Below are positions 1-64,000 of a stretch of 64,000 nucleotides of DNA, in pieces (position 1 is the stretch's first letter; the number at the start of each line of letters is the position of its first letter). This DNA is from a virus. The notes below the pieces were generated by a model. That model saw only the letters and a list, made by a program, of their open reading frames with translations. It ran no database searches and was not told the origin of the DNA. Location: the IMG/VR virus record IMGVR_UViG_3300009155_000040, positions 75,072 through 139,071 of that record, one strand, 5' to 3'. A program made the translations under genes and the position numbers.

Positions 1-2115
1 GGTAATACTGAAGAAGGTGCAAGACGATTTGCCAGCATCAGTAAAGATCTAAGAACAAGTCAGGTAGGTGCCCAACTAGCAGGATTAGGTTATAGCTCTG
101 AACAAATTAATCAAGGAATGGCTTCTTATGCTAACATTATCGGAAGAAGCGGAGCCCTTCAAGGTAAATCAAATAAAGAAATAGCGGCAGGTGCAGGTGC
201 ATACATGAAAGAACTTGATGCGCTGGCAAAAGTCACTGGTAGAAGCAGGCAAGAATTAGAAAATGAAGCCGATGAAAGAGCCAAGGATGCACAGTGGATA
301 GCTATGACTCGAGGCATGGACAAAGATCAACGATTAATGATGGAATCTTTTGTTTCAAGTTATCCCAAAGAACAACAAGCTGCTATTAAAGATATGTTGA
401 CCACTGGTAGTATTACCAGTGATGCTGCTATTAAATTTAATGCTATGATGGGAGGAACTGCCCAAGAAGTTATGCAAATGGGTCAGGCGATTCGATCTGG
501 TCGAAAAATGACCCAAGCAGAAATTGACAAAACTAAAAACAATTCAATATCCGAAGCTGTACAAAAAGCCAATTCTGCAGAATTTAAAACAATGGGCGGA
601 TTTGTTGGCGAGTTTGCAAACGAAGTAAATGGTATAAATCAATTAGCTAACCAAGAAACAAACGGTCGTAAGAAAGCAATGACCGCACAAGAACAAGCAG
701 AAGCTAATGCTGCGGCTGGCTTAAAAGCTTTCAAAGAAAATTTAGCTGAACTATCAAACGGTTTTCAAATAGCATTGGTTAACAGCGGAGTGCTTAACTC
801 TCTAATGAGCCTGTTTACTACATTTGCTGATATAGTTCAGAGATTTATAATTCCTATTTTTAATATTATGGCGGCCATAATTCCAAAAGTAGTCTATGGT
901 TTTGAATTATTACTAGCACCAGTAGTAGAAGCTATAAGCGGACTTTTTGGAGATACATCAAACACACTTCAAATGTTAGACGACATCATGAATGCTGTAT
1001 TTCCAATACTAGATGCAACTGTTCGCTCACTAATATTAGTGTTTGAAGGCGCATGGGATGCAGTGGTGTCTTTGTTTGAACCGATTAATAATCTAATGGA
1101 TGAGATTTTTGGTGCAGGCAACGGCATGAGCGGTCTTACTGATATTATAATTGATACCGGAAACTTTATTGGCGGTGTATTTAGGATGGTCGGAGGCATT
1201 GTCGGAGGTCTAATTGACGGGTTTACATGGCTTATTCGTACAGTTAAAAGTGTTATTGGTTCTTCGGAAGTTTTAACAAGCTATTTTGACGGGCTTGCGA
1301 AAGGAATAAAAGCTATATGGACATGGATCCATGAGTTATTGAGCGTTGACGGGGGCAAGGCAGTTGTTATGTGGCTTGGAAACGCGGTATTAAAAATAAT
1401 GTATTACCTTCAAGATATATTTGGATCAATGATCGACGGTGTGCTGGCTGTAATTCCAAATGCTCTCGGAGGCATTAGCGCAGAAGAAAAGAAAAAACGT
1501 GATGAAGATAGGGCCGAACGTGCTAAGACTCGTGATGAAGAAACTAAAGCAAGAGATGCTGAAGTTGCAAGATTACACGAATCGTCAAAAAAAGAAGTAG
1601 CAGCCAACGATAAAAAAGCAGAACATCATAAACAGGCTTTGAAACAAGACGTTGCTAATTTCAACAAGAAAGAGTCACATCTCAGTAAAATGGGAGGACT
1701 TCAAAAGAAAGAGGAAGATCTCAAAGAAGAGTCGATAGTTAAAAATTACGACGACCCGATCGAATTATTAAAAGCACAAGCCACACAACAAAAAAGCGGG
1801 CTAATTCAAAATCCTGCAGGAAATCCTGTTGCAAATGCAGAAGGCGGCAGAAGAGCTGTAGAACAGGCAGCTGAAGCTAAAGTTCAAGCAGAAAAAGCAG
1901 CAGCAGAAAAAGCCTCAGGCAAAGGTGGCGGCACTATTCCAGGGTCAACAGCCCCAGCAGGACCTGCTCAAGAATCACCGTCAGTATTACTGGCTAGCTT
2001 AAATACTAAGATGGATCAGTTAATTAAAATCAGTAAAGACCACCATGACATTGGTGCTGTTCAAGTAAGAACACTCGGACAACTAAGCGGCGACCTATAT
2101 GCCGGAGTTGGTTAA
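1..2115 (+). CDS. Probable tail tape-measure protein, 5' truncated by the window edge
   Basis: Frame is open from base 1, upstream of the ORF-track ATG at 118. Long Ala/Gln/Lys helical sequence with a central hydrophobic-amphipathic repeat region, typical of tape-measure proteins. Lies beside head genes. Confidence 0.55.
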   Translation, partial: GNTEEGARRFASISKDLRTSQVGAQLAGLGYSSEQINQGMASYANIIGRSGALQGKSNKEIAAGAGAYMKELDALAKVTGRSRQELENEADERAKDAQWIAMTRGMDKDQRLMMESFVSSYPKEQQAAIKDMLTTGSITSDAAIKFNAMMGGTAQEVMQMGQAIRSGRKMTQAEIDKTKNNSISEAVQKANSAEFKTMGGFVGEFANEVNGINQLANQETNGRKKAMTAQEQAEANAAAGLKAFKENLAELSNGFQIALVNSGVLNSLMSLFTTFADIVQRFIIPIFNIMAAIIPKVVYGFELLLAPVVEAISGLFGDTSNTLQMLDDIMNAVFPILDATVRSLILVFEGAWDAVVSLFEPINNLMDEIFGAGNGMSGLTDIIIDTGNFIGGVFRMVGGIVGGLIDGFTWLIRTVKSVIGSSEVLTSYFDGLAKGIKAIWTWIHELLSVDGGKAVVMWLGNAVLKIMYYLQDIFGSMIDGVLAVIPNALGGISAEEKKKRDEDRAERAKTRDEETKARDAEVARLHESSKKEVAANDKKAEHHKQALKQDVANFNKKESHLSKMGGLQKKEEDLKEESIVKNYDDPIELLKAQATQQKSGLIQNPAGNPVANAEGGRRAVEQAAEAKVQAEKAAAEKASGKGGGTIPGSTAPAGPAQESPSVLLASLNTKMDQLIKISKDHHDIGAVQVRTLGQLSGDLYAGVG

Positions 2116-2140
2116 TGCTGTTATTGGATAATACAAAATT

Positions 2141-3844
2141 ATGAGTTGGAAAAAATATTTCACACCAGTTGACATTAGTAACCAATCAGGAACGTTTAGT
2201 CCTATGGGAGGACGTGGTCGTCCAGGTCCAGCCAAAGCAAACTATTCAAGCTACTTGCCAGATGTTTATGCAGGTGCACCAAATCGTATTGATCGTTATC
2301 AACAGTACGACACTATGGATACAGACAGCGAAGTTAATGCTGCTTTAGATATCCTTACAGAATTTTGCACACAAAAAGACAAAGAAAACGCAACACCATT
2401 TCAAACTTCCTTTAGAGGAACTCCGACAGCAACTGAAGTTAAGATTCTAAAAGACGCATTACAAAAATGGTGTAAACAACAACAGTTTGAAACACGTATT
2501 TTTCGTATTGTTCGTAACACATTCAAATACGGTGATTGTTTTTTTATTCGTGATCCAGAAACTAAAAAATGGTTATACGTTGATGCTATCAAAGTTACAA
2601 AAATTATTGTTAATGAAAGTGAAGGTAAAATTCCTGAGCAGTATGTAATTAAAGATATTAATTTTAATTTTACAAACTTAATAGCAACAACACCACACGG
2701 TACATCAAACACAGCACCTAGCGGAACAGCAAGTTATACTACAGGTGGTGGCTTTGGTCGTGGAGTGGTTGGAGCAACAGCCAACACGCCCGGTTCTAGA
2801 TTCGGCAATCAAATTAATGAAATCACAGTAGATGCTAAACACGTAGTGCATATCAGTCTGAGCGAAGGTCTAGATAATAACTATCCTTTTGGTAACAGTC
2901 TATTAGAATCGGTGTTCAAAGTCTACAAGCAGAAAGAATTGCTCGAAGATGCTATCATTATCTATCGTATACAACGTGCTCCAGAAAGACGTATTTTCTA
3001 CGTAGACGTTGGAAATATGCCGGCGCACATGGCTATGAGCTTTGTTGAACGTGTTAAAAACGAAATCCAACAAAGACGTATTCCTAGCTCAACAGGTGGC
3101 GGAGCAAACGTCATAGACGCTAGTTATAATCCTCTAAGTGTAAACGAAGATTACTTCTTTCCACAGACAGCAGAAGGTCGTGGATCAAAAGTTGAAACAC
3201 TACCAGGCGGTACAAACTTAGGTGAAATTACAGATTTACGTTATTTCACAAACAAACTATTCCGTGCCTTGCGTATTCCAAGTAGTTATTTGCCAACATC
3301 AATTGATGAACAGCCCAATACAGTTGCTGACGGCAAAGTAGGTACAGCATACATTCAAGAATTACGTTTTAACGAATACTGCAAACGACTACAATCTATG
3401 GTTGTAGAAACATTTGATTTAGAATTTAAACTGTGGCTTAATGATCAAGGTATCAATATTGACTCAAGTCTTTTTGAACTTAAATTTAATCAGCCACAAA
3501 ACTTTGCTGCTTACCGTCAATCCGAACTTGATACAGCTCGTGCAGCAACCTATGGTACAATTTCTCAAATTCCACATCTCAGCAAGAGATTCGCATTAAA
3601 ACGTTTCTTAGGATTATCAGAAGACGAGATCAAAGAAAACGAAAAATTGTGGAGAGAAGAAAACGGTGCGCAATTGCAACCGCCAGCAGATGCAGGTGCA
3701 GAACTACGTTCCGCAGGCATTTCACCGGGTGGTATGTCCGCAGACATGTCAGGACAAGCAGCAGAAGCTCCGGAAGATATGGCAGCTGAAGCAGATCCAG
3801 CAGCGGCTGGCGGTGAAGAAGCCGCAGCAGCACCAGCCCAATAA
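2141..3844 (+). CDS. gp20: T4-like portal vertex protein
   Basis: Motifs LEDAIIIYRIQRAPERRIFYVDVGNMP and EDYFFPQTAEGRGSKVETLPGGTNLGEITDLRYF are hallmarks of T4 gp20. Confidence 0.96.
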   Translation: MSWKKYFTPVDISNQSGTFSPMGGRGRPGPAKANYSSYLPDVYAGAPNRIDRYQQYDTMDTDSEVNAALDILTEFCTQKDKENATPFQTSFRGTPTATEVKILKDALQKWCKQQQFETRIFRIVRNTFKYGDCFFIRDPETKKWLYVDAIKVTKIIVNESEGKIPEQYVIKDINFNFTNLIATTPHGTSNTAPSGTASYTTGGGFGRGVVGATANTPGSRFGNQINEITVDAKHVVHISLSEGLDNNYPFGNSLLESVFKVYKQKELLEDAIIIYRIQRAPERRIFYVDVGNMPAHMAMSFVERVKNEIQQRRIPSSTGGGANVIDASYNPLSVNEDYFFPQTAEGRGSKVETLPGGTNLGEITDLRYFTNKLFRALRIPSSYLPTSIDEQPNTVADGKVGTAYIQELRFNEYCKRLQSMVVETFDLEFKLWLNDQGINIDSSLFELKFNQPQNFAAYRQSELDTARAATYGTISQIPHLSKRFALKRFLGLSEDEIKENEKLWREENGAQLQPPADAGAELRSAGISPGGMSADMSGQAAEAPEDMAAEADPAAAGGEEAAAAPAQ

Positions 3845-3854
3845 CCTAGCCCAG

Positions 3855-3862
3855 TATAAATA
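3855..3862 (+). promoter_or_regulatory. T4-type late promoter TATAAATA
   Basis: Exact T4 late consensus; ATG lies 5 nt downstream at 3868. Confidence 0.75.
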
Positions 3863-3867
3863 CAAGT

Positions 3868-4113
3868 ATGCTTCTTAACGAATTTTTTTATTTTAATGAC
3901 AGTTCTAACGGTATGTCTACCGATCGTAGATACGACAGTAGTAAAGATAGTTCTGTGGTTAAAAAAAGTGACACACGAAAGATTCGTCTAACGCTACGTC
4001 AAATTAATAAACTACGATTACAATCTGAAGCGCACGAAGCAGAAGAAAAATCAGAACTGGGCTTTATTCAACAAATGTATGCAACCCCAGTTGAAGCAGA
4101 ACCCGCCCAATAA
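3868..4113 (+). CDS. Small hypothetical head-module protein (81 aa)
   Basis: Clean ORF directly after a late promoter, between portal and scaffold genes. Confidence 0.7.
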   Translation: MLLNEFFYFNDSSNGMSTDRRYDSSKDSSVVKKSDTRKIRLTLRQINKLRLQSEAHEAEEKSELGFIQQMYATPVEAEPAQ

Positions 4114-4726
4114 TATAGCCTTTGTCCTAGGAAACGGTCGCAGTAGATTACCTATTGCTTTAGAACCTCTCCGCAAATTAGGATCAACCTACGGCTGTAA
4201 CGCACTGTACAGAGAATTTGCACCCGATGCTTTAATAGCAGTTGATGTTAAAATGGTCAACGAAATCATTTCAGCAGGGTACAATAAAGATCACGAAGTA
4301 TGGTCCAATCCAAACAAAGGTATTATATCAAAAGATCACCTAAACTTGTTCAACCCCCACAAGGGTTGGAGCAGTGGACCTACAGCATTGTGGTTGGCCT
4401 GTAGTCGCGGACACAAGGATGTTTACATCTTAGGGTTTGACTATCAAGGTGTAGGCGGAAAACTTAATAATGTGTATGCAGACACATTTAACTACAAAAA
4501 AAGCAGCGATGTAGCAACGTTTTATGGCAATTGGCTCAATCAAACTGAGCGAGTAGTACAGGAATTTAGGTCAACTAGGTTCCATAGAGTAATAGAAAAA
4601 GGAAATATAATTCCTGATAAACTGGGGGCTATGCCCAACGTTGGTCATATGTCTGTAGAAGAGTTCCAGGGTATATTTCCTGACACTATATATACGGAAC
4701 AAATCAATCAAAAAAGTGTCATTTAA
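4079..4726 (+). CDS. Sialyltransferase/Maf (DUF115/GT42-like) fold protein, putative glycosyltransferase; start uncertain (ATG 4079 or TTG 4091)
   Basis: AFVLGNGRSR...YGCNALY...LIAVD and YILGFDY resemble the GNGPSL/RCN/GIDFY motifs of CstII-type and Maf proteins. Confidence 0.55.
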   Translation: MQPQLKQNPPNNIAFVLGNGRSRLPIALEPLRKLGSTYGCNALYREFAPDALIAVDVKMVNEIISAGYNKDHEVWSNPNKGIISKDHLNLFNPHKGWSSGPTALWLACSRGHKDVYILGFDYQGVGGKLNNVYADTFNYKKSSDVATFYGNWLNQTERVVQEFRSTRFHRVIEKGNIIPDKLGAMPNVGHMSVEEFQGIFPDTIYTEQINQKSVI

Positions 4727-4748
4727 CCCCATTTTTTAATCTACGTAG

Positions 4749-4754
4749 TAAATA
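4749..4754 (+). promoter_or_regulatory. Late promoter core TAAATA
   Basis: Intergenic, upstream of an AAGGAG Shine-Dalgarno and the ATG at 4790. Confidence 0.6.
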
Positions 4755-4789
4755 AAACACAGCCTTAACAATCCAAAGGAGAATACAAC

Positions 4790-5656
4790 ATGGCAGATAA
4801 AACCCTATTGTCACAGATGCTAGAGCAACTTGTGAACGACAACCAAGCTAAAGCCGAAGAGCTTTTCCACGAATACGTAGTTTCAGCTTCACGTGAAATT
4901 TATGAAAATTTAATCGAATCTGAAATTTCTGAAGAAGATGACGAAGAAAAGAAAGACGACGATCTTGAAGAAGCATCTGAAGAAGATGAAGAGAAAAAAG
5001 ACGACGATCTTGAAGAAAACTTTGACGAAATTGCCTACGAAGGCGATGACGAAATGGACTTAGACGACAGCGATCCAACAGATGATCTAGCTGGCGAAAT
5101 TGATCCAGATGCAGAAATGGACGGCGAAGAAAAGTCTGAAGAAGAATTATTCCAAGACTTAGACGCTATTGTCGACGAACTACAAGCTAAGTTCGACGAA
5201 CTAAAAGGTGGCGATCATGAAGAGCCAGATATGGACAACATGGGTGGCCCAAGCGATCATGATGCTGACAATGAAGAATTTGACCTAGCTACAGTACGTG
5301 AGTACGTAGAAAAGGTTCCAGCTGGTCACGGCGCAGAAAAGAAAGGTGCAGCAGAAAAAGCTGACGGTTCTGCAAAATCTCCAGTAGCAGGTAAGAATGA
5401 TATGGGCGGTACAACTGCTAATATTTTAAGCGGTCGTAACGGCGCAGAAGCTGGCGGTGTTGGCGCAGGTGGAACAATTAAAGGTTCTGCACTAAGCGAC
5501 ACTAAAGCAAAAGAAGATAATGCTGGCAACATCAATGTCCCAGGCGCTAAGAATGGTAATGCATTCTCTAAGAAAGAGCCAGGACATGGTGCTGAGAAAG
5601 CTGGTGCAAAAGAATCACCAGACAACAAGCAAAGCCTTTTCCGTGGTCGTAGATAA
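4790..5656 (+). CDS. Acidic prohead core/scaffold-like protein (positional analogue of gp67/gp68)
   Basis: Extremely Asp/Glu-rich. Tandem EEDxEEKKDDDLEE repeat and duplicated GHGAEK motif. Lies between gp20 and gp21. Confidence 0.6.
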   Translation: MADKTLLSQMLEQLVNDNQAKAEELFHEYVVSASREIYENLIESEISEEDDEEKKDDDLEEASEEDEEKKDDDLEENFDEIAYEGDDEMDLDDSDPTDDLAGEIDPDAEMDGEEKSEEELFQDLDAIVDELQAKFDELKGGDHEEPDMDNMGGPSDHDADNEEFDLATVREYVEKVPAGHGAEKKGAAEKADGSAKSPVAGKNDMGGTTANILSGRNGAEAGGVGAGGTIKGSALSDTKAKEDNAGNINVPGAKNGNAFSKKEPGHGAEKAGAKESPDNKQSLFRGRR

Positions 5657-5670
5657 TAGGACTGTTGACG

Positions 5671-6303
5671 GTGAATAAACTTACTCTTAGTGAACATTTG
5701 AGTTTCGACCAGGCTAAGATTGTCTTGGAGAGCGAAGAAGGAAGCAACGGCAAGAAGTCGTTGCATCTCAACGGGATTTGCATTCAAGGAGACATCCGCA
5801 ATGCAAATCAACGTGTTTATTCTTCTCAAGAAATTGGCAAGGCTGTCAAAACGCTCAACGAGCAGATCGCTGGAGGATACTCTGTACTAGGTGAAGTTGA
5901 TCACCCGGCAGATTTAAAAATCAATCTTGATCGTGTTTCACACATGATAACCAAGATGTGGATGGATGGTCCTAACGGCTACGGAAAACTTAAAGTACTA
6001 CCAACTCCAATGGGTCAGTTAATTCAGACCATGTTGGAGTCGGGAGTAAAATTAGGTGTTAGTTCCAGAGGATCTGGAGAGGTTGACGGAAGCGGCAACG
6101 TTCGAGATTTTGAAATTATTACGGTTGATGTAGTAGCACAACCTAGCGCACCAGGTGCGTATCCAACACCAGTATATGAACATTTAATGAATAACACAGG
6201 CGGTTACAAGGCATTTCAAGTAGCACAACAAGTCCAAGGCGACCCAAAGGCACAGAAGTACATAGCAGAGAGTTTAAAGAGAATTATCTCTAAACTCAAC
6301 TAA
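5671..6303 (+). CDS. gp21: Prohead core protease; GTG start chosen on SD spacing (ORF track begins at TTG 5665)
   Basis: GEVDHP, RVSH, GKLKVLPTPMG, GVSSRGSG and DVVAQPSAPGA motifs of the T4 gp21 family. Confidence 0.95.
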   Translation: MNKLTLSEHLSFDQAKIVLESEEGSNGKKSLHLNGICIQGDIRNANQRVYSSQEIGKAVKTLNEQIAGGYSVLGEVDHPADLKINLDRVSHMITKMWMDGPNGYGKLKVLPTPMGQLIQTMLESGVKLGVSSRGSGEVDGSGNVRDFEIITVDVVAQPSAPGAYPTPVYEHLMNNTGGYKAFQVAQQVQGDPKAQKYIAESLKRIISKLN

Positions 6304-6316
6304 CTAGGAGAATCAC

Positions 6317-7411
6317 ATGCTAGACATCGTTAAACAATTGTTTGAAAACAATGTGATTTCCGAAGAAATAAAATCGGAGATTGAAACCGCTTGGACAAGC
6401 AGGATTCAAGAAAACCGTGATCAAGTTACTGCTGAACTACGTGAAGAATTTGCTCAGAAATATGAGCACGATAAAGGTGCGATGGTAGAAGCTGTTGAGG
6501 GAATGCTAATGGACCGCTTACAAGCGGAACTAGGCGAACTCGCAGAAGATCGTCAGGGCCTAATCGAAGCTAGAGCCAAATATGCAGCAAAAATGACAGA
6601 AGATGCGAAAGTGTTAGAATCATTTGTGTTGAACAATTTGAAAAAAGAACTAGCTGAACTACACGAAGATCGCAAAGCAGTTGCAAACAATGTTGCAAAA
6701 TATGAATCATTTATCGTGGATGCACTAGCGAAAGAAATCGCAGAATTCCATGCTGATAAGAAAGATTTGGCAGAAACTAAAGTACGTCTAGTACGTGACA
6801 GCAAAGCTAAGTTTGAGTCTATCAAGAAAGATTTCATCGCACGTTCAGCACAAATCATCGAAGAAACAGTCTCCAAAGGACTTAAATCTGAAATGACTCA
6901 GTTGCGTGAAGACATTGAAGCAGCTCGTAAAAATGACTTTGGTCGTAGAATTTTTGAAAGCTTCTCAAGCGAATATGCTGCAAGTCATCTGAATGAAAAA
7001 TCTGAAACTGCAAAACTATTAAAAGTAGTTAAAGTTAAAGAACAAGAATTAGAAGAAGCGGCAAAGATTGTTGCAGAAACACAAAAACTAATAGAAAGCA
7101 AAGAAACAGAGCTACGCATTGCCAAAGGTCAAGCTGTTCGCAAAGAAGTTATGGGCGAATTGTTAGGTCCTTTAAGTGGTGATAAGCGTTCAGTAATGGG
7201 CGAACTATTAGAATCAGTACAAACTGAGAAATTACGCTCAGCGTATGACAAGTATCTACCGGCAGTAATGAACGGCGGTACTCCAATTAAAAAAGCATTA
7301 ACCGAAGGCAAAGAAATTACAGGCGATAAGAATCAGGCACAAACAATCAGCAGTGAAGAAAAAACTGCTGAGATATTTGACATCCGCAGGCTTGCGGGAC
7401 TAAAAGTTTAA
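6317..7411 (+). CDS. gp22: Prohead scaffold protein
   Basis: Long charged coiled coil between protease and major capsid genes; C-terminal IRRLAGL motif. Confidence 0.8.
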   Translation: MLDIVKQLFENNVISEEIKSEIETAWTSRIQENRDQVTAELREEFAQKYEHDKGAMVEAVEGMLMDRLQAELGELAEDRQGLIEARAKYAAKMTEDAKVLESFVLNNLKKELAELHEDRKAVANNVAKYESFIVDALAKEIAEFHADKKDLAETKVRLVRDSKAKFESIKKDFIARSAQIIEETVSKGLKSEMTQLREDIEAARKNDFGRRIFESFSSEYAASHLNEKSETAKLLKVVKVKEQELEEAAKIVAETQKLIESKETELRIAKGQAVRKEVMGELLGPLSGDKRSVMGELLESVQTEKLRSAYDKYLPAVMNGGTPIKKALTEGKEITGDKNQAQTISSEEKTAEIFDIRRLAGLKV

Positions 7412-7422
7412 GGAGAACTATA

Positions 7423-8601
7423 ATGTCACAATTACTCGAGTCACGCTGGTCGGAAACCAAAGACGCTCTATTAGAAGGGCTTCAAGGTACTAAGCGTACA
7501 GTGATGGCAACAACTCTCGAAAATACCCGCAAGTATTTGTCTGAGTCTGCCACAGCTGGCGCAACTTCGTCCGGTAACGTTGCAACCCTAAATCGTGTGA
7601 TCCTTCCAGTGATCAGACGTGTGATGCCTACGGTCATCGCTAATGAATTAGTTGGCGTACAGCCAATGACTGGTCCAGTTGGTCAGATCCACACACTACG
7701 TGTTCGTTATGCAGATACATTTAACGATACAAGTGCTGGAAACACTGATACAACAGCTGGTGAAGAAGCACTAAGCCCATTCAAGATTGCAGAAGGCTAT
7801 TCTGGTGCAGCAGCAACAGCTAAAGCAGCTTCAACAGCAGCTTTAGAAGGCGTAGCTGGTAACAGATTAAGCATTCAAATCTTGAAACAAACAGTTGAAG
7901 CTAAGACACGTAAATTGTCAGCTCGCTGGACGTTTGAAGCTGCTCAAGATGCACAAGCCCAACAAGGCATTGACATCGAAGCAGAAATCATGGCTGCTTT
8001 AGCGCAAGAAATTACTGCTGAAATCGATCAAGAAGTTCTTTCTTCTTTATCTAACTTAGCAACAACAGTATTAACATACGACCAAAACACTGTTTCTGGT
8101 ACTGCTACATTCGTTGGTGACGAACATGCTGCTTTAGCTGTTCAAATCAACCGTGTTGCTAACTTGATTGCACAGCGTACACGTCGTGGTGCTGGTAACT
8201 GGGCAGTTGTTAGCCCAACAACTTTAACACTTCTACAAAGTGCTACAACTTCTGCGTTCGCAAGAACAACAGAAGGTACATTCGAAGCTCCAACAAACAC
8301 TAAGTTCGTTGGTACATTGAACAGCGCAATGAAGATTTATGTTAACGGCTACGCTACAAGCGATGACGTATTAGTTGGTTACAAAGGCTCTTCTGAGTCT
8401 GACGCAGCAGCATTCTACTGCCCATACATCCCATTGATGTCAAGCGGTGTTGTTCTAGATCCAACAACTTTCGAACCAGTCGTATCATTCATGACACGTT
8501 ATGGTTATGTTGAGTTGACAAACACAGCATCATCTCTAGGTAATGCTGGTGACTATCTAGGCAAAGTTGGTGTTACAACTGCTAACTTGAAATTTGCTTA
8601 A
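7423..8601 (+). CDS. gp23: Major capsid protein, T4 gp23-like (short 392-aa form)
   Basis: LVGVQPMTGP, VEAKTRKLSARWTFEAAQD, EITAEIDQE and FYCPYIPL motifs, plus C-terminal TRYG. Confidence 0.96.
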   Translation: MSQLLESRWSETKDALLEGLQGTKRTVMATTLENTRKYLSESATAGATSSGNVATLNRVILPVIRRVMPTVIANELVGVQPMTGPVGQIHTLRVRYADTFNDTSAGNTDTTAGEEALSPFKIAEGYSGAAATAKAASTAALEGVAGNRLSIQILKQTVEAKTRKLSARWTFEAAQDAQAQQGIDIEAEIMAALAQEITAEIDQEVLSSLSNLATTVLTYDQNTVSGTATFVGDEHAALAVQINRVANLIAQRTRRGAGNWAVVSPTTLTLLQSATTSAFARTTEGTFEAPTNTKFVGTLNSAMKIYVNGYATSDDVLVGYKGSSESDAAAFYCPYIPLMSSGVVLDPTTFEPVVSFMTRYGYVELTNTASSLGNAGDYLGKVGVTTANLKFA

Positions 8602-8627
8602 TTAGTAAAGTTCAAAGTAACAAACTC

Positions 8628-8651
8628 AAAAAGGACCCTCGGGTCCTTTTT
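8628..8651 (+). terminator. Rho-independent terminator after gp23
   Basis: AAAAAGGACC-CTCG-GGTCCTTTTT perfect hairpin with A and T runs (possibly bidirectional). Confidence 0.9.
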
Positions 8652-8670
8652 GTTTGACTTAAATATCGTC

Positions 8671-8937
8671 ATGGAGATAGACTTCAATAGAGATTTTTCA
8701 AACTTACGTAAACAGTACGGAGTATGGCGAAAACGCTTTCCGATGTTTACACACGATGTTGATCATATAGAACACGTTATAGAACGGCATATACAGAATT
8801 TTTCTATTGCAGGCATACATTACAGGCAAACGCACAGCAGAACCTACTTAGAAAAAGCCCAGCACGAATTAGACGAAATTGACAGGGTTATTGCTATGGT
8901 TGAAAAAATTGAACTGATGGCAATGTTAGCACGTTGA
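8671..8937 (+). CDS. Hypothetical protein (88 aa)
   Basis: ATG lies 5 nt after TAAATA (8660-8665). The ORF-track TTG start at 8650 falls inside the terminator. Confidence 0.7.
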   Translation: MEIDFNRDFSNLRKQYGVWRKRFPMFTHDVDHIEHVIERHIQNFSIAGIHYRQTHSRTYLEKAQHELDEIDRVIAMVEKIELMAMLAR

Positions 8938-9030
8938 TAAATACAATGTCTATGAAAGAACTTGCATAGGGCAAGACTTATGGGGTAACCATCCCCGTAG
9001 ACCTAGAACGTCAAATTAAGGAGAAACAAA
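8938..9030 (+). promoter_or_regulatory. Late promoter TAAATA (8938-8943) plus structured 5' leader
   Basis: 87-nt non-coding leader with stems CTTGC/GCAAG and TATGGGG/CCCCGTA, followed by a TAAGGAG SD. Confidence 0.55.
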
Positions 9031-9696
9031 ATGGGACGTCCATTAAAGAAAGATATTAACGGTAAAGAAGTATTAGGGTTACCAGGTTTATCAACAAACA
9101 CACTAGCAGGTATTGCAGTCAGCGGTTACTTTGGTGGTGCATTATCTACAAGTTATGTGCTAATCAAACAACGTGGTGCTCAAACTTACGTAGTTGCAAA
9201 GATTGAAAATTTCACATGCAACACAACTACAGGTAGCGCAAGCATTACTAACATGAGCGATCAAGTTGAAGTTACAGTTGGTGATGAGATCAGCGGTCCT
9301 GGAATTCCATCAGGTGCAAGAATTGCTAGCCTTGACAGCTCAACAACGGCAACTATTACTGCTGCTGCAACAGCAACAGCAACAGGTATCACAGTTACTC
9401 ACTGGGGTGCTTTCCAAGTTGGTACAACAGTTGACACAACTCCAAACGCTAACGGCGAAATCCTAATTCAAGGTTCTACAAGCGGTATGTTAGATGCTAA
9501 CCTAGTTCCAATTCGTAAACTAACACGCAGAATTGCTTATGGTTTCCCATCAAGCCCTGTGTTATCAAATGGCTTCCAACGCAGTGAAGATGACAACACA
9601 TCTACTAACCACGACGAAGCAAAATATACATGGTATCTAGAAAACGATTCATCAGCAGACTACATTGTATTAACAGCATTTACAACAAAGATGTAA
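9031..9696 (+). CDS. Virion structural protein, hypothetical (221 aa)
   Basis: Thr/Ala/Gly-rich beta-type sequence; strong SD; first gene of the late tail-appendage cluster. Confidence 0.65.
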   Translation: MGRPLKKDINGKEVLGLPGLSTNTLAGIAVSGYFGGALSTSYVLIKQRGAQTYVVAKIENFTCNTTTGSASITNMSDQVEVTVGDEISGPGIPSGARIASLDSSTTATITAAATATATGITVTHWGAFQVGTTVDTTPNANGEILIQGSTSGMLDANLVPIRKLTRRIAYGFPSSPVLSNGFQRSEDDNTSTNHDEAKYTWYLENDSSADYIVLTAFTTKM

Positions 9697-9710
9697 TTTA
9701 AGGAACCAGC

Positions 9711-10703
9711 ATGGGACAGGTAATACAGGTCAACGGCGACTACAATATTAAATCTAAGATCGGGGCTACTATCAAGCTCGATACCGGAGCCGGTGTAGGT
9801 CAAACAATCATCACCGGTAATCTTGTAGTCCAAGGTACCAACTTAACTGTTTCAACCGAACAATTACAGATTAAAGACAACATCATTATTTTAAATGATG
9901 GCGAAACTGGACCCGGAGTAACACTACGTTATTCCGGAATCCAAATTGACAGAGGACCGTCAAATGTTGCAGACGATGCATTTTTATTGTATGATGAAAC
10001 AGACGGCAGCTGGAATTTATTAAACAAGACGGGCAATGATCCGTATAATTTTAACAATACTGCTTTAAGATTAAGAAGTATATTAACTGACACCGATACC
10101 GACGGCGGCGATCTAACATTGATTGGAACCGGCACAGGTGTTGTGAATGTTGCAGGCACAAACGCTTACGAATTACAAGTTATTGCATTCGGAGACGATG
10201 CAATACCAAACAAAAAATATGTTGATGATGCTATTCAAGGATCACCAGCAAGACAGATTAGAGATGATAATACTCGAATAATTATTGCGGATAGACAAGC
10301 TATTCCTACAGGCGGCGGATTAGATTATCTAGGTGCAGTTGTAGCTGAAACACAAATTCAAGTTGTGGTAGACGCTATTCCTAACACTACATTTTTTATC
10401 AACAGAGTAGTTATTCAAGGGTTAGAAGTTAGCGATTCAGAAATTGCCAACCTTGATACCAATACAGATACCTATCTAAGAACTACAGGTACAGGTAAAC
10501 TTAGAACAAATTATGCACTAAAAATTGATCAACAAGGATCAAACGTTGCTACAGTTGCAGGATATTCTCAACTGTATGCCAAAACACCAAGTACAGGTAA
10601 CACTGGTTTGTACTTTTCAACAACCAGTACCACAGCGTCACCAAACGGAAATAGAGAATTAATAAGTACTAATAGAGCATTATTATATAGTATGTTATTT
10701 TAA
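9711..10703 (+). CDS. Tail/baseplate-associated structural protein (330 aa)
   Basis: GNLVVQG..LTV, DNIIILN and SGIQIDRG are phage-fibre-type motifs. Confidence 0.6.
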   Translation: MGQVIQVNGDYNIKSKIGATIKLDTGAGVGQTIITGNLVVQGTNLTVSTEQLQIKDNIIILNDGETGPGVTLRYSGIQIDRGPSNVADDAFLLYDETDGSWNLLNKTGNDPYNFNNTALRLRSILTDTDTDGGDLTLIGTGTGVVNVAGTNAYELQVIAFGDDAIPNKKYVDDAIQGSPARQIRDDNTRIIIADRQAIPTGGGLDYLGAVVAETQIQVVVDAIPNTTFFINRVVIQGLEVSDSEIANLDTNTDTYLRTTGTGKLRTNYALKIDQQGSNVATVAGYSQLYAKTPSTGNTGLYFSTTSTTASPNGNRELISTNRALLYSMLF

Positions 10704-10712
10704 GGATAGGAC

Positions 10713-11063
10713 ATGGCAATTAAAAACACACCAATAACAACCACTGGATCGACTACATTATATACAAGTAGTGGAACCAATGCGATTGTTACAATTATTA
10801 TCTGTAATATCGGAGCACCGAACGCAACTGACGAATCGATCAACGCCTGTACTCTTAACCTTTACGCTGTAAAAAGCGGAGAAAGTGCAGATACTAGCGC
10901 ACAGACATACGGCAATAAAATTGTATCAAGTCTATTAGTGCCAGCAGGCGAAACGATATTTTTTAGTGATGAAAAGATTATTTTAGACAGCGGCGATTTT
11001 ATTGTTGCAGTTGCAAGTGCAGGCAATTTATTAAGCATAACGGTAAGCACACTAGCAGTATGA
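10713..11063 (+). CDS. Small beta-sandwich structural protein (paralogue of 13930 and 28445)
   Basis: About 110 aa; shares the YT.P..V..I..CN and KIIL..GD pattern. Confidence 0.65.
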   Translation: MAIKNTPITTTGSTTLYTSSGTNAIVTIIICNIGAPNATDESINACTLNLYAVKSGESADTSAQTYGNKIVSSLLVPAGETIFFSDEKIILDSGDFIVAVASAGNLLSITVSTLAV

Positions 11064-11620
11064 AATATTTAAAAACTAAAAACATTTCTAAATTCAGTAT
11101 CTCAGACGATGCGTTGGTTGCCAAACCATCTGGAAGATACGTAATGGATGGCATCGGTGCTCTACGCTTGCCAAAGGGCACAGCAGCACAACGTCCTGAT
11201 GTTGTAGTTGGAGTACATAACGGTCCTAACGGATATATTCGTTACAATACTGATAACGACAGCGTAGAAGCATACATCGGCGGATACTGGCAAACTGTTA
11301 GAGCTCCTAGCTCTACAGCTATAACAAAACAGACATTTGGCCCAGGCAACGGAGTTGAAACAGTATTTGGTCCTTTGACCACGGTACCTGCAGGAACAGG
11401 ATATAGAGCTAGTGCTAATAATATCATAGTACTAGTTGAAAATACTATGCAAATCTCAACAACTAATTTTACAGTCCAACAAAGCACTTCCGGAAGCCTC
11501 AGCGGCCCAGGAGCACCTTATGCTGATGGGTGGTATGTTAAATTTACCTCAGCAGTACCAAACACTGGAGGCGGCGGAAATCCTGTATACGTGACAGTAT
11601 ATCACGGATACGCTGATTAA
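11060..11620 (+). CDS. Tail-appendage structural protein (186 aa)
   Basis: LRLPKGTAAQRP...GYIRYNTD...EAY..G.W module common in large myovirus fibre proteins; ATGA overlap with the previous gene. Confidence 0.65.
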   Translation: MKYLKTKNISKFSISDDALVAKPSGRYVMDGIGALRLPKGTAAQRPDVVVGVHNGPNGYIRYNTDNDSVEAYIGGYWQTVRAPSSTAITKQTFGPGNGVETVFGPLTTVPAGTGYRASANNIIVLVENTMQISTTNFTVQQSTSGSLSGPGAPYADGWYVKFTSAVPNTGGGGNPVYVTVYHGYAD

Positions 11621-11622
11621 CA

Positions 11623-12699
11623 ATGCCAGTACCTGACAGTCAACTAGGGCGAATTGGCGGTCAACTTTTAACAGACAACCTGCTTAGAGCAGGAGTTGAC
11701 ATTGCTGTTGAAACCAGTTTACTATACTTAGATGTTACCAACAAACGAGTTGGTGTAAAAACATCTGCACCAACACACCCTCTACAAGTTAACGGAACTA
11801 CACGAGCACCAGATGTAATTGTTGACGGTACTTCTGCCCGAGTTAACAATGTTATAATCAACACCAATGGTTCGTTTAGCACACTAGTTGGTGCGTTAAA
11901 CATCACTCCAACAGGCGGCCCGAGTATTGTTATATCGCATGAGCGTGTGATAACCAACAGCTTAGACATCAACGATAACTACATTCGAGGTAGGATCGCT
12001 GATAGAAACTTTGAACTGCGCCCTAACGGTACAGGAAACACCAAGTTAAACGGTAACACCTATATTGATGAAAATTTGCTGGTCAGCACTTCCTTGTTTG
12101 CCCAACAAAATGTCAATGTCAAAGGTATTTTTACCATTGGTGATACTGCATACGATACCCTAACTGTGGTTCCAGATTTTACACAAAGTATAATTCCGGG
12201 AGACAACAACCTATATGATTTAGGTACACTTGCTAAAAAGTGGAGAGGCGTTTATGTGAACAATAACAATCACATAGATGGATTTACTTCAATTACCGCA
12301 ACAGTTAGCAATCAAGTGTTTATGAGCGGTAACACTATCAGCACCTTACAATCAAACGATGATTTGATAGTATCTTCAACAGAAGGTACGATAACGTTAA
12401 ACAACTTGTCAATCAAAGACAATACGATAACCAATTTATTATCAACACCAACAACAATAACTCACACAGGAAACGGGTATCTGCAAATTGCAGGAACATT
12501 CGGCTTCCAAATGCCACATGGCACAACATTAGAACGTCCAGATACTCCAGAAACAGGAATAACTCGTTGGAATACTGATCTAAGCTATCTAGAATGTTTT
12601 GATGGCACAGTATGGGGAGTTGCAACTGGCGGTGGTGCAACAGTTACTCAAGCATACATGGAAGAGCTAAGTCACGTTTATACTCTACTGCTCGGGTAA
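11623..12699 (+). CDS. Tail-fibre-like structural protein (358 aa), paralogue of 12834
   Basis: N-terminal GRIGGQLL.DNLLRAGVDIAVETSLLYL; C-terminal P.GTT.ERP..G.TRWN module. Confidence 0.65.
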   Translation: MPVPDSQLGRIGGQLLTDNLLRAGVDIAVETSLLYLDVTNKRVGVKTSAPTHPLQVNGTTRAPDVIVDGTSARVNNVIINTNGSFSTLVGALNITPTGGPSIVISHERVITNSLDINDNYIRGRIADRNFELRPNGTGNTKLNGNTYIDENLLVSTSLFAQQNVNVKGIFTIGDTAYDTLTVVPDFTQSIIPGDNNLYDLGTLAKKWRGVYVNNNNHIDGFTSITATVSNQVFMSGNTISTLQSNDDLIVSSTEGTITLNNLSIKDNTITNLLSTPTTITHTGNGYLQIAGTFGFQMPHGTTLERPDTPETGITRWNTDLSYLECFDGTVWGVATGGGATVTQAYMEELSHVYTLLLG

Positions 12700-12711
12700 A
12701 TCTCCAATCTG

Positions 12712-12833
12712 TATAAATACTACTAGTTGCAAAGGTTGACCAAATCTTTGTAAAATCCGACTGTGGTATACCGACAAAGAGCGCAAGCTGAAAATCTGGT
12801 AATCCGTGTAAAACGGTGTATATTGGAGAGCTC
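12712..12833 (+). promoter_or_regulatory. Late promoter TATAAATA (12712-12719) plus about 110-nt structured leader
   Basis: Exact T4 late consensus followed by non-coding DNA with several hairpins and a GGAG SD. Confidence 0.55.
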
Positions 12834-13919
12834 ATGGCTATTGGTCGTATTTCCGGTCAGCTCCTTAAGTCAAATCTACTCCGTAGTGGTGTAGACCTAG
12901 CTTTTGAGACTGATCTTCTCTATCTAAATGTTGTTGACTCTCGAATTGGAGTTAACAAAGGCTCCCCAACATCTGTAGCTGGGCTTACCCAGTATCCTCT
13001 AGACGTAAACGGCACCACAAGGACAACAGATTTAATTGTTGATAATACTCTAACGGTAGGACATTTCACAATCAGTGGAAATACTATTGCCAGCGATTTA
13101 CCAACAATTACATTTGCACCAAGTGGTGGCGAACCTACAATTTATCATTCAAGATTGCAGGTCAATGACATTGACATTACAGACAATGTAATTTCTACCC
13201 TGAGCACTAACGCTGATTTAGAAATTAGCCCAAGCGGCACAGGCGCTGTAAAAATGTATTCCGATGCTACAGTTTCTGGTAACTTGACAGTTACTGGAAA
13301 TATAGATGTTACTGGGAATATTACAATCGGTGGCAATCTTACCATTGGTGATGCGCTTACAGACAACATTGTAATCAACGCCAGTATCAAAAGCAGTTTA
13401 ATTCCTGAAAGCGATAATGCCTATGATTTAGGTTCTATATCGTTTCAATGGAGAACTGTATATGCTAGAAACATCAACGCAGACAACTTAAACTCTGACA
13501 CCCTTGATGTTGGCAATATTAAATTTTCCAACAATGTTATTTCAACAACACCCGGTACTGATCTAGTATTAGATCCAACAGGCACGGGCCGAGTTAGACT
13601 GGGCAACTTTGCAATATTAGACAACACCATTACCAACGTTTCAGTAAATGCTGTAACTGTGTTAGCGCAAACAGGTGCATCTGCATATTTTAGAATAAAT
13701 GGAACTAACGGATTCCGCCCACCAGTTGGTACGGTTGGACAACGTCCAACATCATACATGAGCCCGGCAACTGTAGGTGTTACACGCTTCAACATTGAAA
13801 GCCGAGCATTGGAAGTTTGGGACGGACTTGGTTGGGCAAGCCCTGCAGGTTCATCTGGGGCTGTTTCTGAAATTGGCGCCAGCGACATAGCACTTAGATA
13901 TGTTTTAACACTAGGATAA
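12834..13919 (+). CDS. Tail-fibre-like structural protein (361 aa), paralogue of 11623
   Basis: MAIGRISGQLLKSNLLRSGVDLAFETDLLYL; ATG at 12834 follows a GGAG SD. Confidence 0.65.
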   Translation: MAIGRISGQLLKSNLLRSGVDLAFETDLLYLNVVDSRIGVNKGSPTSVAGLTQYPLDVNGTTRTTDLIVDNTLTVGHFTISGNTIASDLPTITFAPSGGEPTIYHSRLQVNDIDITDNVISTLSTNADLEISPSGTGAVKMYSDATVSGNLTVTGNIDVTGNITIGGNLTIGDALTDNIVINASIKSSLIPESDNAYDLGSISFQWRTVYARNINADNLNSDTLDVGNIKFSNNVISTTPGTDLVLDPTGTGRVRLGNFAILDNTITNVSVNAVTVLAQTGASAYFRINGTNGFRPPVGTVGQRPTSYMSPATVGVTRFNIESRALEVWDGLGWASPAGSSGAVSEIGASDIALRYVLTLG

Positions 13920-13929
13920 AAAGAAGAAA

Positions 13930-14262
13930 ATGCCAACCTCATTTAATCAAGCAATTGAAAGCGGAATTGGAACTAATCCAGTGACACTATTACAGGTGCC
14001 TACAGGATTTAAAGTTACAGTAATCGGTTGCAATTTAACAAACATTACAGAATACGACAACGCTATTGTTGACGTACAGATTACAACAGAAGGTAGTTCG
14101 TATGCTTACTATGCAAAAGGTGTGGTAATACCACCAAACACCAGTTTGAAATTAGTAACCAACGGAGAAAAATTAATACTTCCGCAGGGCGGCGGTATTA
14201 AAGTAACCAGTGATATAGATGGCAGCATTGATGCTGTTGTTAGTTACGTAGAATTGTCATAA
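13930..14262 (+). CDS. Small beta-sandwich structural protein
   Basis: Paralogous pattern with 10713 and 28445 (VIGCNLTN...IPPNTSL...KLIL). Confidence 0.65.
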   Translation: MPTSFNQAIESGIGTNPVTLLQVPTGFKVTVIGCNLTNITEYDNAIVDVQITTEGSSYAYYAKGVVIPPNTSLKLVTNGEKLILPQGGGIKVTSDIDGSIDAVVSYVELS

Positions 14263-14271
14263 GGAGGATAT

Positions 14272-14649
14272 ATGCCAGCAGGTGGAAGTAATTATTACGT
14301 AGGTACAGATCCATATTCTTCGTTAGGAGATACTCCTAGATTTTTCTACGGATTAAGAAAAAATGAAAATGGCAGTATGTTTTTTGAGCGTCTTGACAAC
14401 ATTCGAGATAAAGATACAGTAACTTTAAATAATCCAGGATTGGATACTGATAACTACAATGACTTTGAAGTCGGTGTGGATTTCTTTGAAGGTACTGATG
14501 TTACACACAATCCTGTATTTTTAAATTTAAAATACCCGCAATACCGATGGGACGACAGAAGTTTGTTCTATTATATAGACGATGAAGGACAATTGATTGT
14601 GAGAATTAACAATGGTCACACCTACAATAACGGTGACTCAGAAGGATAA
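14272..14649 (+). CDS. Hypothetical structural protein (125 aa)
   Basis: AAGGAGG SD; clean ORF within the late operon. Confidence 0.65.
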   Translation: MPAGGSNYYVGTDPYSSLGDTPRFFYGLRKNENGSMFFERLDNIRDKDTVTLNNPGLDTDNYNDFEVGVDFFEGTDVTHNPVFLNLKYPQYRWDDRSLFYYIDDEGQLIVRINNGHTYNNGDSEG

Positions 14650-14654
14650 TGTAA

Positions 14655-17600
14655 ATGGCAGAGTTTAAATTAGCTAGATTTAAGTATACTTGGCAAGGAG
14701 ACTGGGCACCAGCTGGTCGATATAACCCCGATGACATGATTGCCTATGGCGGCAAAGTATACACCTGTCTAGTAACACACAATGCAGCACCTGATTTTTA
14801 TCTAGATTTAAATTATTTTAACAATGACACGCCGCCATTGGCTGTTCCTCGTTGGGAACTTGTGGCTGATGGAGTTACATGGCAAGGCGATTGGCAATCA
14901 GATACCTACTACAAAATAGGCGACATAATTAAACAATCAGGAACAGTTTACATCTGCGTTGAAGGACACACTTCAAACAGCAGATACTATCCAGATCCTT
15001 TTGATCCAGCACATCCGTTGATTATTAATCCAACAGACCCAACGGGCGTTAAAGGATTTTTCACCAATGATGTTGACATAAATCAATATTGGACTGTACA
15101 TTTAACTTCAAAAAATTGGCGCATTGATTGGGCACCAAACAGTTATTACACTGTTAATGACGTGGTTCGAGCAGGCGGTAGAACATATAGATGTAATCGT
15201 TCGCACACTTCAGCCAGTTCGTTCGAAGGCGGATTAGAAAGCAATATCTTATCATGGGATATTGTCAACATTGCCGACGACTGGAAAGGCAACTGGCAAA
15301 AAAACACCAAATATATTGTCAATGACATTGTTAAAGATGGGGGCAATGTATATCGTTGTGTTGCTGCACATCATTCAGCACTTTCAGATTCTGCAGGGTT
15401 AGCAGCAGATCTAGATCTTGGCGATAGCACCCTGACAAAATGGGAAATCTTACACGAAAGCACTCAGTATAGAGACACATGGGTGTCTTCAACTCCAGTA
15501 CTGGTTGAAGGGTTAATTACAAATGTATCAACTATTTACAAAGTCAATGATGTAGTAAAATATGGTTCATATGTTTGGAAATGTAATACATTCCATGTTG
15601 CAGGCGTTACGTTTGATCAACCAAAATTTGATATATTTTGTCCAGGCGAAGAGTTTGATGCAGACTGGTCTGCTACAACGTTTTATCAAGTAGGTGACAT
15701 TGTATTTTACGGCGGTGATGTTTTTGTTTCAACATCCGGACATTCAAATGCGAACCCTTCGACCAGCCCTGCAATATGGTCATTGTTATTCCAAAGCAGC
15801 AATATTCGTGGAACTTGGAACAGTCTACGCCCATACAAAATCGGCGATGTTGTTAGAAAAGGCGGCAACGTATACCTAGCAGTAATTGACAATACTTCAC
15901 AAGATCCAGATCTTCCTAATGACGGTAGCTCAACAAATTCTGGATATTGGGATTTGGTAATTTCCGGAATAGCATGGAAAGGTATTTGGACCGTTGGAAA
16001 TGCTTATTCTACCGGCGATGTAGTTTCTTGGGGTGAAACATCATACAGATGTATAGATTCACATGATGCCACAGCATTCAACGCACCATTCGACGATGCG
16101 AATGGATTTACATGGACTCCTATTGTTGTTGGTAATAGCTATGCTAGATTAAAGCAAGTTGGAGATATTAAAACATATGGTCCTACATCAAGTAGCACTC
16201 TTGACTCTAAACGTTTGTCTATCGGTACTGAAGGAAACGTAGTAAGAGCAAATGCATACGGTGAAGTTGAGTGGAGAAACATATGGTCGTCTGCAAAAGT
16301 TTATTATGTAGGATTAACCGGTGAAGATGAACCTTCTTACGGTCTTACGCAACAGAAGCCATGGAGAACATTAAGATATGCCCTTGACAATGTCACTGGG
16401 TATGCCACAATTTTTGTAAGAACTGGAGTATACGAAGAAATATTACCACTGCGTGTTCCGGCATTTGTGGCAGTAGTTGGTGATGAACTAAGAAGCACAG
16501 TGATTAAACCAGCTGGTCAAGTTTTTACAGATCTATATTTGAGTTTATTGGTTGTTGGATTTAGCTATCTAAAAGATTTAATCGGCCATATTATTAAAGA
16601 GGAATCTATCGGAACTACCGATATAGAAAGTGCTGCATTTGGAACTGTGATCTATGGAGAAATTGCACAAGATTTTTCGGGAACACCGGGTACAACAAGT
16701 GAAGTAACAGTTGTTGAAGGTTTGTTAGAAACATTCCTTACAAGAATTAGCACACGAGGCGGATCAGTATCAATCGCTGGATCTAACACAATAACAACCA
16801 GCACAAACATGCTGAACGCTAGACTGCAGATACTTAACAATAAAGAATTTTTAAAGAACGAAATTACATTATATGTAGAAAATGTCTTTACAGATTCTAC
16901 AGTAACTGACCTTCCAGCTAACTGGGATGTTGATCTAGATAGAGGTATTGATGCAATTACGTACGATATATATCGTGCAGGTAATTATAAAACAATCAGT
17001 GCTGCAGATTATTTTGTCTATGGAAATTTACCAGACGTAAACAAACGTTCTAACATGTTCTTGTTAAGAGACGGTACTGGTTTAAGAAACATGTCACTGA
17101 TTGGACTAAGTGGAACACTTGGTGCGATCAATTCCTATGGTACAAGACGTCCAAATGCAGGAGCATTTGCCAGCTTAGATCCGGGCTGGGGACCAAGCGA
17201 TACAACTGCTTGGGTAGGCACACGAAGCCCTTACGTACAAAACGTTTCGACATTTGGCGACGGATGTATCGGTATGAAAGTTGACGGCGACCTACACGGC
17301 GGCGGCAACCAAACCATTGTTGCCAACGACTTTACACAGATTATTAGTGACGGTATCGGTATGTGGTGTAACGGAACAGGCAAATCAGAACTTGTTTCGG
17401 TGTTCGTATATTATTGCCACGTGGGATACTTGTGTACCAACGGTGGTAAGATTCGCGGAACAAACGGTAACTGCTCATACGGCGAGTTCGGTGCAGTATC
17501 GGAAGGTTACAACTCAACAGAAAATCCAATTACAGGAACTGTTAACAACTACTATTACGAAGCTGATGTAAGTCAGATATTATGTAATGTGACCGGAAAT

Positions 17601-20600
17601 ATGTTAAAAGTATTTTTCTCTAATGCAGGTGTAAATTATTCATCAGGGAATTTTGCTGTTTCTGGTTCAGGCGGCAACGGTTCACTGGTCATGGACGAGT
17701 TCCGTGATGGCGCGGTATACGAAGTTCGAATTGTCAACAGAGGCGATTCAAGTGCAGAAGGAGGTAGCTCATATCTATTCAACACTAATAAGTCTCAAGC
17801 TAGTATTGACAATTATTCTGTAATTCTTGCAGGTAGTGATGAAAATACCCCGGCTCAGTATAGAGGAATGCGATTGCTGATCACTGAAGGAACTGGTATC
17901 GGACAATACGGATATATCGCAGAATACATTACTGCCACACTTACAATCATAATGGGTAAAGAATCAAAACCTCAATATGCTGTAACACAAACTTTTGCAT
18001 CGGGCAACTTGATAAAAATTGCTTCTAACACACACTTAAACTTGAACGACAGAATCATATTCACAGGTACTAAGTTTGGAAATATCCAAGACAACTACAT
18101 TTATTATGTTAAGGCTCTTTCTGGATCAGACGGCTTCACAATCAGTACTTCTCCAGGAGGTACAGTATTCGGAATGATTAACGGTCTTCCTAGCACAGCG
18201 CCAGGAGCCACTCCGATGGTATTACATTGTGTAGGATGGGAGCATCTTAATGAAGGTACTGCACCTGTATCTGTATTAGATACTACTTCTGTTTATACTA
18301 TTGAACCGAGAATAACATTTACTAGTCCAGGATTTACTACAGGCTCAAGCACACTGCCAAATAACTTAACATGGACCAGCATTGCATCTAGTGGCTTAAG
18401 ATGGGTAGCTGTTGCTACAGGATCCAACGTGGTTGCATATACAGCAAACGGCACTAGCTGGAGTACTTCAACAATGCCGGCAAGCACTGCTTGGTGTAAA
18501 GTCGAACGTGTTGGCAATATCTTTATTGCTGTGTCTACCAGCGGAGTTGCTGCAAAATCTTCAGATGGTATTTCTTGGTCAGCAATGACAATGCCTACTG
18601 CTGCTCAATGGACCGACATTGCCTATGACGGTACAACTTACGTTATTACAGCATCTGGTGAAAACTATGTAGCAACATCTACAGATGCTACTACTTGGAC
18701 AACAGCTACTATCTTAGGCGGACACACATTTACCTTAGGCAGTGGTGCAAAATTATCTACAACACAACAAAAATTTGGAGCTACTAGTTTAGTACTAAAC
18801 GGAACCTCAGACTTCCTCACAGTAGGTTCAAACGCTGATTTTAATTACGGCACCGGCGACTTTACCATCGAAGGATGGTTCTATCCAAATGCATTAAGTG
18901 GCACACAAGCATTGTTTGATCAAAGAACCGCAGCCACTGAAGTGGCAATAATGATGGACGTGAATACTTCTGGAGTTGTTAGATTGTATGTTAACGGATC
19001 TTATGTACTCAGCTCTAACACAACAATTTCAGCAGGTGCATGGACACACATTGCTATTGCAAGATCAGCAGCGGTCACATCGATGTGGGTCGGCGGAACG
19101 CTTCAGTCAACTACATACGCAGATACAAACAACTATCCAACTCGCCCAGTAGCGATTGGGGCATATTATGGCGGAGCTACATTTTTTAACGGTTACATTG
19201 ATGAGGTTAGAATATCAAAAGGCATTGCTCGATATACAACAACATTCACACCAGCAACAGCAGCATTTGCATGGACTACCGGAACTGTATTATTGTTACA
19301 CTTTGATGGCACTAACCTTAGCACAACAATTTTAGACAATGCCGATGACTGGACCGGAGTTGCTTACGGAAAAGGAAAATTTGTTGCAGTTTCCTCAACA
19401 GGTTCTTTCTCAACCAGCACCAACGGAACTAGTTGGACTGGTGGTTTTACTACAGTTGGATTAGCAAACATAGCCTACGGCGAAAATAAATTTGTTGCGG
19501 TACAAACAGGACTTGGTTCGACTGTTAGTGCAATATCGGTTGACGGCACAACATGGACATACGGAACACTACCAGCGGCAAATTGGCTTGGAGTTGGATA
19601 CGGCCAAGGAACTTGGATTGCTGTAGCACCAGGATCAAATTCAGCAGTTTCAAATGACGGAATTAACTGGACAACACAGTCGATTGGCAATGATCAATGG
19701 TGTGCAGTTTCTTTTGCAAATGTATCAAAACCTGGAAAATTTATTGCAATTGCAGGTAAGTTGACAACATCTACTTCTGGTGTAGTAATCAGTACAGGAA
19801 CCACAGCACAGGCTCGCGCAACTGTTGTTGCAGGAAGAATTTCAGAATTTAAAATTTGGGAACCAGGTAGCGGATATGTGTCTGCACCAGTAATGACAAT
19901 TACAGATCCAAACAACAGTTCAGAAGTTAGCACATCGATACGCATTGGCAACGGAGTCATAGGAAATCCAACAATTGTAAATGCAGGTATTGGGTATCAA
20001 ACTAACAGTACTAGAGCAATCATAACAGGAAACGGTTATAAAAATCAATATCAACTAGGCAGCTTCTTAGTCTGCGATAATGTTACCAGATTGCCTGGCC
20101 CAGGTGATAATTTATCAATCAGTGGAATCAATGACTATACCTATAAAGTATTGTCACATATAGTATTAGGTGGATCTATCGGAAACTACACATTGCAATT
20201 AAACATTGCAAAAGATTTAGGTAGAGAAGAAACACCAGAGCATGATACTACTATTGAAATTAGACAGGCATACAGTCAAGTTCGATTAACAGGACACGAT
20301 TTCTTAGACATTGGACTAGGTGGAGTTGTGGCATCTAATTACCCAAATACACTGTCGCCAAACGGCACAGTACTTGCACCAGAAGACGAAATTCAGGAAA
20401 AAAATGGTGGACGTGTTTTCTACACATCAACTGACCAAGACGGCAACTTCCGAGTTGGTGAGCTATTTGCAGTTGAACAAGCGACTGGTACTGTTACGTT
20501 GAATGCACAGTTCTTTGAATTGCAAGGATTGGAAGAATTGCGATTGGGTGGTGTTACAGTTGGCGGATCGGGTGTTGTTATTCGTGAGTTTTCTACAGAT

Positions 20601-20852
20601 AATACTTTTACTGCTGATTCAAATAACATTGTACCGACACAAAAAGCCATTAAGGCCTATATACAAAGACGTGTATCGGGTGGCGGCGCAGACGCAATAA
20701 CCAGTTTTGTTGTTGCTGGTTTGGTACAAATAGGACCAACTGGAATTGGAACTACGGACGGAACAGAGTTAAAATTCCCGGTAAGGGTTAATTTTAAGAA
20801 GGGTGTGGACGGAACTTATCTTGCACAGACTTATTTTATGTCAAAGAAGTAA
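14655..20852 (+). CDS. Giant modular tail-fibre/spike-like protein A (2065 aa)
   Basis: N-terminal CBM5/12-like W..Y..GD.V.YGG..Y.C...H repeats, a beta-helix-like region, W.....LP....W..VAYG propeller repeats and a LamG-like domain (DFTIEGWF...GYIDEVRISKG). C-terminus shared with 20903. Confidence 0.7.
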   Translation: MAEFKLARFKYTWQGDWAPAGRYNPDDMIAYGGKVYTCLVTHNAAPDFYLDLNYFNNDTPPLAVPRWELVADGVTWQGDWQSDTYYKIGDIIKQSGTVYICVEGHTSNSRYYPDPFDPAHPLIINPTDPTGVKGFFTNDVDINQYWTVHLTSKNWRIDWAPNSYYTVNDVVRAGGRTYRCNRSHTSASSFEGGLESNILSWDIVNIADDWKGNWQKNTKYIVNDIVKDGGNVYRCVAAHHSALSDSAGLAADLDLGDSTLTKWEILHESTQYRDTWVSSTPVLVEGLITNVSTIYKVNDVVKYGSYVWKCNTFHVAGVTFDQPKFDIFCPGEEFDADWSATTFYQVGDIVFYGGDVFVSTSGHSNANPSTSPAIWSLLFQSSNIRGTWNSLRPYKIGDVVRKGGNVYLAVIDNTSQDPDLPNDGSSTNSGYWDLVISGIAWKGIWTVGNAYSTGDVVSWGETSYRCIDSHDATAFNAPFDDANGFTWTPIVVGNSYARLKQVGDIKTYGPTSSSTLDSKRLSIGTEGNVVRANAYGEVEWRNIWSSAKVYYVGLTGEDEPSYGLTQQKPWRTLRYALDNVTGYATIFVRTGVYEEILPLRVPAFVAVVGDELRSTVIKPAGQVFTDLYLSLLVVGFSYLKDLIGHIIKEESIGTTDIESAAFGTVIYGEIAQDFSGTPGTTSEVTVVEGLLETFLTRISTRGGSVSIAGSNTITTSTNMLNARLQILNNKEFLKNEITLYVENVFTDSTVTDLPANWDVDLDRGIDAITYDIYRAGNYKTISAADYFVYGNLPDVNKRSNMFLLRDGTGLRNMSLIGLSGTLGAINSYGTRRPNAGAFASLDPGWGPSDTTAWVGTRSPYVQNVSTFGDGCIGMKVDGDLHGGGNQTIVANDFTQIISDGIGMWCNGTGKSELVSVFVYYCHVGYLCTNGGKIRGTNGNCSYGEFGAVSEGYNSTENPITGTVNNYYYEADVSQILCNVTGNMLKVFFSNAGVNYSSGNFAVSGSGGNGSLVMDEFRDGAVYEVRIVNRGDSSAEGGSSYLFNTNKSQASIDNYSVILAGSDENTPAQYRGMRLLITEGTGIGQYGYIAEYITATLTIIMGKESKPQYAVTQTFASGNLIKIASNTHLNLNDRIIFTGTKFGNIQDNYIYYVKALSGSDGFTISTSPGGTVFGMINGLPSTAPGATPMVLHCVGWEHLNEGTAPVSVLDTTSVYTIEPRITFTSPGFTTGSSTLPNNLTWTSIASSGLRWVAVATGSNVVAYTANGTSWSTSTMPASTAWCKVERVGNIFIAVSTSGVAAKSSDGISWSAMTMPTAAQWTDIAYDGTTYVITASGENYVATSTDATTWTTATILGGHTFTLGSGAKLSTTQQKFGATSLVLNGTSDFLTVGSNADFNYGTGDFTIEGWFYPNALSGTQALFDQRTAATEVAIMMDVNTSGVVRLYVNGSYVLSSNTTISAGAWTHIAIARSAAVTSMWVGGTLQSTTYADTNNYPTRPVAIGAYYGGATFFNGYIDEVRISKGIARYTTTFTPATAAFAWTTGTVLLLHFDGTNLSTTILDNADDWTGVAYGKGKFVAVSSTGSFSTSTNGTSWTGGFTTVGLANIAYGENKFVAVQTGLGSTVSAISVDGTTWTYGTLPAANWLGVGYGQGTWIAVAPGSNSAVSNDGINWTTQSIGNDQWCAVSFANVSKPGKFIAIAGKLTTSTSGVVISTGTTAQARATVVAGRISEFKIWEPGSGYVSAPVMTITDPNNSSEVSTSIRIGNGVIGNPTIVNAGIGYQTNSTRAIITGNGYKNQYQLGSFLVCDNVTRLPGPGDNLSISGINDYTYKVLSHIVLGGSIGNYTLQLNIAKDLGREETPEHDTTIEIRQAYSQVRLTGHDFLDIGLGGVVASNYPNTLSPNGTVLAPEDEIQEKNGGRVFYTSTDQDGNFRVGELFAVEQATGTVTLNAQFFELQGLEELRLGGVTVGGSGVVIREFSTDNTFTADSNNIVPTQKAIKAYIQRRVSGGGADAITSFVVAGLVQIGPTGIGTTDGTELKFPVRVNFKKGVDGTYLAQTYFMSKK
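20403..20460 (+). repeat. 58-bp direct repeat, copy 1 (copy 2 at 27980-28037)
   Basis: AATGGTGGACGTGTTTTCTACACATCAACTGACCAAGACGG(C/T)AACTTCCGAGTTGGTG; 57 of 58 bases identical. Confidence 0.9.
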
Positions 20853-20902
20853 TGGTTTGGTACACAGGTAAATATATAATATGCGAAAAAACGGAGCTAT
20901 AA

Positions 20903-23900
20903 ATGGCAGAGTTTAAACTAGGTAGAATTAGATTTGTATGGAAAAATGACTGGGTAACTGGTACAACATACTATAAAGACGACATCGTACACTACGGTGG
21001 AAGAACGTATCTATGCGTAGCAGGACATACCGCTGCTGCCAATTTTTATACGGATCTAGAAAACATTCCAACTAAGTGGAATCAGTTTACTGATGGACAA
21101 GTATGGAAAGGCAACTGGACAGGTCCGGGTACTCTGTACAAAGAAAACGACATTGTCAAATATGGCGGATACGTGTACATTGCCAACAACGGTCACACAT
21201 CGCAGACCACTCTCGAGTTAGACCAAGGCTCATGGGATTTATTCGCAGAATCCTTTGATTGGAAATCAAACTGGGTAGCTGGTACTGTATACAAAGTTAA
21301 TGACGTTGTAAAATATGGTGGATATACTTACATTTGTAATGCTGCACATACTGCCGCAGCAACTAATGCACTTGGTCTCGAAGCAAATCTAGGTAGTTGG
21401 GACATATTCTCAAAAGGATTTGACTGGAAAGGTGTATGGCTAAGTGCAACACGATACAAAATTGGCGACGTAGTAAAATACGGCGGAACAACCTATGTCT
21501 GTAATCTAGGGCATACTTCTGCAGCCACAGTTACTTTAGGTCTTGAAAATGATCAAGGTAAATGGGACTATTACAATGCCGGATTTGAATACAAAGGACA
21601 ATGGATTGGTCCAACAACAGTTACAGGATCAATCAGCGGAACAACATTAACATCATCTGGCGGCAATCCAGCGATTGGACAGTTGTTAACTGGCGGCAGT
21701 ATTGCAGCCAATACATACATCACAGCAGGTTCAGGAACTACATGGACGTTGAGTGTCAACAACGGAACACTGACATCTGCTACATACACAGCAACAATTC
21801 GCTACAAAGCAAACGACCTTGTTAAACAAGGTGCAGGCATTTGGATCTGTAAAACTTCAAACACCAGCTCATCTAGCTGGACCACAGATCAAACAAACTG
21901 GGCTCAGTATGTCGAAGGCATTGAGTTTGAAAACGACTGGACCAGTTCTGGAATTTATCAAAACGGTGACATCGTCAGATACGGCGGCAATTCTTATATC
22001 GCCAAAACTTCTCACAATGCATCAGCACTAACACCTCCAAGCTCTAATACTACAGATTGGGATTTGTTTGCTACAGGATTTAGATTAGCAGGCGATTGGA
22101 ATTCAGGAACACTATTTAAAGTTGGTGAAATTGTTCGCAATGGCGGATTTACCTATGTGTCTACTTTAGATAGCACTAACCAACAACCACCAAATGCTGG
22201 TTATTGGGAAAAATTAAACGAAGGTATCAAGTGGAGAAACACTTGGCTTACTGCAACAGCGTATGTGAAAGGCGATACGATCAAGTATGGTCCTATTACC
22301 TACATCTGTATTCTAGCACACACATCGGCTTACAATGCTGGACCTCCTGTTACAGGAAATCGACCAGACATTGATGTTTCAGGAACCTATTGGAATCAAT
22401 TAACAGCCGGCAATGAAAACGATGTAATGACCACAACGGGTGATATCGTTTATTACAGCGGCTCCGGAGTTACAAGACTGCCAGTTGGCGCAGAAGGACA
22501 GGTACTTACTGTTGCGTCAGGCCAACCAGCTTGGGACTATTTTGGTCGTACTAAGAAAGTTTTTTATGTTGCAGAACACGGAGTTGATTCCCCAGCACCA
22601 ATTTACGGACTGACTGTTGACCAACCATGGGCTAGTGTAAGATACGCAACTGAACAGATTCTCTACGGAACCGAATATCCACAGGCAGGTTTCTTATTAA
22701 GAATGAATAGAGAATTTATTCAACGTGAGGCTGCAGAATGGGTCAAATATCAAATTGCAAACCCAACAGGGATTTGGATAAGTTTCACCAACGACGATAC
22801 TGCTAAATGTGAACGCGATATGGGTTTAATTGTAGATGCTATCATCTATGACTTAACACACACTGGCAACGAAAGGACCCTTACAGCAGCCAACTCATAT
22901 TTTACAGCATTGGGAGTTTTAGTAACAGGTATTCAAGACGAATACTTACAAAATGCCGCTGCCATCGGTTATCTATCAACGTTAGTTACTAGTATATTGG
23001 CTAACACTGCTCCAGCCAGCAACTACCAAACATTAAATGGAGTTTCAGCAGGCAACAGAATCAAACAGATTATTAACCTAAGCTACACAGCAGAAAGCGG
23101 TGCAAACACAATCTGCACAACATTGGCAGGATACATTTCTACAGCATTAAGCTCACAATCAAAATCTGGTTTGCCAATCTTAGATTCAGCAGGCTATACG
23201 ATTAATGTCAAGACAGGTCAGTTCTATGAAGTGTTACCAATCAAAGTACCTCCAAAAACTGCCATAGTTGGCGATGAACTACGCGGATCAAGAATGAGCC
23301 CGCGTGGTAAAGTCATTGCAACTAACGATAAAGCAAAATCTGTAGCAGCCCTACAGAGATTACAGGCCATTACAGCAAATATTATTTCTAATACCGCTGT
23401 AACTCCTACAACTGGTAACTCAGCAACACAATATACCAGCTTGCAAAAAGCAGGCAGTGTTGGTAGTTCTACAGCAGTAACAAGCGTACAGGCCAATGTT
23501 ACTGAAATGATCGACATTGTTACAAACAATACTCCAGACGCATACGTATATCCTGACCCAACAAGTTACGGTGCCGGTTACAGTAATGCTCGTCGACTAA
23601 CCCTTGCTAATAAGGCATTTATACAAGCTGAAATTACTGCCTATACTGTGTTTACCTATGGTACAACAATCAGCAGCATTGACGGCAGTGGCGAACTGTT
23701 TAACACTTCTGGATCTCACGGCTTAGCTGCCGGTGACAAAGTTGGATTTAACAGCACACAAGGCGGAGTAACGCGAGGACTAACTTATTATGTTCTAGCA
23801 TCAGGCTTAACGACTACTGCATTTAAAGTTGCTGCAACTTCAACTTCATCAACTCCGGTAGATTTAACCACAGTAGCAAGTCCATCACCTGCAATGAAAG

Positions 23901-26900
23901 TATTAAAATATGATGCGGCAAAATGTCTAAGAGACGTAGGCTATGAAGTTGATGCATTGATATACGATTTAACCTACGGCGAAACCAGCGGTTGTAACTT
24001 AATGACAGAAATCATCGCTCGTTCATACTACAGCCAAGGTGTATTTGTTGAGCCAGCAGCAGAAAAAACTTATGCACTTGCTGCTCAAACTAGACTGTCA
24101 GCAATTATTTCTAGTATTATAACAAAAGCCGCAGTAACTGCCACTGCTGGTAATACTGTTTCACAAGATGTTAGTGGTACTGCTGGATCTGCAGGTGCAG
24201 CAACGTTTGCACAGGCTAGAGTACAAGAAGTGTATGCTACGATCAACACCGGTACTAGCCCTACAACTATTGTACCAAGTACGGCGTGGGTAGCAAGTGC
24301 GCTGGTAACTGCACGTACAACGTTAAATGCAGCTAAGGCTTCAATTCAAGCCGATGCTGTTCAATATGTTAAAGTCACATATCCAACGTTGAACTTTGAT
24401 GAGACTCTTTGTTCTCGAGATGTTGGCTATATTGTAGATGCGTTAGGTTACGACCTAATGTTTGGTTCAAACTACCTATCAATCTTCAACGGTCTTTCAT
24501 ATCGTAGAGGTTTATCATCAACTAACATTGTGATTACAACACAGTTGGCCGCTCAACAGGCAATATTAAACTTCATATCCAAAGAAGCCACATACTATGT
24601 TGCCAGCGGAGCAGCAGTTGGAGCTGACAATCTATGGACCGACATTATTAACTATGTAAACACTGGTACTAGACCAATTGTTTCGGGTACTAATACCCCA
24701 ACAATTGATTTAGACATATTAGCAGGGGCACAAAATCTATTATCAAACACTGCATTTATGCAGGCTGAAGCTACAGCCTACATTAACAACACTTACAAAT
24801 CAACAGTAACAGCATCAACTGGCGGGTCAACTGACACATATACTTGTGGTTCACAGACATGGATGGTTGCTGGCGATGCTGTAAGATTTACAGGCACAGT
24901 ATTTGGTGGAATTAGTACAGGAACTACCTATTACATCTTAGCCTCAGGACTAACTTCTACATCGTTTAAAGTATCTCTTACATTAGGCGGCTCCGCAGTT
25001 GATCTATCAACAGCTACTGGCTCAATGACAGTGACTTATTATTATTCTCAAAGCCGTTGTCAGAACGATGTTCGCTGCTATATCGATGCTATTGCTTACG
25101 ATTTGAAATATACAGGAAATTACAGATCTGTAATGGCAGCACGTTACTACAGAAATGCATTGACTGGTTCTAAACTAGAAGATTTCTTCTATGTCAGCGA
25201 TGGTTGCGGAGTAAGAAACTGTACGCTAACAGGTCTCGACGGTTCGTCAGACGGTAATACTGCAGGAGCAGGAACATATCCGTCTGGTATGATTCCAGCG
25301 AACGCATTTGGTACACAACGTCCAGCAGCAGGTGCTTATGTTTCACTTGATCCAGGCTGGGGACCAAATGACAGTACAGCATGGGTAACCACAAGATCTA
25401 CTTACATACAAAACGTAACAACATTTGGTACAGGTGCAACTGGACAGAAAATTGACGGTAGCATACACGCAGGTGGTAACGATTCTATCGTTTCTAACGA
25501 CTTTACACAGGTTATTTCCGCAGGTATTGGTGCGTGGGTTACTAACTTGGGACGTGCAGAACTTGTTTCTGTGTTCTCATACTACTCACATATTGGTTAC
25601 CTAGCAGAAAACGGTGGTAAGATTCGTGCTACTAACGGTAACAACTCCTACGGTGATTTTGGTTCTGTAGCAGAAGGTGTTGATATTAAAGAAACGCCTG
25701 TTTATGGTTATATCAATAACCGTAATACAGAAGCAGATGTTAGAAATACGCTAACTGACGGTGTTAATAACATTTTAGTTTACGAATACGGAAATGCAGG
25801 CACTGCCTACACATCAGCAACATTAAGTATTGCTGGTGCAGGTGTTAGTGCAGCCGCAGTTCTTAGTGAATTCCGTGATGCTGCGGTTTATCAAGTAAGA
25901 TTAACAGACCCGGGCGATTCTACAGGCAAGGGCGGCGCTGGTTATATCACTCAAACCAACCTAGCACAAACCGGTAACACAACCAGCATCACATTGGCGG
26001 TTGCTGATACAGCATCCAGCACAGCCTATGTAGGAATGTTGCTAACAGTTATTTCTGGCACAGGTGCAGGACAATACGGTTACATCCAAGCATACAACTC
26101 TGCAAACAAAGTTGCTACAATCTATAAAGATACTGACGGTACTGCTGGCTGGGAGCATGTTACTCCGGGTGTAGCAATTGTATCTGCATTAGATACCACA
26201 AGCCAGTATCAGATTACTCCAAGATTGGTAATTTCTGCTCCTCCTTACTCAGCAACAGCAAGAACATTGCCAAGTTCTGTAGCATGGAGAGATGTTGGAT
26301 ATGGTAATGGCGTAGGTACTTACACTAATTTGAACGCAACAGGAAGTGTTGGCGGATCTCTTGCAAGTTTTGATGTTACTCGAGTACAAGGTGTGTATAC
26401 TGTAGCGATTAATATTCCAGGCATTTTGTATGCAGTTGGTGAAACACTAACAATTGCAGGTACAGCACTAGGCGGTACAAGCCCTGCTAACGATTTATCT
26501 ATTACTATCTTAGGTGTTAACACTGGCAGCAGTGGTATTAATAGAATTTCAACAAGCGGTACTGCTGTTACAGCAAAATTTGTTGCAATCGCAGATGGCA
26601 GCGCATCGGCAGCAACATCAACAGATGGAACAACTTGGTCTACATTAACAATGCCAAGTTCATTATCATATAGATCAATAGCTTACGGAACATTCAGCGG
26701 AATTGGTCGCTATATGGCAATTGCCAGCGGTACAGCAACTTCATACTATTCAACAGACGGGTTAAACTGGACTTCGGCATCAATGTCAGCTAACACAACC
26801 TGGCAGGCTCTTGCATATGGTAACAGTAGATTTGTTGCACTTGCAACTGGATCAAACGTTACCAGCATCAGCACAGCTGGAACTACTTGGATTTCTGGAG

Positions 26901-28429
26901 GAACTTTACCTGCAAGCACTACATGGACAGGAATTGCCTACGGTAAAGGAGTATGGGTAGCAGTTGCATCTGGCGGAACCCAAGGAGCTAGTTCAACAGA
27001 TGGCGGCTCAACTTGGGCAAGCTCGACATTACCAAGCAGCGGAACATGGACAGATGTTGCCTACGGTAACAACATGTTTATTGCTGTTCGTTCTGGCAGT
27101 ACAGCGTATGCTTATAGCACTAACGGAACTACATGGACAGCTGGTACATTACCAGGCTCAGTAACTAATCCGTCTATTATCTACGGACAAGGTGTTTGGT
27201 TAGTAACTTCTGATAATGGCGTAACTGCTTACAGTTCAGATACTGGTTTAATTTGGACCACAAGAACACTAAGCACTGGAGCAAATCCAAAAAATGGTGT
27301 GTTTGGAAACCCAGGAAATGTTGGGTCATTTGTAACAGTGGCCAGCGGTACAAGTACTGTGGCAGCACAGATCAAAGCAGGTGCTACAACTAGAGCTCGT
27401 GCGTATGTTGCAAGTAATCAACTTACAGAAATTTGGATTCGTGAACCAGGATCTGGATATACTGGCAGCGCACCAACCATGACTATCACTGACCCTAACA
27501 ACACAGGAGCAGATGCTACTTATACGGCGAGAGTCGGAAACGGTGCGATTGCGCAGCCGATGTGGACCAACAGAGGTACGGGATACAGCGCAGCTACTGG
27601 AACAATCTATGGTGACGGATATGCTGACAACTATCAAGTTGGTACTTATGTTGGATTCCAAAACTTAACAGGAATTCCAAAAGCTGGTTCTAACGTACAG
27701 ATCGCAGGAATTGATGATGTTTGGTATAGATTAGTTACAGTTACAGGTTTACTGCCTAATTCAGATGGTACTTACAATGCCACATTACAGGTAAGCCCAC
27801 CACTTGGTGTAGCTGAAGCACCTGATCATAATACTTTCTGTACTATTAGATTACGTTACTCACAGGTTCGATTAACTGGACACGACTTCTTAGATATTGG
27901 TACCGGTAATATTTTAAACACCAACTATCCAGGGTTACCATATTCTGACCCAATCCCAGCTAACGAAACAGTACAAAGTAATGGTGGACGTGTTTTCTAC
28001 ACATCAACTGACCAAGACGGTAACTTCCGAGTTGGTGGATTGTTCAACGTTGAGCAGGCAACTGGTATTGCTACCCTAAATGCTGACGCATTTAACATCG
28101 CAGGTTTGAACGAATTGAGCTTGGGTTCTGTAGCATTGGGTGGTTCTGGAGCAACAATTTCAGAATTCTCCACAGACCCGTTCTTTACACAGGACAGCGA
28201 CTCTGTAATACCTACGCAGCGAGCAATTAAAGCGTATATTACTAGCCAAATTGGTGGTGGACAGTCTAGCTTGAACGTAAACACCCTTACAGCAGGTATA
28301 ATCTACGTGGCTGGTAACCTTATCACAACTACTACGCTCGCGCAGATAAACATAAATACAAAGGTAAATTTCAAAGGCGGCATCGTGGGCGACGCTCTTG
28401 TTTTAAATTACTTTTTACTGAATTCATAA
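20903..28429 (+). CDS. Giant modular tail-fibre/spike-like protein B (2508 aa), paralogue of 14655
   Basis: Same MAEFKL start, CBM-like repeats, four C.RD.G..VDA..YDL repeats, propeller repeats and the shared YSQVRLTGHDFLDIG...TSTDQDGNFRVG C-terminus. TAAATA at 20869 and GGAG SD. Confidence 0.7.
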   Translation: MAEFKLGRIRFVWKNDWVTGTTYYKDDIVHYGGRTYLCVAGHTAAANFYTDLENIPTKWNQFTDGQVWKGNWTGPGTLYKENDIVKYGGYVYIANNGHTSQTTLELDQGSWDLFAESFDWKSNWVAGTVYKVNDVVKYGGYTYICNAAHTAAATNALGLEANLGSWDIFSKGFDWKGVWLSATRYKIGDVVKYGGTTYVCNLGHTSAATVTLGLENDQGKWDYYNAGFEYKGQWIGPTTVTGSISGTTLTSSGGNPAIGQLLTGGSIAANTYITAGSGTTWTLSVNNGTLTSATYTATIRYKANDLVKQGAGIWICKTSNTSSSSWTTDQTNWAQYVEGIEFENDWTSSGIYQNGDIVRYGGNSYIAKTSHNASALTPPSSNTTDWDLFATGFRLAGDWNSGTLFKVGEIVRNGGFTYVSTLDSTNQQPPNAGYWEKLNEGIKWRNTWLTATAYVKGDTIKYGPITYICILAHTSAYNAGPPVTGNRPDIDVSGTYWNQLTAGNENDVMTTTGDIVYYSGSGVTRLPVGAEGQVLTVASGQPAWDYFGRTKKVFYVAEHGVDSPAPIYGLTVDQPWASVRYATEQILYGTEYPQAGFLLRMNREFIQREAAEWVKYQIANPTGIWISFTNDDTAKCERDMGLIVDAIIYDLTHTGNERTLTAANSYFTALGVLVTGIQDEYLQNAAAIGYLSTLVTSILANTAPASNYQTLNGVSAGNRIKQIINLSYTAESGANTICTTLAGYISTALSSQSKSGLPILDSAGYTINVKTGQFYEVLPIKVPPKTAIVGDELRGSRMSPRGKVIATNDKAKSVAALQRLQAITANIISNTAVTPTTGNSATQYTSLQKAGSVGSSTAVTSVQANVTEMIDIVTNNTPDAYVYPDPTSYGAGYSNARRLTLANKAFIQAEITAYTVFTYGTTISSIDGSGELFNTSGSHGLAAGDKVGFNSTQGGVTRGLTYYVLASGLTTTAFKVAATSTSSTPVDLTTVASPSPAMKVLKYDAAKCLRDVGYEVDALIYDLTYGETSGCNLMTEIIARSYYSQGVFVEPAAEKTYALAAQTRLSAIISSIITKAAVTATAGNTVSQDVSGTAGSAGAATFAQARVQEVYATINTGTSPTTIVPSTAWVASALVTARTTLNAAKASIQADAVQYVKVTYPTLNFDETLCSRDVGYIVDALGYDLMFGSNYLSIFNGLSYRRGLSSTNIVITTQLAAQQAILNFISKEATYYVASGAAVGADNLWTDIINYVNTGTRPIVSGTNTPTIDLDILAGAQNLLSNTAFMQAEATAYINNTYKSTVTASTGGSTDTYTCGSQTWMVAGDAVRFTGTVFGGISTGTTYYILASGLTSTSFKVSLTLGGSAVDLSTATGSMTVTYYYSQSRCQNDVRCYIDAIAYDLKYTGNYRSVMAARYYRNALTGSKLEDFFYVSDGCGVRNCTLTGLDGSSDGNTAGAGTYPSGMIPANAFGTQRPAAGAYVSLDPGWGPNDSTAWVTTRSTYIQNVTTFGTGATGQKIDGSIHAGGNDSIVSNDFTQVISAGIGAWVTNLGRAELVSVFSYYSHIGYLAENGGKIRATNGNNSYGDFGSVAEGVDIKETPVYGYINNRNTEADVRNTLTDGVNNILVYEYGNAGTAYTSATLSIAGAGVSAAAVLSEFRDAAVYQVRLTDPGDSTGKGGAGYITQTNLAQTGNTTSITLAVADTASSTAYVGMLLTVISGTGAGQYGYIQAYNSANKVATIYKDTDGTAGWEHVTPGVAIVSALDTTSQYQITPRLVISAPPYSATARTLPSSVAWRDVGYGNGVGTYTNLNATGSVGGSLASFDVTRVQGVYTVAINIPGILYAVGETLTIAGTALGGTSPANDLSITILGVNTGSSGINRISTSGTAVTAKFVAIADGSASAATSTDGTTWSTLTMPSSLSYRSIAYGTFSGIGRYMAIASGTATSYYSTDGLNWTSASMSANTTWQALAYGNSRFVALATGSNVTSISTAGTTWISGGTLPASTTWTGIAYGKGVWVAVASGGTQGASSTDGGSTWASSTLPSSGTWTDVAYGNNMFIAVRSGSTAYAYSTNGTTWTAGTLPGSVTNPSIIYGQGVWLVTSDNGVTAYSSDTGLIWTTRTLSTGANPKNGVFGNPGNVGSFVTVASGTSTVAAQIKAGATTRARAYVASNQLTEIWIREPGSGYTGSAPTMTITDPNNTGADATYTARVGNGAIAQPMWTNRGTGYSAATGTIYGDGYADNYQVGTYVGFQNLTGIPKAGSNVQIAGIDDVWYRLVTVTGLLPNSDGTYNATLQVSPPLGVAEAPDHNTFCTIRLRYSQVRLTGHDFLDIGTGNILNTNYPGLPYSDPIPANETVQSNGGRVFYTSTDQDGNFRVGGLFNVEQATGIATLNADAFNIAGLNELSLGSVALGGSGATISEFSTDPFFTQDSDSVIPTQRAIKAYITSQIGGGQSSLNVNTLTAGIIYVAGNLITTTTLAQININTKVNFKGGIVGDALVLNYFLLNS
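27980..28037 (+). repeat. 58-bp direct repeat, copy 2
   Basis: One mismatch (T at 28021 versus C at 20444) against 20403-20460. Confidence 0.9.
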
Positions 28430-28444
28430 TGGAGAAATTATAAC

Positions 28445-28774
28445 ATGGCAACAGGTTTATTAGGCCAAGCAGCATTGGCAGCAATTACAAATACTTCGGT
28501 ATACACGGTGCCGTCAAACACGTTCACAGTATTTTCTGTAAGTGTTTTAAACAGAAGTAGCTCAGCAGCGTCTACTATTAGAATAGGACTCTGCGCATCG
28601 GCAACGCCGGCAGCAAACGGATCTGAATGGATTGAATACGATGTATCATTAGATCCGGGCGGTGTATTAGAAAGAACCGGACTTATGATGAACGCAGGAA
28701 AAATTCTTGTTGTTTACGCTTCCGGAGCACAAGTTTCTGTAAGTGCCTTTGGCATCGAAACATCTACAGTATAA
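28445..28774 (+). CDS. Small beta-sandwich structural protein
   Basis: TSVYTVPS...SVSVLNR...YDVSL.PGGVLERTGL; third member of the 110-aa family. Confidence 0.65.
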   Translation: MATGLLGQAALAAITNTSVYTVPSNTFTVFSVSVLNRSSSAASTIRIGLCASATPAANGSEWIEYDVSLDPGGVLERTGLMMNAGKILVVYASGAQVSVSAFGIETSTV

Positions 28775-28777
28775 ATA
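28770..28777 (+). promoter_or_regulatory. Late promoter TATAAATA for the Cys-rich cluster
   Basis: Exact consensus followed by an AGGAG SD and the ATG at 28794. Confidence 0.7.
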
Positions 28778-28793
28778 TTAGGAGAAATATAAA

Positions 28794-29120
28794 ATGGGAC
28801 GTCAAGTATCATCGTTTGGAGCAGGAAGTGTTACTAGTTTAACGCTGACATCCAACACTACAATTGCATCAGGTGTGAGTGTATTTGCCAACGCAACTTC
28901 AGGGGCATTCACAATCACATTACCAGCATCACCGGCAGACGGCGACACAGTTCAAATTATTGACGTCGCAGGTATTTGCCAAACAAACAACATCACGATC
29001 GCAAGAAACGGTTCAAAAATTCAAAACTTATCAGAAGATTTAGTCATGAATCTCAACAACGCAGCCATTACAATGATCTATTCAGGTGTAACATTTGGCT
29101 GGGTATTCATTGGACCATAA
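28794..29120 (+). CDS. Tail-fibre adaptor/connector-like small protein (108 aa)
   Basis: ANATSGAFTITLPASPADGDTVQIIDVAG...NNITIARNGSKI is a widespread phage fibre module. Confidence 0.7.
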   Translation: MGRQVSSFGAGSVTSLTLTSNTTIASGVSVFANATSGAFTITLPASPADGDTVQIIDVAGICQTNNITIARNGSKIQNLSEDLVMNLNNAAITMIYSGVTFGWVFIGP

Positions 29121-29133
29121 TTAGGAAAATATA

Positions 29134-30159
29134 ATGCCAAAATTATCAGACCTATTATCTACAAGAGAAATTACTTCTAACGCCACTAATCTGGAAAAAG
29201 GTAAAGTCTGGGTCGTCACTGTAGGTAGTATGTATGCTTGTACTAGAAGTGAAAGCGCATACTGCTGGAAATCTCCTGGTTGCGGAACATTAACTATTGA
29301 AATGTGGGGAGCCTCGGGCGGCGGCTCTCGTATGTGCTGTTGCGGATTTGGATTACCAGGAAACCCCGCAGCATATGCAAGAAAACAGATAGCAGTTTAC
29401 CCAGACTCACACATTTGCGGATGTCCAGGAATGGCCTGTAACTCGCACAGCCTGTGTTTCGACGGTTGCGGATTGCCAACATACTTGTGTTATTCTAATG
29501 CTAGAGACTTATGTGGGTTCTCAGCAGGATGCATGTGCGCACAAGGCGGACGTGGCGGAGTAGCAATCTGTTCAACAGGTACAGGCGGATATTGTTGCTA
29601 TGTGGCCAACGGCTTCTGCAATACCTTAATCGGTTCAAGTTGCGGCATTATTTGTAATCACTGCCCGGGAGCTTGGTTAGGTTGCGGGTACGGCGGAGAC
29701 ATTGGCTGCTGTGGTTGTATTTCTTGTGTGATATTTAAAGGTACAGGTAATGCACTTTGCCCATGCCAAACAGATACAATTCTTGCTACATCGGCAATGG
29801 TGTTTGGTGAATGCGGTGCTAACATCATTTATACACACGACGACGATAACGAACATACACAATGGAGTGGTAACGGTTATCACTCAGCGGCTCATACATT
29901 AAATTTTGCATCAAAATCACCAACAGGCGGTATTCCATTTACAATTTGTTATAACGGTAACCAACAATGCGGATGTTATGAAGCATCCGGATGTAACCCG
30001 TTATTCCCATATGGTGTTCCTGGAGGTCAACCATTCCCATGTCCAGACGTTCGTGACCATGGACGTAGAGGCGGCCACGGTGCTATTAGATTAACATATC
30101 GTGGATCAGGAATCATGGCAAACCAAAACGCTAGTGGAAAACTTGGAGGCGCATACTAA
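29134..30159 (+). CDS. Cys-rich glycine-rich-domain (adhesin-like) protein 1
   Basis: WKSPG.GTLTIEMWGASGGGS and C-terminal GRRGGHGAIRLTY frame a Gly-rich domain. About 35 Cys in 341 aa by my count. Confidence 0.7.
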   Translation: MPKLSDLLSTREITSNATNLEKGKVWVVTVGSMYACTRSESAYCWKSPGCGTLTIEMWGASGGGSRMCCCGFGLPGNPAAYARKQIAVYPDSHICGCPGMACNSHSLCFDGCGLPTYLCYSNARDLCGFSAGCMCAQGGRGGVAICSTGTGGYCCYVANGFCNTLIGSSCGIICNHCPGAWLGCGYGGDIGCCGCISCVIFKGTGNALCPCQTDTILATSAMVFGECGANIIYTHDDDNEHTQWSGNGYHSAAHTLNFASKSPTGGIPFTICYNGNQQCGCYEASGCNPLFPYGVPGGQPFPCPDVRDHGRRGGHGAIRLTYRGSGIMANQNASGKLGGAY

Positions 30160-30160
30160 C

Positions 30161-31363
30161 ATGGCATTATTAACTCAATTATTAGGGAATAGAGAACAAG
30201 CCCAAAAAGACATGTTAGAAAAAGGCCGCATTTGGGTCTACTCCGACGGTAATATGTATTCTGGTTTCTGTAACGGCTTCTGTTGGAAGCCACCAGGATG
30301 CGGCAAAGCGATTATTGAAATTTGGGGTGCTGCAGGATCAACAGCAGAAATGTGTTGCTGTGGTCACGGTCTTCCGGGCAATCCTCCTGCTTACGTAAAA
30401 AAATGTATCTGCGTATGTCCGACAAACTATGTTTGTGGATACGTAGGACGTTCTTGCAACAACGCTGACGATTTGTGTTTCCGTGGTTGCTCAGAATCAT
30501 CTTGTGTATGTTGGTTTGGATGCTCACCGTGCGGATTATCCAGCGACGGTATTGACTGTAACGCACAAGCGTCGTGGAGAGGTAATAATCCATGGGGTTG
30601 GGGTAACGAAACTAACGTACTATCACAAAACTTTAATCTTAACAATAAGAAAATCAAAGACGAAGGCTACGGATTCAAATTTGGTAACACCTGTACCGGC
30701 GGTGGCATGTGCTATAACGCAGGCCAAACCAACGGTTGCTTGTGTGCTCAAGGTGGTCACGGCGGTATAAGCTATTGCATGGATACAAAATCTCCATTCT
30801 CTTGCTACATGACAGGCTATTTCTGTGGACAGCGTGTAGGTCCTGGACACAATATGTGTGATACAGGTAACTCAGCTTGCGGGCGTGTATGTCAATGGTG
30901 TCAAAACGGTAACAACAATGCTTGTGCGTGGGGCGGAGATGTTAACTGCTGCGGCTCATATTCATGCGTTGACTTCTTAGGCTGTATTCAAACTTGTCCA
31001 TGTATGACATTACATCACATTACCACTGCTGCTGGAGTTTATGCAGAAGACGGTGCAGTTATTTCATTCTACACAGACGGTGATACACCTGGTCAACGTT
31101 GGTCAGGTACAGGTACAGGTAGTTTGTTAAATTCATTACCAATGTTATCAAGAAGCCCATCACATACCATGTATTCTACATGTTGGAGTGGTGGTAACCC
31201 TTGCGGTTGTTACAACATGCAGGGATGTCATCACTTTGTTCCTTACGGTGTACCTGGTGTTGGTCCTAACCCTTGCGGTGACGTTCGAGATCACGGCATG
31301 AGAGGCGGTATGGGAATGATAAGAATTAAATATGTTCCAACTGACGGAGGCAATACGTACTAA
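30161..31363 (+). CDS. Cys-rich glycine-rich-domain protein 2 (400 aa)
   Basis: Paralogue of 29134 (WKPPG.GKAIIEIWGAAGS.AEMCCC); about 41 Cys. Start placed 1 nt after the previous stop. Confidence 0.7.
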   Translation: MALLTQLLGNREQAQKDMLEKGRIWVYSDGNMYSGFCNGFCWKPPGCGKAIIEIWGAAGSTAEMCCCGHGLPGNPPAYVKKCICVCPTNYVCGYVGRSCNNADDLCFRGCSESSCVCWFGCSPCGLSSDGIDCNAQASWRGNNPWGWGNETNVLSQNFNLNNKKIKDEGYGFKFGNTCTGGGMCYNAGQTNGCLCAQGGHGGISYCMDTKSPFSCYMTGYFCGQRVGPGHNMCDTGNSACGRVCQWCQNGNNNACAWGGDVNCCGSYSCVDFLGCIQTCPCMTLHHITTAAGVYAEDGAVISFYTDGDTPGQRWSGTGTGSLLNSLPMLSRSPSHTMYSTCWSGGNPCGCYNMQGCHHFVPYGVPGVGPNPCGDVRDHGMRGGMGMIRIKYVPTDGGNTY

Positions 31364-31364
31364 C

Positions 31365-32354
31365 ATGGCAACTTTAAAAGCATTAGTAGAAGCTAAACTA
31401 GACCAAATTGATTGGGACGAAGTTCAACTTGAAAAAGGTAAAGTATTTGCCTACAGTTCTGGAACTGAATACAACAACTTCTTAGGTGGGGTTTGTTGGG
31501 TAGCACCAGGAACTGGTAGAGCAATTATTGATATTTGGGGGGCAGGCGGTAGTGGTGCAAAAATGTGCTGCTGCGGTGGAGGCGTTCCAGGAAACCCAGG
31601 AGCATGGGCACGTAAGTGTATCTGTGTAGTAGCAGGATGTATTGTCTGCGGATACGTTGGCCGTTCTTGCAACAACTCAAACGATTTGTGTTTCAGGGGT
31701 TGTTCAGAAGCCACTTGCTTGTGCTGGAACGGAAAGAATCAATATACCGGTGCAACAACCAGCGGCTGCATGTGCGCACAAGGCGGACGCGGTGGACTAA
31801 CATTCTGTAATCCATCGGGTACACTGTTCTGCTGTTTCGTTGGCGCAAACTACTGTAACACTAACTATTCAAACGGAACTTGCGGTATTATCTGTAACTA
31901 TGGTTCAGGTACAGCCAGCTGCTGTGCAGAATCATACGGCGGTGATATCAATAAGAAAGGCGGATTTAGCTGCGTTACATTCTGGACATGTTATAGTAAC
32001 TGCCCATGTTCAACACAATTACACGTGGCAATTCCTCCAGGACTATTTGCCTGTGATGGCGGTGTTGTTACACACGGTGCAGAAAGTGATAACGGATTTG
32101 CCAACTGGTCAGGAATGGGATATCACCAATTTATCAACGGATTAAATGGAATGAATCGCAGCCCTGCACGTGGCGTACCGTTTAACACCTGCTGGATGTC
32201 TTCAAGAGCCTGCGGATGTTATGATGTTCAAGGATGCCAACCATTTTTCCCAACAGGCACAGGTGGCACCCCAGCTTTCCCATGCGGCGACGTTCGCGAT
32301 CACGCTTGGAGAGGTGGACACGGACTAATTAGAATTACATATCAAGAAAGATAA
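31365..32354 (+). CDS. Cys-rich glycine-rich-domain protein 3 (329 aa)
   Basis: Paralogue (WVAPGTGRAIIDIWGAGGSGAKMCCC); about 33 Cys. Start placed 1 nt after the previous stop. Confidence 0.7.
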   Translation: MATLKALVEAKLDQIDWDEVQLEKGKVFAYSSGTEYNNFLGGVCWVAPGTGRAIIDIWGAGGSGAKMCCCGGGVPGNPGAWARKCICVVAGCIVCGYVGRSCNNSNDLCFRGCSEATCLCWNGKNQYTGATTSGCMCAQGGRGGLTFCNPSGTLFCCFVGANYCNTNYSNGTCGIICNYGSGTASCCAESYGGDINKKGGFSCVTFWTCYSNCPCSTQLHVAIPPGLFACDGGVVTHGAESDNGFANWSGMGYHQFINGLNGMNRSPARGVPFNTCWMSSRACGCYDVQGCQPFFPTGTGGTPAFPCGDVRDHAWRGGHGLIRITYQER

Positions 32355-32366
32355 CGGAGTTATTAA

Positions 32367-33086
32367 ATGAAAAAAGTATTCACATCAGTATTGCCAGACG
32401 AGCCATACAAAACAACAACACATTTAAACAATACAGTTGAATGTACCTATGACGGTCCAAGATATCTATTGTTAAGAATTGTTGCTGAAACCGGTGCAAT
32501 ATTCTGCATTGACGAAGAAGAAGAAACAATTGAAAGAATTGAAGCTTGGAAAATCGAGCCTCATAAGCTAGAAGACGAAGGGCACTATCAAGTGGTTTTA
32601 GACGCTATGGAGCACACTTGGGAAGCTGCATACGTTACTGGTTATTATACTCACGAACCATTTGACAATCCTGTCTTTACAAACCCAGATGGCACAACAT
32701 GGACTTACCACTACGATGATACCAGCTGTGCAGTAGAGCAACCATTTTATGTTAACGACATGTTCCACGATAAAGCAACTGGCACTTGGAAACGTCCACG
32801 CTATCGCACACACGCTGTTGCAAAAAGAGATTTTTGGAACGGTGTAAAAGTTCAAATTGAAACGTATACTGCGGTATGTGAAGGTAGTTACCTTGAAAAA
32901 GGTTATACAGCAGAACAAGTCGCTGCATGCCAAGAACACTTAAATTGGTTATTAACTTGTGAAGAAAAATATAAAGATGTTGATCACTGGAAAATTCCAT
33001 TCCCAGCACTTAAAATTACAATGACAACACAAGAAAATCATGTACCAGGGGCAAATCCAGGGGCAAATACGATTCCTCAAAATTAA
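32367..33086 (+). CDS. Hypothetical protein, possibly a tail-fibre assembly chaperone (239 aa)
   Basis: Directly follows the adhesin-like genes. C-terminal YTAEQVAA...HWKIPFP loosely resembles phage tail-assembly chaperones. Confidence 0.45.
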   Translation: MKKVFTSVLPDEPYKTTTHLNNTVECTYDGPRYLLLRIVAETGAIFCIDEEEETIERIEAWKIEPHKLEDEGHYQVVLDAMEHTWEAAYVTGYYTHEPFDNPVFTNPDGTTWTYHYDDTSCAVEQPFYVNDMFHDKATGTWKRPRYRTHAVAKRDFWNGVKVQIETYTAVCEGSYLEKGYTAEQVAACQEHLNWLLTCEEKYKDVDHWKIPFPALKITMTTQENHVPGANPGANTIPQN

Positions 33087-33105
33087 TTTTACCGTAAACC
33101 AAGAT

Positions 33106-33160
33106 TAGCCTTGTGCTTTTCGTTATATGACTATATAATGAAGTACAAGGCTATTTTTTT
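33106..33160 (+). terminator. Long hairpin terminator (21 bp, 2 G-U pairs, 2-nt bulge) plus T7
   Basis: TAGCCTTGTGCTTTTCGTTATAT-GACT-ATATAATGAAGTACAAGGCTA-TTTTTTT. Confidence 0.75.
33111..33139 (+). promoter_or_regulatory. Sigma70-type promoter embedded in the hairpin
   Basis: TTGTGC (33111-33116) - 17 nt - TATAAT (33134-33139); GGAG SD at 33161. Confidence 0.6.
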
Positions 33161-33170
33161 GGAGTAAAAA

Positions 33171-34115
33171 TTGACTAATAGATCCAAAGCATTTTTTATC
33201 AACGGCGGCGCTGGCCGCATGATTAGTGCAGTTCCAGCACTGGAAAAATATCAGGAAGAATCAGGCGACAAAGACTTTATCATAGTCTGTGAAGGCGGCA
33301 CTGATGTATTCAAAGGACACCCAACACTTGACGATCATACCTATGATGTATGGCACAAAAATCTTTTTAAAGATTCACTGAGACAAAGAGAAATCGTAAC
33401 AACAGAACCGTATCGTGTCTGGGAATACTATAATCAAAAATGCTCAATAGCACAGGCATTTGACATTCAGATCAATAATAAAGGCATTCGAGACCTTCCT
33501 CGCCCAACGCTAAAACTAAGCAAAGACGAATTGCTTACAGGAAGACAGCTAGTTAGTGAAGTTAAAAAGAAATTAAAAAAAGAAAAAATTGTAGTATTTC
33601 AACCATTTGGTCGCGGTATTGAATACATTGATGAAACACTTATTGATAAAACTGCACGTAGTTTTGAATTAAAAGATGTTAAATCTATTGTTAAGAAATT
33701 ACAAAAAGAAGATGTTGGCATTATCATGATGAGCGAGTTTAAAGTTGATTTTTCAGACTCTAAACTCAAAGACGAAGTAGCCATGCCAGAAAGTGCAAAC
33801 TTCCGCATGTGGGCAGCTATTATCAAATATGCAGACTATTTTTTAGGGTGCGACAGTTTAGGACAGCATTTGGCATACGCTATGGATCGATCAGCAGTGG
33901 TAGTTACTGGTTCAACATTTCCTATTAACGTTTCGTATCCAGATGAACCAAGTATTGAAATACTTGATATGGGTGAAATACATAGAGAGTATGATCCAAT
34001 ACGTATTTTCCCAGATGAAAGAGTTTCAAGATTAAACGAAAATATCATGGCTATGACCGATGATATCACAACACTAGTAGTAAATCACGTTTTAGGAAAA
34101 AAAGATGACAGTTAA
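33171..34115 (+). CDS. GT9-like (heptosyltransferase-fold) glycosyltransferase, TTG start
   Basis: GGAGRMISAVPAL at the N-terminus, IVVFQPFG, and FLGCDSLGQHLAYA...VVVTGST match GT9 motifs. Confidence 0.7.
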   Translation: MTNRSKAFFINGGAGRMISAVPALEKYQEESGDKDFIIVCEGGTDVFKGHPTLDDHTYDVWHKNLFKDSLRQREIVTTEPYRVWEYYNQKCSIAQAFDIQINNKGIRDLPRPTLKLSKDELLTGRQLVSEVKKKLKKEKIVVFQPFGRGIEYIDETLIDKTARSFELKDVKSIVKKLQKEDVGIIMMSEFKVDFSDSKLKDEVAMPESANFRMWAAIIKYADYFLGCDSLGQHLAYAMDRSAVVVTGSTFPINVSYPDEPSIEILDMGEIHREYDPIRIFPDERVSRLNENIMAMTDDITTLVVNHVLGKKDDS

Positions 34116-35934
34116 ATCAATTAATACACAGAAAGAACACAAGCCAGTTTGGATTGCAGCAATTGCCCGAGGACACAATTCGGGGATCTGTCTACTTAAA
34201 GATGGAGAAGTAGTATTCAGTATCGAAGAAGAACGTCTCTCAAGACAAAAATATGACGGTGGCCCATTTGCGTCGATGGTAAAGATCAAAGAGTATACTG
34301 ATAAACTTGATTATCTAGTGATTGCACATACACAGCCTTTACAAGAAACTGCTGGTAAGATCGATTATACTGGTGACGATGTATACACAGGCCTTGCACG
34401 TAAATTAAATTTAATTGAAAGAAAAGTTCCAGATCTACATCGTCATCCTCAAGTTATTGATTTGGCGTTTATGCATCATAAACTACATGCTGCCTGTGCA
34501 TTTTATCGTTCGGGTTGGGAAGATGCAGTATCGTTAATCGTTGACGGTGCTGGTACATTCTACCCTATGCAATACAACAATCAAGGTATTTGGTTATGGG
34601 AAGTTGAGTCTATTGTTGACTGTAACTATCCTGCAAACTTTAAGACTTTGTATAAGCATTATGGTGCTAAAGAACCAATCGCAGGTTCGTTCATTCCAGA
34701 ATTTGATTCTAGCCCATTAGGCGAAGAAGGCGAAACACACATGGCCTATATTAGCGATCGTGCCGGCATTGTTAAAGTCTACGAAGGTGTAACAGAGTAC
34801 TGCGGTTTTAGTGCTATCGAAGCTGGAAAGACCATGGGACTGTTTCCATACGGTAAGCCAAACGACAAGATCCCTAAACTGTTTGACGAGACAGGAAAAA
34901 TTCCATTGTCAAACAGAAACTTGATGGTTCCTCGTTACCCAATGAGCTCAACTGTCAACATGAATCTATTTGATTACCTTGAAGAAATGCCAGAAGACAT
35001 GGACAGTGATGTTACACTGATGCAGAACAGACGAGATTTAGCCTACGCATGTCAAACACAGACCCAAGAACAGGTTGTAAATCTTATTCGCAAGGCTGCA
35101 GAACTGTCTGGAAAGAAACGTGTGGTAATCAGCGGTGGATACGGTTTGAACTGTGTTGCTAACTATTACTATCTTGAGCAATTAAAAGATGATGGAATTG
35201 AAATTTACGTAGAACCTATCAGCAATGATGCAGGTACTGCTATCGGTGCAGCACTTATTTTCTGGCATGGTATGCAAGAAGATACAACTATTCGCCCATA
35301 CGGTTCGTTGTACCTTGGTCCAGAATATACTTACACGCAAGATGAAATTGCATCAAAAGTAGCAGCAGTTGGTGGAGAACTTACTGATGCTACAGATAAA
35401 GATATTGTTAAGCTATTGCGTGAAAAGAACATTGTTACAATTTTCCAAGGACGTTCAGAAAACGGCCCACGTGCATTAGGCAATCGTAGTGTATTGTTTG
35501 ATCCAACTTTCCCAGACGGTAAAGACTTTGTTAACGAAGTTAAACATCGTGAATACTTCCGTCCGTTTGCTGGATCAATTCTAGAAGAAGATGTACACGA
35601 CTGGTTTGATTTACGCGGCATGAAAAGCAGCCCGCATATGATGTATGCTGTAAACTGCCAGCCCGGAATTGAAGAAAAGATTCCAAGTATTATCCATGAA
35701 GATCATACTTGCCGTATCCAAACTGTTAATCCTGAGCAGAACAAACACTACTATGATCTAATTAAAGCATTTAAAGAAGAAACAGGAATCCCAATCTTGT
35801 TTAACACCAGCTTTAATCTAGGTGGCGAACCTTTAGTAGAAACACTAGATGATGCGCTATGGACTCTGAAAAATTCAGATATCGAATATCTATATTTGCC
35901 AGAACACGGTAAACTAGTAAAAATAGGATATTAA
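34105..35934 (+). CDS. Carbamoyltransferase, NodU/CmcH/TobZ family
   Basis: HHKLHAACAF, IVDGAG, GKTMGL.PYG, SGGYGLNCVAN, NDAGTAIGAA, GPRALGNRS, KHREYFRPFA and NTSFNLGGEPLVET motifs. Confidence 0.95.
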   Translation: MTVKSINTQKEHKPVWIAAIARGHNSGICLLKDGEVVFSIEEERLSRQKYDGGPFASMVKIKEYTDKLDYLVIAHTQPLQETAGKIDYTGDDVYTGLARKLNLIERKVPDLHRHPQVIDLAFMHHKLHAACAFYRSGWEDAVSLIVDGAGTFYPMQYNNQGIWLWEVESIVDCNYPANFKTLYKHYGAKEPIAGSFIPEFDSSPLGEEGETHMAYISDRAGIVKVYEGVTEYCGFSAIEAGKTMGLFPYGKPNDKIPKLFDETGKIPLSNRNLMVPRYPMSSTVNMNLFDYLEEMPEDMDSDVTLMQNRRDLAYACQTQTQEQVVNLIRKAAELSGKKRVVISGGYGLNCVANYYYLEQLKDDGIEIYVEPISNDAGTAIGAALIFWHGMQEDTTIRPYGSLYLGPEYTYTQDEIASKVAAVGGELTDATDKDIVKLLREKNIVTIFQGRSENGPRALGNRSVLFDPTFPDGKDFVNEVKHREYFRPFAGSILEEDVHDWFDLRGMKSSPHMMYAVNCQPGIEEKIPSIIHEDHTCRIQTVNPEQNKHYYDLIKAFKEETGIPILFNTSFNLGGEPLVETLDDALWTLKNSDIEYLYLPEHGKLVKIGY

Positions 35935-35935
35935 C

Positions 35936-35958
35936 AAAGCCCCGAAAGGGGCTTTTTT
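35936..35958 (+). terminator. Rho-independent terminator closing the glycosyltransferase-carbamoyltransferase operon
   Basis: AAAGCCCC-GAAA-GGGGCTTT followed by TTT. Confidence 0.92.
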
Positions 35959-35978
35959 ATTATCTGCTAAATAGTTGT

Positions 35979-36422
35979 ATGTTAAATTTTGCACGTTATT
36001 TCCTTAAAGGTATCAAAAATACGCTACGCCTTCAAAATGGAGTTAATTTCTCCTATAAAGGTCCGTGGCAAACGGTTATTTCCGCCACAGTTTTAGACGA
36101 GTGGTATGTTGGCGAAATCTGTGCTGCTGAATATACAGTGGTAGTAGATGTGGGCGCAAATAGAAAAGAAATGATCAAATGCCTAGTAGTTGCAGGACCA
36201 AACCAAGCAAACTTAACAGTGTTTGGTCGAACAAACATAAATGAAAATCTTATTGATTTATCCGCTATAGTAACCGCATCGAAAGTACAACTAATAGCTC
36301 AACCAGCATCTAGCCCAGACGGCAGCACATATGATAATTCTAGTTTATTAGTAGGCAGTAAAGCATTTTTTAGCGCAACGTATTATGCTACTGTTAATGA
36401 TATAACCAGTTCCCAGGTGTAA
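35979..36422 (+). CDS. Hypothetical structural protein (147 aa)
   Basis: ATG lies 5 nt after TAAATA (35968-35973); beta-rich. Confidence 0.65.
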   Translation: MLNFARYFLKGIKNTLRLQNGVNFSYKGPWQTVISATVLDEWYVGEICAAEYTVVVDVGANRKEMIKCLVVAGPNQANLTVFGRTNINENLIDLSAIVTASKVQLIAQPASSPDGSTYDNSSLLVGSKAFFSATYYATVNDITSSQV

Positions 36423-36497
36423 GGTGCAGTGTTACCAAAAGACTAAATACACATGTCTTAGCGGAAGTTGTAGTTGCAGTAAAATAGCGGAGATCAC

Positions 36498-36998
36498 ATG
36501 ACAACCAGATATATACCCTTTGAGTCAAAAAGCGGCTTTAAAAGTCCGGGCTTTTCAGTTAATGAAAACGGTGACCTCACAGTTAGTGGAAACATAGACA
36601 CCACAGGCAGTTTCAAAATCAACGGCGTACCCATTATTGATCCTAGCGATTCTATAGTCGGTCTAGATCCCGTAATTCAGCGAGCACTAGGTTTAAAAGA
36701 AATCGGAACATTAGATTATCTCAATGTTGCCGGCGACCTAGTAGTATCAAATGCTTCAACAGCTTACATTAGAATCCAAGGCGGTACAGGTCTTATAGAC
36801 AACGTCAGTATTGGTTCTCAATTTCCTGCAGACGGAAATTTTACTTCATTAAATGTTGGCCCAGGCGACAGCACAGGCGAACTAACAGTTCAAGGGGACA
36901 TTTACATTACCAACCCTCCAACATTATCATCACATGCAACAAGAAAAGATTATGTCGATGCACGAGTTTCGGCATTTGCAATAGCGTTTGGCGCTTAA
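36498..36998 (+). CDS. Tail-appendage structural protein (166 aa)
   Basis: FESKSGF.SPGFSV..NG start and C-terminal HATRKDYVD..V.AFAIAFG fibre motif; TAAATA at 36444. Confidence 0.65.
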   Translation: MTTRYIPFESKSGFKSPGFSVNENGDLTVSGNIDTTGSFKINGVPIIDPSDSIVGLDPVIQRALGLKEIGTLDYLNVAGDLVVSNASTAYIRIQGGTGLIDNVSIGSQFPADGNFTSLNVGPGDSTGELTVQGDIYITNPPTLSSHATRKDYVDARVSAFAIAFGA

Positions 36999-37011
36999 GG
37001 AAAGATTTTAA

Positions 37012-40000
37012 ATGGCAAAGAAAAAGATAGACTATTTTGTTTTTGAACCGGGAATTAGTAAAGATACTAGTTTGTACCCCAAAGCTGTTGCATTGTTGGT
37101 AGCAAATAAAACATTCTTACAAGAACAGGTTGTAAGATTCATCAACTACAATATTACAAACGGTATTGCTCCATACATTGGATACACGTATGCTCCATCA
37201 AAATGTACTCGAGATGTTGGATATTTTATCGACTCTATTGCACATGACCTTCAATACGGCGGCAATGTTAAATCAAGATTAACATCGGACTATTTCTGGA
37301 TTGATGGCGAGCCAATGATCCGCGGTGATGTAAGCCCTGAAATTACCGGCCAAGCCTATCTAAGAGATATTGTCAGCAACTATATTTTTAGAAATATCAC
37401 AGTTCCAACAACCTACGGATCGCCAACAGCTGGACAAGCACTGCAAACAAAAATCACAGGAAGTCCTGCAGAGTCGGGTGCTGACACCAGAAACGTTGAG
37501 TTATGGAATATCTTTAGAGATGTAATTTCCTACGGAACTCCGAGCATTCCTGCAAAAGAAAACGGAGTTAGCAGTATTAGACTCATGGGACGATACACCC
37601 ATAGTGAAATATTATTAATCACAGACACCGAAAGTGGAAACATCATCTATAACTTTTCCGATCCATCTACGTCAATGGATATCGTTTATAAGACTGCAAA
37701 AAGCAGCGGAGATAATCAACCAGTCAGTGATTTAGATTTTCCATCTTGGTGGCAAACTGGTGATTGTATTACAACATTATATTTCTCATACGACACTTCG
37801 GCATTCACTGGTAACGACATACAGATATTTGTAGAAAATGATAGTCAGACAATTCGTCCTTGGGATTTTGGTACTGATGCTATCGAGCGTATGCGTGTTG
37901 CTGCACCGCAGGCCATGTTGGACGCTGACTTTGAGTACGGACTACAACCTACTAAATGGCAGGCAATTGGTATGATGAGAAATTATCCATCATTGTACGA
38001 ATTATCAGGAACTGATATAACGGTATCTGACATATCAACAGATGCTTCGGCAAATACTGGAAACTTTGGAGCCAGCTTAATCACCGTGACAACCAACGGA
38101 TCGCATGGATTTAGTACTGGCACACCAATTACAGTTAAAGGATTAGCCCCATCGGTTAGTGGATTTTCTAGGGCTGAAGGTAGCTTTTTAGTTAATAGTG
38201 TTATTTCATCAGTGACATTTACCTATTATTCATCTGCTAAGGTTGGAACTTCAACTGGTCAAAGCCTATATACATCGTATGCTCAGGTTCGTCAAGCAGG
38301 ATTTTATACTGGTGCCGCAATTGGTTCAGCTACATATTCGTTGTTCAGTAATGGCTCAACACAGACTATTGTAAGTAAGTTTGATACGTTAGCAGGGTCT
38401 TTTCAAATAGCATTCAATGGCACATCGCCAACCCCTGGATCACCAATTTCCGGATCACCGTATATTCCTTCAGGCACATCAGTTAGTGGAGTAATTGGCT
38501 TATCAACTGTTAATACAAAAATAAAAACAACAACACAAACAACAGATACAGTTATCTACATCACTGATCCTACGGGTGTGCAAGCTGGTATGGCAATCGA
38601 TGATGGATCAAATAATGCTATCTTCATAAACTCTATTGGAGTTAGTGGTCAATTAAATCTATCATCAGCATTTTCTCAAATTAAACAAGGCGCTAATAGA
38701 GCAACATCAAGTGTTGCAGGAACAAACTTTCCTGCAAACGGAACAGGTGCAACATTTATCGTTGATAGATCAGGTGGTGCATATACTTCTGTTGTAGATG
38801 CGGGCGATAGTACAGGAAACGGTCAAGGGTATTCTGTAGGTGACATAGTTAAAATTCTTGGCTCTGATCTTGGAGGAGTTGATGTTACTAATGACCTGTT
38901 TATCACTGTTAGTACAGTAGACAGTGCAGGAGCAATTCTTACATTTACCTATTCAGGAACAGCAGCCACTGGTGGTGCAACATATTCAAATGTTGCGCTA
39001 TCATCAACCGACAGCGTGAGTGGTAGTGCTGCACAAATTACAGTGGTACGTCAAGGCGGAACTGGGTCGTATGGAATAACATTAGTTGGTGGTGGTACTG
39101 GGTTTGCTCAAGGCGATACTGTTACTTGGGACGGTACAAACTTTGGCGGCACAAGTCCTGCTAATGATATTGTTATCACAGTTGACGGGGTAGCATTTGG
39201 TACTGGAGCGATTGTTGACTTCACAGTGTCTCTTACTGCGATTGGTGTGAATGGAAATCAAACATATACAAGTATTTCTGGAATCAGCGTTGCAAATACT
39301 GGATCAGGAGCAGTATTTGATATTACAGCAGCTGAAGGAACATATTCTGCAGAAACAACTGCGGGCATTACCAGCACAGGATATCGCGTAGGAAATCGAA
39401 TTGTTATCCCAGGAAATTTATTAGGTGGTGCTTCTCCATTGAATGATTGTACATTATCAGTAACAGCAGTTAGCAGTGGAAATATTACTACAGTATCAGC
39501 GTCAGGAACACCGTTCGCTGGAGCAGACATTGTCATTTACCCTTCAGTTACAATCAGTGAAGCAATCACAAATGAAATTTTAGAAGGGACTACATTAAAC
39601 GTAGGAGCTATTGCAACAGTTCAGGTAGACTTTACCAGTGCGCACGGCCTGCTGCCAGGTTCAAGTATTCTATCAAGTGTCACTTCTCAACCTGCTCCGG
39701 GGTTTGCATCAACAACTAGAGCATTGACCAACAGCCAATCATGGATCAGCACAGCATTCTACGGCGGTACATTCCTTGCAATAACCTCTGATTCTGCCAG
39801 AACAAATAAATCAATTGATGGCCAGTCCTGGACCAATGTTGGTTCACTACCAGCAGCCTCTAGTTGGACCAGTATTGCAGCCGGTCCAATTAGCGGAACT
39901 ACCTATTGGGTAGCTGTACAACAAACAGGAACACTTGCAGCATATTCTACAGATAACGGTGCAAACTGGACAGCAATGGGCGCATTGCCGAGTAGTGGAA

Positions 40001-43000
40001 CATGGACGTCTGTAACTTATTTTAACGGTGTGTTTGTTGCTGTAAGATCTTCATCAAATGCTGCCGCATATTCTATCAACGGAACTACTTGGGTAGCCGC
40101 AACGTTACCTAGCACTTCTAGTTGGACTGATGTAGTTGGCGGTATTATCGGTACTTCAAATTACCTAGTTGCTGTTGCTTCAGGAGGCACAGCCGCTGCA
40201 TATTCCGTAGACAACGGAGCGAACTGGGCATCGGCAACATTGCCAACCAGTTCTAACTGGTCTAGTGTTGCTTTTGGAAACGGAAGATTTGTTGCGATTG
40301 CTACCGGCAGCACGGCAGCAGCAGTTTCAATAAACGGAACAGCATGGACTACAGCGGCATTGCCTTCAAGTGCAAACTGGAACAGTATTACATTTGGCGA
40401 CGACGTGTTTGTTGCAGTGACCGATGGCGGAACAACCGCAGCAACATCATTCAACGGAACAACAGGATCTTGGACAGCACAGGCATTAGCTGCATCTGGA
40501 ACCTGGGAAGAAATCGCATACGGAAATTATTCAGGGCTTGGAATATTTGCCGTTGTTGGCTCAGGAAGCAATGCACTTTCAGTCAGCTTAACATCAGCTA
40601 ATCATAATTTAGCAGCTGGTCCGTTTGTAATCACACAGGTTCCGACCTCAACTTCAATTAGATTCCCTGCTAGAACTACCGGGACTATCAATGCAACTGC
40701 TGCGATATCGGGTGTGTTATATGCCAGACCAGATAGTTTCTTTGTACACAGACCGTTTGACGGTGGTGTTATGTTAGGTACTGGTGGCCCACAACACGGT
40801 GCACAGGCTATTCGTCAAAGTAAAAAATATATTCGTTATCAGTCTGGTAAAGGCATTATGTATACCACAGGTGCATTATTTGCACCAAATTATAATTTAG
40901 CAAGTGCAACAGCCGCAGGATACACCACAGGTAGTTATATCACTATGAGCACTGACGATACTGACCACGGACTACAACCGGGCGGTATCATTGAAGTCAC
41001 AGGATTTAATTCTTTTGAGTACAACGGAACATACACAGTTGAAAGCATACTATCTTCTAGATCTTTTAGAGTTCGTGCCCTAGTGCCGTTATCAACATTG
41101 GTTGCCGATATTGGACCTCGATGCATTCTTTCTGTTAAATCGTGGCACGGCTCAACCGTTCGCGTTGGCGCATTTGATGATCAAAACGGAATTTTCTATC
41201 AATTCGATGGCAATGAATTGTCATTGGTTAGAAGAAGTGCAACATTCCAACTAGCTGGCCAGTGCGCAATTCAAACTGAAAGCAATTTAGTTCAAGGAAC
41301 AGGAACTAGATTTACTTCACAAATTAAAGTACACGACAAAGTTGTTATTCGAGGAATGACCCACACAGTTACCAGCATTACTAATGATACAACCTTAACT
41401 GTAGCTCCAGACTGGAGAGGAGTTAACAACGTTGTCGGCGTTAAAATGTGTTTGGTAAAAGAATTAGTAGTCCCGCAACACGAATGGAATATGGATAAAG
41501 GTGACGGAACTGGACCAAGCGGTTATAACATTATTCCGCAGCGTATGCAGATGATCGGTATTCAATATTCATGGTATGCGGCAGGTTTTATTGAATTCAT
41601 GATCAGGGGTGCCGATGGTAAATTTGTATTCTTACACAGAATTCGTAACAGCAACATTAACTACGAAGCGTATATGCGTACAGCTAACTTACCTGTTCGT
41701 TATGAAGTTGAAAATAGATCAGCCTTAGATAAATTATCAGCAGGTTTGTCAGCAACTGCAACATCGTTATACTTAACTGATGCTTCAAGATTTCCAAGTT
41801 CCGGAACTTTATATGTTGACAATGAGTTAATTTTCTATGCTGGAAAATCAGGAAACAGATTAACTGGAGTATCTAGAGCTGCCAACTTGAGCAATTTCTC
41901 TGCAGGACAAAACAGAACCTATACAGCAGGAGCAGCAACTACACACTCTGCAGGTGCTGGCGTAGCATTGGTAAGTTGTACGATTACTCCAACTATTAAC
42001 CACTGGGGTTCTGCTATTTTAACAGACGGTATGTTTGACGAAGATCGCGGTTATATCTTTAACTATGCTGCTACAGGTTTGACTGCAAGCGTCGATAAAC
42101 AAACGGCATTTATGATTCGACTAGCACCTAGCGTGTCAAATGCACTGGTTGGAGATTTAGGTGAGCGTGATTTATTGAACAGAGCGCAATTATTATTAAA
42201 TGAAATTTCTGTAACTGCAGACTCTGGTACTGGGGCTATCGTTGTTGAAGGAGTTTTAAATCCAAGAAACTACCCATCAGATCCGACTAAGATTACATGG
42301 AGCGGATTATCCAGTGCTGGAGCAGGCGGCCAGCCAAGTTTCGCACAGGTCGCTCTCGGTGGTGCGATTAACTGGGGCGGAACACCGTTAACAACTTCTA
42401 CAGCAACAATCCAAGGAGCATTGACTGCCACTTTAGTAGCTAGGGCATTTAGTAATGTAACTAATGCAATTACTGCATTAAACTTTTCTCCAACTGGCCC
42501 AACAACAGGAAATACTACCTATCTATCTGCTCTCAGCACAGCTAGAACTGATTTCTTAATAACTAATGCTGCATACGATACGCTACTATCTACAACTCCG
42601 TTACGTGTTGGAGATACATTATCAGTAGCTACATACTTGACCAGTGGTCAACAAATCACATCTATTACTAGAAGTTATCTAGGAACAGCATACACACAGA
42701 TCGTAATGAACGTTCCGGCCAATCTCAGCAGTCCTACAACAACAGGTCAGAACATTGCCATTACAGTTACATCTAGTATTTCAACCCAGTATGCCAGTGC
42801 GATCAGTACTGCAAGAACAGACTTTTTGGTACTCGATACAGACGCTACCAGCTCAGGTATAGCAGCTGGAGATACTGTACAGGTAGCTACATTCTTAACT
42901 GCGAATCAAACAGTCAGTTTAATTACTCCAGCTTATGCTAGAGTAGCTAGTATATCGTATACAAGAATTGTGTTGACTGCTGCAGGAAACGGCCTTAGTA

Positions 43001-43512
43001 CAGCAGGTTCTGCAAATACTGTAAGCACCACTGTTACAGCATCAGGAACTGCTGCTTCTTATGCGTTCACTAACTTTTTATTCTTTACAAATGCATCGTG
43101 GAACGCATCGGGTGCTACCACTGGTACTAGGGTAGCGAGTAATTTTACTCAATTCCCAGCTGGTACATCTGTAGCTGGTATCGCATCAAGAACACTTGGC
43201 GGGATAACTGTTAGACGTGTTACATTTACACAAACGTCAGGCTCAACACTATCAGCTGCTGGAACAGTTACATTCCAATTTGGTGACGTTCAATTTGCTC
43301 TTCCGGGAGAACAGGTATTTTCATTCATTAGTAATCCCGGTTCAACAACGTCTATTAATTTGTCACAATTGAAAGAGTTGACAACCACAGCAATCGGTGG
43401 TAGAGGTGCATTCCCGAACGGGCCTGACGTATTGGCAATTAATATCTATAAGGTAGCGGGAACTGCGGTGCCAGCAGGTATTATTCTGCGTTGGGGTGAA
43501 GCTCAGGCTTAA
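37012..43512 (+). CDS. Giant modular tail-fibre-like protein C (2166 aa)
   Basis: Thr/Ser/Gly-rich. KCTRDVGYFIDSIAHDL module, three G..LGG..P.ND..I.V repeats, about six propeller repeats and a duplicated STARTDFL domain. Confidence 0.7.
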   Translation: MAKKKIDYFVFEPGISKDTSLYPKAVALLVANKTFLQEQVVRFINYNITNGIAPYIGYTYAPSKCTRDVGYFIDSIAHDLQYGGNVKSRLTSDYFWIDGEPMIRGDVSPEITGQAYLRDIVSNYIFRNITVPTTYGSPTAGQALQTKITGSPAESGADTRNVELWNIFRDVISYGTPSIPAKENGVSSIRLMGRYTHSEILLITDTESGNIIYNFSDPSTSMDIVYKTAKSSGDNQPVSDLDFPSWWQTGDCITTLYFSYDTSAFTGNDIQIFVENDSQTIRPWDFGTDAIERMRVAAPQAMLDADFEYGLQPTKWQAIGMMRNYPSLYELSGTDITVSDISTDASANTGNFGASLITVTTNGSHGFSTGTPITVKGLAPSVSGFSRAEGSFLVNSVISSVTFTYYSSAKVGTSTGQSLYTSYAQVRQAGFYTGAAIGSATYSLFSNGSTQTIVSKFDTLAGSFQIAFNGTSPTPGSPISGSPYIPSGTSVSGVIGLSTVNTKIKTTTQTTDTVIYITDPTGVQAGMAIDDGSNNAIFINSIGVSGQLNLSSAFSQIKQGANRATSSVAGTNFPANGTGATFIVDRSGGAYTSVVDAGDSTGNGQGYSVGDIVKILGSDLGGVDVTNDLFITVSTVDSAGAILTFTYSGTAATGGATYSNVALSSTDSVSGSAAQITVVRQGGTGSYGITLVGGGTGFAQGDTVTWDGTNFGGTSPANDIVITVDGVAFGTGAIVDFTVSLTAIGVNGNQTYTSISGISVANTGSGAVFDITAAEGTYSAETTAGITSTGYRVGNRIVIPGNLLGGASPLNDCTLSVTAVSSGNITTVSASGTPFAGADIVIYPSVTISEAITNEILEGTTLNVGAIATVQVDFTSAHGLLPGSSILSSVTSQPAPGFASTTRALTNSQSWISTAFYGGTFLAITSDSARTNKSIDGQSWTNVGSLPAASSWTSIAAGPISGTTYWVAVQQTGTLAAYSTDNGANWTAMGALPSSGTWTSVTYFNGVFVAVRSSSNAAAYSINGTTWVAATLPSTSSWTDVVGGIIGTSNYLVAVASGGTAAAYSVDNGANWASATLPTSSNWSSVAFGNGRFVAIATGSTAAAVSINGTAWTTAALPSSANWNSITFGDDVFVAVTDGGTTAATSFNGTTGSWTAQALAASGTWEEIAYGNYSGLGIFAVVGSGSNALSVSLTSANHNLAAGPFVITQVPTSTSIRFPARTTGTINATAAISGVLYARPDSFFVHRPFDGGVMLGTGGPQHGAQAIRQSKKYIRYQSGKGIMYTTGALFAPNYNLASATAAGYTTGSYITMSTDDTDHGLQPGGIIEVTGFNSFEYNGTYTVESILSSRSFRVRALVPLSTLVADIGPRCILSVKSWHGSTVRVGAFDDQNGIFYQFDGNELSLVRRSATFQLAGQCAIQTESNLVQGTGTRFTSQIKVHDKVVIRGMTHTVTSITNDTTLTVAPDWRGVNNVVGVKMCLVKELVVPQHEWNMDKGDGTGPSGYNIIPQRMQMIGIQYSWYAAGFIEFMIRGADGKFVFLHRIRNSNINYEAYMRTANLPVRYEVENRSALDKLSAGLSATATSLYLTDASRFPSSGTLYVDNELIFYAGKSGNRLTGVSRAANLSNFSAGQNRTYTAGAATTHSAGAGVALVSCTITPTINHWGSAILTDGMFDEDRGYIFNYAATGLTASVDKQTAFMIRLAPSVSNALVGDLGERDLLNRAQLLLNEISVTADSGTGAIVVEGVLNPRNYPSDPTKITWSGLSSAGAGGQPSFAQVALGGAINWGGTPLTTSTATIQGALTATLVARAFSNVTNAITALNFSPTGPTTGNTTYLSALSTARTDFLITNAAYDTLLSTTPLRVGDTLSVATYLTSGQQITSITRSYLGTAYTQIVMNVPANLSSPTTTGQNIAITVTSSISTQYASAISTARTDFLVLDTDATSSGIAAGDTVQVATFLTANQTVSLITPAYARVASISYTRIVLTAAGNGLSTAGSANTVSTTVTASGTAASYAFTNFLFFTNASWNASGATTGTRVASNFTQFPAGTSVAGIASRTLGGITVRRVTFTQTSGSTLSAAGTVTFQFGDVQFALPGEQVFSFISNPGSTTSINLSQLKELTTTAIGGRGAFPNGPDVLAINIYKVAGTAVPAGIILRWGEAQA

Positions 43513-43783
43513 GGAATCGTTCTTGGTCCCAAGCAAGTAGCCGACTATCTAATTGTTTTTTATATTCGGCTACTTGATTTCTATTTTCAGCTATTTCGTC
43601 AGTGGCTATTTTGCCAGTGAAAAATATCTGTTCATGAGTTCTATCAATATATTGAATATGTTCTTTCAATTTAACCAACATGTCTGTAAGTTGATTTTTT
43701 AGATTCTCGTCAGTGATCTGAGAAATTCTTTTTTGATAATTTTCGTAATCTTCAATAAATCTTTGACTATTTTGTATTAGCAT
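43481..43783 (-). CDS. Hypothetical helical protein (100 aa)
   Basis: Last gene of the minus-strand cassette; overlaps the end of 37012 convergently by 32 nt. Confidence 0.65.
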   Translation of the reverse strand: MLIQNSQRFIEDYENYQKRISQITDENLKNQLTDMLVKLKEHIQYIDRTHEQIFFTGKIATDEIAENRNQVAEYKKQLDSRLLAWDQERFLKPELHPNAE

Positions 43784-44159
43784 CTTCGTTCTCTAATATT
43801 AATATGGTTTCAATTTTGGTTCTAATAACGGTATTATTTAATGTGACCTTCAACCCGCCATGTAGCTGATTAGGCAAATGATCCAAATCACACCATGCTA
43901 TTGTTTTACTAGCAGAAGTTAAAAATTCATCTTTGGTTAGACACACGTAAGTTCCGTATTCAAAACCCTTGTCTTCAGAAATATACAATTCAATTGGCAG
44001 TAATCTACCAGGGCTATATGTTTCTAAAAGTTTTTCAGCATCGGATAATAGCGACTCTTGTCTAGAAAATGTAGGTACAGTCCACTTAGATTCTTCTAAT
44101 ACTAGAAGTATCCGTCCTGTTGTTTTAGCAAGAAAAAGTAATCCGGCACGCTGTTGCAT
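43767..44159 (-). CDS. Degenerate Nudix-fold protein
   Basis: AGLLFLAKTTGRILLV..W.VP start and AW..L..LP..LH.GL end resemble phage Nudix proteins, but the Nudix box is absent. ATG lies 5 nt after TAAGTA. Confidence 0.5.
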   Translation of the reverse strand: MQQRAGLLFLAKTTGRILLVLEESKWTVPTFSRQESLLSDAEKLLETYSPGRLLPIELYISEDKGFEYGTYVCLTKDEFLTSASKTIAWCDLDHLPNQLHGGLKVTLNNTVIRTKIETILILENEDANTK

Positions 44160-44167
44160 ACCTTTAC

Positions 44168-45661
44168 TTATAAGCTGGGCGGTAAGAAATTCCACAAACC
44201 TGGTGCGTATTCGCCTTCAAACGCTTTAATCCACTGATCTCCATCCCAGCGATATTTGATGCCTGTACGCAGATTTTGAATATATGTTGGGTCATCACCT
44301 GTAACTGGATCCCATACAGTTACCCACGCAGTTCCACTCCATTCAATAATAGAATTAGCTTTAATTACAGGGTCTGATAAATTGAGATTTTTCCAAGCAT
44401 CTGGGCCGTCATAAAGTGTTGCCGTACTAGTAACAGTTGCAGGACCATAAGATTGTCCAACATTTACACTTGAATTAACATCATCTAACATAAGGAATCT
44501 AATGCCCAACGGAATAGCAGCCTGACTGCCATACACTTCTATTGGATTGTATTTGTAAGGATCTATAATGGCATCTACAGTTCCTCTTGCAGCAACTCCT
44601 GTAATAGTACTGTTGACTAATGTGTTTTGTGGGATTGTATCTTGATCAAATGTCACTACTAGAACTGAAGGATTTACAGTATTGATGGCGTAAGTACCAA
44701 TCATTTCATATCCAGAAGATTGTTTAAAAAACATTTGACTTCCGGGTTCGTATCCGCCTTGAACTGTTAGAATTCCATTCCAGTCAATCGGTTCTCCGTT
44801 TTTAATAGACTTTTGATCTAGTCCTAGTGCTAATACCGCAGCATCTGGATTGACCAATGTTACATCGTAATCGTACGGCTGACCGTTATTAGATTTAAAC
44901 AATAACACTCTGTATCTATTTGAAGTTGTTTCAAATGTTCCTTTTCTTCTGTTGTAAATCAAATCTTCAAGGCTAACAATATCACCTTCTTCGCTGAATA
45001 CATTGTTAATAATATTCTTAACGATTCCAAGTTTTTTAACTTTGGCCGGCGGAGTAATCCAAATTGGCATTTCAAATTCTATAGTGCTTATGTCAATCTC
45101 ACTTTCTGCGCCCTGTGGAATAGTTCTAGAACTAAACGTAATAGTTTTAATATCTAAAACACTTAAACTGGTCCAATCAATATAGTTGTCAGTAGTCTGT
45201 ATTTCTAAACTTGGATTGAATAAAACTAAAAGCTGCTCCATTAACTGTAATTTTTGATCAGTATTGCTGGTCCAGATGTCTGCTTTCATAGAAAGTTTAT
45301 ATGGGGTTGGCATTAATCTTTCAACAGTATACCCACCGCCTTGACTGCTTCCGTACTCTATTTGTCCGCTGTTGTCGCTCCATTTTCTTTCACGAATATT
45401 AACCTTGCTGACAAAGGTTGCATCTGAAATTCTAGTAGAATCTGTTTCTAACCCAGAAATATAGCAGGCAATTTTTGGAACCGTGGACATTTTATTTTCA
45501 GAATTGTCTTTGATTAAACTGGCAACTTGTCGAGTCATATCACCATACATCACAGGAACTTCTCGTTGTTCACCGTCTCCTGCTTGATATTTAAAACCTA
45601 TAAACACACGCATAAACTGTGTGACATAGCGTCTTATCTGTCCGTCGTAAAAGAAATCCAT
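44168..45661 (-). CDS. gp15: Tail terminator / sheath stabiliser, extended form (497 aa)
   Basis: FFYDGQIRRY..QF, VPVMYG and PTPY.L...IWT..DQKLQLMEQLLVLFNP motifs. Confidence 0.8.
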   Translation of the reverse strand: MDFFYDGQIRRYVTQFMRVFIGFKYQAGDGEQREVPVMYGDMTRQVASLIKDNSENKMSTVPKIACYISGLETDSTRISDATFVSKVNIRERKWSDNSGQIEYGSSQGGGYTVERLMPTPYKLSMKADIWTSNTDQKLQLMEQLLVLFNPSLEIQTTDNYIDWTSLSVLDIKTITFSSRTIPQGAESEIDISTIEFEMPIWITPPAKVKKLGIVKNIINNVFSEEGDIVSLEDLIYNRRKGTFETTSNRYRVLLFKSNNGQPYDYDVTLVNPDAAVLALGLDQKSIKNGEPIDWNGILTVQGGYEPGSQMFFKQSSGYEMIGTYAINTVNPSVLVVTFDQDTIPQNTLVNSTITGVAARGTVDAIIDPYKYNPIEVYGSQAAIPLGIRFLMLDDVNSSVNVGQSYGPATVTSTATLYDGPDAWKNLNLSDPVIKANSIIEWSGTAWVTVWDPVTGDDPTYIQNLRTGIKYRWDGDQWIKAFEGEYAPGLWNFLPPSL

Positions 45662-47043
45662 TATTCGTCCGCCTGTGGTCTTAATGCCTTAGATAGGCTT
45701 TGTTTTTCTTCAATGTTATGTCCGTCAATTACATTGGTAGTATTGTTGTTAATGAAACTGGTTTTCTGTGTAACACGAATCTGTTGCCATTTTGCAATGT
45801 CTGCTGATGGACGAATTCCTAAGTTGTTATTAACTTTAGATACGTATTCTGCATTATTAAATTTAACAAGATCGTTCTTCTGATAGGTTGCACCAACAGT
45901 CCACAGACCTTGATTGACAGTACCATCATGAGAACCTCTATTGCTCATAGTCATACGCACATTATCTTCCTGTTTAACCCAACGTGTTCCATTATAACGG
46001 AATAATCTATTTGGCAAATAGTCTGTTCTTAGAGCAAACTGACCTTCAACTGGACTGTTAGGAAATGCAATTCCTGCAGTGAATGGTGCTCCATTTTGCG
46101 GAATGCCATCTTGTGTAATGTATCCTCGATAACCTTTCTGTGCCGCCGATAACAACATGGTGCTGGCTGTTGATCCAACATACACCGGATTGCCTTCATC
46201 GTCAAATAATAAATTACCAGCATCATCGGTTGCCTGTGTTTCTACAGAAGCATCTAATACTTCAGAATCAACAGTTGTTAAAATTGAATCACCCTGGGCA
46301 TCTGTTTGCAAGGTATAGAAACTAGTAGTATCAAAACCACTTCTTGGCACATCGGCCTCTGCTTGATCAAGAACTGCCTGCGTAATCTGCATTTCTTTCT
46401 CATACGTACTCATGATATCTCGTAGAGTAGTTGTTCCGTCCTCGCCAGTATCGTCTGCAAGTCCGTCAAGTATATCTTTAAATTCTTGACTGTCTACCAT
46501 TGGTTTACATTTTGCACGATATAAATGTGGATACCAAGTAGCTGAAAATCCTTCAGCAGCACGGGTAACTTCTTCAATAACATAAAAACGTTTTAGAGCA
46601 AATTGTAAATCGTTAAGTGCATGGTCATCTTTTAGATGAGGTAATTCAATAACGTCCCCCGCTATAAGTTTTCTTCCTATTTTTTCAATAGTGTCGTTGA
46701 TATGGAAGGTTACAAATATTGTGTCGTTCTGTAAAAATAATCCAAATTGACTTAGGTTAAAATCTAAATCTTGTATATTGTAAACACCACGTAGTGTAAA
46801 AATGTCAGGTTCGTATTTTCTATCTCTGTTTTCTAAAAACAGTAGATCTTGAATTTGCGATGGATTTGTACTAGAGTATGTAGGAGTAGTTGGTGTATCA
46901 TTGATAGAACTTCCTGGTCCTAGATACTTGTGTATAAGCACGTCGACTCCGCCTACTTGGAACATTTCCCAAATAGTTTTATCGATAAACTTGTAATCAT
47001 TGCCCTTTTCGGGACGGTATAAGCTGAGTCTTGGCATAGTCAT
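45661..47043 (-). CDS. gp14: Neck protein, extended form (460 aa; start at 47043 or 47037)
   Basis: EMFQVGGVDVLIHKY, FLENRDRKY, LSQFGLFL and AGDVIELPHL motifs. Confidence 0.8.
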   Translation of the reverse strand: MTMPRLSLYRPEKGNDYKFIDKTIWEMFQVGGVDVLIHKYLGPGSSINDTPTTPTYSSTNPSQIQDLLFLENRDRKYEPDIFTLRGVYNIQDLDFNLSQFGLFLQNDTIFVTFHINDTIEKIGRKLIAGDVIELPHLKDDHALNDLQFALKRFYVIEEVTRAAEGFSATWYPHLYRAKCKPMVDSQEFKDILDGLADDTGEDGTTTLRDIMSTYEKEMQITQAVLDQAEADVPRSGFDTTSFYTLQTDAQGDSILTTVDSEVLDASVETQATDDAGNLLFDDEGNPVYVGSTASTMLLSAAQKGYRGYITQDGIPQNGAPFTAGIAFPNSPVEGQFALRTDYLPNRLFRYNGTRWVKQEDNVRMTMSNRGSHDGTVNQGLWTVGATYQKNDLVKFNNAEYVSKVNNNLGIRPSADIAKWQQIRVTQKTSFINNNTTNVIDGHNIEEKQSLSKALRPQADE

Positions 47044-47044
47044 A

Positions 47045-47065
47045 TATTTACCGCTACGATAAATA
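47045..47065. promoter_or_regulatory. Back-to-back divergent late promoters
   Basis: TAAATA on the minus strand (47050-47045) and on the plus strand (47060-47065) within a 27-bp intergenic gap. Confidence 0.7.
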
Positions 47066-47070
47066 GTTAT

Positions 47071-47826
47071 ATGAGCTCAACTGATCAAGCAAAACAACAG
47101 GTTTTTAACTACTGCAAAACCATGCTAGGCGATGGCATGATTGATGTAGAATTAGATCCTATACACTATGAAACAGCACTTAATCGTGCCCTAGCAGTTT
47201 TCCGTCAACGCAGCGATAACGCTGTAGAAGAAAGCTATGCATTTCTAACATTAACAGAAGCCCAAAACGAATATATTCTACCTCAAGAAATACAGCAGGT
47301 AAGGCAGATATTTCGTCGAAGCGTAGGATCTAGAACGGGTAACGGAACAGGCGGCACTGTTTTTGAACCATTCAACATGGCCTATACTAACACTTATTTG
47401 CTAGCCAGTACAAATATGGGTGGGTTACTAACTTACGAATTGTTTGCTCAATACCAAGAACTAGTTGGTAAAATGTTTGGTAGTTACATTAACTTTACAT
47501 GGCATCCACAAAGTCGTAAACTTATAATTCATCAACGTCCTCGAGGAGAGGAAAGCGTGATGTTGCAGGTTTACAATACCAAACCAGACTTTGCTATCAT
47601 TGACGATGTGTATTCGGGGCAATGGATTAAAGATTATAGTCTTGCCAACTGTAAAATGATGCTGGGTCAAGCACGTGAAAAGTTTGCTCAAATTGCAGGA
47701 CCACAGGGCGGTACTGGATTGAACGGTGCGGCTATGAAAACCGAAGCCCAGGCAGAAATTGATAAATTGGATGAGGCACTTAAAACCGGAATCACTACCC
47801 AAGGTTGGGGTTGGGTAATTGGTTAA
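47071..47826 (+). CDS. gp13: Neck protein
   Basis: LGDGMIDVEL and WIKDYSLANCKMMLGQAREKFAQIAGPQGG..LNG motifs. Confidence 0.88.
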   Translation: MSSTDQAKQQVFNYCKTMLGDGMIDVELDPIHYETALNRALAVFRQRSDNAVEESYAFLTLTEAQNEYILPQEIQQVRQIFRRSVGSRTGNGTGGTVFEPFNMAYTNTYLLASTNMGGLLTYELFAQYQELVGKMFGSYINFTWHPQSRKLIIHQRPRGEESVMLQVYNTKPDFAIIDDVYSGQWIKDYSLANCKMMLGQAREKFAQIAGPQGGTGLNGAAMKTEAQAEIDKLDEALKTGITTQGWGWVIG

Positions 47827-47832
47827 ATTCCT

Positions 47833-47861
47833 TTGACTTTTTAGTAAATCTATATTATAAT
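47833..47861 (+). promoter_or_regulatory. Sigma70-type early promoter
   Basis: TTGACT - 17 nt - TATAAT, followed by an AGGAG SD. Confidence 0.85.
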
Positions 47862-47880
47862 AGTCTTATAGGAGACAATT

Positions 47881-48540
47881 ATGATCATAGGTATTTGCGG
47901 TTTTATCGGCAGCGGCAAGGACACAGTCGCTGACTATCTAGTTAACTTCCACGAATTTAGACGAGAATCATTTGCAAGCACACTTAAAGATGCTGTGGCA
48001 AATGTCTTTGGCTGGGACCGAACAATGCTTGAAGGGCGCACTAAAGAAGCACGTGAGTGGCGCGAACAAGTAGATCCTTGGTGGGCCGAACGATTAGATA
48101 TGCCTACACTCACTCCTCGGTGGGTATTACAATTCTGGGGTACTGAAGTTTGCCGCAAAAGTTTCCACGATGATATTTGGATTGCCAGCTTAGAAAACAA
48201 AATCCGCAACAGCAAAGACAATGTGGTGATCAGTGATTGTCGCTTTCCTAATGAAATCTCCGCAATTAAAAATGCCGGTGGAACGATTGTTTGGGTACAG
48301 AGAGGTGCGTTACCCGAATGGTACGAACACGCTGTAGCTGCTAACAAAGGTTCAAATCTAGCAATCAACGAAATGAAAAGATTAGGAATCCATGCCAGCG
48401 AATGGGCTTGGTTAGGCAGTAAGTTTGATATTATTATTGATAATAACGGTACTATCGATCAGTTGTATCAACAGTCTGCAAATTTGTTAGAAATCGGCAA
48501 TGAGGTCTCCTTGTTTCCAAGCAATACCCTCTTTGCCTAA
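47881..48540 (+). CDS. gp1: Deoxynucleoside monophosphate kinase
   Basis: IIGICGFIGSGKDT P-loop, SFASTLKDAV, TPRWVLQFWGTEVCR and VVISDCRFPNE motifs. Confidence 0.92.
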   Translation: MIIGICGFIGSGKDTVADYLVNFHEFRRESFASTLKDAVANVFGWDRTMLEGRTKEAREWREQVDPWWAERLDMPTLTPRWVLQFWGTEVCRKSFHDDIWIASLENKIRNSKDNVVISDCRFPNEISAIKNAGGTIVWVQRGALPEWYEHAVAANKGSNLAINEMKRLGIHASEWAWLGSKFDIIIDNNGTIDQLYQQSANLLEIGNEVSLFPSNTLFA

Positions 48541-48822
48541 TATCTGAGCACAGTTACAGCAGACTGTTTTTAAGTTGCTGTACCTGCAATTATCGAGATT
48601 TCCGTCTATGTGAAATACACGGAAAACTTCTTTATGCTGCGATTTAAACCCGCACTTTTCACATTGCGATTTCATTTGGTAACCTAACTGCTGCCATCGC
48701 GGAATACCGTGTCCAATTCCGTGACTCATACAGACTTCACACAGTTTACGGTAGTAAACCCTTCCGTTCTTTTTATAGTTTATCGCTTTAGGGCGATATC
48801 CGCACTTGCAAAGTGGTCTCAT
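48487..48822 (-). CDS. Zn-binding HNH-like protein with a degenerate active site
   Basis: Cys pairs (CxC and CxxC) plus FHIDGNLDNCRYSNLKTVCCNC. ATG lies 5 nt after minus-strand TAAATA (48833-48828). Confidence 0.65.
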   Translation of the reverse strand: MRPLCKCGYRPKAINYKKNGRVYYRKLCEVCMSHGIGHGIPRWQQLGYQMKSQCEKCGFKSQHKEVFRVFHIDGNLDNCRYSNLKTVCCNCAQILGKEGIAWKQGDLIADF

Positions 48823-48929
48823 AAAGATATTTACACCTTTTTTGCCCCTTTTTCAATAAGGTAAAGAAGCCAATTTTCCTATTAACCGCTAAATACTTTG
48901 AGAAACACTATTACCAGGAGAAATAGGGA

Positions 48930-51900
48930 ATGGCAACATTACAATCACCAGGCGTATCAGTTACGGTAGTCGACGAGAGTTTTTACACACCAGCAGAACC
49001 TGGTACAACTCCTCTTATTATTGTAGCTACAGCCCAAGATAAACTAAATGGAGCAGGTACGAGCACTGCTTCAGGAACTACAAAAGCAAATGCCGGACAG
49101 GCATTTAAAATGACAAGCCAAAAAGATCTAGTAGATACTTTTGGTGTACCATTTTTTGAAAAGACAGCTTCATCAAACCCAATACACGGTGGCGAGCGCA
49201 ACGAATATGGTTTGTTAGCAGCTTACAGTTTGTTAGGTGTTAGCAATGCTGCTTTCATTGTACGTGCAGACGTAGATTTAGCTCAACTAGAAGGTTCAGC
49301 AAACGCCCCGGGAGCAATGCCAGATGATGGCGCATGGTGGATTGATTCACAAACTTCAGTTTGGGGAATTCAAGAATGGAACGGCAATGCAGCTAGTACA
49401 GTTGGCGGACAAAAATTCACAACAAAAAGCCCAATCGTTTTAACAGACGACAACGCAGCTAAAATTACCAGCGGCATGCCAAAAGATTCTGTAGGTACTA
49501 TTGGCGATTACGCTGTGGTATTACAAGATTCTGCAACAGACAAAACAGCTAGAATTTATTACAAATCCGCAGGTAACGTTGCCTACGGTGTCCAAGCAGG
49601 CGAATGGGTGCTACTTGGAAGTGCTGAATGGAAGGCGAGTTTTGCAATTGCTGGCGGAAAACAAGCATACGCAATTCCAGCTGCAACTGTTGGAATTAAA
49701 TTCAACGGTGGCTCAACAATTAGTATTTTAAATACAGACACTGCATCCGCAGCAGCAACTAAAATCAGCGGAGCTGGCGGTGGCATCAAAGCAAACGTAG
49801 ATAGTTCTGGTAGATTGTATGTCTATGCAGACGGCACATCAAACAACGGTTTAGTTACTATTGCATTTGTTTCTGGTTCAGATGCAGATAAAGCAAAATT
49901 AGGTATTGTTGCAGGAACTTACAAAGTACCAGCATTACAACAAACACCACATACACAAGTTCCACAATGGAAAAGATCCTCACCGGACTACAATGACGGT
50001 CAAGCAACAGGTTCTGTATGGATTAAGACCACTGAGCCAAACGGCGGCGCTCGCATAAGAGTTAAACGTTGGGACAGCGGTTCAGAAACTTGGGTCAGCT
50101 ACGAATGTCCAATGTACAAATCAAATAGCCAAGCAATTTATTTCCTAGACCGTTCAGGTGGCGGAGCTGGATTAGCAGCTAATGACTTATACGTTGAAAC
50201 AAATGCTAACGAAGAAGACGGATTAGATATAACTCCAGAAACAGCAGTTTTTAAATTCTTTAAAAGAAAAACAGCAGGTGTTACAACGGTAGTTTCAGCA
50301 GTTGCAGGAGTTGCAAGTGCAGGAACATATAGTTTTGGTATGGCTGAAACTGTAATTGGCAGCAAAGAACTTTCTACAGCAAAAACAATTTCAATAACAT
50401 TAACCCACAGTGCGGGTACAGATGCTGATAGGATTGCTACTGCAATCAATGCAGCAGGTTTTGTCAACGTTGAAGCTAGTGTTACCACAGACAACCGTGT
50501 ACAACTTGTACACAAATTAGGTGGCGATATTAGATTCACAGAAGGCACCGGCGGTGTTATTGGTGATCTATTTGCAGGTCAAACAAATGTATACGATAAA
50601 GAAATCGGCGACAGCACATTTGACTACAGAGCTAGTTTATGGGCACCATTAATTGACAGTTCAGCACAGGTAACTGCCGATGAACCATTAAATGAGCCAT
50701 CAGATGGACAACTATGGTACAATCCAGAATTTAGCGAAGTGGACATTATGGTACACAACGGACAAATTTGGGTTGGTTACAGAGCTGTTGGATCTCCATA
50801 CAGCACTAAATCATCAAATGATACAGGTTATGCACCGATGGTTTCTGCTTCAAATCCATACGTTGCAGGCGAAACAGTCAACGGCGACCTTTGGATCAGC
50901 ACAGCAGATTTAGAAAACTTCCCAACAATTTATCGATACAACGATTCGATTAGCGGCCCTGCATCAACAAAATGGGAACTAGTTGACAAGACTGATCAAC
51001 AAACAGAATCAGGAATTTTATTCGCTGATGCACGTTGGGGTGACGATGGATCAGTAACACCTTCAACACAAACATCAATCGAAGACTTATTGATCAGCAA
51101 CTTTGTTGATTTTGACAGTCCGGATCCATCACTATACCCACAAGGTATGCTACTATGGAACTTGCGTAGAAGTGGTGGTAACGTTAAGAAATATAGAAAC
51201 AGCTACATTAATCAAGCACAAGATAACGAGCGTTACAAAGCAGGCCTAACACAAAGCGATGGTGGTTTTGCTCCAACAAGTGGCGACAGCATGAGTGCAT
51301 ACGCAACTGACCGCTGGGTTACAGCAAGTCCGAACAATGAAGACGGTTCAGGCAGCTTTGGTCGTCATGCACAACGTGGTGTTGTTGTTGCAGCACTTAA
51401 GAGTGTTGTTGACACAAGCTCATCAATCCGTGACGAAGAACGTCGTAACTTTAACTTGATCGCTGCGCCTGGATACACTGAGCTACTAAGCAACTTGATC
51501 AACTTAAACATTGATCGTGGCTTAACAGCGTTTGTGGTTGGCGATACACCATTCCGTTTACCAGCAGATGCTACAAGTTTAACTAACTGGGGTTCAAACG
51601 CCGAGTTAGTAACAGACAACGGCGATATGGGCCTAGTGTCATATGATGAATATGCAGCGGTATTTTACCCAAGCGGCTTCACTACAGACTTAGGTGGTTC
51701 TAATGCAGTTGTTCCTCCAGCACATATGATGCTAAAAACTATCGCACTAAGTGACAATGTTGCTTATCCATGGTTTGCACCAGCTGGTACAAGACGCGGC
51801 GGCATTACTAACGCAACAGCAGTTGGTTATATTGATGCACTAAGCGGCGAATTCCAGACAGTAGCATTAAACGAAGGACAACGCGATACATTATATGATC

Positions 51901-52295
51901 TAAAAATTAACCCGATCACATTCTTTAACGGTGTTGGTTTAGTTAACTACGGTCAAAAAACTCGTGCTAGAAATGCTTCTGCACTAGATAGAATTAACGT
52001 AGCACGTTTGGTAGTGTATCTACGTAGCCAGTTGAATAAACTTGCTCGCCCATACATCTTTGAACCAAATGATAAAATCACACGTGATGAAATCAAACAA
52101 GCATGTGAAAGTTTGTTGCTTGAATTAGTAGGTTTAAGAGCCCTATACGACTTTGCAGTTGTATGTGATGAAAGCAATAACACACCTGCAAGGATCGACC
52201 GCAATGAATTGTATGTAGACATTGCAATTGAGCCAGTAAAAGCAGTTGAATTCATTTACATTCCATTACGTGTCAAGAACACAGGAGAGATTTAA
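48930..52295 (+). CDS. gp18: Tail sheath protein, enlarged (1121 aa)
   Basis: LQSPGVSVTVVDES start, PWFAPAG.RRG, KINPI, GQKT...SALDRINVARL, FEPND and VDIAIEPVKAVEFIYIP motifs. TAAATA at 48890. Confidence 0.95.
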   Translation: MATLQSPGVSVTVVDESFYTPAEPGTTPLIIVATAQDKLNGAGTSTASGTTKANAGQAFKMTSQKDLVDTFGVPFFEKTASSNPIHGGERNEYGLLAAYSLLGVSNAAFIVRADVDLAQLEGSANAPGAMPDDGAWWIDSQTSVWGIQEWNGNAASTVGGQKFTTKSPIVLTDDNAAKITSGMPKDSVGTIGDYAVVLQDSATDKTARIYYKSAGNVAYGVQAGEWVLLGSAEWKASFAIAGGKQAYAIPAATVGIKFNGGSTISILNTDTASAAATKISGAGGGIKANVDSSGRLYVYADGTSNNGLVTIAFVSGSDADKAKLGIVAGTYKVPALQQTPHTQVPQWKRSSPDYNDGQATGSVWIKTTEPNGGARIRVKRWDSGSETWVSYECPMYKSNSQAIYFLDRSGGGAGLAANDLYVETNANEEDGLDITPETAVFKFFKRKTAGVTTVVSAVAGVASAGTYSFGMAETVIGSKELSTAKTISITLTHSAGTDADRIATAINAAGFVNVEASVTTDNRVQLVHKLGGDIRFTEGTGGVIGDLFAGQTNVYDKEIGDSTFDYRASLWAPLIDSSAQVTADEPLNEPSDGQLWYNPEFSEVDIMVHNGQIWVGYRAVGSPYSTKSSNDTGYAPMVSASNPYVAGETVNGDLWISTADLENFPTIYRYNDSISGPASTKWELVDKTDQQTESGILFADARWGDDGSVTPSTQTSIEDLLISNFVDFDSPDPSLYPQGMLLWNLRRSGGNVKKYRNSYINQAQDNERYKAGLTQSDGGFAPTSGDSMSAYATDRWVTASPNNEDGSGSFGRHAQRGVVVAALKSVVDTSSSIRDEERRNFNLIAAPGYTELLSNLINLNIDRGLTAFVVGDTPFRLPADATSLTNWGSNAELVTDNGDMGLVSYDEYAAVFYPSGFTTDLGGSNAVVPPAHMMLKTIALSDNVAYPWFAPAGTRRGGITNATAVGYIDALSGEFQTVALNEGQRDTLYDLKINPITFFNGVGLVNYGQKTRARNASALDRINVARLVVYLRSQLNKLARPYIFEPNDKITRDEIKQACESLLLELVGLRALYDFAVVCDESNNTPARIDRNELYVDIAIEPVKAVEFIYIPLRVKNTGEI

Positions 52296-52297
52296 AA

Positions 52298-52933
52298 ATG
52301 CCTATTACCTCATTAAATAACATGACAGTTCCAACGGCTGGAGGTACGCAAGTACTTCTAATGCCTAAACTGAAATATCGCTTTAGAGTGACTCTCCTAG
52401 GCTTTGGTGTTTCAGCAGCAACTGAATTAACAAAACAAGTTGCAGACGTAACTCGTCCTAAAGTAAACTTTGAAGAAATTGCTTTAGATGTTTACAACAG
52501 TAAAGTTTACCTAGCTGGTAAACCAAGCTTCGAAACATTAACATTAACACTACGTGATGATGCTAGTGGTGAAGTGCAAAAACTAGTTGGACAACAAATC
52601 CAGAAACAATTCGACTTCTTAGAACAAGCATCTGCACGTTCTGGTATCGATTACAAGTTTACAACACGTATTGAAGTATTAGACGGTGGAAACGCTGCTC
52701 TAACACCAAACGTTCTAGAAACAATTAATATGTATGGTTGTATTGTTATGAACGCAGATTACGGTGATATGAACTATGGTACAAACGAAGCAGCAACAGT
52801 AGCATTAACCATCCGCTTTGATAACATGGAGCAATGGGGTGCTGGTGCAGCAGACGTTGGTGTTGGTATTGGTGCAACAGTTGGTCGAACACTTGGCCAA
52901 GCTGTTACTGGTGCTGGTACACAAACAGCTTAA
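52298..52933 (+). CDS. gp19: Tail tube protein
   Basis: PKLKYRFRV, V.RP.V.FEE and WE.LTLTLRDD-like motifs; directly after the sheath gene. Confidence 0.85.
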   Translation: MPITSLNNMTVPTAGGTQVLLMPKLKYRFRVTLLGFGVSAATELTKQVADVTRPKVNFEEIALDVYNSKVYLAGKPSFETLTLTLRDDASGEVQKLVGQQIQKQFDFLEQASARSGIDYKFTTRIEVLDGGNAALTPNVLETINMYGCIVMNADYGDMNYGTNEAATVALTIRFDNMEQWGAGAADVGVGIGATVGRTLGQAVTGAGTQTA

Positions 52934-52950
52934 TAGTAACATTAACAAAG

Positions 52951-52976
52951 AACCCGAGTTTAACTCGGGTTTTTTT
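52951..52976 (+). terminator. Rho-independent terminator after gp19
   Basis: AACCCGAGTT-T-AACTCGGGTT inverted repeat plus T run. Confidence 0.9.
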
Positions 52977-52992
52977 GTGACATAAATATTGT

Positions 52993-54093
52993 ATGGCAAA
53001 TAAATTCACACGTTTCTTAAACGACTTCGCTTCCGGTGCTGTTAAAGGTATTACTAATCCTAAGGGCTTGGTATCTAACTGGCAACATGCTACTAGAATT
53101 TTTATCGATGACACCTATCGATTATCGCCTAGAACGAAATTCATGTTCTATGTGCGTTTTGAGATTGACTCGTCAGCACATAAAGCACCTTCATTTACAG
53201 CAAAGCACGGCACCGAAGTGGGTATGTTAGTAAAGTCAGCTGACTTGCCCAAGTATAGTTTTGATACAACTGTAAAAAATCAATACAACAGAAAAAAAGT
53301 TGTTTACAAACAGATTAATTATGATGCAGTCAATATCACAATGCATGATGACAATGCCGGTATTGTAAATGCACTATGGGCAATTTATTACGGTTACTAT
53401 ATTGCAGATAGATCACAACCTCTAGCAGCGTACGAAGCAACGCAATTAAGACCTACAAAAACTCCAAAAGACAATTTTAGATATGGTATGGATAATGATA
53501 TTAAAACACCATTCTTCAAATCTATCAGTATCTATACCATGAGTCGAAGAAGATTTTTAGGATACACATTGGTAAATCCTAAAATTAAATCTTGGAATCA
53601 CGGATCAGTAGCATATTCAGAAAGCGACACACTTGAGAGTCAGATGACTCTTGAATATGAAGCTGTAAAATATTCAGCTGGAACTGTTAAAGTTAACAAT
53701 CCTAAAGGATTTGCCACTCTACATTATGATACAGTACCAAGCCCATTGAGTGTTGCCGGTGGCGGCGTAAGTAACCTTGCTGGCGAAGGTGGAGTATTAG
53801 ATGGACTAGAACAGATCTTTGGTGATATTAGTAGTGGAAATGCATTTGACAGCGTTGGTGGCTTTTTAGGAACCGCAATTAAATCAATTAACACATATAA
53901 AAACTTCAAAGGACTTACTAAAGAAGGACTTAAAAACGAAGCAATTAATATTTTAAGTAATCCTTCAAACATTGCCACAGCAGTGTCGACAGTCGGTGGA
54001 TATGTTGGAACTATATTTCCAAAGAGTACTAATGCCCAAGAAACAACGCCGGCTACTCAGAGGCAAATGGCGGGTGGGGAGAACATAGCATAA
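52993..54093 (+). CDS. Tail-tube-like protein (gp48/gp54-type tube initiator)
   Basis: VKSADLPKYSF...NQYNRKKVV...YDAVNITMHDD tube fold; ATG lies 4 nt after TAAATA. Confidence 0.65.
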   Translation: MANKFTRFLNDFASGAVKGITNPKGLVSNWQHATRIFIDDTYRLSPRTKFMFYVRFEIDSSAHKAPSFTAKHGTEVGMLVKSADLPKYSFDTTVKNQYNRKKVVYKQINYDAVNITMHDDNAGIVNALWAIYYGYYIADRSQPLAAYEATQLRPTKTPKDNFRYGMDNDIKTPFFKSISIYTMSRRRFLGYTLVNPKIKSWNHGSVAYSESDTLESQMTLEYEAVKYSAGTVKVNNPKGFATLHYDTVPSPLSVAGGGVSNLAGEGGVLDGLEQIFGDISSGNAFDSVGGFLGTAIKSINTYKNFKGLTKEGLKNEAINILSNPSNIATAVSTVGGYVGTIFPKSTNAQETTPATQRQMAGGENIA

Positions 54094-54458
54094 TGGCTAC
54101 CAATCTACCATCAACCGTCGTACAAGATAGTGCAGCAGGCACCAAATTATTTTTTGACAACTATGGCGACGAACCTTTAGAATTTAATGCTGTAGACGTT
54201 GCAGCGGCAACAGCATTTTTTGAAAAAAGAGGATTCGGTCAAGAGGCTGCTATAGTAGTAGCAACTACCGTTTTAAAACAAGCAAAGCTAGACAACACGC
54301 CTATTTTTAAATTATTAGACACATTAGGCGAATATCCAAATATGGATATTAGTGCATTAGTAGGTGAAATTCTAAACAACAATAGAACTCCTATATCAAC
54401 ATTAGGGTTTAGAACAAAACCCGTTATGCCTACACAAATTAGAAATATATTACCATAA
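54093..54458 (+). CDS. Hypothetical protein (121 aa)
   Basis: TAATG-coupled at both ends. Confidence 0.7.
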   Translation: MATNLPSTVVQDSAAGTKLFFDNYGDEPLEFNAVDVAAATAFFEKRGFGQEAAIVVATTVLKQAKLDNTPIFKLLDTLGEYPNMDISALVGEILNNNRTPISTLGFRTKPVMPTQIRNILP

Positions 54459-54898
54459 TGGCAAAATTTGCTCAGGGTCGATTTGATATGAAGAATCCTG
54501 ATAAGTACATTGGGATTAAAACGCCATTGGCTCGCAGCAGTTGGGAGTTTGTGTTTATGCGAATGCTAGACGAACATCCTAGTGTAGAAAAATGGGCCAG
54601 CGAATCAATTCAAATTCCTTATCGAGATCCCCTCACTGGCAAAAGCACAATATATGTTCCGGACTTTTTTATCAACTATGTAGATAAGAATGGCAAAAAA
54701 CACGCCGAAGTTGTAGAAATAAAACCATTGAGTCAAACCAAGTTGGAAAACGTTGGCAAAAGCCAATACAATCAACAGCAGTATGTTAAAAATATGGCAA
54801 AATGGGAAGCAGCACAAGCATGGTGCAAGCAAAAAGGTGTCAGATTTCGTATTGTAAATGAAGGGGATATTTTCCATCAGGGTGGAAAACGTAGATAA
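54458..54898 (+). CDS. gp4: Head completion protein (TnsA-like nuclease fold)
   Basis: KNPDKYIG, RSSWE..FM..LD, WASESIQIPY, YVPDF and EIKP motifs. Confidence 0.88.
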   Translation: MAKFAQGRFDMKNPDKYIGIKTPLARSSWEFVFMRMLDEHPSVEKWASESIQIPYRDPLTGKSTIYVPDFFINYVDKNGKKHAEVVEIKPLSQTKLENVGKSQYNQQQYVKNMAKWEAAQAWCKQKGVRFRIVNEGDIFHQGGKRR

Positions 54899-54905
54899 GT
54901 AAAGT

Positions 54906-55382
54906 ATGACTAAAAAATTAGAAGAACTTTTTAATCTAGACGAAGTTAAACCGCAAGAAGAACCTGCGGTTGAAAAACCCACGCACGAAGAAGTACAGAG
55001 TCTTGATCAAAGCTATCAAGCAGTACAGGCAATAACACGTGGGCTTCCGCAGATTAAAGAGTTGGATGCAATTAACGACGCAGAATTAGATAGTTTAGCA
55101 ACCAAAGCTGAAAAAGCCTATGACGATTTAATGGATCTGGGCATGAATGTAGAAGTACGCTATAGCGGGCGTATTTTTGAAGTAGCGGGTACAATGCTTA
55201 AAACCGCAGTTGATGCTAAATCAGCTAAAATTGACAAAAAATTAAAAGCCGTTGATCTACAGTTGAAAAAACTAAAGATCGATAATGACAACAATACAGA
55301 CCCTAACGATGTTCTAAACGGAGTTGGTTACGTGATTACAGACCGTAACGAGCTGCTTAAGAAATTGGGTCAAAAGAACTAA
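54906..55382 (+). CDS. gp16: Terminase small subunit
   Basis: L.DLGMNVE.RYSGRIFEVAG.MLK resembles the gp16 SPRAYEVA region; near gp17. Confidence 0.7.
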   Translation: MTKKLEELFNLDEVKPQEEPAVEKPTHEEVQSLDQSYQAVQAITRGLPQIKELDAINDAELDSLATKAEKAYDDLMDLGMNVEVRYSGRIFEVAGTMLKTAVDAKSAKIDKKLKAVDLQLKKLKIDNDNNTDPNDVLNGVGYVITDRNELLKKLGQKN

Positions 55383-55390
55383 ATACAACT

Positions 55391-55978
55391 ATGAAGACTT
55401 TTAAAGATTATCTTGTTGAAAACAAAAAACTTTACAGCTTTAAGATTAAAGTTGCTGGAGAAGTACCTAAAAACTTTCAGGAAGAGTTAAAGACTCGACT
55501 AGAACGTTGTAAGGTGGCGACCTTGGAAAAAGCATCAAAAACGCCAATCCAAGCATTGCCAATAGATTTCCCAGACCATCCAAATTCAGAAGTAACAATT
55601 TACGAAGTAGCATGTGAGTATCCGATTACATCACCGGAAATCATCCATGATATTAAAGAACTTGGGCTTCCTGAAAGTTGTTTCCGTGTAAGAGGTTCAG
55701 GCGAGCCCGGCGAAGAGCAGCAGGTGTTAACCGATGTTGAAACTTCGAAGGATCCGTTACTTACTGATTCTCAGTATAAGGAAACAGGAAAAGTTACTCA
55801 CAAAGATTATTTTGGAGATGACTTCAATAAGAGTTTCTTAAAAGACTTGAGCAAAGCATCTAAAGAGCGTAAAAAAGAAGGCACTCAAGTAGAATACAAG
55901 ATTTCAAAACAAAAACAAGACAAAGCGGGTATGCAATCTCCTATGAGCAAAGCACCAGCCCGATCAAAGGACAAGTAA
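55391..55978 (+). CDS. Putative internal head protein (195 aa)
   Basis: N-terminus MKTFKDYLVE resembles the T4 capsid-targeting sequence; ATG lies 5 nt after TAAATA. Confidence 0.55.
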   Translation: MKTFKDYLVENKKLYSFKIKVAGEVPKNFQEELKTRLERCKVATLEKASKTPIQALPIDFPDHPNSEVTIYEVACEYPITSPEIIHDIKELGLPESCFRVRGSGEPGEEQQVLTDVETSKDPLLTDSQYKETGKVTHKDYFGDDFNKSFLKDLSKASKERKKEGTQVEYKISKQKQDKAGMQSPMSKAPARSKDK

Positions 55979-55979
55979 A

Positions 55980-56756
55980 ATGAACTTTCACCAGTTACTA
56001 TCAAAAATGCAAGAGTTAGATCAACCTGTAACAACAGCACCAACTAACGAAGCAACAATTGAAGAATGTGGCGATATGCCTCCAGCTCCGATGGGAATGG
56101 AACATAAAGATACTCCACCACCAAGCATGAGCGTAAATCTTAATGCTCAAGGTTTAGATGACATTGCTGAATTAATGAAGTTAATGACTAAAGTTAATCC
56201 AGACATGATCAATCAACCAGATAGCATGCCAGACCACGGTGTGGATAAATTATTACCTCCACCTGCTGGCCCATCAATGGCAGATCTAAGAGACAAAATG
56301 ATTGAGCCAGAGCCAATTGATGCAGACGGTGAAGAAGACGGTCCTTTAGATCATGATGATGATGAAGGCATTGGCGGTGAGATCGCAGGTAATGCTGCTG
56401 GATCGTTAGCAGGCGGCGCACTTGGCACAGCAGTTGGTGGACCAATCGGCGGTGCTATCGGTGGCGCTGTTGGCGGTGTTGCAGGTGGCGCACTTGGTGA
56501 CAAGATCACAGGCGGCGAAGAAGAAAAAGAAAGTTTTGCCAACTCACTAGACGGCGACGAAGGTCCTGACTACAAAGATACAGATTACATGGTTAACAAA
56601 CTTGCTGGTGGCATGAACAAGCCAAAGGCAATGGTTAAGCATAGTTACAAACAAGGCGACAATCCAATGGCAATGCCAGAAAGCAAAGACGAACTACGTG
56701 CTGCTATTCGTGCAGAATTATTGCAACGCCTATCAGAAGCTAAAGGAGCAAAATAA
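55980..56756 (+). CDS. Acidic, Met/Pro-rich protein with a glycine-zipper segment (258 aa)
   Basis: GxxxG run GNAAGSLAGGALGTAVGGPIGGAIGGAVGGVAGGALG between acidic regions. Confidence 0.6.
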   Translation: MNFHQLLSKMQELDQPVTTAPTNEATIEECGDMPPAPMGMEHKDTPPPSMSVNLNAQGLDDIAELMKLMTKVNPDMINQPDSMPDHGVDKLLPPPAGPSMADLRDKMIEPEPIDADGEEDGPLDHDDDEGIGGEIAGNAAGSLAGGALGTAVGGPIGGAIGGAVGGVAGGALGDKITGGEEEKESFANSLDGDEGPDYKDTDYMVNKLAGGMNKPKAMVKHSYKQGDNPMAMPESKDELRAAIRAELLQRLSEAKGAK

Positions 56757-57202
56757 TGCCAAGTTTATATGGAACTACAGCAACAGGTACATCAGTAAAC
56801 ATTGATGCTAATGCTAGAAAATTATTAGGTGACGGTGCATCTGGTGTTGGTCCTTACACTAGTTTTGGAACACCTCAATTACAGGCACTTAAAATTGTTT
56901 CTGCTACTATAAATTTTACAACTACACCAACAGTGGCTGGTAGTAACTTATCTCTAGCAGTTAGAGGGTTGCAAGATATGGCAGAAGTTTACTATGTTGG
57001 AAAACCAACAGCTAGTGGAGCTAACCAATTTATTGCTTTAGTAGGTATCACTAAAACTGACTCCGGTAACGGATACGGAGCGTCAACTAGTATGGACGGA
57101 TCGTATGAAAATATCGAAGATTCTATTCGTACAGCATTAGGTACCGCAGAAGACGACGTTACAGTAACCGAAGTTGCATTAACTGGATTAACTTTCGCTT
57201 AA
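56756..57202 (+). CDS. Hypothetical structural protein, possibly capsid decoration (148 aa)
   Basis: Thr/Gly/Ala-rich, followed by a strong terminator. Confidence 0.55.
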   Translation: MPSLYGTTATGTSVNIDANARKLLGDGASGVGPYTSFGTPQLQALKIVSATINFTTTPTVAGSNLSLAVRGLQDMAEVYYVGKPTASGANQFIALVGITKTDSGNGYGASTSMDGSYENIEDSIRTALGTAEDDVTVTEVALTGLTFA

Positions 57203-57220
57203 TTCTAAAAACATCAAACC

Positions 57221-57248
57221 AAATAGGCTCTCCGGAGCCTATTTTTTT
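57221..57248 (+). terminator. Rho-independent terminator
   Basis: AAATAGGCTC-TCC-GGAGCCTATTT hairpin plus T run. Confidence 0.9.
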
Positions 57249-57261
57249 CATTAAATAAAGT

Positions 57262-58848
57262 ATGGCAAAAAGTTTAGACGGCGTATTAATTAAAAAAGCT
57301 CATAAGCAAGAGCGTTATACTCTTGAAGAAGTAAAACATCTTGAAGCGTGTATGGATCCGGTCACGGGCCCGCTTTACTTTATGACACACTTTTTAAAAA
57401 TCCAGCACCCTGTAAGAGGCGCTATTGATTTTGAACCTTACGGATTCCAAGTAAGACTAATTGAAGCATATCATACCCATAAAGATGTGATTGCTATGTT
57501 ACCACGTCAGATGGGTAAAACAACCTGTGCCTGCGGATACCTGTTATGGTTTACAATGTTTGTGCCAGAAGCACAGGTGTTGATTGCTGCTCACAAGTAT
57601 GAAGGTGCGCAGGATATTATGAACCGCTATCGTTATGGTTACGAAAACTTGCCGGACTTTATCCGTGCAGGCGTTATCAGTTACAACAGAAACACTATTG
57701 AATATGATAACGGTGCTCGTATACAGGCAACAACAACTACAGAAAACACAGGACGCGGTAAATCTCTTTCATTGATTTATTGCGATGAGTTTGCATTTGT
57801 GCAACCACCAGAAAAAGCCAAAGAGTTCTGGACTGCATTATCACCTACATTGTCAACAGGTGGTCGTGCTATTATTACATCAACACCAAACTCAGACGAA
57901 GATCAGTTTGCTATGATTTGGACTGAAGCCAACAAGAAATTTGACGAGTATGGCAACGAACAAGAATTGGGAGTAAACGGGTTCTTTCCATATTTTGCAG
58001 CATGGAAAGAACATCCAGACCGAGACGATGCATGGGCGGCAGTGGAACGTGCTAAGATTGGTGAAGAACGCTTCCGTCGAGAGTTTGACTGCGAATTCTT
58101 GATTTTTGATGAAACGCTAATCAATGCAGTTAAACTAGCAGAGCTACAAGGTAGTGAACCTAAGATGACAATGGGTCAAACACGCTGGTATAAAGATATC
58201 GATCCAAAACTCACATACCTAGTAGCACTTGATCCTAGTCTAGGAACTGGCGGTGACTATGGTGCTATCCAGGTATACGAAATGCCTAGCATGATTCAGG
58301 TAGCAGAGTGGCATCATAACTTAACTCCTGTGCAGAATCAAGTAAAACACATGAGAGAAATACTGAAATACATACAAACACGTGGTACAGAAAAAGGCGG
58401 AAATCCTCAACTGTACTATAGTGTTGAAAATAACAACATCGGCGAAGCAGCACTTATGGTTATCAGCGACATAGGTGAAGAAAACTTCCCCGGATTATTC
58501 TTAAGTGAACCTATCCGTAAAGGGCACTTCCGTAAATTCCGTAAAGGATTTAATACTACGCATCGTACAAAAGTGTCTACTTGTAGCCAACTTAAAAATC
58601 TGCTAGAAACTAACAAAATGAAGATTAATTCAAGAGCATTGGTTTCAGAATTAAAAACTTTTGTTGCTAGCGGTCTAGGATTTAAGGCAAAATCCGGAGA
58701 ACATGACGATCTAGTAAGTTCTACACTGCTAATTATTCGCATGGCAGATGTACTAGCGGACTGGGATCCTAAAATTTACGACAAAATGACTGAAAAAATC
58801 ACAGAGGAATCAATGCCTATGCCTATCTTTATTAGCACAGGGTTTTGA
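57262..58848 (+). CDS. gp17: Terminase large subunit
   Basis: LPRQMGKTT Walker A, GRGKSLSLIYCDEFAFV, LVALDPSLGTGGDY and HDDLV nuclease motifs; ATG lies 4 nt after TAAATA. Confidence 0.96.
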   Translation: MAKSLDGVLIKKAHKQERYTLEEVKHLEACMDPVTGPLYFMTHFLKIQHPVRGAIDFEPYGFQVRLIEAYHTHKDVIAMLPRQMGKTTCACGYLLWFTMFVPEAQVLIAAHKYEGAQDIMNRYRYGYENLPDFIRAGVISYNRNTIEYDNGARIQATTTTENTGRGKSLSLIYCDEFAFVQPPEKAKEFWTALSPTLSTGGRAIITSTPNSDEDQFAMIWTEANKKFDEYGNEQELGVNGFFPYFAAWKEHPDRDDAWAAVERAKIGEERFRREFDCEFLIFDETLINAVKLAELQGSEPKMTMGQTRWYKDIDPKLTYLVALDPSLGTGGDYGAIQVYEMPSMIQVAEWHHNLTPVQNQVKHMREILKYIQTRGTEKGGNPQLYYSVENNNIGEAALMVISDIGEENFPGLFLSEPIRKGHFRKFRKGFNTTHRTKVSTCSQLKNLLETNKMKINSRALVSELKTFVASGLGFKAKSGEHDDLVSSTLLIIRMADVLADWDPKIYDKMTEKITEESMPMPIFISTGF

Positions 58849-58859
58849 TAAATATACTT

Positions 58860-60755
58860 ATGGACGCAAGAAACAACATAGCCAACGATTTATTTTACAA
58901 AGTACGCAGTAGATTCAGCGGCTTAAAATTAGGCAACGAAACTGGACAGATTACCATCAATCCAGACGAAGCTCGCTTTTTTGATTTTGATTATATGGAA
59001 GGTGAAAACCCAATCGGGCATGTTAGCATTAGTCTAGCAGAGCCAAATTCCATGAAAGTCTACTTTAGCCACGGAATTACTGAGGGCATGGATGACGGAC
59101 AAAAAGACAATTGGTATGGTTTTTTAAGAGAATTAAGAAGTTTTGCAAAACGCAGACTGCTAAATTTCGACACACGCGATATCGCCAAAGACAATTTGGA
59201 TCAACGTGATTATGCATTTTTAAGTCAAAATGCTCAACCAAAACCTACACAGTCGAATACAATACAAACACCTGTTGGAGAAAGCATTATGAGTGAAAGC
59301 GCAATGTACGGCACAAAGACCGTAAGCTATCAAAAATTAGAAGATACTAGGTTGATTATTAAACATAGTCAGGCCCTAGCAGACGATATGGCTCCTGGAG
59401 CAAGATCTAGAAACATATCAGGTCTATTCGTTGAAAATGCAGACGGGGAACGTTTTAAATATCCTTTCATTCACTTGGCAGGCGCCCGTGCAATGCAACG
59501 TCACGTGGCCAACGGTGGAAAACCATACGATGAAATTGGCGAAAGCATTATACAAATGAGTGAAGAAATCGCTCAATTAAAGAGTTTCGGCAACTATGTT
59601 GTACGCAACGATCTAATGAACTCGGACACAAATGAAGTTGTTGAGCGTTCAGGCGAACAACTAAATCGTTTACGTGAGCAGGTTAAGGCATTGGCAAAAC
59701 AAAGTCACTACGCAGCCTACAAAGAAAGCTTCCAGGCACAACAACCATTAGAAATACCACAAGACGTTGTAGAAGATTTTACAGAAAAGTTTACAGTACG
59801 CAATTTTAAAGAAGATATCAAATCAGTATTTCCTGTGTTATACAGACTAATGAAAGAAGGCAATACCATAGGCTATGACGACATAGTCGCTATGACCACT
59901 ACCGAAGATTACGATGATGCTGAAATTTCAGAATATAGTAATGATTTTGATAAATTTGAATCATGGGTAATGAACCTAGGCGAAGAATCAGGAATTACCA
60001 GCGAAGATCCTGAACAGCAACAGGCTTCAATAGATCAATTACAACAGTTAGTTGGACAACATTTTCCAGCAGGCGTTGACGGCAGCAATGCTATCGAAAG
60101 CCTAAAGGGTATCATAGAAGATCCAGAACTGTTTAAAAGAATTAAAGCACAAGCATCAGAAGATCCAGATAGCTGTGTAAGAGGACTGGTTAAAGATTGG
60201 TTAGAGCTAAATGCTCCAGAAGCACTTGAGTCTTTAGACTTTGGTGATTACGTTGACGATCAAGATATGGATGGACAATCAGATGTTGATCAAGGAGAAC
60301 CAAGTCAAGAAGAACCAGCAGCTCCACCAGAAGAAGTTCCACAAGAAGCAAGTGATACCAATCATCCCGAGTACGACAAGCAAGACGATTATGAGTTATC
60401 ACCAGCACAACGTGGAAAAGGCACAGACAAGTATCGTTTACCAGATACTAAAAAACACGATGATAGACATGCACGTGATTTCCGCAAGCGTTCAGGCCAA
60501 GAAGAATCTATGAATGTACAAGAACTTGCCGAATTTATCCACAGTTTCTATGATAAAGAAACAGGCACATTTCCTAAAGGCCCAGAAGGCGTTGCAGTTA
60601 TGGTAGGCAAGAAATACGGCGAGCAAGCAGAACACGTTGCTCGTAAAATGGTTGAAAGAATGGCTCCTCAACAAAGTTCAAATCAAAATCCAGAATTAGC
60701 AGAACTAGCACGTATTAAAGAACTATCAGGCATTAGCCAAGGCATTAGAATGTAA
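58860..60755 (+). CDS. Large hypothetical, probably head-associated protein (631 aa)
   Basis: ATG at 58860 lies 5 nt after TAAATA. Acidic C-terminal half ends ELARIKELSGI, like the gp22 terminus. Confidence 0.65.
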   Translation: MDARNNIANDLFYKVRSRFSGLKLGNETGQITINPDEARFFDFDYMEGENPIGHVSISLAEPNSMKVYFSHGITEGMDDGQKDNWYGFLRELRSFAKRRLLNFDTRDIAKDNLDQRDYAFLSQNAQPKPTQSNTIQTPVGESIMSESAMYGTKTVSYQKLEDTRLIIKHSQALADDMAPGARSRNISGLFVENADGERFKYPFIHLAGARAMQRHVANGGKPYDEIGESIIQMSEEIAQLKSFGNYVVRNDLMNSDTNEVVERSGEQLNRLREQVKALAKQSHYAAYKESFQAQQPLEIPQDVVEDFTEKFTVRNFKEDIKSVFPVLYRLMKEGNTIGYDDIVAMTTTEDYDDAEISEYSNDFDKFESWVMNLGEESGITSEDPEQQQASIDQLQQLVGQHFPAGVDGSNAIESLKGIIEDPELFKRIKAQASEDPDSCVRGLVKDWLELNAPEALESLDFGDYVDDQDMDGQSDVDQGEPSQEEPAAPPEEVPQEASDTNHPEYDKQDDYELSPAQRGKGTDKYRLPDTKKHDDRHARDFRKRSGQEESMNVQELAEFIHSFYDKETGTFPKGPEGVAVMVGKKYGEQAEHVARKMVERMAPQQSSNQNPELAELARIKELSGISQGIRM

Positions 60756-60776
60756 TAATTCTACAGAGTAAAATAC

Positions 60777-60800
60777 AAGCACCTTCGGGTGCTTTTATTT
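60777..60800 (+). terminator. Rho-independent terminator with a C(UUCG)G loop
   Basis: AAGCACC-TTCG-GGTGCTT followed by TTATTT. Confidence 0.92.
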
Positions 60801-60879
60801 TGGGCAAATGAAATCAAACTTCTGTGTCAACGTTTAGTCTAACTAAGGCGTTGTATATATATGTTAGGAGAAAAACATT

Positions 60880-61176
60880 ATGAAGAAAGTTCTAGCACTC
60901 GCAGTTGCTGGTCTGATGACGATTTCGACACCAAGCCAGGCAAATCCGAATCACTGGCATCATCATGGTTCTCACAATCGTTACGATTGGGTTGCCCCGC
61001 TTGTGATAGGCGGCGCAGTGGGATATGCACTCACACGTCAACAACAAGTAATAGTACAACAACCTCCAATAGTGTATTATCCTAACCCTCAACCACCTGT
61101 GCCGTATGGTTATCATTATGAGCAAATTCTTGATGCTAACTGTAACTGCTACAGACTGGTACTTGTTTCAAACTAA
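60880..61176 (+). CDS. Small exported Pro/Gln/His-rich protein (98 aa)
   Basis: Sec signal MKKVLALAVAGLMTISTPSQA; second hydrophobic segment WVAPLVIGGAVGYAL; AGGAG SD. Confidence 0.75.
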   Translation: MKKVLALAVAGLMTISTPSQANPNHWHHHGSHNRYDWVAPLVIGGAVGYALTRQQQVIVQQPPIVYYPNPQPPVPYGYHYEQILDANCNCYRLVLVSN

Positions 61177-61192
61177 CCTTAAAGGAAATAAA

Positions 61193-61396
61193 ATGAAAAC
61201 AATCGCAACATTAATCGCAGCAGTGGCATTTGCATCAGTAGCAATCGCAGCAGAACCAGCAAAGGCTCCAGCAGCACCTGCAAAAGCAGAAGTTAAGAAA
61301 GTAGAAGAAGTTAAGAAAGACGCAAAGCCTGCAAAAAGTACTCCTGCCAAGGACGAAAAGGCAGCAGCACCAGCTGCTAAGCCAGCATCTAAGTAA
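61193..61396 (+). CDS. Small exported Ala/Lys/Pro-rich protein (67 aa)
   Basis: Sec signal MKTIATLIAAVAFASVAIA then a low-complexity AKP tail; AAGGA SD. Confidence 0.75.
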   Translation: MKTIATLIAAVAFASVAIAAEPAKAPAAPAKAEVKKVEEVKKDAKPAKSTPAKDEKAAAPAAKPASK

Positions 61397-61397
61397 T

Positions 61398-61589
61398 AGT
61401 GCAGAAGATTCGGATGACGAATATGACAACGAAATTGATTTCTATGTTGCATATCGTCGTCCGGAGATCGTTAAAGTCGGCTATGTTATTGACCTAGACG
61501 ACGATAGCGAGTTACCTACACACATTACAGAGAGACTAGCTCAAATAAGGGCAATGGCACTGGAAAAATACAAAGAAGTCTGGGGTTAA
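61398..61589 (+). CDS. Protein-like ORF lacking a canonical start (frame open from 61305)
   Basis: Encodes SAEDSDDEYDNEIDFYVAYRRPEIVK...ELPTHITERLAQIRAMALEKYKEVWG and fills the gap up to a terminator. Confidence 0.45.
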   Translation, partial: SAEDSDDEYDNEIDFYVAYRRPEIVKVGYVIDLDDDSELPTHITERLAQIRAMALEKYKEVWG

Positions 61590-61606
61590 TTACTCCAGAT
61601 TTTTTT
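61579..61606 (+). terminator. Rho-independent terminator
   Basis: TCTGGGGT-TAATT-ACTCCAGA (1 G-U pair) plus T7. Confidence 0.75.
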
Positions 61607-61640
61607 GGTAAAACAGAATCAAAAAAGTAGTAGATATTCG

Positions 61641-61669
61641 TTGACTTTACTAAATAAAAAGCACATAAT
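61641..61669 (+). promoter_or_regulatory. Composite promoter for gp32: sigma70-type with an embedded late motif
   Basis: TTGACT (61641) - 17 nt - CATAAT (61664), with TAAATA at 61651-61656. Confidence 0.7.
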
Positions 61670-61683
61670 AAAACATGTGCATA

Positions 61684-61722
61684 AGGCATATAAACATTTT
61701 AGGCATAACTTAAGGAGGCATA
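61684..61722 (+). repeat. Three AGGCATA direct repeats in the gp32 leader
   Basis: Copies start at 61684, 61701 and 61716; the last overlaps the AAGGAGG SD. Confidence 0.8.
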
Positions 61723-61726
61723 TAAA

Positions 61727-62719
61727 ATGGCTACATTAGCAGAAATTCGTGCAAAACTTCAAGAAGCACAATCAAAGTCCACAGGACAATCAACAGGCGG
61801 CGGCGACAACGCAATTTACCCACACTGGAATATGCAAGAAGGCAAAGAAGCGACTCTTCGTTTCTTGGAAGATGGCAATTCAGCAAACACATTCTTTTGG
61901 GTAGAACGTGCAATGATCAAATTGCCGTTTGCAGGCATCAAAGGCGAAACCGACTCTCGCCCAGTACAAGTTCAAGTTCCTTGCGTAGAAATGTACAACG
62001 ATGGATCAGTATGTCCAATCTTGTCAGAAGTACGTGGCTGGTTCAAGGACAAGTCATTGGAAGAAATGGGTCGTAAGTATTGGAAGAAACGTTCATACAT
62101 TTTCCAAGGCTTTGTTGTTGAAGATCCTTTAAAGGAAGATAAACAACCTGAGAATCCAATCCGTAGATTTATCATCGGTCCTCAAATCTATCAAATCATT
62201 CGTTCTGCTCTTATGGATCCAGAGTTGGATGAGTTGCCAACACACGCACTCAAAGGCGTAGACTTTAAGATTGCAAAAACATCTAAAGGTGGTTTCGCAG
62301 ATTACTCTACATCAAAGTGGAGCCGTCGTGAACGTGCCTTGACAGATGCTGAACAAGCAGCGGTTGCACAACACGGTTTGTTTAACTTGAGCGATTTCTT
62401 ACCAAAGAAACCAACTGATGTTGAACTTAAAGTTATGAAAGAAATGTTTGAAGCTTCAGTTAATGGCGAAGCCTATGACATGGATCGTTGGGGTCAATAT
62501 TTCAAACCAGCTGGCATGAGCCAGAACACTGGTGATCCTAACAAAACATCATCGGCTAAGATCGCATTGCCAGCAGATGACATCGATCCAGATGACACTC
62601 CTATCGCAGTTACAGCTAGTGCTCCAGCAGCAGAACCAGCAGCCGCACCAGCAGGTGGTGATGGTGCAAGTCGTGCGCAAGACATTCTTGCAAAGATTCG
62701 CGCTCGTCAACAGTCGTAA
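61727..62719 (+). CDS. gp32: Single-stranded DNA-binding protein
   Basis: ATLRFLEDGN, VPCVEMY..G..CPI, YWKKRSYIFQGFVVEDP and GVDFKIAKT..GGFADYSTS motifs. Confidence 0.92.
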   Translation: MATLAEIRAKLQEAQSKSTGQSTGGGDNAIYPHWNMQEGKEATLRFLEDGNSANTFFWVERAMIKLPFAGIKGETDSRPVQVQVPCVEMYNDGSVCPILSEVRGWFKDKSLEEMGRKYWKKRSYIFQGFVVEDPLKEDKQPENPIRRFIIGPQIYQIIRSALMDPELDELPTHALKGVDFKIAKTSKGGFADYSTSKWSRRERALTDAEQAAVAQHGLFNLSDFLPKKPTDVELKVMKEMFEASVNGEAYDMDRWGQYFKPAGMSQNTGDPNKTSSAKIALPADDIDPDDTPIAVTASAPAAEPAAAPAGGDGASRAQDILAKIRARQQS

Positions 62720-62786
62720 TTAAAGCAGCACAGGCCTCTGCAACTTAGTTGTACGCCTGTGTTATCATTATAGGAGAATAATAATA

Positions 62787-63866
62787 ATGGCAAAAGCATT
62801 TGACATTTCTAAATTTAGAAAGTCTATCACAAAATCCATCGAAGGGTTAAGCATTGGATTTAATGATCCTAAAGACTGGGTATCAACAAATAACTTTGCA
62901 TTGAATTATCTTATCAGTGGCGACTTTCACAAAGGTATTCCGTTAGGTAAAGTCACTGTGTTTGCAGGAGAATCCGGTGCAGGTAAATCATTTATCTGTT
63001 CAGGTAATCTTGTTAAGAACGCACAAGCAGCAGGCATCTTTCCAATCTTAATCGATACAGAAAATGCACTTGACAAAGATTGGCTTGAAGCACTAGGTGT
63101 AGATACCAGCGAAGATAAACTAATGAAACTGAACATGGCTATGATCGATGACGTGGCTAAAACTATTGTTGAGTTTGTTGCAGAGTATAAACAAATGCCA
63201 GAAGACACTCGTCCTAAGGTCTTGTTTGTGATTGATTCGCTCGGCATGTTGCTTACTCCAACAGACGTTAATCAATTCGAAGCAGGTGATTTGAAAGGTG
63301 ATATGGGCCGTAAACCCAAAGCACTAACAGCACTTGTTCGTAACTGTGTTAACATGTTTGGTGCTTATAACATTGGTCTAGTAGCAACTAATCACACATA
63401 CGCTTCACAAGATATGTTTGATCCAGATGACAAGATTTCAGGTGGTCAAGGTTTTATCTATGCAAGTTCGATTGTCGTAGCGATGCGTAAATTAAAACTT
63501 AAAGAAGATGAAGACGGTAATAAAATTAGCGAAGTGAAAGGTATTCGTGCCGCTTGTAAGGTTATGAAAACACGCTATGCTAAACCATTTGAAAGTGTAC
63601 AAGTAAAGATTCCTTATGAAACAGGTATGAATCCATATAGTGGACTGGTCGACTTGTTTGAAGCAAAAGGGTTGCTCAAGAAAGAAGGTAACAGTCTTGT
63701 CTACACAACTAGTGATGGTGAAATCATCAAACAGTTCCGCAAGGCATGGGAACGAAATGAAAACCAAGGCTTGGATAAAGCAATGGAAGATATTTCTAAA
63801 CACGGTGAAAAAACCGCTTCAGAGATAACTACTAATGTTGAACCAGACTTGGAGACTGTAGAATGA
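62787..63866 (+). CDS. uvsX: RecA-like recombinase
   Basis: AGESGAGKS Walker A, IDTENA, FVIDSLG, DMGR, TNHTY and ISGG.GFIYASS motifs. Confidence 0.95.
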   Translation: MAKAFDISKFRKSITKSIEGLSIGFNDPKDWVSTNNFALNYLISGDFHKGIPLGKVTVFAGESGAGKSFICSGNLVKNAQAAGIFPILIDTENALDKDWLEALGVDTSEDKLMKLNMAMIDDVAKTIVEFVAEYKQMPEDTRPKVLFVIDSLGMLLTPTDVNQFEAGDLKGDMGRKPKALTALVRNCVNMFGAYNIGLVATNHTYASQDMFDPDDKISGGQGFIYASSIVVAMRKLKLKEDEDGNKISEVKGIRAACKVMKTRYAKPFESVQVKIPYETGMNPYSGLVDLFEAKGLLKKEGNSLVYTTSDGEIIKQFRKAWERNENQGLDKAMEDISKHGEKTASEITTNVEPDLETVE

Positions 63867-64000
63867 AAGAAGATTTAATTGCAGATTTGTGGCATGTTGT
63901 AATAGAACATATCCCAGAGAAACAACGTAAAGATGTTGCTGCTGATTTTGTTAACGCTTTAGTTGACCACGGCATCAAAGACAGCGTTCTCGATGGCTTA
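63863..64000 (+). CDS. Hypothetical protein, 3' truncated
   Basis: ATGA overlap with the uvsX stop; open to the window end (MKEDLIADLWHVVIEHIPEKQRKD...). Confidence 0.65.
   Translation, partial: MKEDLIADLWHVVIEHIPEKQRKDVAADFVNALVDHGIKDSVLDGL

Follow-up and report, generated by a model that had tools for sequence, protein, structure and literature searches.

Why should a phage carry a pair of sugar-tailoring enzymes amid its tail-fibre genes, and which molecule do they decorate? The question is raised by positions 28445-35965 of the window (the whole stretch of 64,000 nucleotides analysed), whose source is a large uncultured T4-like aquatic phage. The gene layout given by a first-pass annotation was confirmed, with all listed genes on the + strand: two small fibre-like genes (f1 and f2), three tandem Cys/Gly-rich paralogues (A, B and C), a 239-aa gene (protein D) and a two-gene unit, flanked on both sides by hairpin terminators, encoding a glycosyltransferase-like enzyme (GT) and a carbamoyltransferase (CT). 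The giant proteins flanking this cassette (2065, 2508 and 2166 aa) match tail-fibre and virion PHROGs. The genes present, their folds and families and their genomic linkage, all directly observed, are best explained by a conserved cassette that couples the receptor-binding tips of fibres with a pair of sugar-tailoring enzymes, which most likely places a carbamoylated sugar either on the fibres of the phage itself or on the receptor that they bind at the host surface.

The product of f1 (28445..28774, +; 109 aa) is a small fibre-like protein matching phrog_11338 (tail fibre, E 1.7e-07), while f2 (28794..29120, +; 108 aa) encodes a small fibre N-terminal or adaptor-like protein (best PHROG E 3.2e-20) with sixteen PHROG matches, most of which fall on the N-terminal segments of tail-fibre, spike and baseplate proteins. 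Both match N-terminal parts of tail-fibre PHROGs, and each was found in 68 of 80 related IMG/VR loci (GT identity 53-97%), f1 as the homologue of P-SSM2_302 and S-CAM3 gp160. Paralogue A (29134..30159, +; 341 aa, 35 Cys) was recognized by its composition and its alignment with family A2/A3; B (30161..31363, +; 400 aa) and C (31365..32354, +; 329 aa) each have their true ATG right after the stop of the preceding gene, the start of B having been reassigned to the ATG at 30161 from the conserved N-terminus MAxLxxLL. B is also longer by an insertion of some 70 aa that A and C lack. Each paralogue contains 33-41 Cys (9.7-10.3%) and 15.5-16.7% Gly, and members of the family match Pfam Gly_rich_2. 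In Foldseek, the AF2 model of C (pLDDT 84.1) best matches 7ypx/7yfw, the fibre of cyanophage Pam3, together with 9d93, the tail tip of Bxb1, and the TNF-like plus glycine-rich domain of ALK/LTK. The three adhesin-like Cys-rich paralogues of the first annotation are thereby borne out and, as modelled, are Pam3-gp24-like fibre tips with a TNF-like plus glycine-rich domain. They diverge down to 25-30% identity, with 2-4 paralogues per phage.

Concerning Pam3, the resemblance to its fibre gp24 and chaperone gp25 (PDB 7YPX; PMC9608196) includes a predicted N-terminal helix followed by a beta-rich body, and a small gene placed after the fibre gene or genes. However, the window proteins have about 10% Cys, with CCC motifs in place of the Pam3 glycine runs, and the cassette family has 2-4 tandem paralogues where Pam3 has one. 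Protein D (32367..33086, +; phrog_9740, E 6.5e-07) occupies the fibre-chaperone position, lies between the Cys-rich genes and GT in 71 of the 80 loci and is 26% identical to S-CAM3 gp155 over its full length. Pfam, Atlas and fold searches gave no lead for it, and similarity to gp25/Tfa chaperones was not detectable in family, PHROG and fold comparisons, so that its earlier "chaperone-like" label reflects position and is backed by neither family nor fold.

GT (33171..34115, +; 314 aa; phrog_8954, E 1.7e-137) starts at a TTG codon with GGAG 8 nt upstream. It has no Pfam match of its own, while Glyco_transf_9 is matched by 35 of its 79 relatives. Its AF2 model (pLDDT 95.6) shows a GT-B fold, and every one of its best PDB matches belongs to GT9: 3tov, WaaF 1psw, TibC 4rap and WaaC 2h1h (Foldseek E 1e-10 to 1e-9). 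The motif D228-S-x-G-x-H233 is invariant, and across the 79 relatives (26-50% identical) there is almost no change in the donor-binding motif or at many positions of the N-domain. The GT9-like identity proposed earlier holds on these grounds, as an assignment by predicted fold and remote profile only; Arg occupies the position of the GT9 catalytic Asp, the base in LPS heptosyltransferases. The start of CT (34105..35934, +; 609 aa) overlaps the stop of GT by 11 nt. CT matches Carbam_trans_C (E 3.3e-57) and Carbam_trans_N (E 3.1e-26), well over the Pfam cut-offs, and its homologues in the PDB are 7xb6, GdmN, NovN and TobZ (E 1e-57 to 1e-42). By its sequence it is a full O-carbamoyltransferase of the NodU/CmcH/TobZ type with both domains present, in agreement with the earlier identification.

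The fibre genes and the enzyme unit appear to be transcribed from different signals. A late-promoter-like box, TATAAATA (28770..28777, +), lies 17 nt before f2 and is the candidate start of a late fibre-tip operon; exact copies occur three times in the window, no excess over chance, but its place just before f2 is consistent with the (C/T/A)TAAATA motif upstream of other structural genes, and we regard it as a putative late promoter. Upstream of GT there is a long terminator-like hairpin with a T-run (33101..33160, +; dG -26.5 kcal/mol, z -6.5), enclosing the sigma70-type promoter-like sequence TTGTGC-17-TATAAT. The hairpin is kept in 26/26 aligned relatives (dG -13.7 to -31.8), with stems that differ among them (GCCTTG/CAAGGC, GGTTCTG/CAGAACC, GTCCTG/CAGGAC), and wherever GT identity is 72% or more, TATAAT nearly always sits between -31 and -37. 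This putative GT promoter resembles TTGACT-17-TATAAT before the dNMP kinase gene and is unlike the late boxes used by the neighbours of the pair. In P-SSM2 two consensus TTGACT-17-TATAAT promoters precede GT, whereas S-CAM3 has a late-type CTAAATA box there. An intrinsic terminator (35936..35965, +) closes the unit, its hairpin (35936-35955) having an 8-bp GC-rich stem, AAAGCCCC/GGGGCTTT, and a GAAA loop before the T-run; a CTAAATA late-type box lies between it and the next gene. The pair had been credited with its own promoter and terminator: the terminator is clear, and the promoter is predicted from its motif.

The first-pass annotation had tied the pair to the Cys-rich genes, and a survey of related phages found the same association. 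CT adjoins GT in 80/80 loci, and all 71 loci with enough flank have, upstream of the pair, two or three ORFs whose Cys content exceeds 6%, although the loci are phylogenetically dependent and these counts overstate the independent support. In two loci the pair is inverted with respect to the Cys cluster, yet still adjacent to it. Of 12 cultured cyanomyoviruses, the same three (S-SSM7, S-CAM3 and P-SSM2) have both GT and the Cys-rich family and the other nine have neither, while CT alone occurs in five. Vibrio phage D505 has a distant GT homologue with the same motifs, also between giant tail proteins, for which a Cys-rich partner was not found. The linkage of GT/CT to Cys-rich fibre genes across distant phages is strong, being both tight and specific.

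The cassette is the same as the cyanomyovirus "LPS gene" block T4-GC 297-308 of P-SSM2 and S-SSM7, published without an assigned function (Sullivan et al. 2010, PMC3037559); its members are PSSM2_302-313, SSSM7_114-133 and S-CAM3 gp160-148. Block and window carry orthologous genes that run in one order, from the small fibre proteins through the Cys-rich paralogues and protein D to GT and CT, with 41-57% identity for GT and 47-61% for CT. However, the window GT lacks the C-terminal extension of 55-100 aa of the cultured-phage proteins, and the lineage to which it belongs lacks psbA and has genomes near 350 kb in size. The supply of sugar is also arranged differently. In S-SSM7, S-CAM3 and P-SSM2 the heptose-pathway genes directly follow CT, and in about 10 of the 80 loci one or more of them stand beside the pair. 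Two complete relatives, G001 (353 kb) and G002 (364 kb), encode an NDP-heptose pathway; in G001, with which the window is collinear, it lies about 95 kb from the cassette, which is about 65 kb past the end of the present contig. The search for sugar-nucleotide genes, suggested earlier, was thus positive in the relatives and negative on the phage's own 139-kb contig, beyond whose end its pathway would lie. The donor of GT is probably a nucleotide-activated heptose made by the phage.

As to which acceptor is used, which enzyme acts first and with what effect, we tentatively favour, short of calling it probable, glycosylation of the phage's own fibres. A late operon would supply two small fibre-base proteins, three Cys/Gly-rich tips and the 239-aa accessory protein, and a unit transcribed apart would supply a cytoplasmic GT9-fold transferase and an O-carbamoyltransferase dependent on ATP and carbamoyl phosphate. 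In the cytoplasm, GT would add heptose to the tip proteins in the way TibC and Aah modify autotransporter adhesins; CT would next cap a hydroxyl of a sugar, much as WapO acts on O-7 of LPS heptose, so that the decorated tip may be altered in stability or receptor specificity. One precedent is TibC, among the top fold matches of GT. TibC/Aah with the adhesins TibA/AIDA-I (PDB 4RAP, 4RB4) share with GT the GT9-type GT-B fold (Foldseek E 8e-10), a cytoplasmic location and a gene beside a beta-rich adhesin, and an ADP-heptose donor is plausible. However, GT is only 10-12% identical to them and has Arg at the catalytic-base position, and a protein acceptor is only putative here. TibC has a Cys-based iron-finger, which is impossible in GT with its 3 Cys. 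WaaC/WaaF and WapO (PA5005, heptose 7-O-carbamoyltransferase; PMC8005017) of Pseudomonas combine the same two enzyme families on one sugar and are the only documented heptose-carbamoyl chemistry, but the window genes belong to a phage, sit within a tail-fibre module linked to fibre tips and do not conserve the catalytic Asp. Virion glycosylation is described in mycobacteriophages (Freeman et al. 2023, cited in PMC12619734), where virion proteins are the substrates of glycosyltransferases encoded in the structural region; as described there, these actinobacteriophage enzymes belong to other GT families and act on capsid and tail-tube C-termini, with neither heptose nor carbamoyl involved. The idea of an S-linked sugar on Cys found no pointer, and the Vibrio-phage homologue, having the same motifs and no Cys-rich partner, counts against this idea and also against fibre glycosylation. 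Of the earlier reading, the enzyme identities, the fibre linkage and the donor pathway in relatives stand, and a virion protein is a candidate acceptor.

Remodelling of host LPS, previously listed as an alternative, is still a serious rival, possible if doubtful. At the inner membrane the pair would add a carbamoyl-heptose cap to the LPS core, or to some other lipid-linked glycan, so that the infected cell and its debris stop displaying the receptor of the Cys-rich fibres, and superinfection and loss of progeny are prevented; similar reasoning applies to T5 Llp, Cor and the seroconverting Gtr/Oac enzymes. The great majority of characterised GT9 enzymes are heptosyltransferases of the LPS core, WaaC and WaaF come out at the top in both the fold and the profile comparisons, and the known heptose carbamoylation is in the LPS core. 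A GT8 domain is fused to one member of the GT family, and as GT8 includes glycosyltransferases of the LPS core, the fusion points to oligosaccharide building and against fibre glycosylation. Terminator insulation and a sigma70-type promoter, doubled in P-SSM2, are unneeded by a dedicated fibre-modifying enzyme, and T5 llp/oad likewise sets an early-expressed gene beside a late one for receptor binding. Strict co-inheritance with one fibre family is equally expected if enzyme and fibre share a receptor, and a five-gene sugar-nucleotide pathway is a large outlay for a few fibre copies per virion but suits a high-flux product. The N-terminal domain of GT is basic (pI 8.5), but neither GT nor CT has an obvious hydrophobic N-terminal segment, and Arg stands where LPS heptosyltransferases have their catalytic Asp. 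Moreover, a single conserved receptor is not obvious, since the tips diverge down to 25-30% identity, with 2-4 per phage, and their carriers range from cultured cyanophages of Synechococcus and Prochlorococcus to psbA-less relatives of about 350 kb; the late-type box of S-CAM3 indicates that timing is not uniformly early.

DNA modification by the pair, also proposed before, is unlikely, and we give only a very slight chance to glycosylation or carbamoylation, or both, of a modified base. A NodU/TobZ-family enzyme does carbamoylate 5hmC in DNA, giving 5-carbamoyloxymethylcytosine (PMC8670742), phage GT-B enzymes with kinase, HAD and cytidylyltransferase helpers make heptosyl-5hmC (bioRxiv 10.1101/2023.12.21.572611), and the putative GT promoter is early-type. 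However, G001 (98% complete) and G002 (100%) lack the ThyA-like hydroxymethylase PF00303 and the C5-methyltransferase PF00145, and Tet_JBP was not found in them in a search without a positive control, which weakens this alternative. Characterised 5hmC carbamoyltransferases co-occur with ThyA-like genes, and those on unmodified contigs adjoin glycosyltransferases (PMC8670742); GT is GT9-like and not T4 beta-GT-like, and the strict fibre-gene linkage would be left unexplained. Another acceptor (protein D, a small molecule, or a polymer of the cell wall or capsule), or a GT that is a non-catalytic GT9-like sugar-binding or assembly factor, is rather unlikely. Arg in place of the catalytic Asp would fit, as would the non-enzymatic plant NDH subunits (9grx, 7wff) among the fold matches, which have this fold outside glycan synthesis. 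Antibiotic tailoring is the role of most solved CT homologues, and the cluster of some lineages also has genes for a halogenase, a 2OG-oxygenase and a cupin, as in natural-product tailoring, but a core natural-product synthase was not found nearby. The near-invariance of the donor-binding motif and of many N-domain residues in the 79 relatives and the co-occurrence of the pair with a heptose-nucleotide pathway also count against this reading.

The region, whose genes all lie on the plus strand, can be divided into four blocks. Two small fibre-like proteins, f1 (28445-28774) and f2 (28794-29120), both resembling the N-terminal parts of fibre proteins, form the first, with a TATAAATA box 17 nt upstream of f2. 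Three close-packed Cys/Gly-rich paralogues (29134-30159, 30161-31363 and 31365-32354) form the second, and protein D (32367-33086), which follows them directly, the third. After a spacer of 84 nt comes the enzyme pair: a heptosyltransferase-like gene (GT, 33171-34115), with a TTG start and GGAG upstream, and a carbamoyltransferase gene (CT, 34105-35934), which overlaps GT by 11 nt and is followed by a strong terminator (35936-35955). In most relatives, as in the window (35979-36998), the cassette is followed by gene E (147 aa, no family match, corresponding to part of a 517-aa protein in the complete relative G002) and gene F (166 aa, similar to fibre N-termini), each preceded by a CTAAATA box.

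The window is the final 64 kb of a 139,071-bp IMG/VR contig with a CheckV completeness of 40%. It spans the part of a T4-like myovirus genome that encodes tail and fibres, with PHROGs for sheath, tube, neck and baseplate and three giant fibre-like proteins (2065, 2508 and 2166 aa). Megablast of the region against cultured phages returned no close relative; by protein comparison, Kyanoviridae (S-CAM1, S-CAM3, Sf-FS3, S-SSM7, P-SSM2 and P-SSM5) are closest among cultured phages, and the nearest complete metagenomic relatives are G001 (353 kb, 98% complete) and G002 (364 kb, 100%). psbA was not found in either of these two genomes, and the lineage of the window appears to be a group of psbA-less T4-like phages of about 350 kb.

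The assignment of CT is unambiguous at the sequence level: the protein is predicted to be a two-domain O-carbamoyltransferase of the NodU/CmcH/TobZ type, with a Kae1-like N-terminal and a YrdC-like C-terminal domain, both over the Pfam cut-offs (PF02543, 93.1 bits against 24; PF16861, 193.2 bits against 27). It matches the solved enzymes 7xb6 (E 1e-57), GdmN (1e-46), NovN (1e-43) and TobZ (8e-43), with which its H-H-x-x-H, D-G and GPRALGNRS segments can be aligned. That the acceptor would be a sugar or other hydroxyl we infer only from the glycosyltransferase adjacent in 80 of 80 loci.

The GT family (phrog_8954) is large, with 2,912 proteins at 90% clustering by one word-index search and 405 clusters at 50% identity by exhaustive search. 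The window GT has no Pfam match at E 0.01, and its NCBIfam RfaQ match is below cut-off (16.5 bits against 467). Its AlphaFold (AF2) model, built from a 79-sequence alignment (pLDDT 95.6), is a GT-B fold of two Rossmann domains, whose top 14 Foldseek matches in the PDB are all GT9 (E 1e-10 to 7e-9), including 3tov (Veillonella GT9), 1psw (WaaF), 4rap (TibC), 2h1h (WaaC) and 2gt1. At the profile level the support for membership of PF01075 (Glyco_transf_9) is transitive only, coming from the 35 of 79 relatives that match this family (best E 1e-09); the family profile searched against the PDB ranked WaaF and WaaC first, at marginal E-values of 0.014-0.08. The C-domain carries the donor motif, D-(T/S)-G-x-x-H in GT9, as D228-S-x-G-x-H233, in which D228, S229 and H233 vary little or not at all and which aligns with D-T-G-L-S-H of WaaC and D-S-G-L-M-H of WaaF. 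In WaaC, Asp13 of the N-terminal G-D motif is the catalytic base. At this position the GT family reads G15-R16, with R16 at least 90% conserved and aligned, in a low-scoring stretch, with the Asp of the WaaC MGD, so that the catalytic-base Asp of GT9 is replaced by Arg; we accordingly call the protein GT9-fold and heptosyltransferase-like rather than a proven GT9 member.

The three paralogues contain 9.7-10.3% Cys and about 16% Gly, and have in common motifs including WGAxGxG..MCCCGxGxPGNP, GCxCAQGGxGG and RGGxGxIRxxY. The window's own Cys-rich proteins gave no Pfam match; 8 of the 23 aligned members of the family match Gly_rich_2 (PF21722, best E 1.5e-08), and Atlas features of the Cys-rich proteins indicate the same family. 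The AlphaFold model of the third paralogue (pLDDT 84.1) has an N-terminal helix (residues 4-18) and, after it, a body rich in beta strands. The structures it matches best in the PDB, at E 3e-05 to 6e-04 and with TM-scores that are modest (0.25-0.53), come from the cyanophage Pam3 fibre gp24 (7ypx, 7yfw), from mycobacteriophage Bxb1 tail-tip proteins (9d93) and from ALK/LTK (the TNF-like plus glycine-rich, or TG, domain); the model combines the N-terminal helix with the TNF-like/glycine-rich fold. In Pam3 this architecture is that of a receptor-binding fibre, and the next gene encodes a chaperone (PMC9608196). The first-pass annotation had described the Cys-rich proteins as adhesin-like, and the predicted fold bears this label out, since the Pam3 protein with that architecture binds the receptor. 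Its description of protein D as chaperone-like is derived from gene position: D, found in 71 of the 80 loci and 26% identical to S-CAM3 gp155, gave no family or fold lead in the searches made.

The association between these proteins and the enzyme pair was evaluated in 80 related IMG/VR loci (GT identity 53-97%). CT abuts GT in every one of them, and in all 71 scorable loci the pair has two or three ORFs of over 6% Cys upstream of it, counts that do not represent independent events, the loci being akin to one another. Wherever the flank suffices, the genes stand in the order f1, f2, two or three Cys-rich genes, D, GT, CT, E, F; at two loci (L079 and L081) the pair runs the other way with respect to the Cys-rich cluster, yet is adjacent to it. 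The same block is present in S-SSM7, S-CAM3 and P-SSM2. The survey of related phages proposed on first reading thus shows the pair linked to the Cys-rich genes.

Among 12 cultured cyanomyovirus genomes, profile searches found GT in three and the Cys-rich family in the same three, while CT was found in five, namely these three plus S-CAM8 and P-RSM4. We took the distribution of the Cys-rich family from profiles in place of tblastn, which gave no match with a window Cys-rich protein, possibly owing to the BLAST low-complexity filter, and matched only S-CAM1 and S-CAM3 with S-CAM3 gp158. Heptose genes have been reported in S-SM2 (PMC3037559), in which the profile searches found neither GT nor the Cys-rich family; the coupling is therefore specific to GT and the Cys-rich fibres. 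The lone CT of S-CAM8, a phage without a GT9-like gene, is convergent with a classical glycine-rich fibre gene (393 aa, 30% Gly, 0.3% Cys; L096 5977-8743); this CT also adjoins four 2OG-Fe(II) oxygenase genes. A distant GT homologue in Vibrio phage D505, which keeps the GR, EPY and DSxGxH motifs, is flanked by tail proteins 2109 and 1756 aa long, with no CT and no Cys-rich partner at the locus.

Of the sugar-nucleotide genes that the first-pass annotation had proposed to look for in the rest of the genome, those of the heptose pathway are absent from the 139-kb contig, while both complete relatives have such a cluster. Downstream of CT, the cultured cyanophages have genes with the annotations heptose-1-P adenylyltransferase, kinase, GmhA, cupin and epimerase. 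G001 and G002 possess a cluster of cupin, HAD phosphatase (GmhB-like), nucleotidyltransferase, PfkB kinase and SDR epimerase genes, located in G002 just past the giant fibre gene that follows CT-E-F and in G001 about 95 kb from GT, at 342-345 kb. The window is collinear with G001 (GT maps to 247.2 kb and the last ORF to 276.6 kb), and the cluster of G001 would have its counterpart some 65 kb beyond the point where our contig stops. We considered whether the absence from the contig indicated a phage devoid of heptose genes and rejected this interpretation, given that the contig is about 40% of the genome and collinear with G001. A nucleotide-heptose donor for this phage is a reasonable inference, and the kinase, GmhB-like HAD phosphatase, nucleotidyltransferase and epimerase genes of the relatives support the use of ADP-heptose by the putative glycosyltransferase. 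GmhA (PF13580) gave no match, even in the complete relatives with the rest of the pathway. The cupin gene (L094:7410-7808, L093:7442-7864; "cysteine dioxygenase" in cultured cyanophages) always accompanies the heptose genes and might be the missing isomerase in G001 and G002, or another tailoring enzyme. Clp protease, HNH endonuclease and aminotransferase genes flank the cluster in these genomes (L094), which were reached through loci L011 and L039.

In front of structural genes of the window stand (C/T/A)TAAATA boxes, in many cases directly behind a terminator (for example at 35965, 36445, 52981 and 57250), and the dNMP kinase gene (47881-48540), lying among neck and tail genes, has a consensus sigma70 promoter, TTGACT-17-TATAAT, at 47829-47861. 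The spacer between D and GT holds a long hairpin with a T-run (33101-33160; dG -26.5, z -6.5) that encloses TTGTGC-17-TATAAT, and may serve as both terminator and promoter. Folding the sequences one at a time, the MAFFT alignment being out of register in the right arm, we found the hairpin kept in 26 of 26 aligned relatives, with differing stem sequences and a nearly constant TATA box. From this conservation, and from the late boxes on neighbouring genes, the pair looks like a transcription unit of its own, probably early, inserted among late genes. GT is preceded in P-SSM2 by two consensus sigma70 promoters, in S-CAM3 by a terminator and then a late-type CTAAATA box, and in S-SSM7 by hardly any spacer, suggesting that the timing may differ between lineages.

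On what the pair acts is a matter of probabilities, and we tentatively favour, at somewhat below even chance, the decoration of the fibres. GT tracks a phage protein family and not a host, that family retains its conserved motifs in phages as different as cultured cyanophages and psbA-less relatives, and the tail-gene context recurs in the unrelated Vibrio phage. TibC and Aah, which heptosylate adhesins in the cytoplasm, offer direct precedents; TibC reportedly has a Cys-coordinated iron-finger and a dodecameric assembly, and the window GT differs from these enzymes in that, with only three Cys, such a finger is not possible. Action on the host envelope, masking the receptor, is a serious rival, only somewhat less likely. 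The chemistry of GT9, GT8 and WapO belongs to the LPS core, the pair is insulated and has a sigma70-type promoter-like box, a complete sugar-nucleotide pathway is suited to a product made in bulk, and genes that mask a receptor typically lie in linkage with the gene that binds it, as in the llp/oad arrangement of T5. Masking or superinfection-exclusion systems of this sort (T5 Llp, Cor, Gtr/Oac) would be expressed early beside the receptor-binding gene; in this clade and in P-SSM2 the pair has a sigma70-type box and terminator insulation, in S-CAM3 a late-type box.

Hypermodification of DNA, raised as an alternative on first reading, we regard as highly improbable. A NodU-type enzyme that carbamoylates 5hmC exists (PMC8670742), and so does heptose on 5hmC (bioRxiv 10.1101/2023.12.21.572611), but the 5hmC carbamoyltransferase system co-encodes a ThyA-like gene (Yang et al. 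2021), whereas a ThyA-like dCMP hydroxymethylase (PF00303) is absent from our contig, G001 and G002, the control genomes being positive. The complete relatives also lack C5-methyltransferase genes (their lack of Tet_JBP matches, in a search without positive control, carries little weight), and the linkage to fibres would stay unexplained. Some other acceptor, or a non-catalytic role, seems unlikely. Very unlikely, in our opinion, is that GT, with Arg for Asp, would add heptose to Cys thiols or another unconventional nucleophile on fibre tips of about 10% Cys, the sugar then being O-carbamoylated; beyond the Arg substitution and the Cys-rich neighbour nothing speaks for the S-linked sugar first suggested, and the D505 homologue, having no Cys-rich partner, argues against S-linkage as a family-wide trait.

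Within the cyanophage "LPS gene" clusters (PMC3037559), this cassette is the portion designated T4-GC 297-308, which is uncharacterised. New here are a phyletic table showing which of 12 cultured phages have GT and the Cys-rich family, a DNA-pathway search of complete relatives with negative outcome, the placing of the heptose pathway in complete collinear genomes, the comparison of promoters and terminators, and the explicit consideration of receptor masking. The GT family is abundant and present in cultured Synechococcus and Prochlorococcus phages, as "LPS genes" without assigned function since their description. If the pair decorates receptor-binding tips, the host range of major ocean and lake phages would hinge on a glycan ignored by sequence-based predictions; if it masks the receptor, lytic T4-like phages would possess an enzymatic system of superinfection exclusion and progeny protection. 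With either reading, cultured phage-host pairs make the question testable now. S-glycosylation, if true, would be a new class of post-translational modification, tuning host recognition in very abundant aquatic T4-like phages.

The architecture of GT varies across the family. The window protein (314 aa) is without the C-terminal extension of 55-100 aa present in its cultured-phage homologues, those of S-SSM7 (415 aa, L001:11995-13242), S-CAM3 (379 aa, L002:11998-13137) and P-SSM2 (370 aa, L003:12010-13122); the extension has no Pfam match. A metagenomic representative, P0259 (558 aa), is a natural fusion of a GT8 domain (47-212) with a GT9-like domain (250-518), which suggests that some members of the family assemble glycans of two sugars or more; scanning bacterial genomes with P0259 gave a match in one Bacteroidetes MAG, to the GT8 half only. 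A second GT9-like copy after CT, in the order GT-CT-GT, was observed at L048, L055-L057, L059, L061-L063, L065, L067-L070, L073 and L074.
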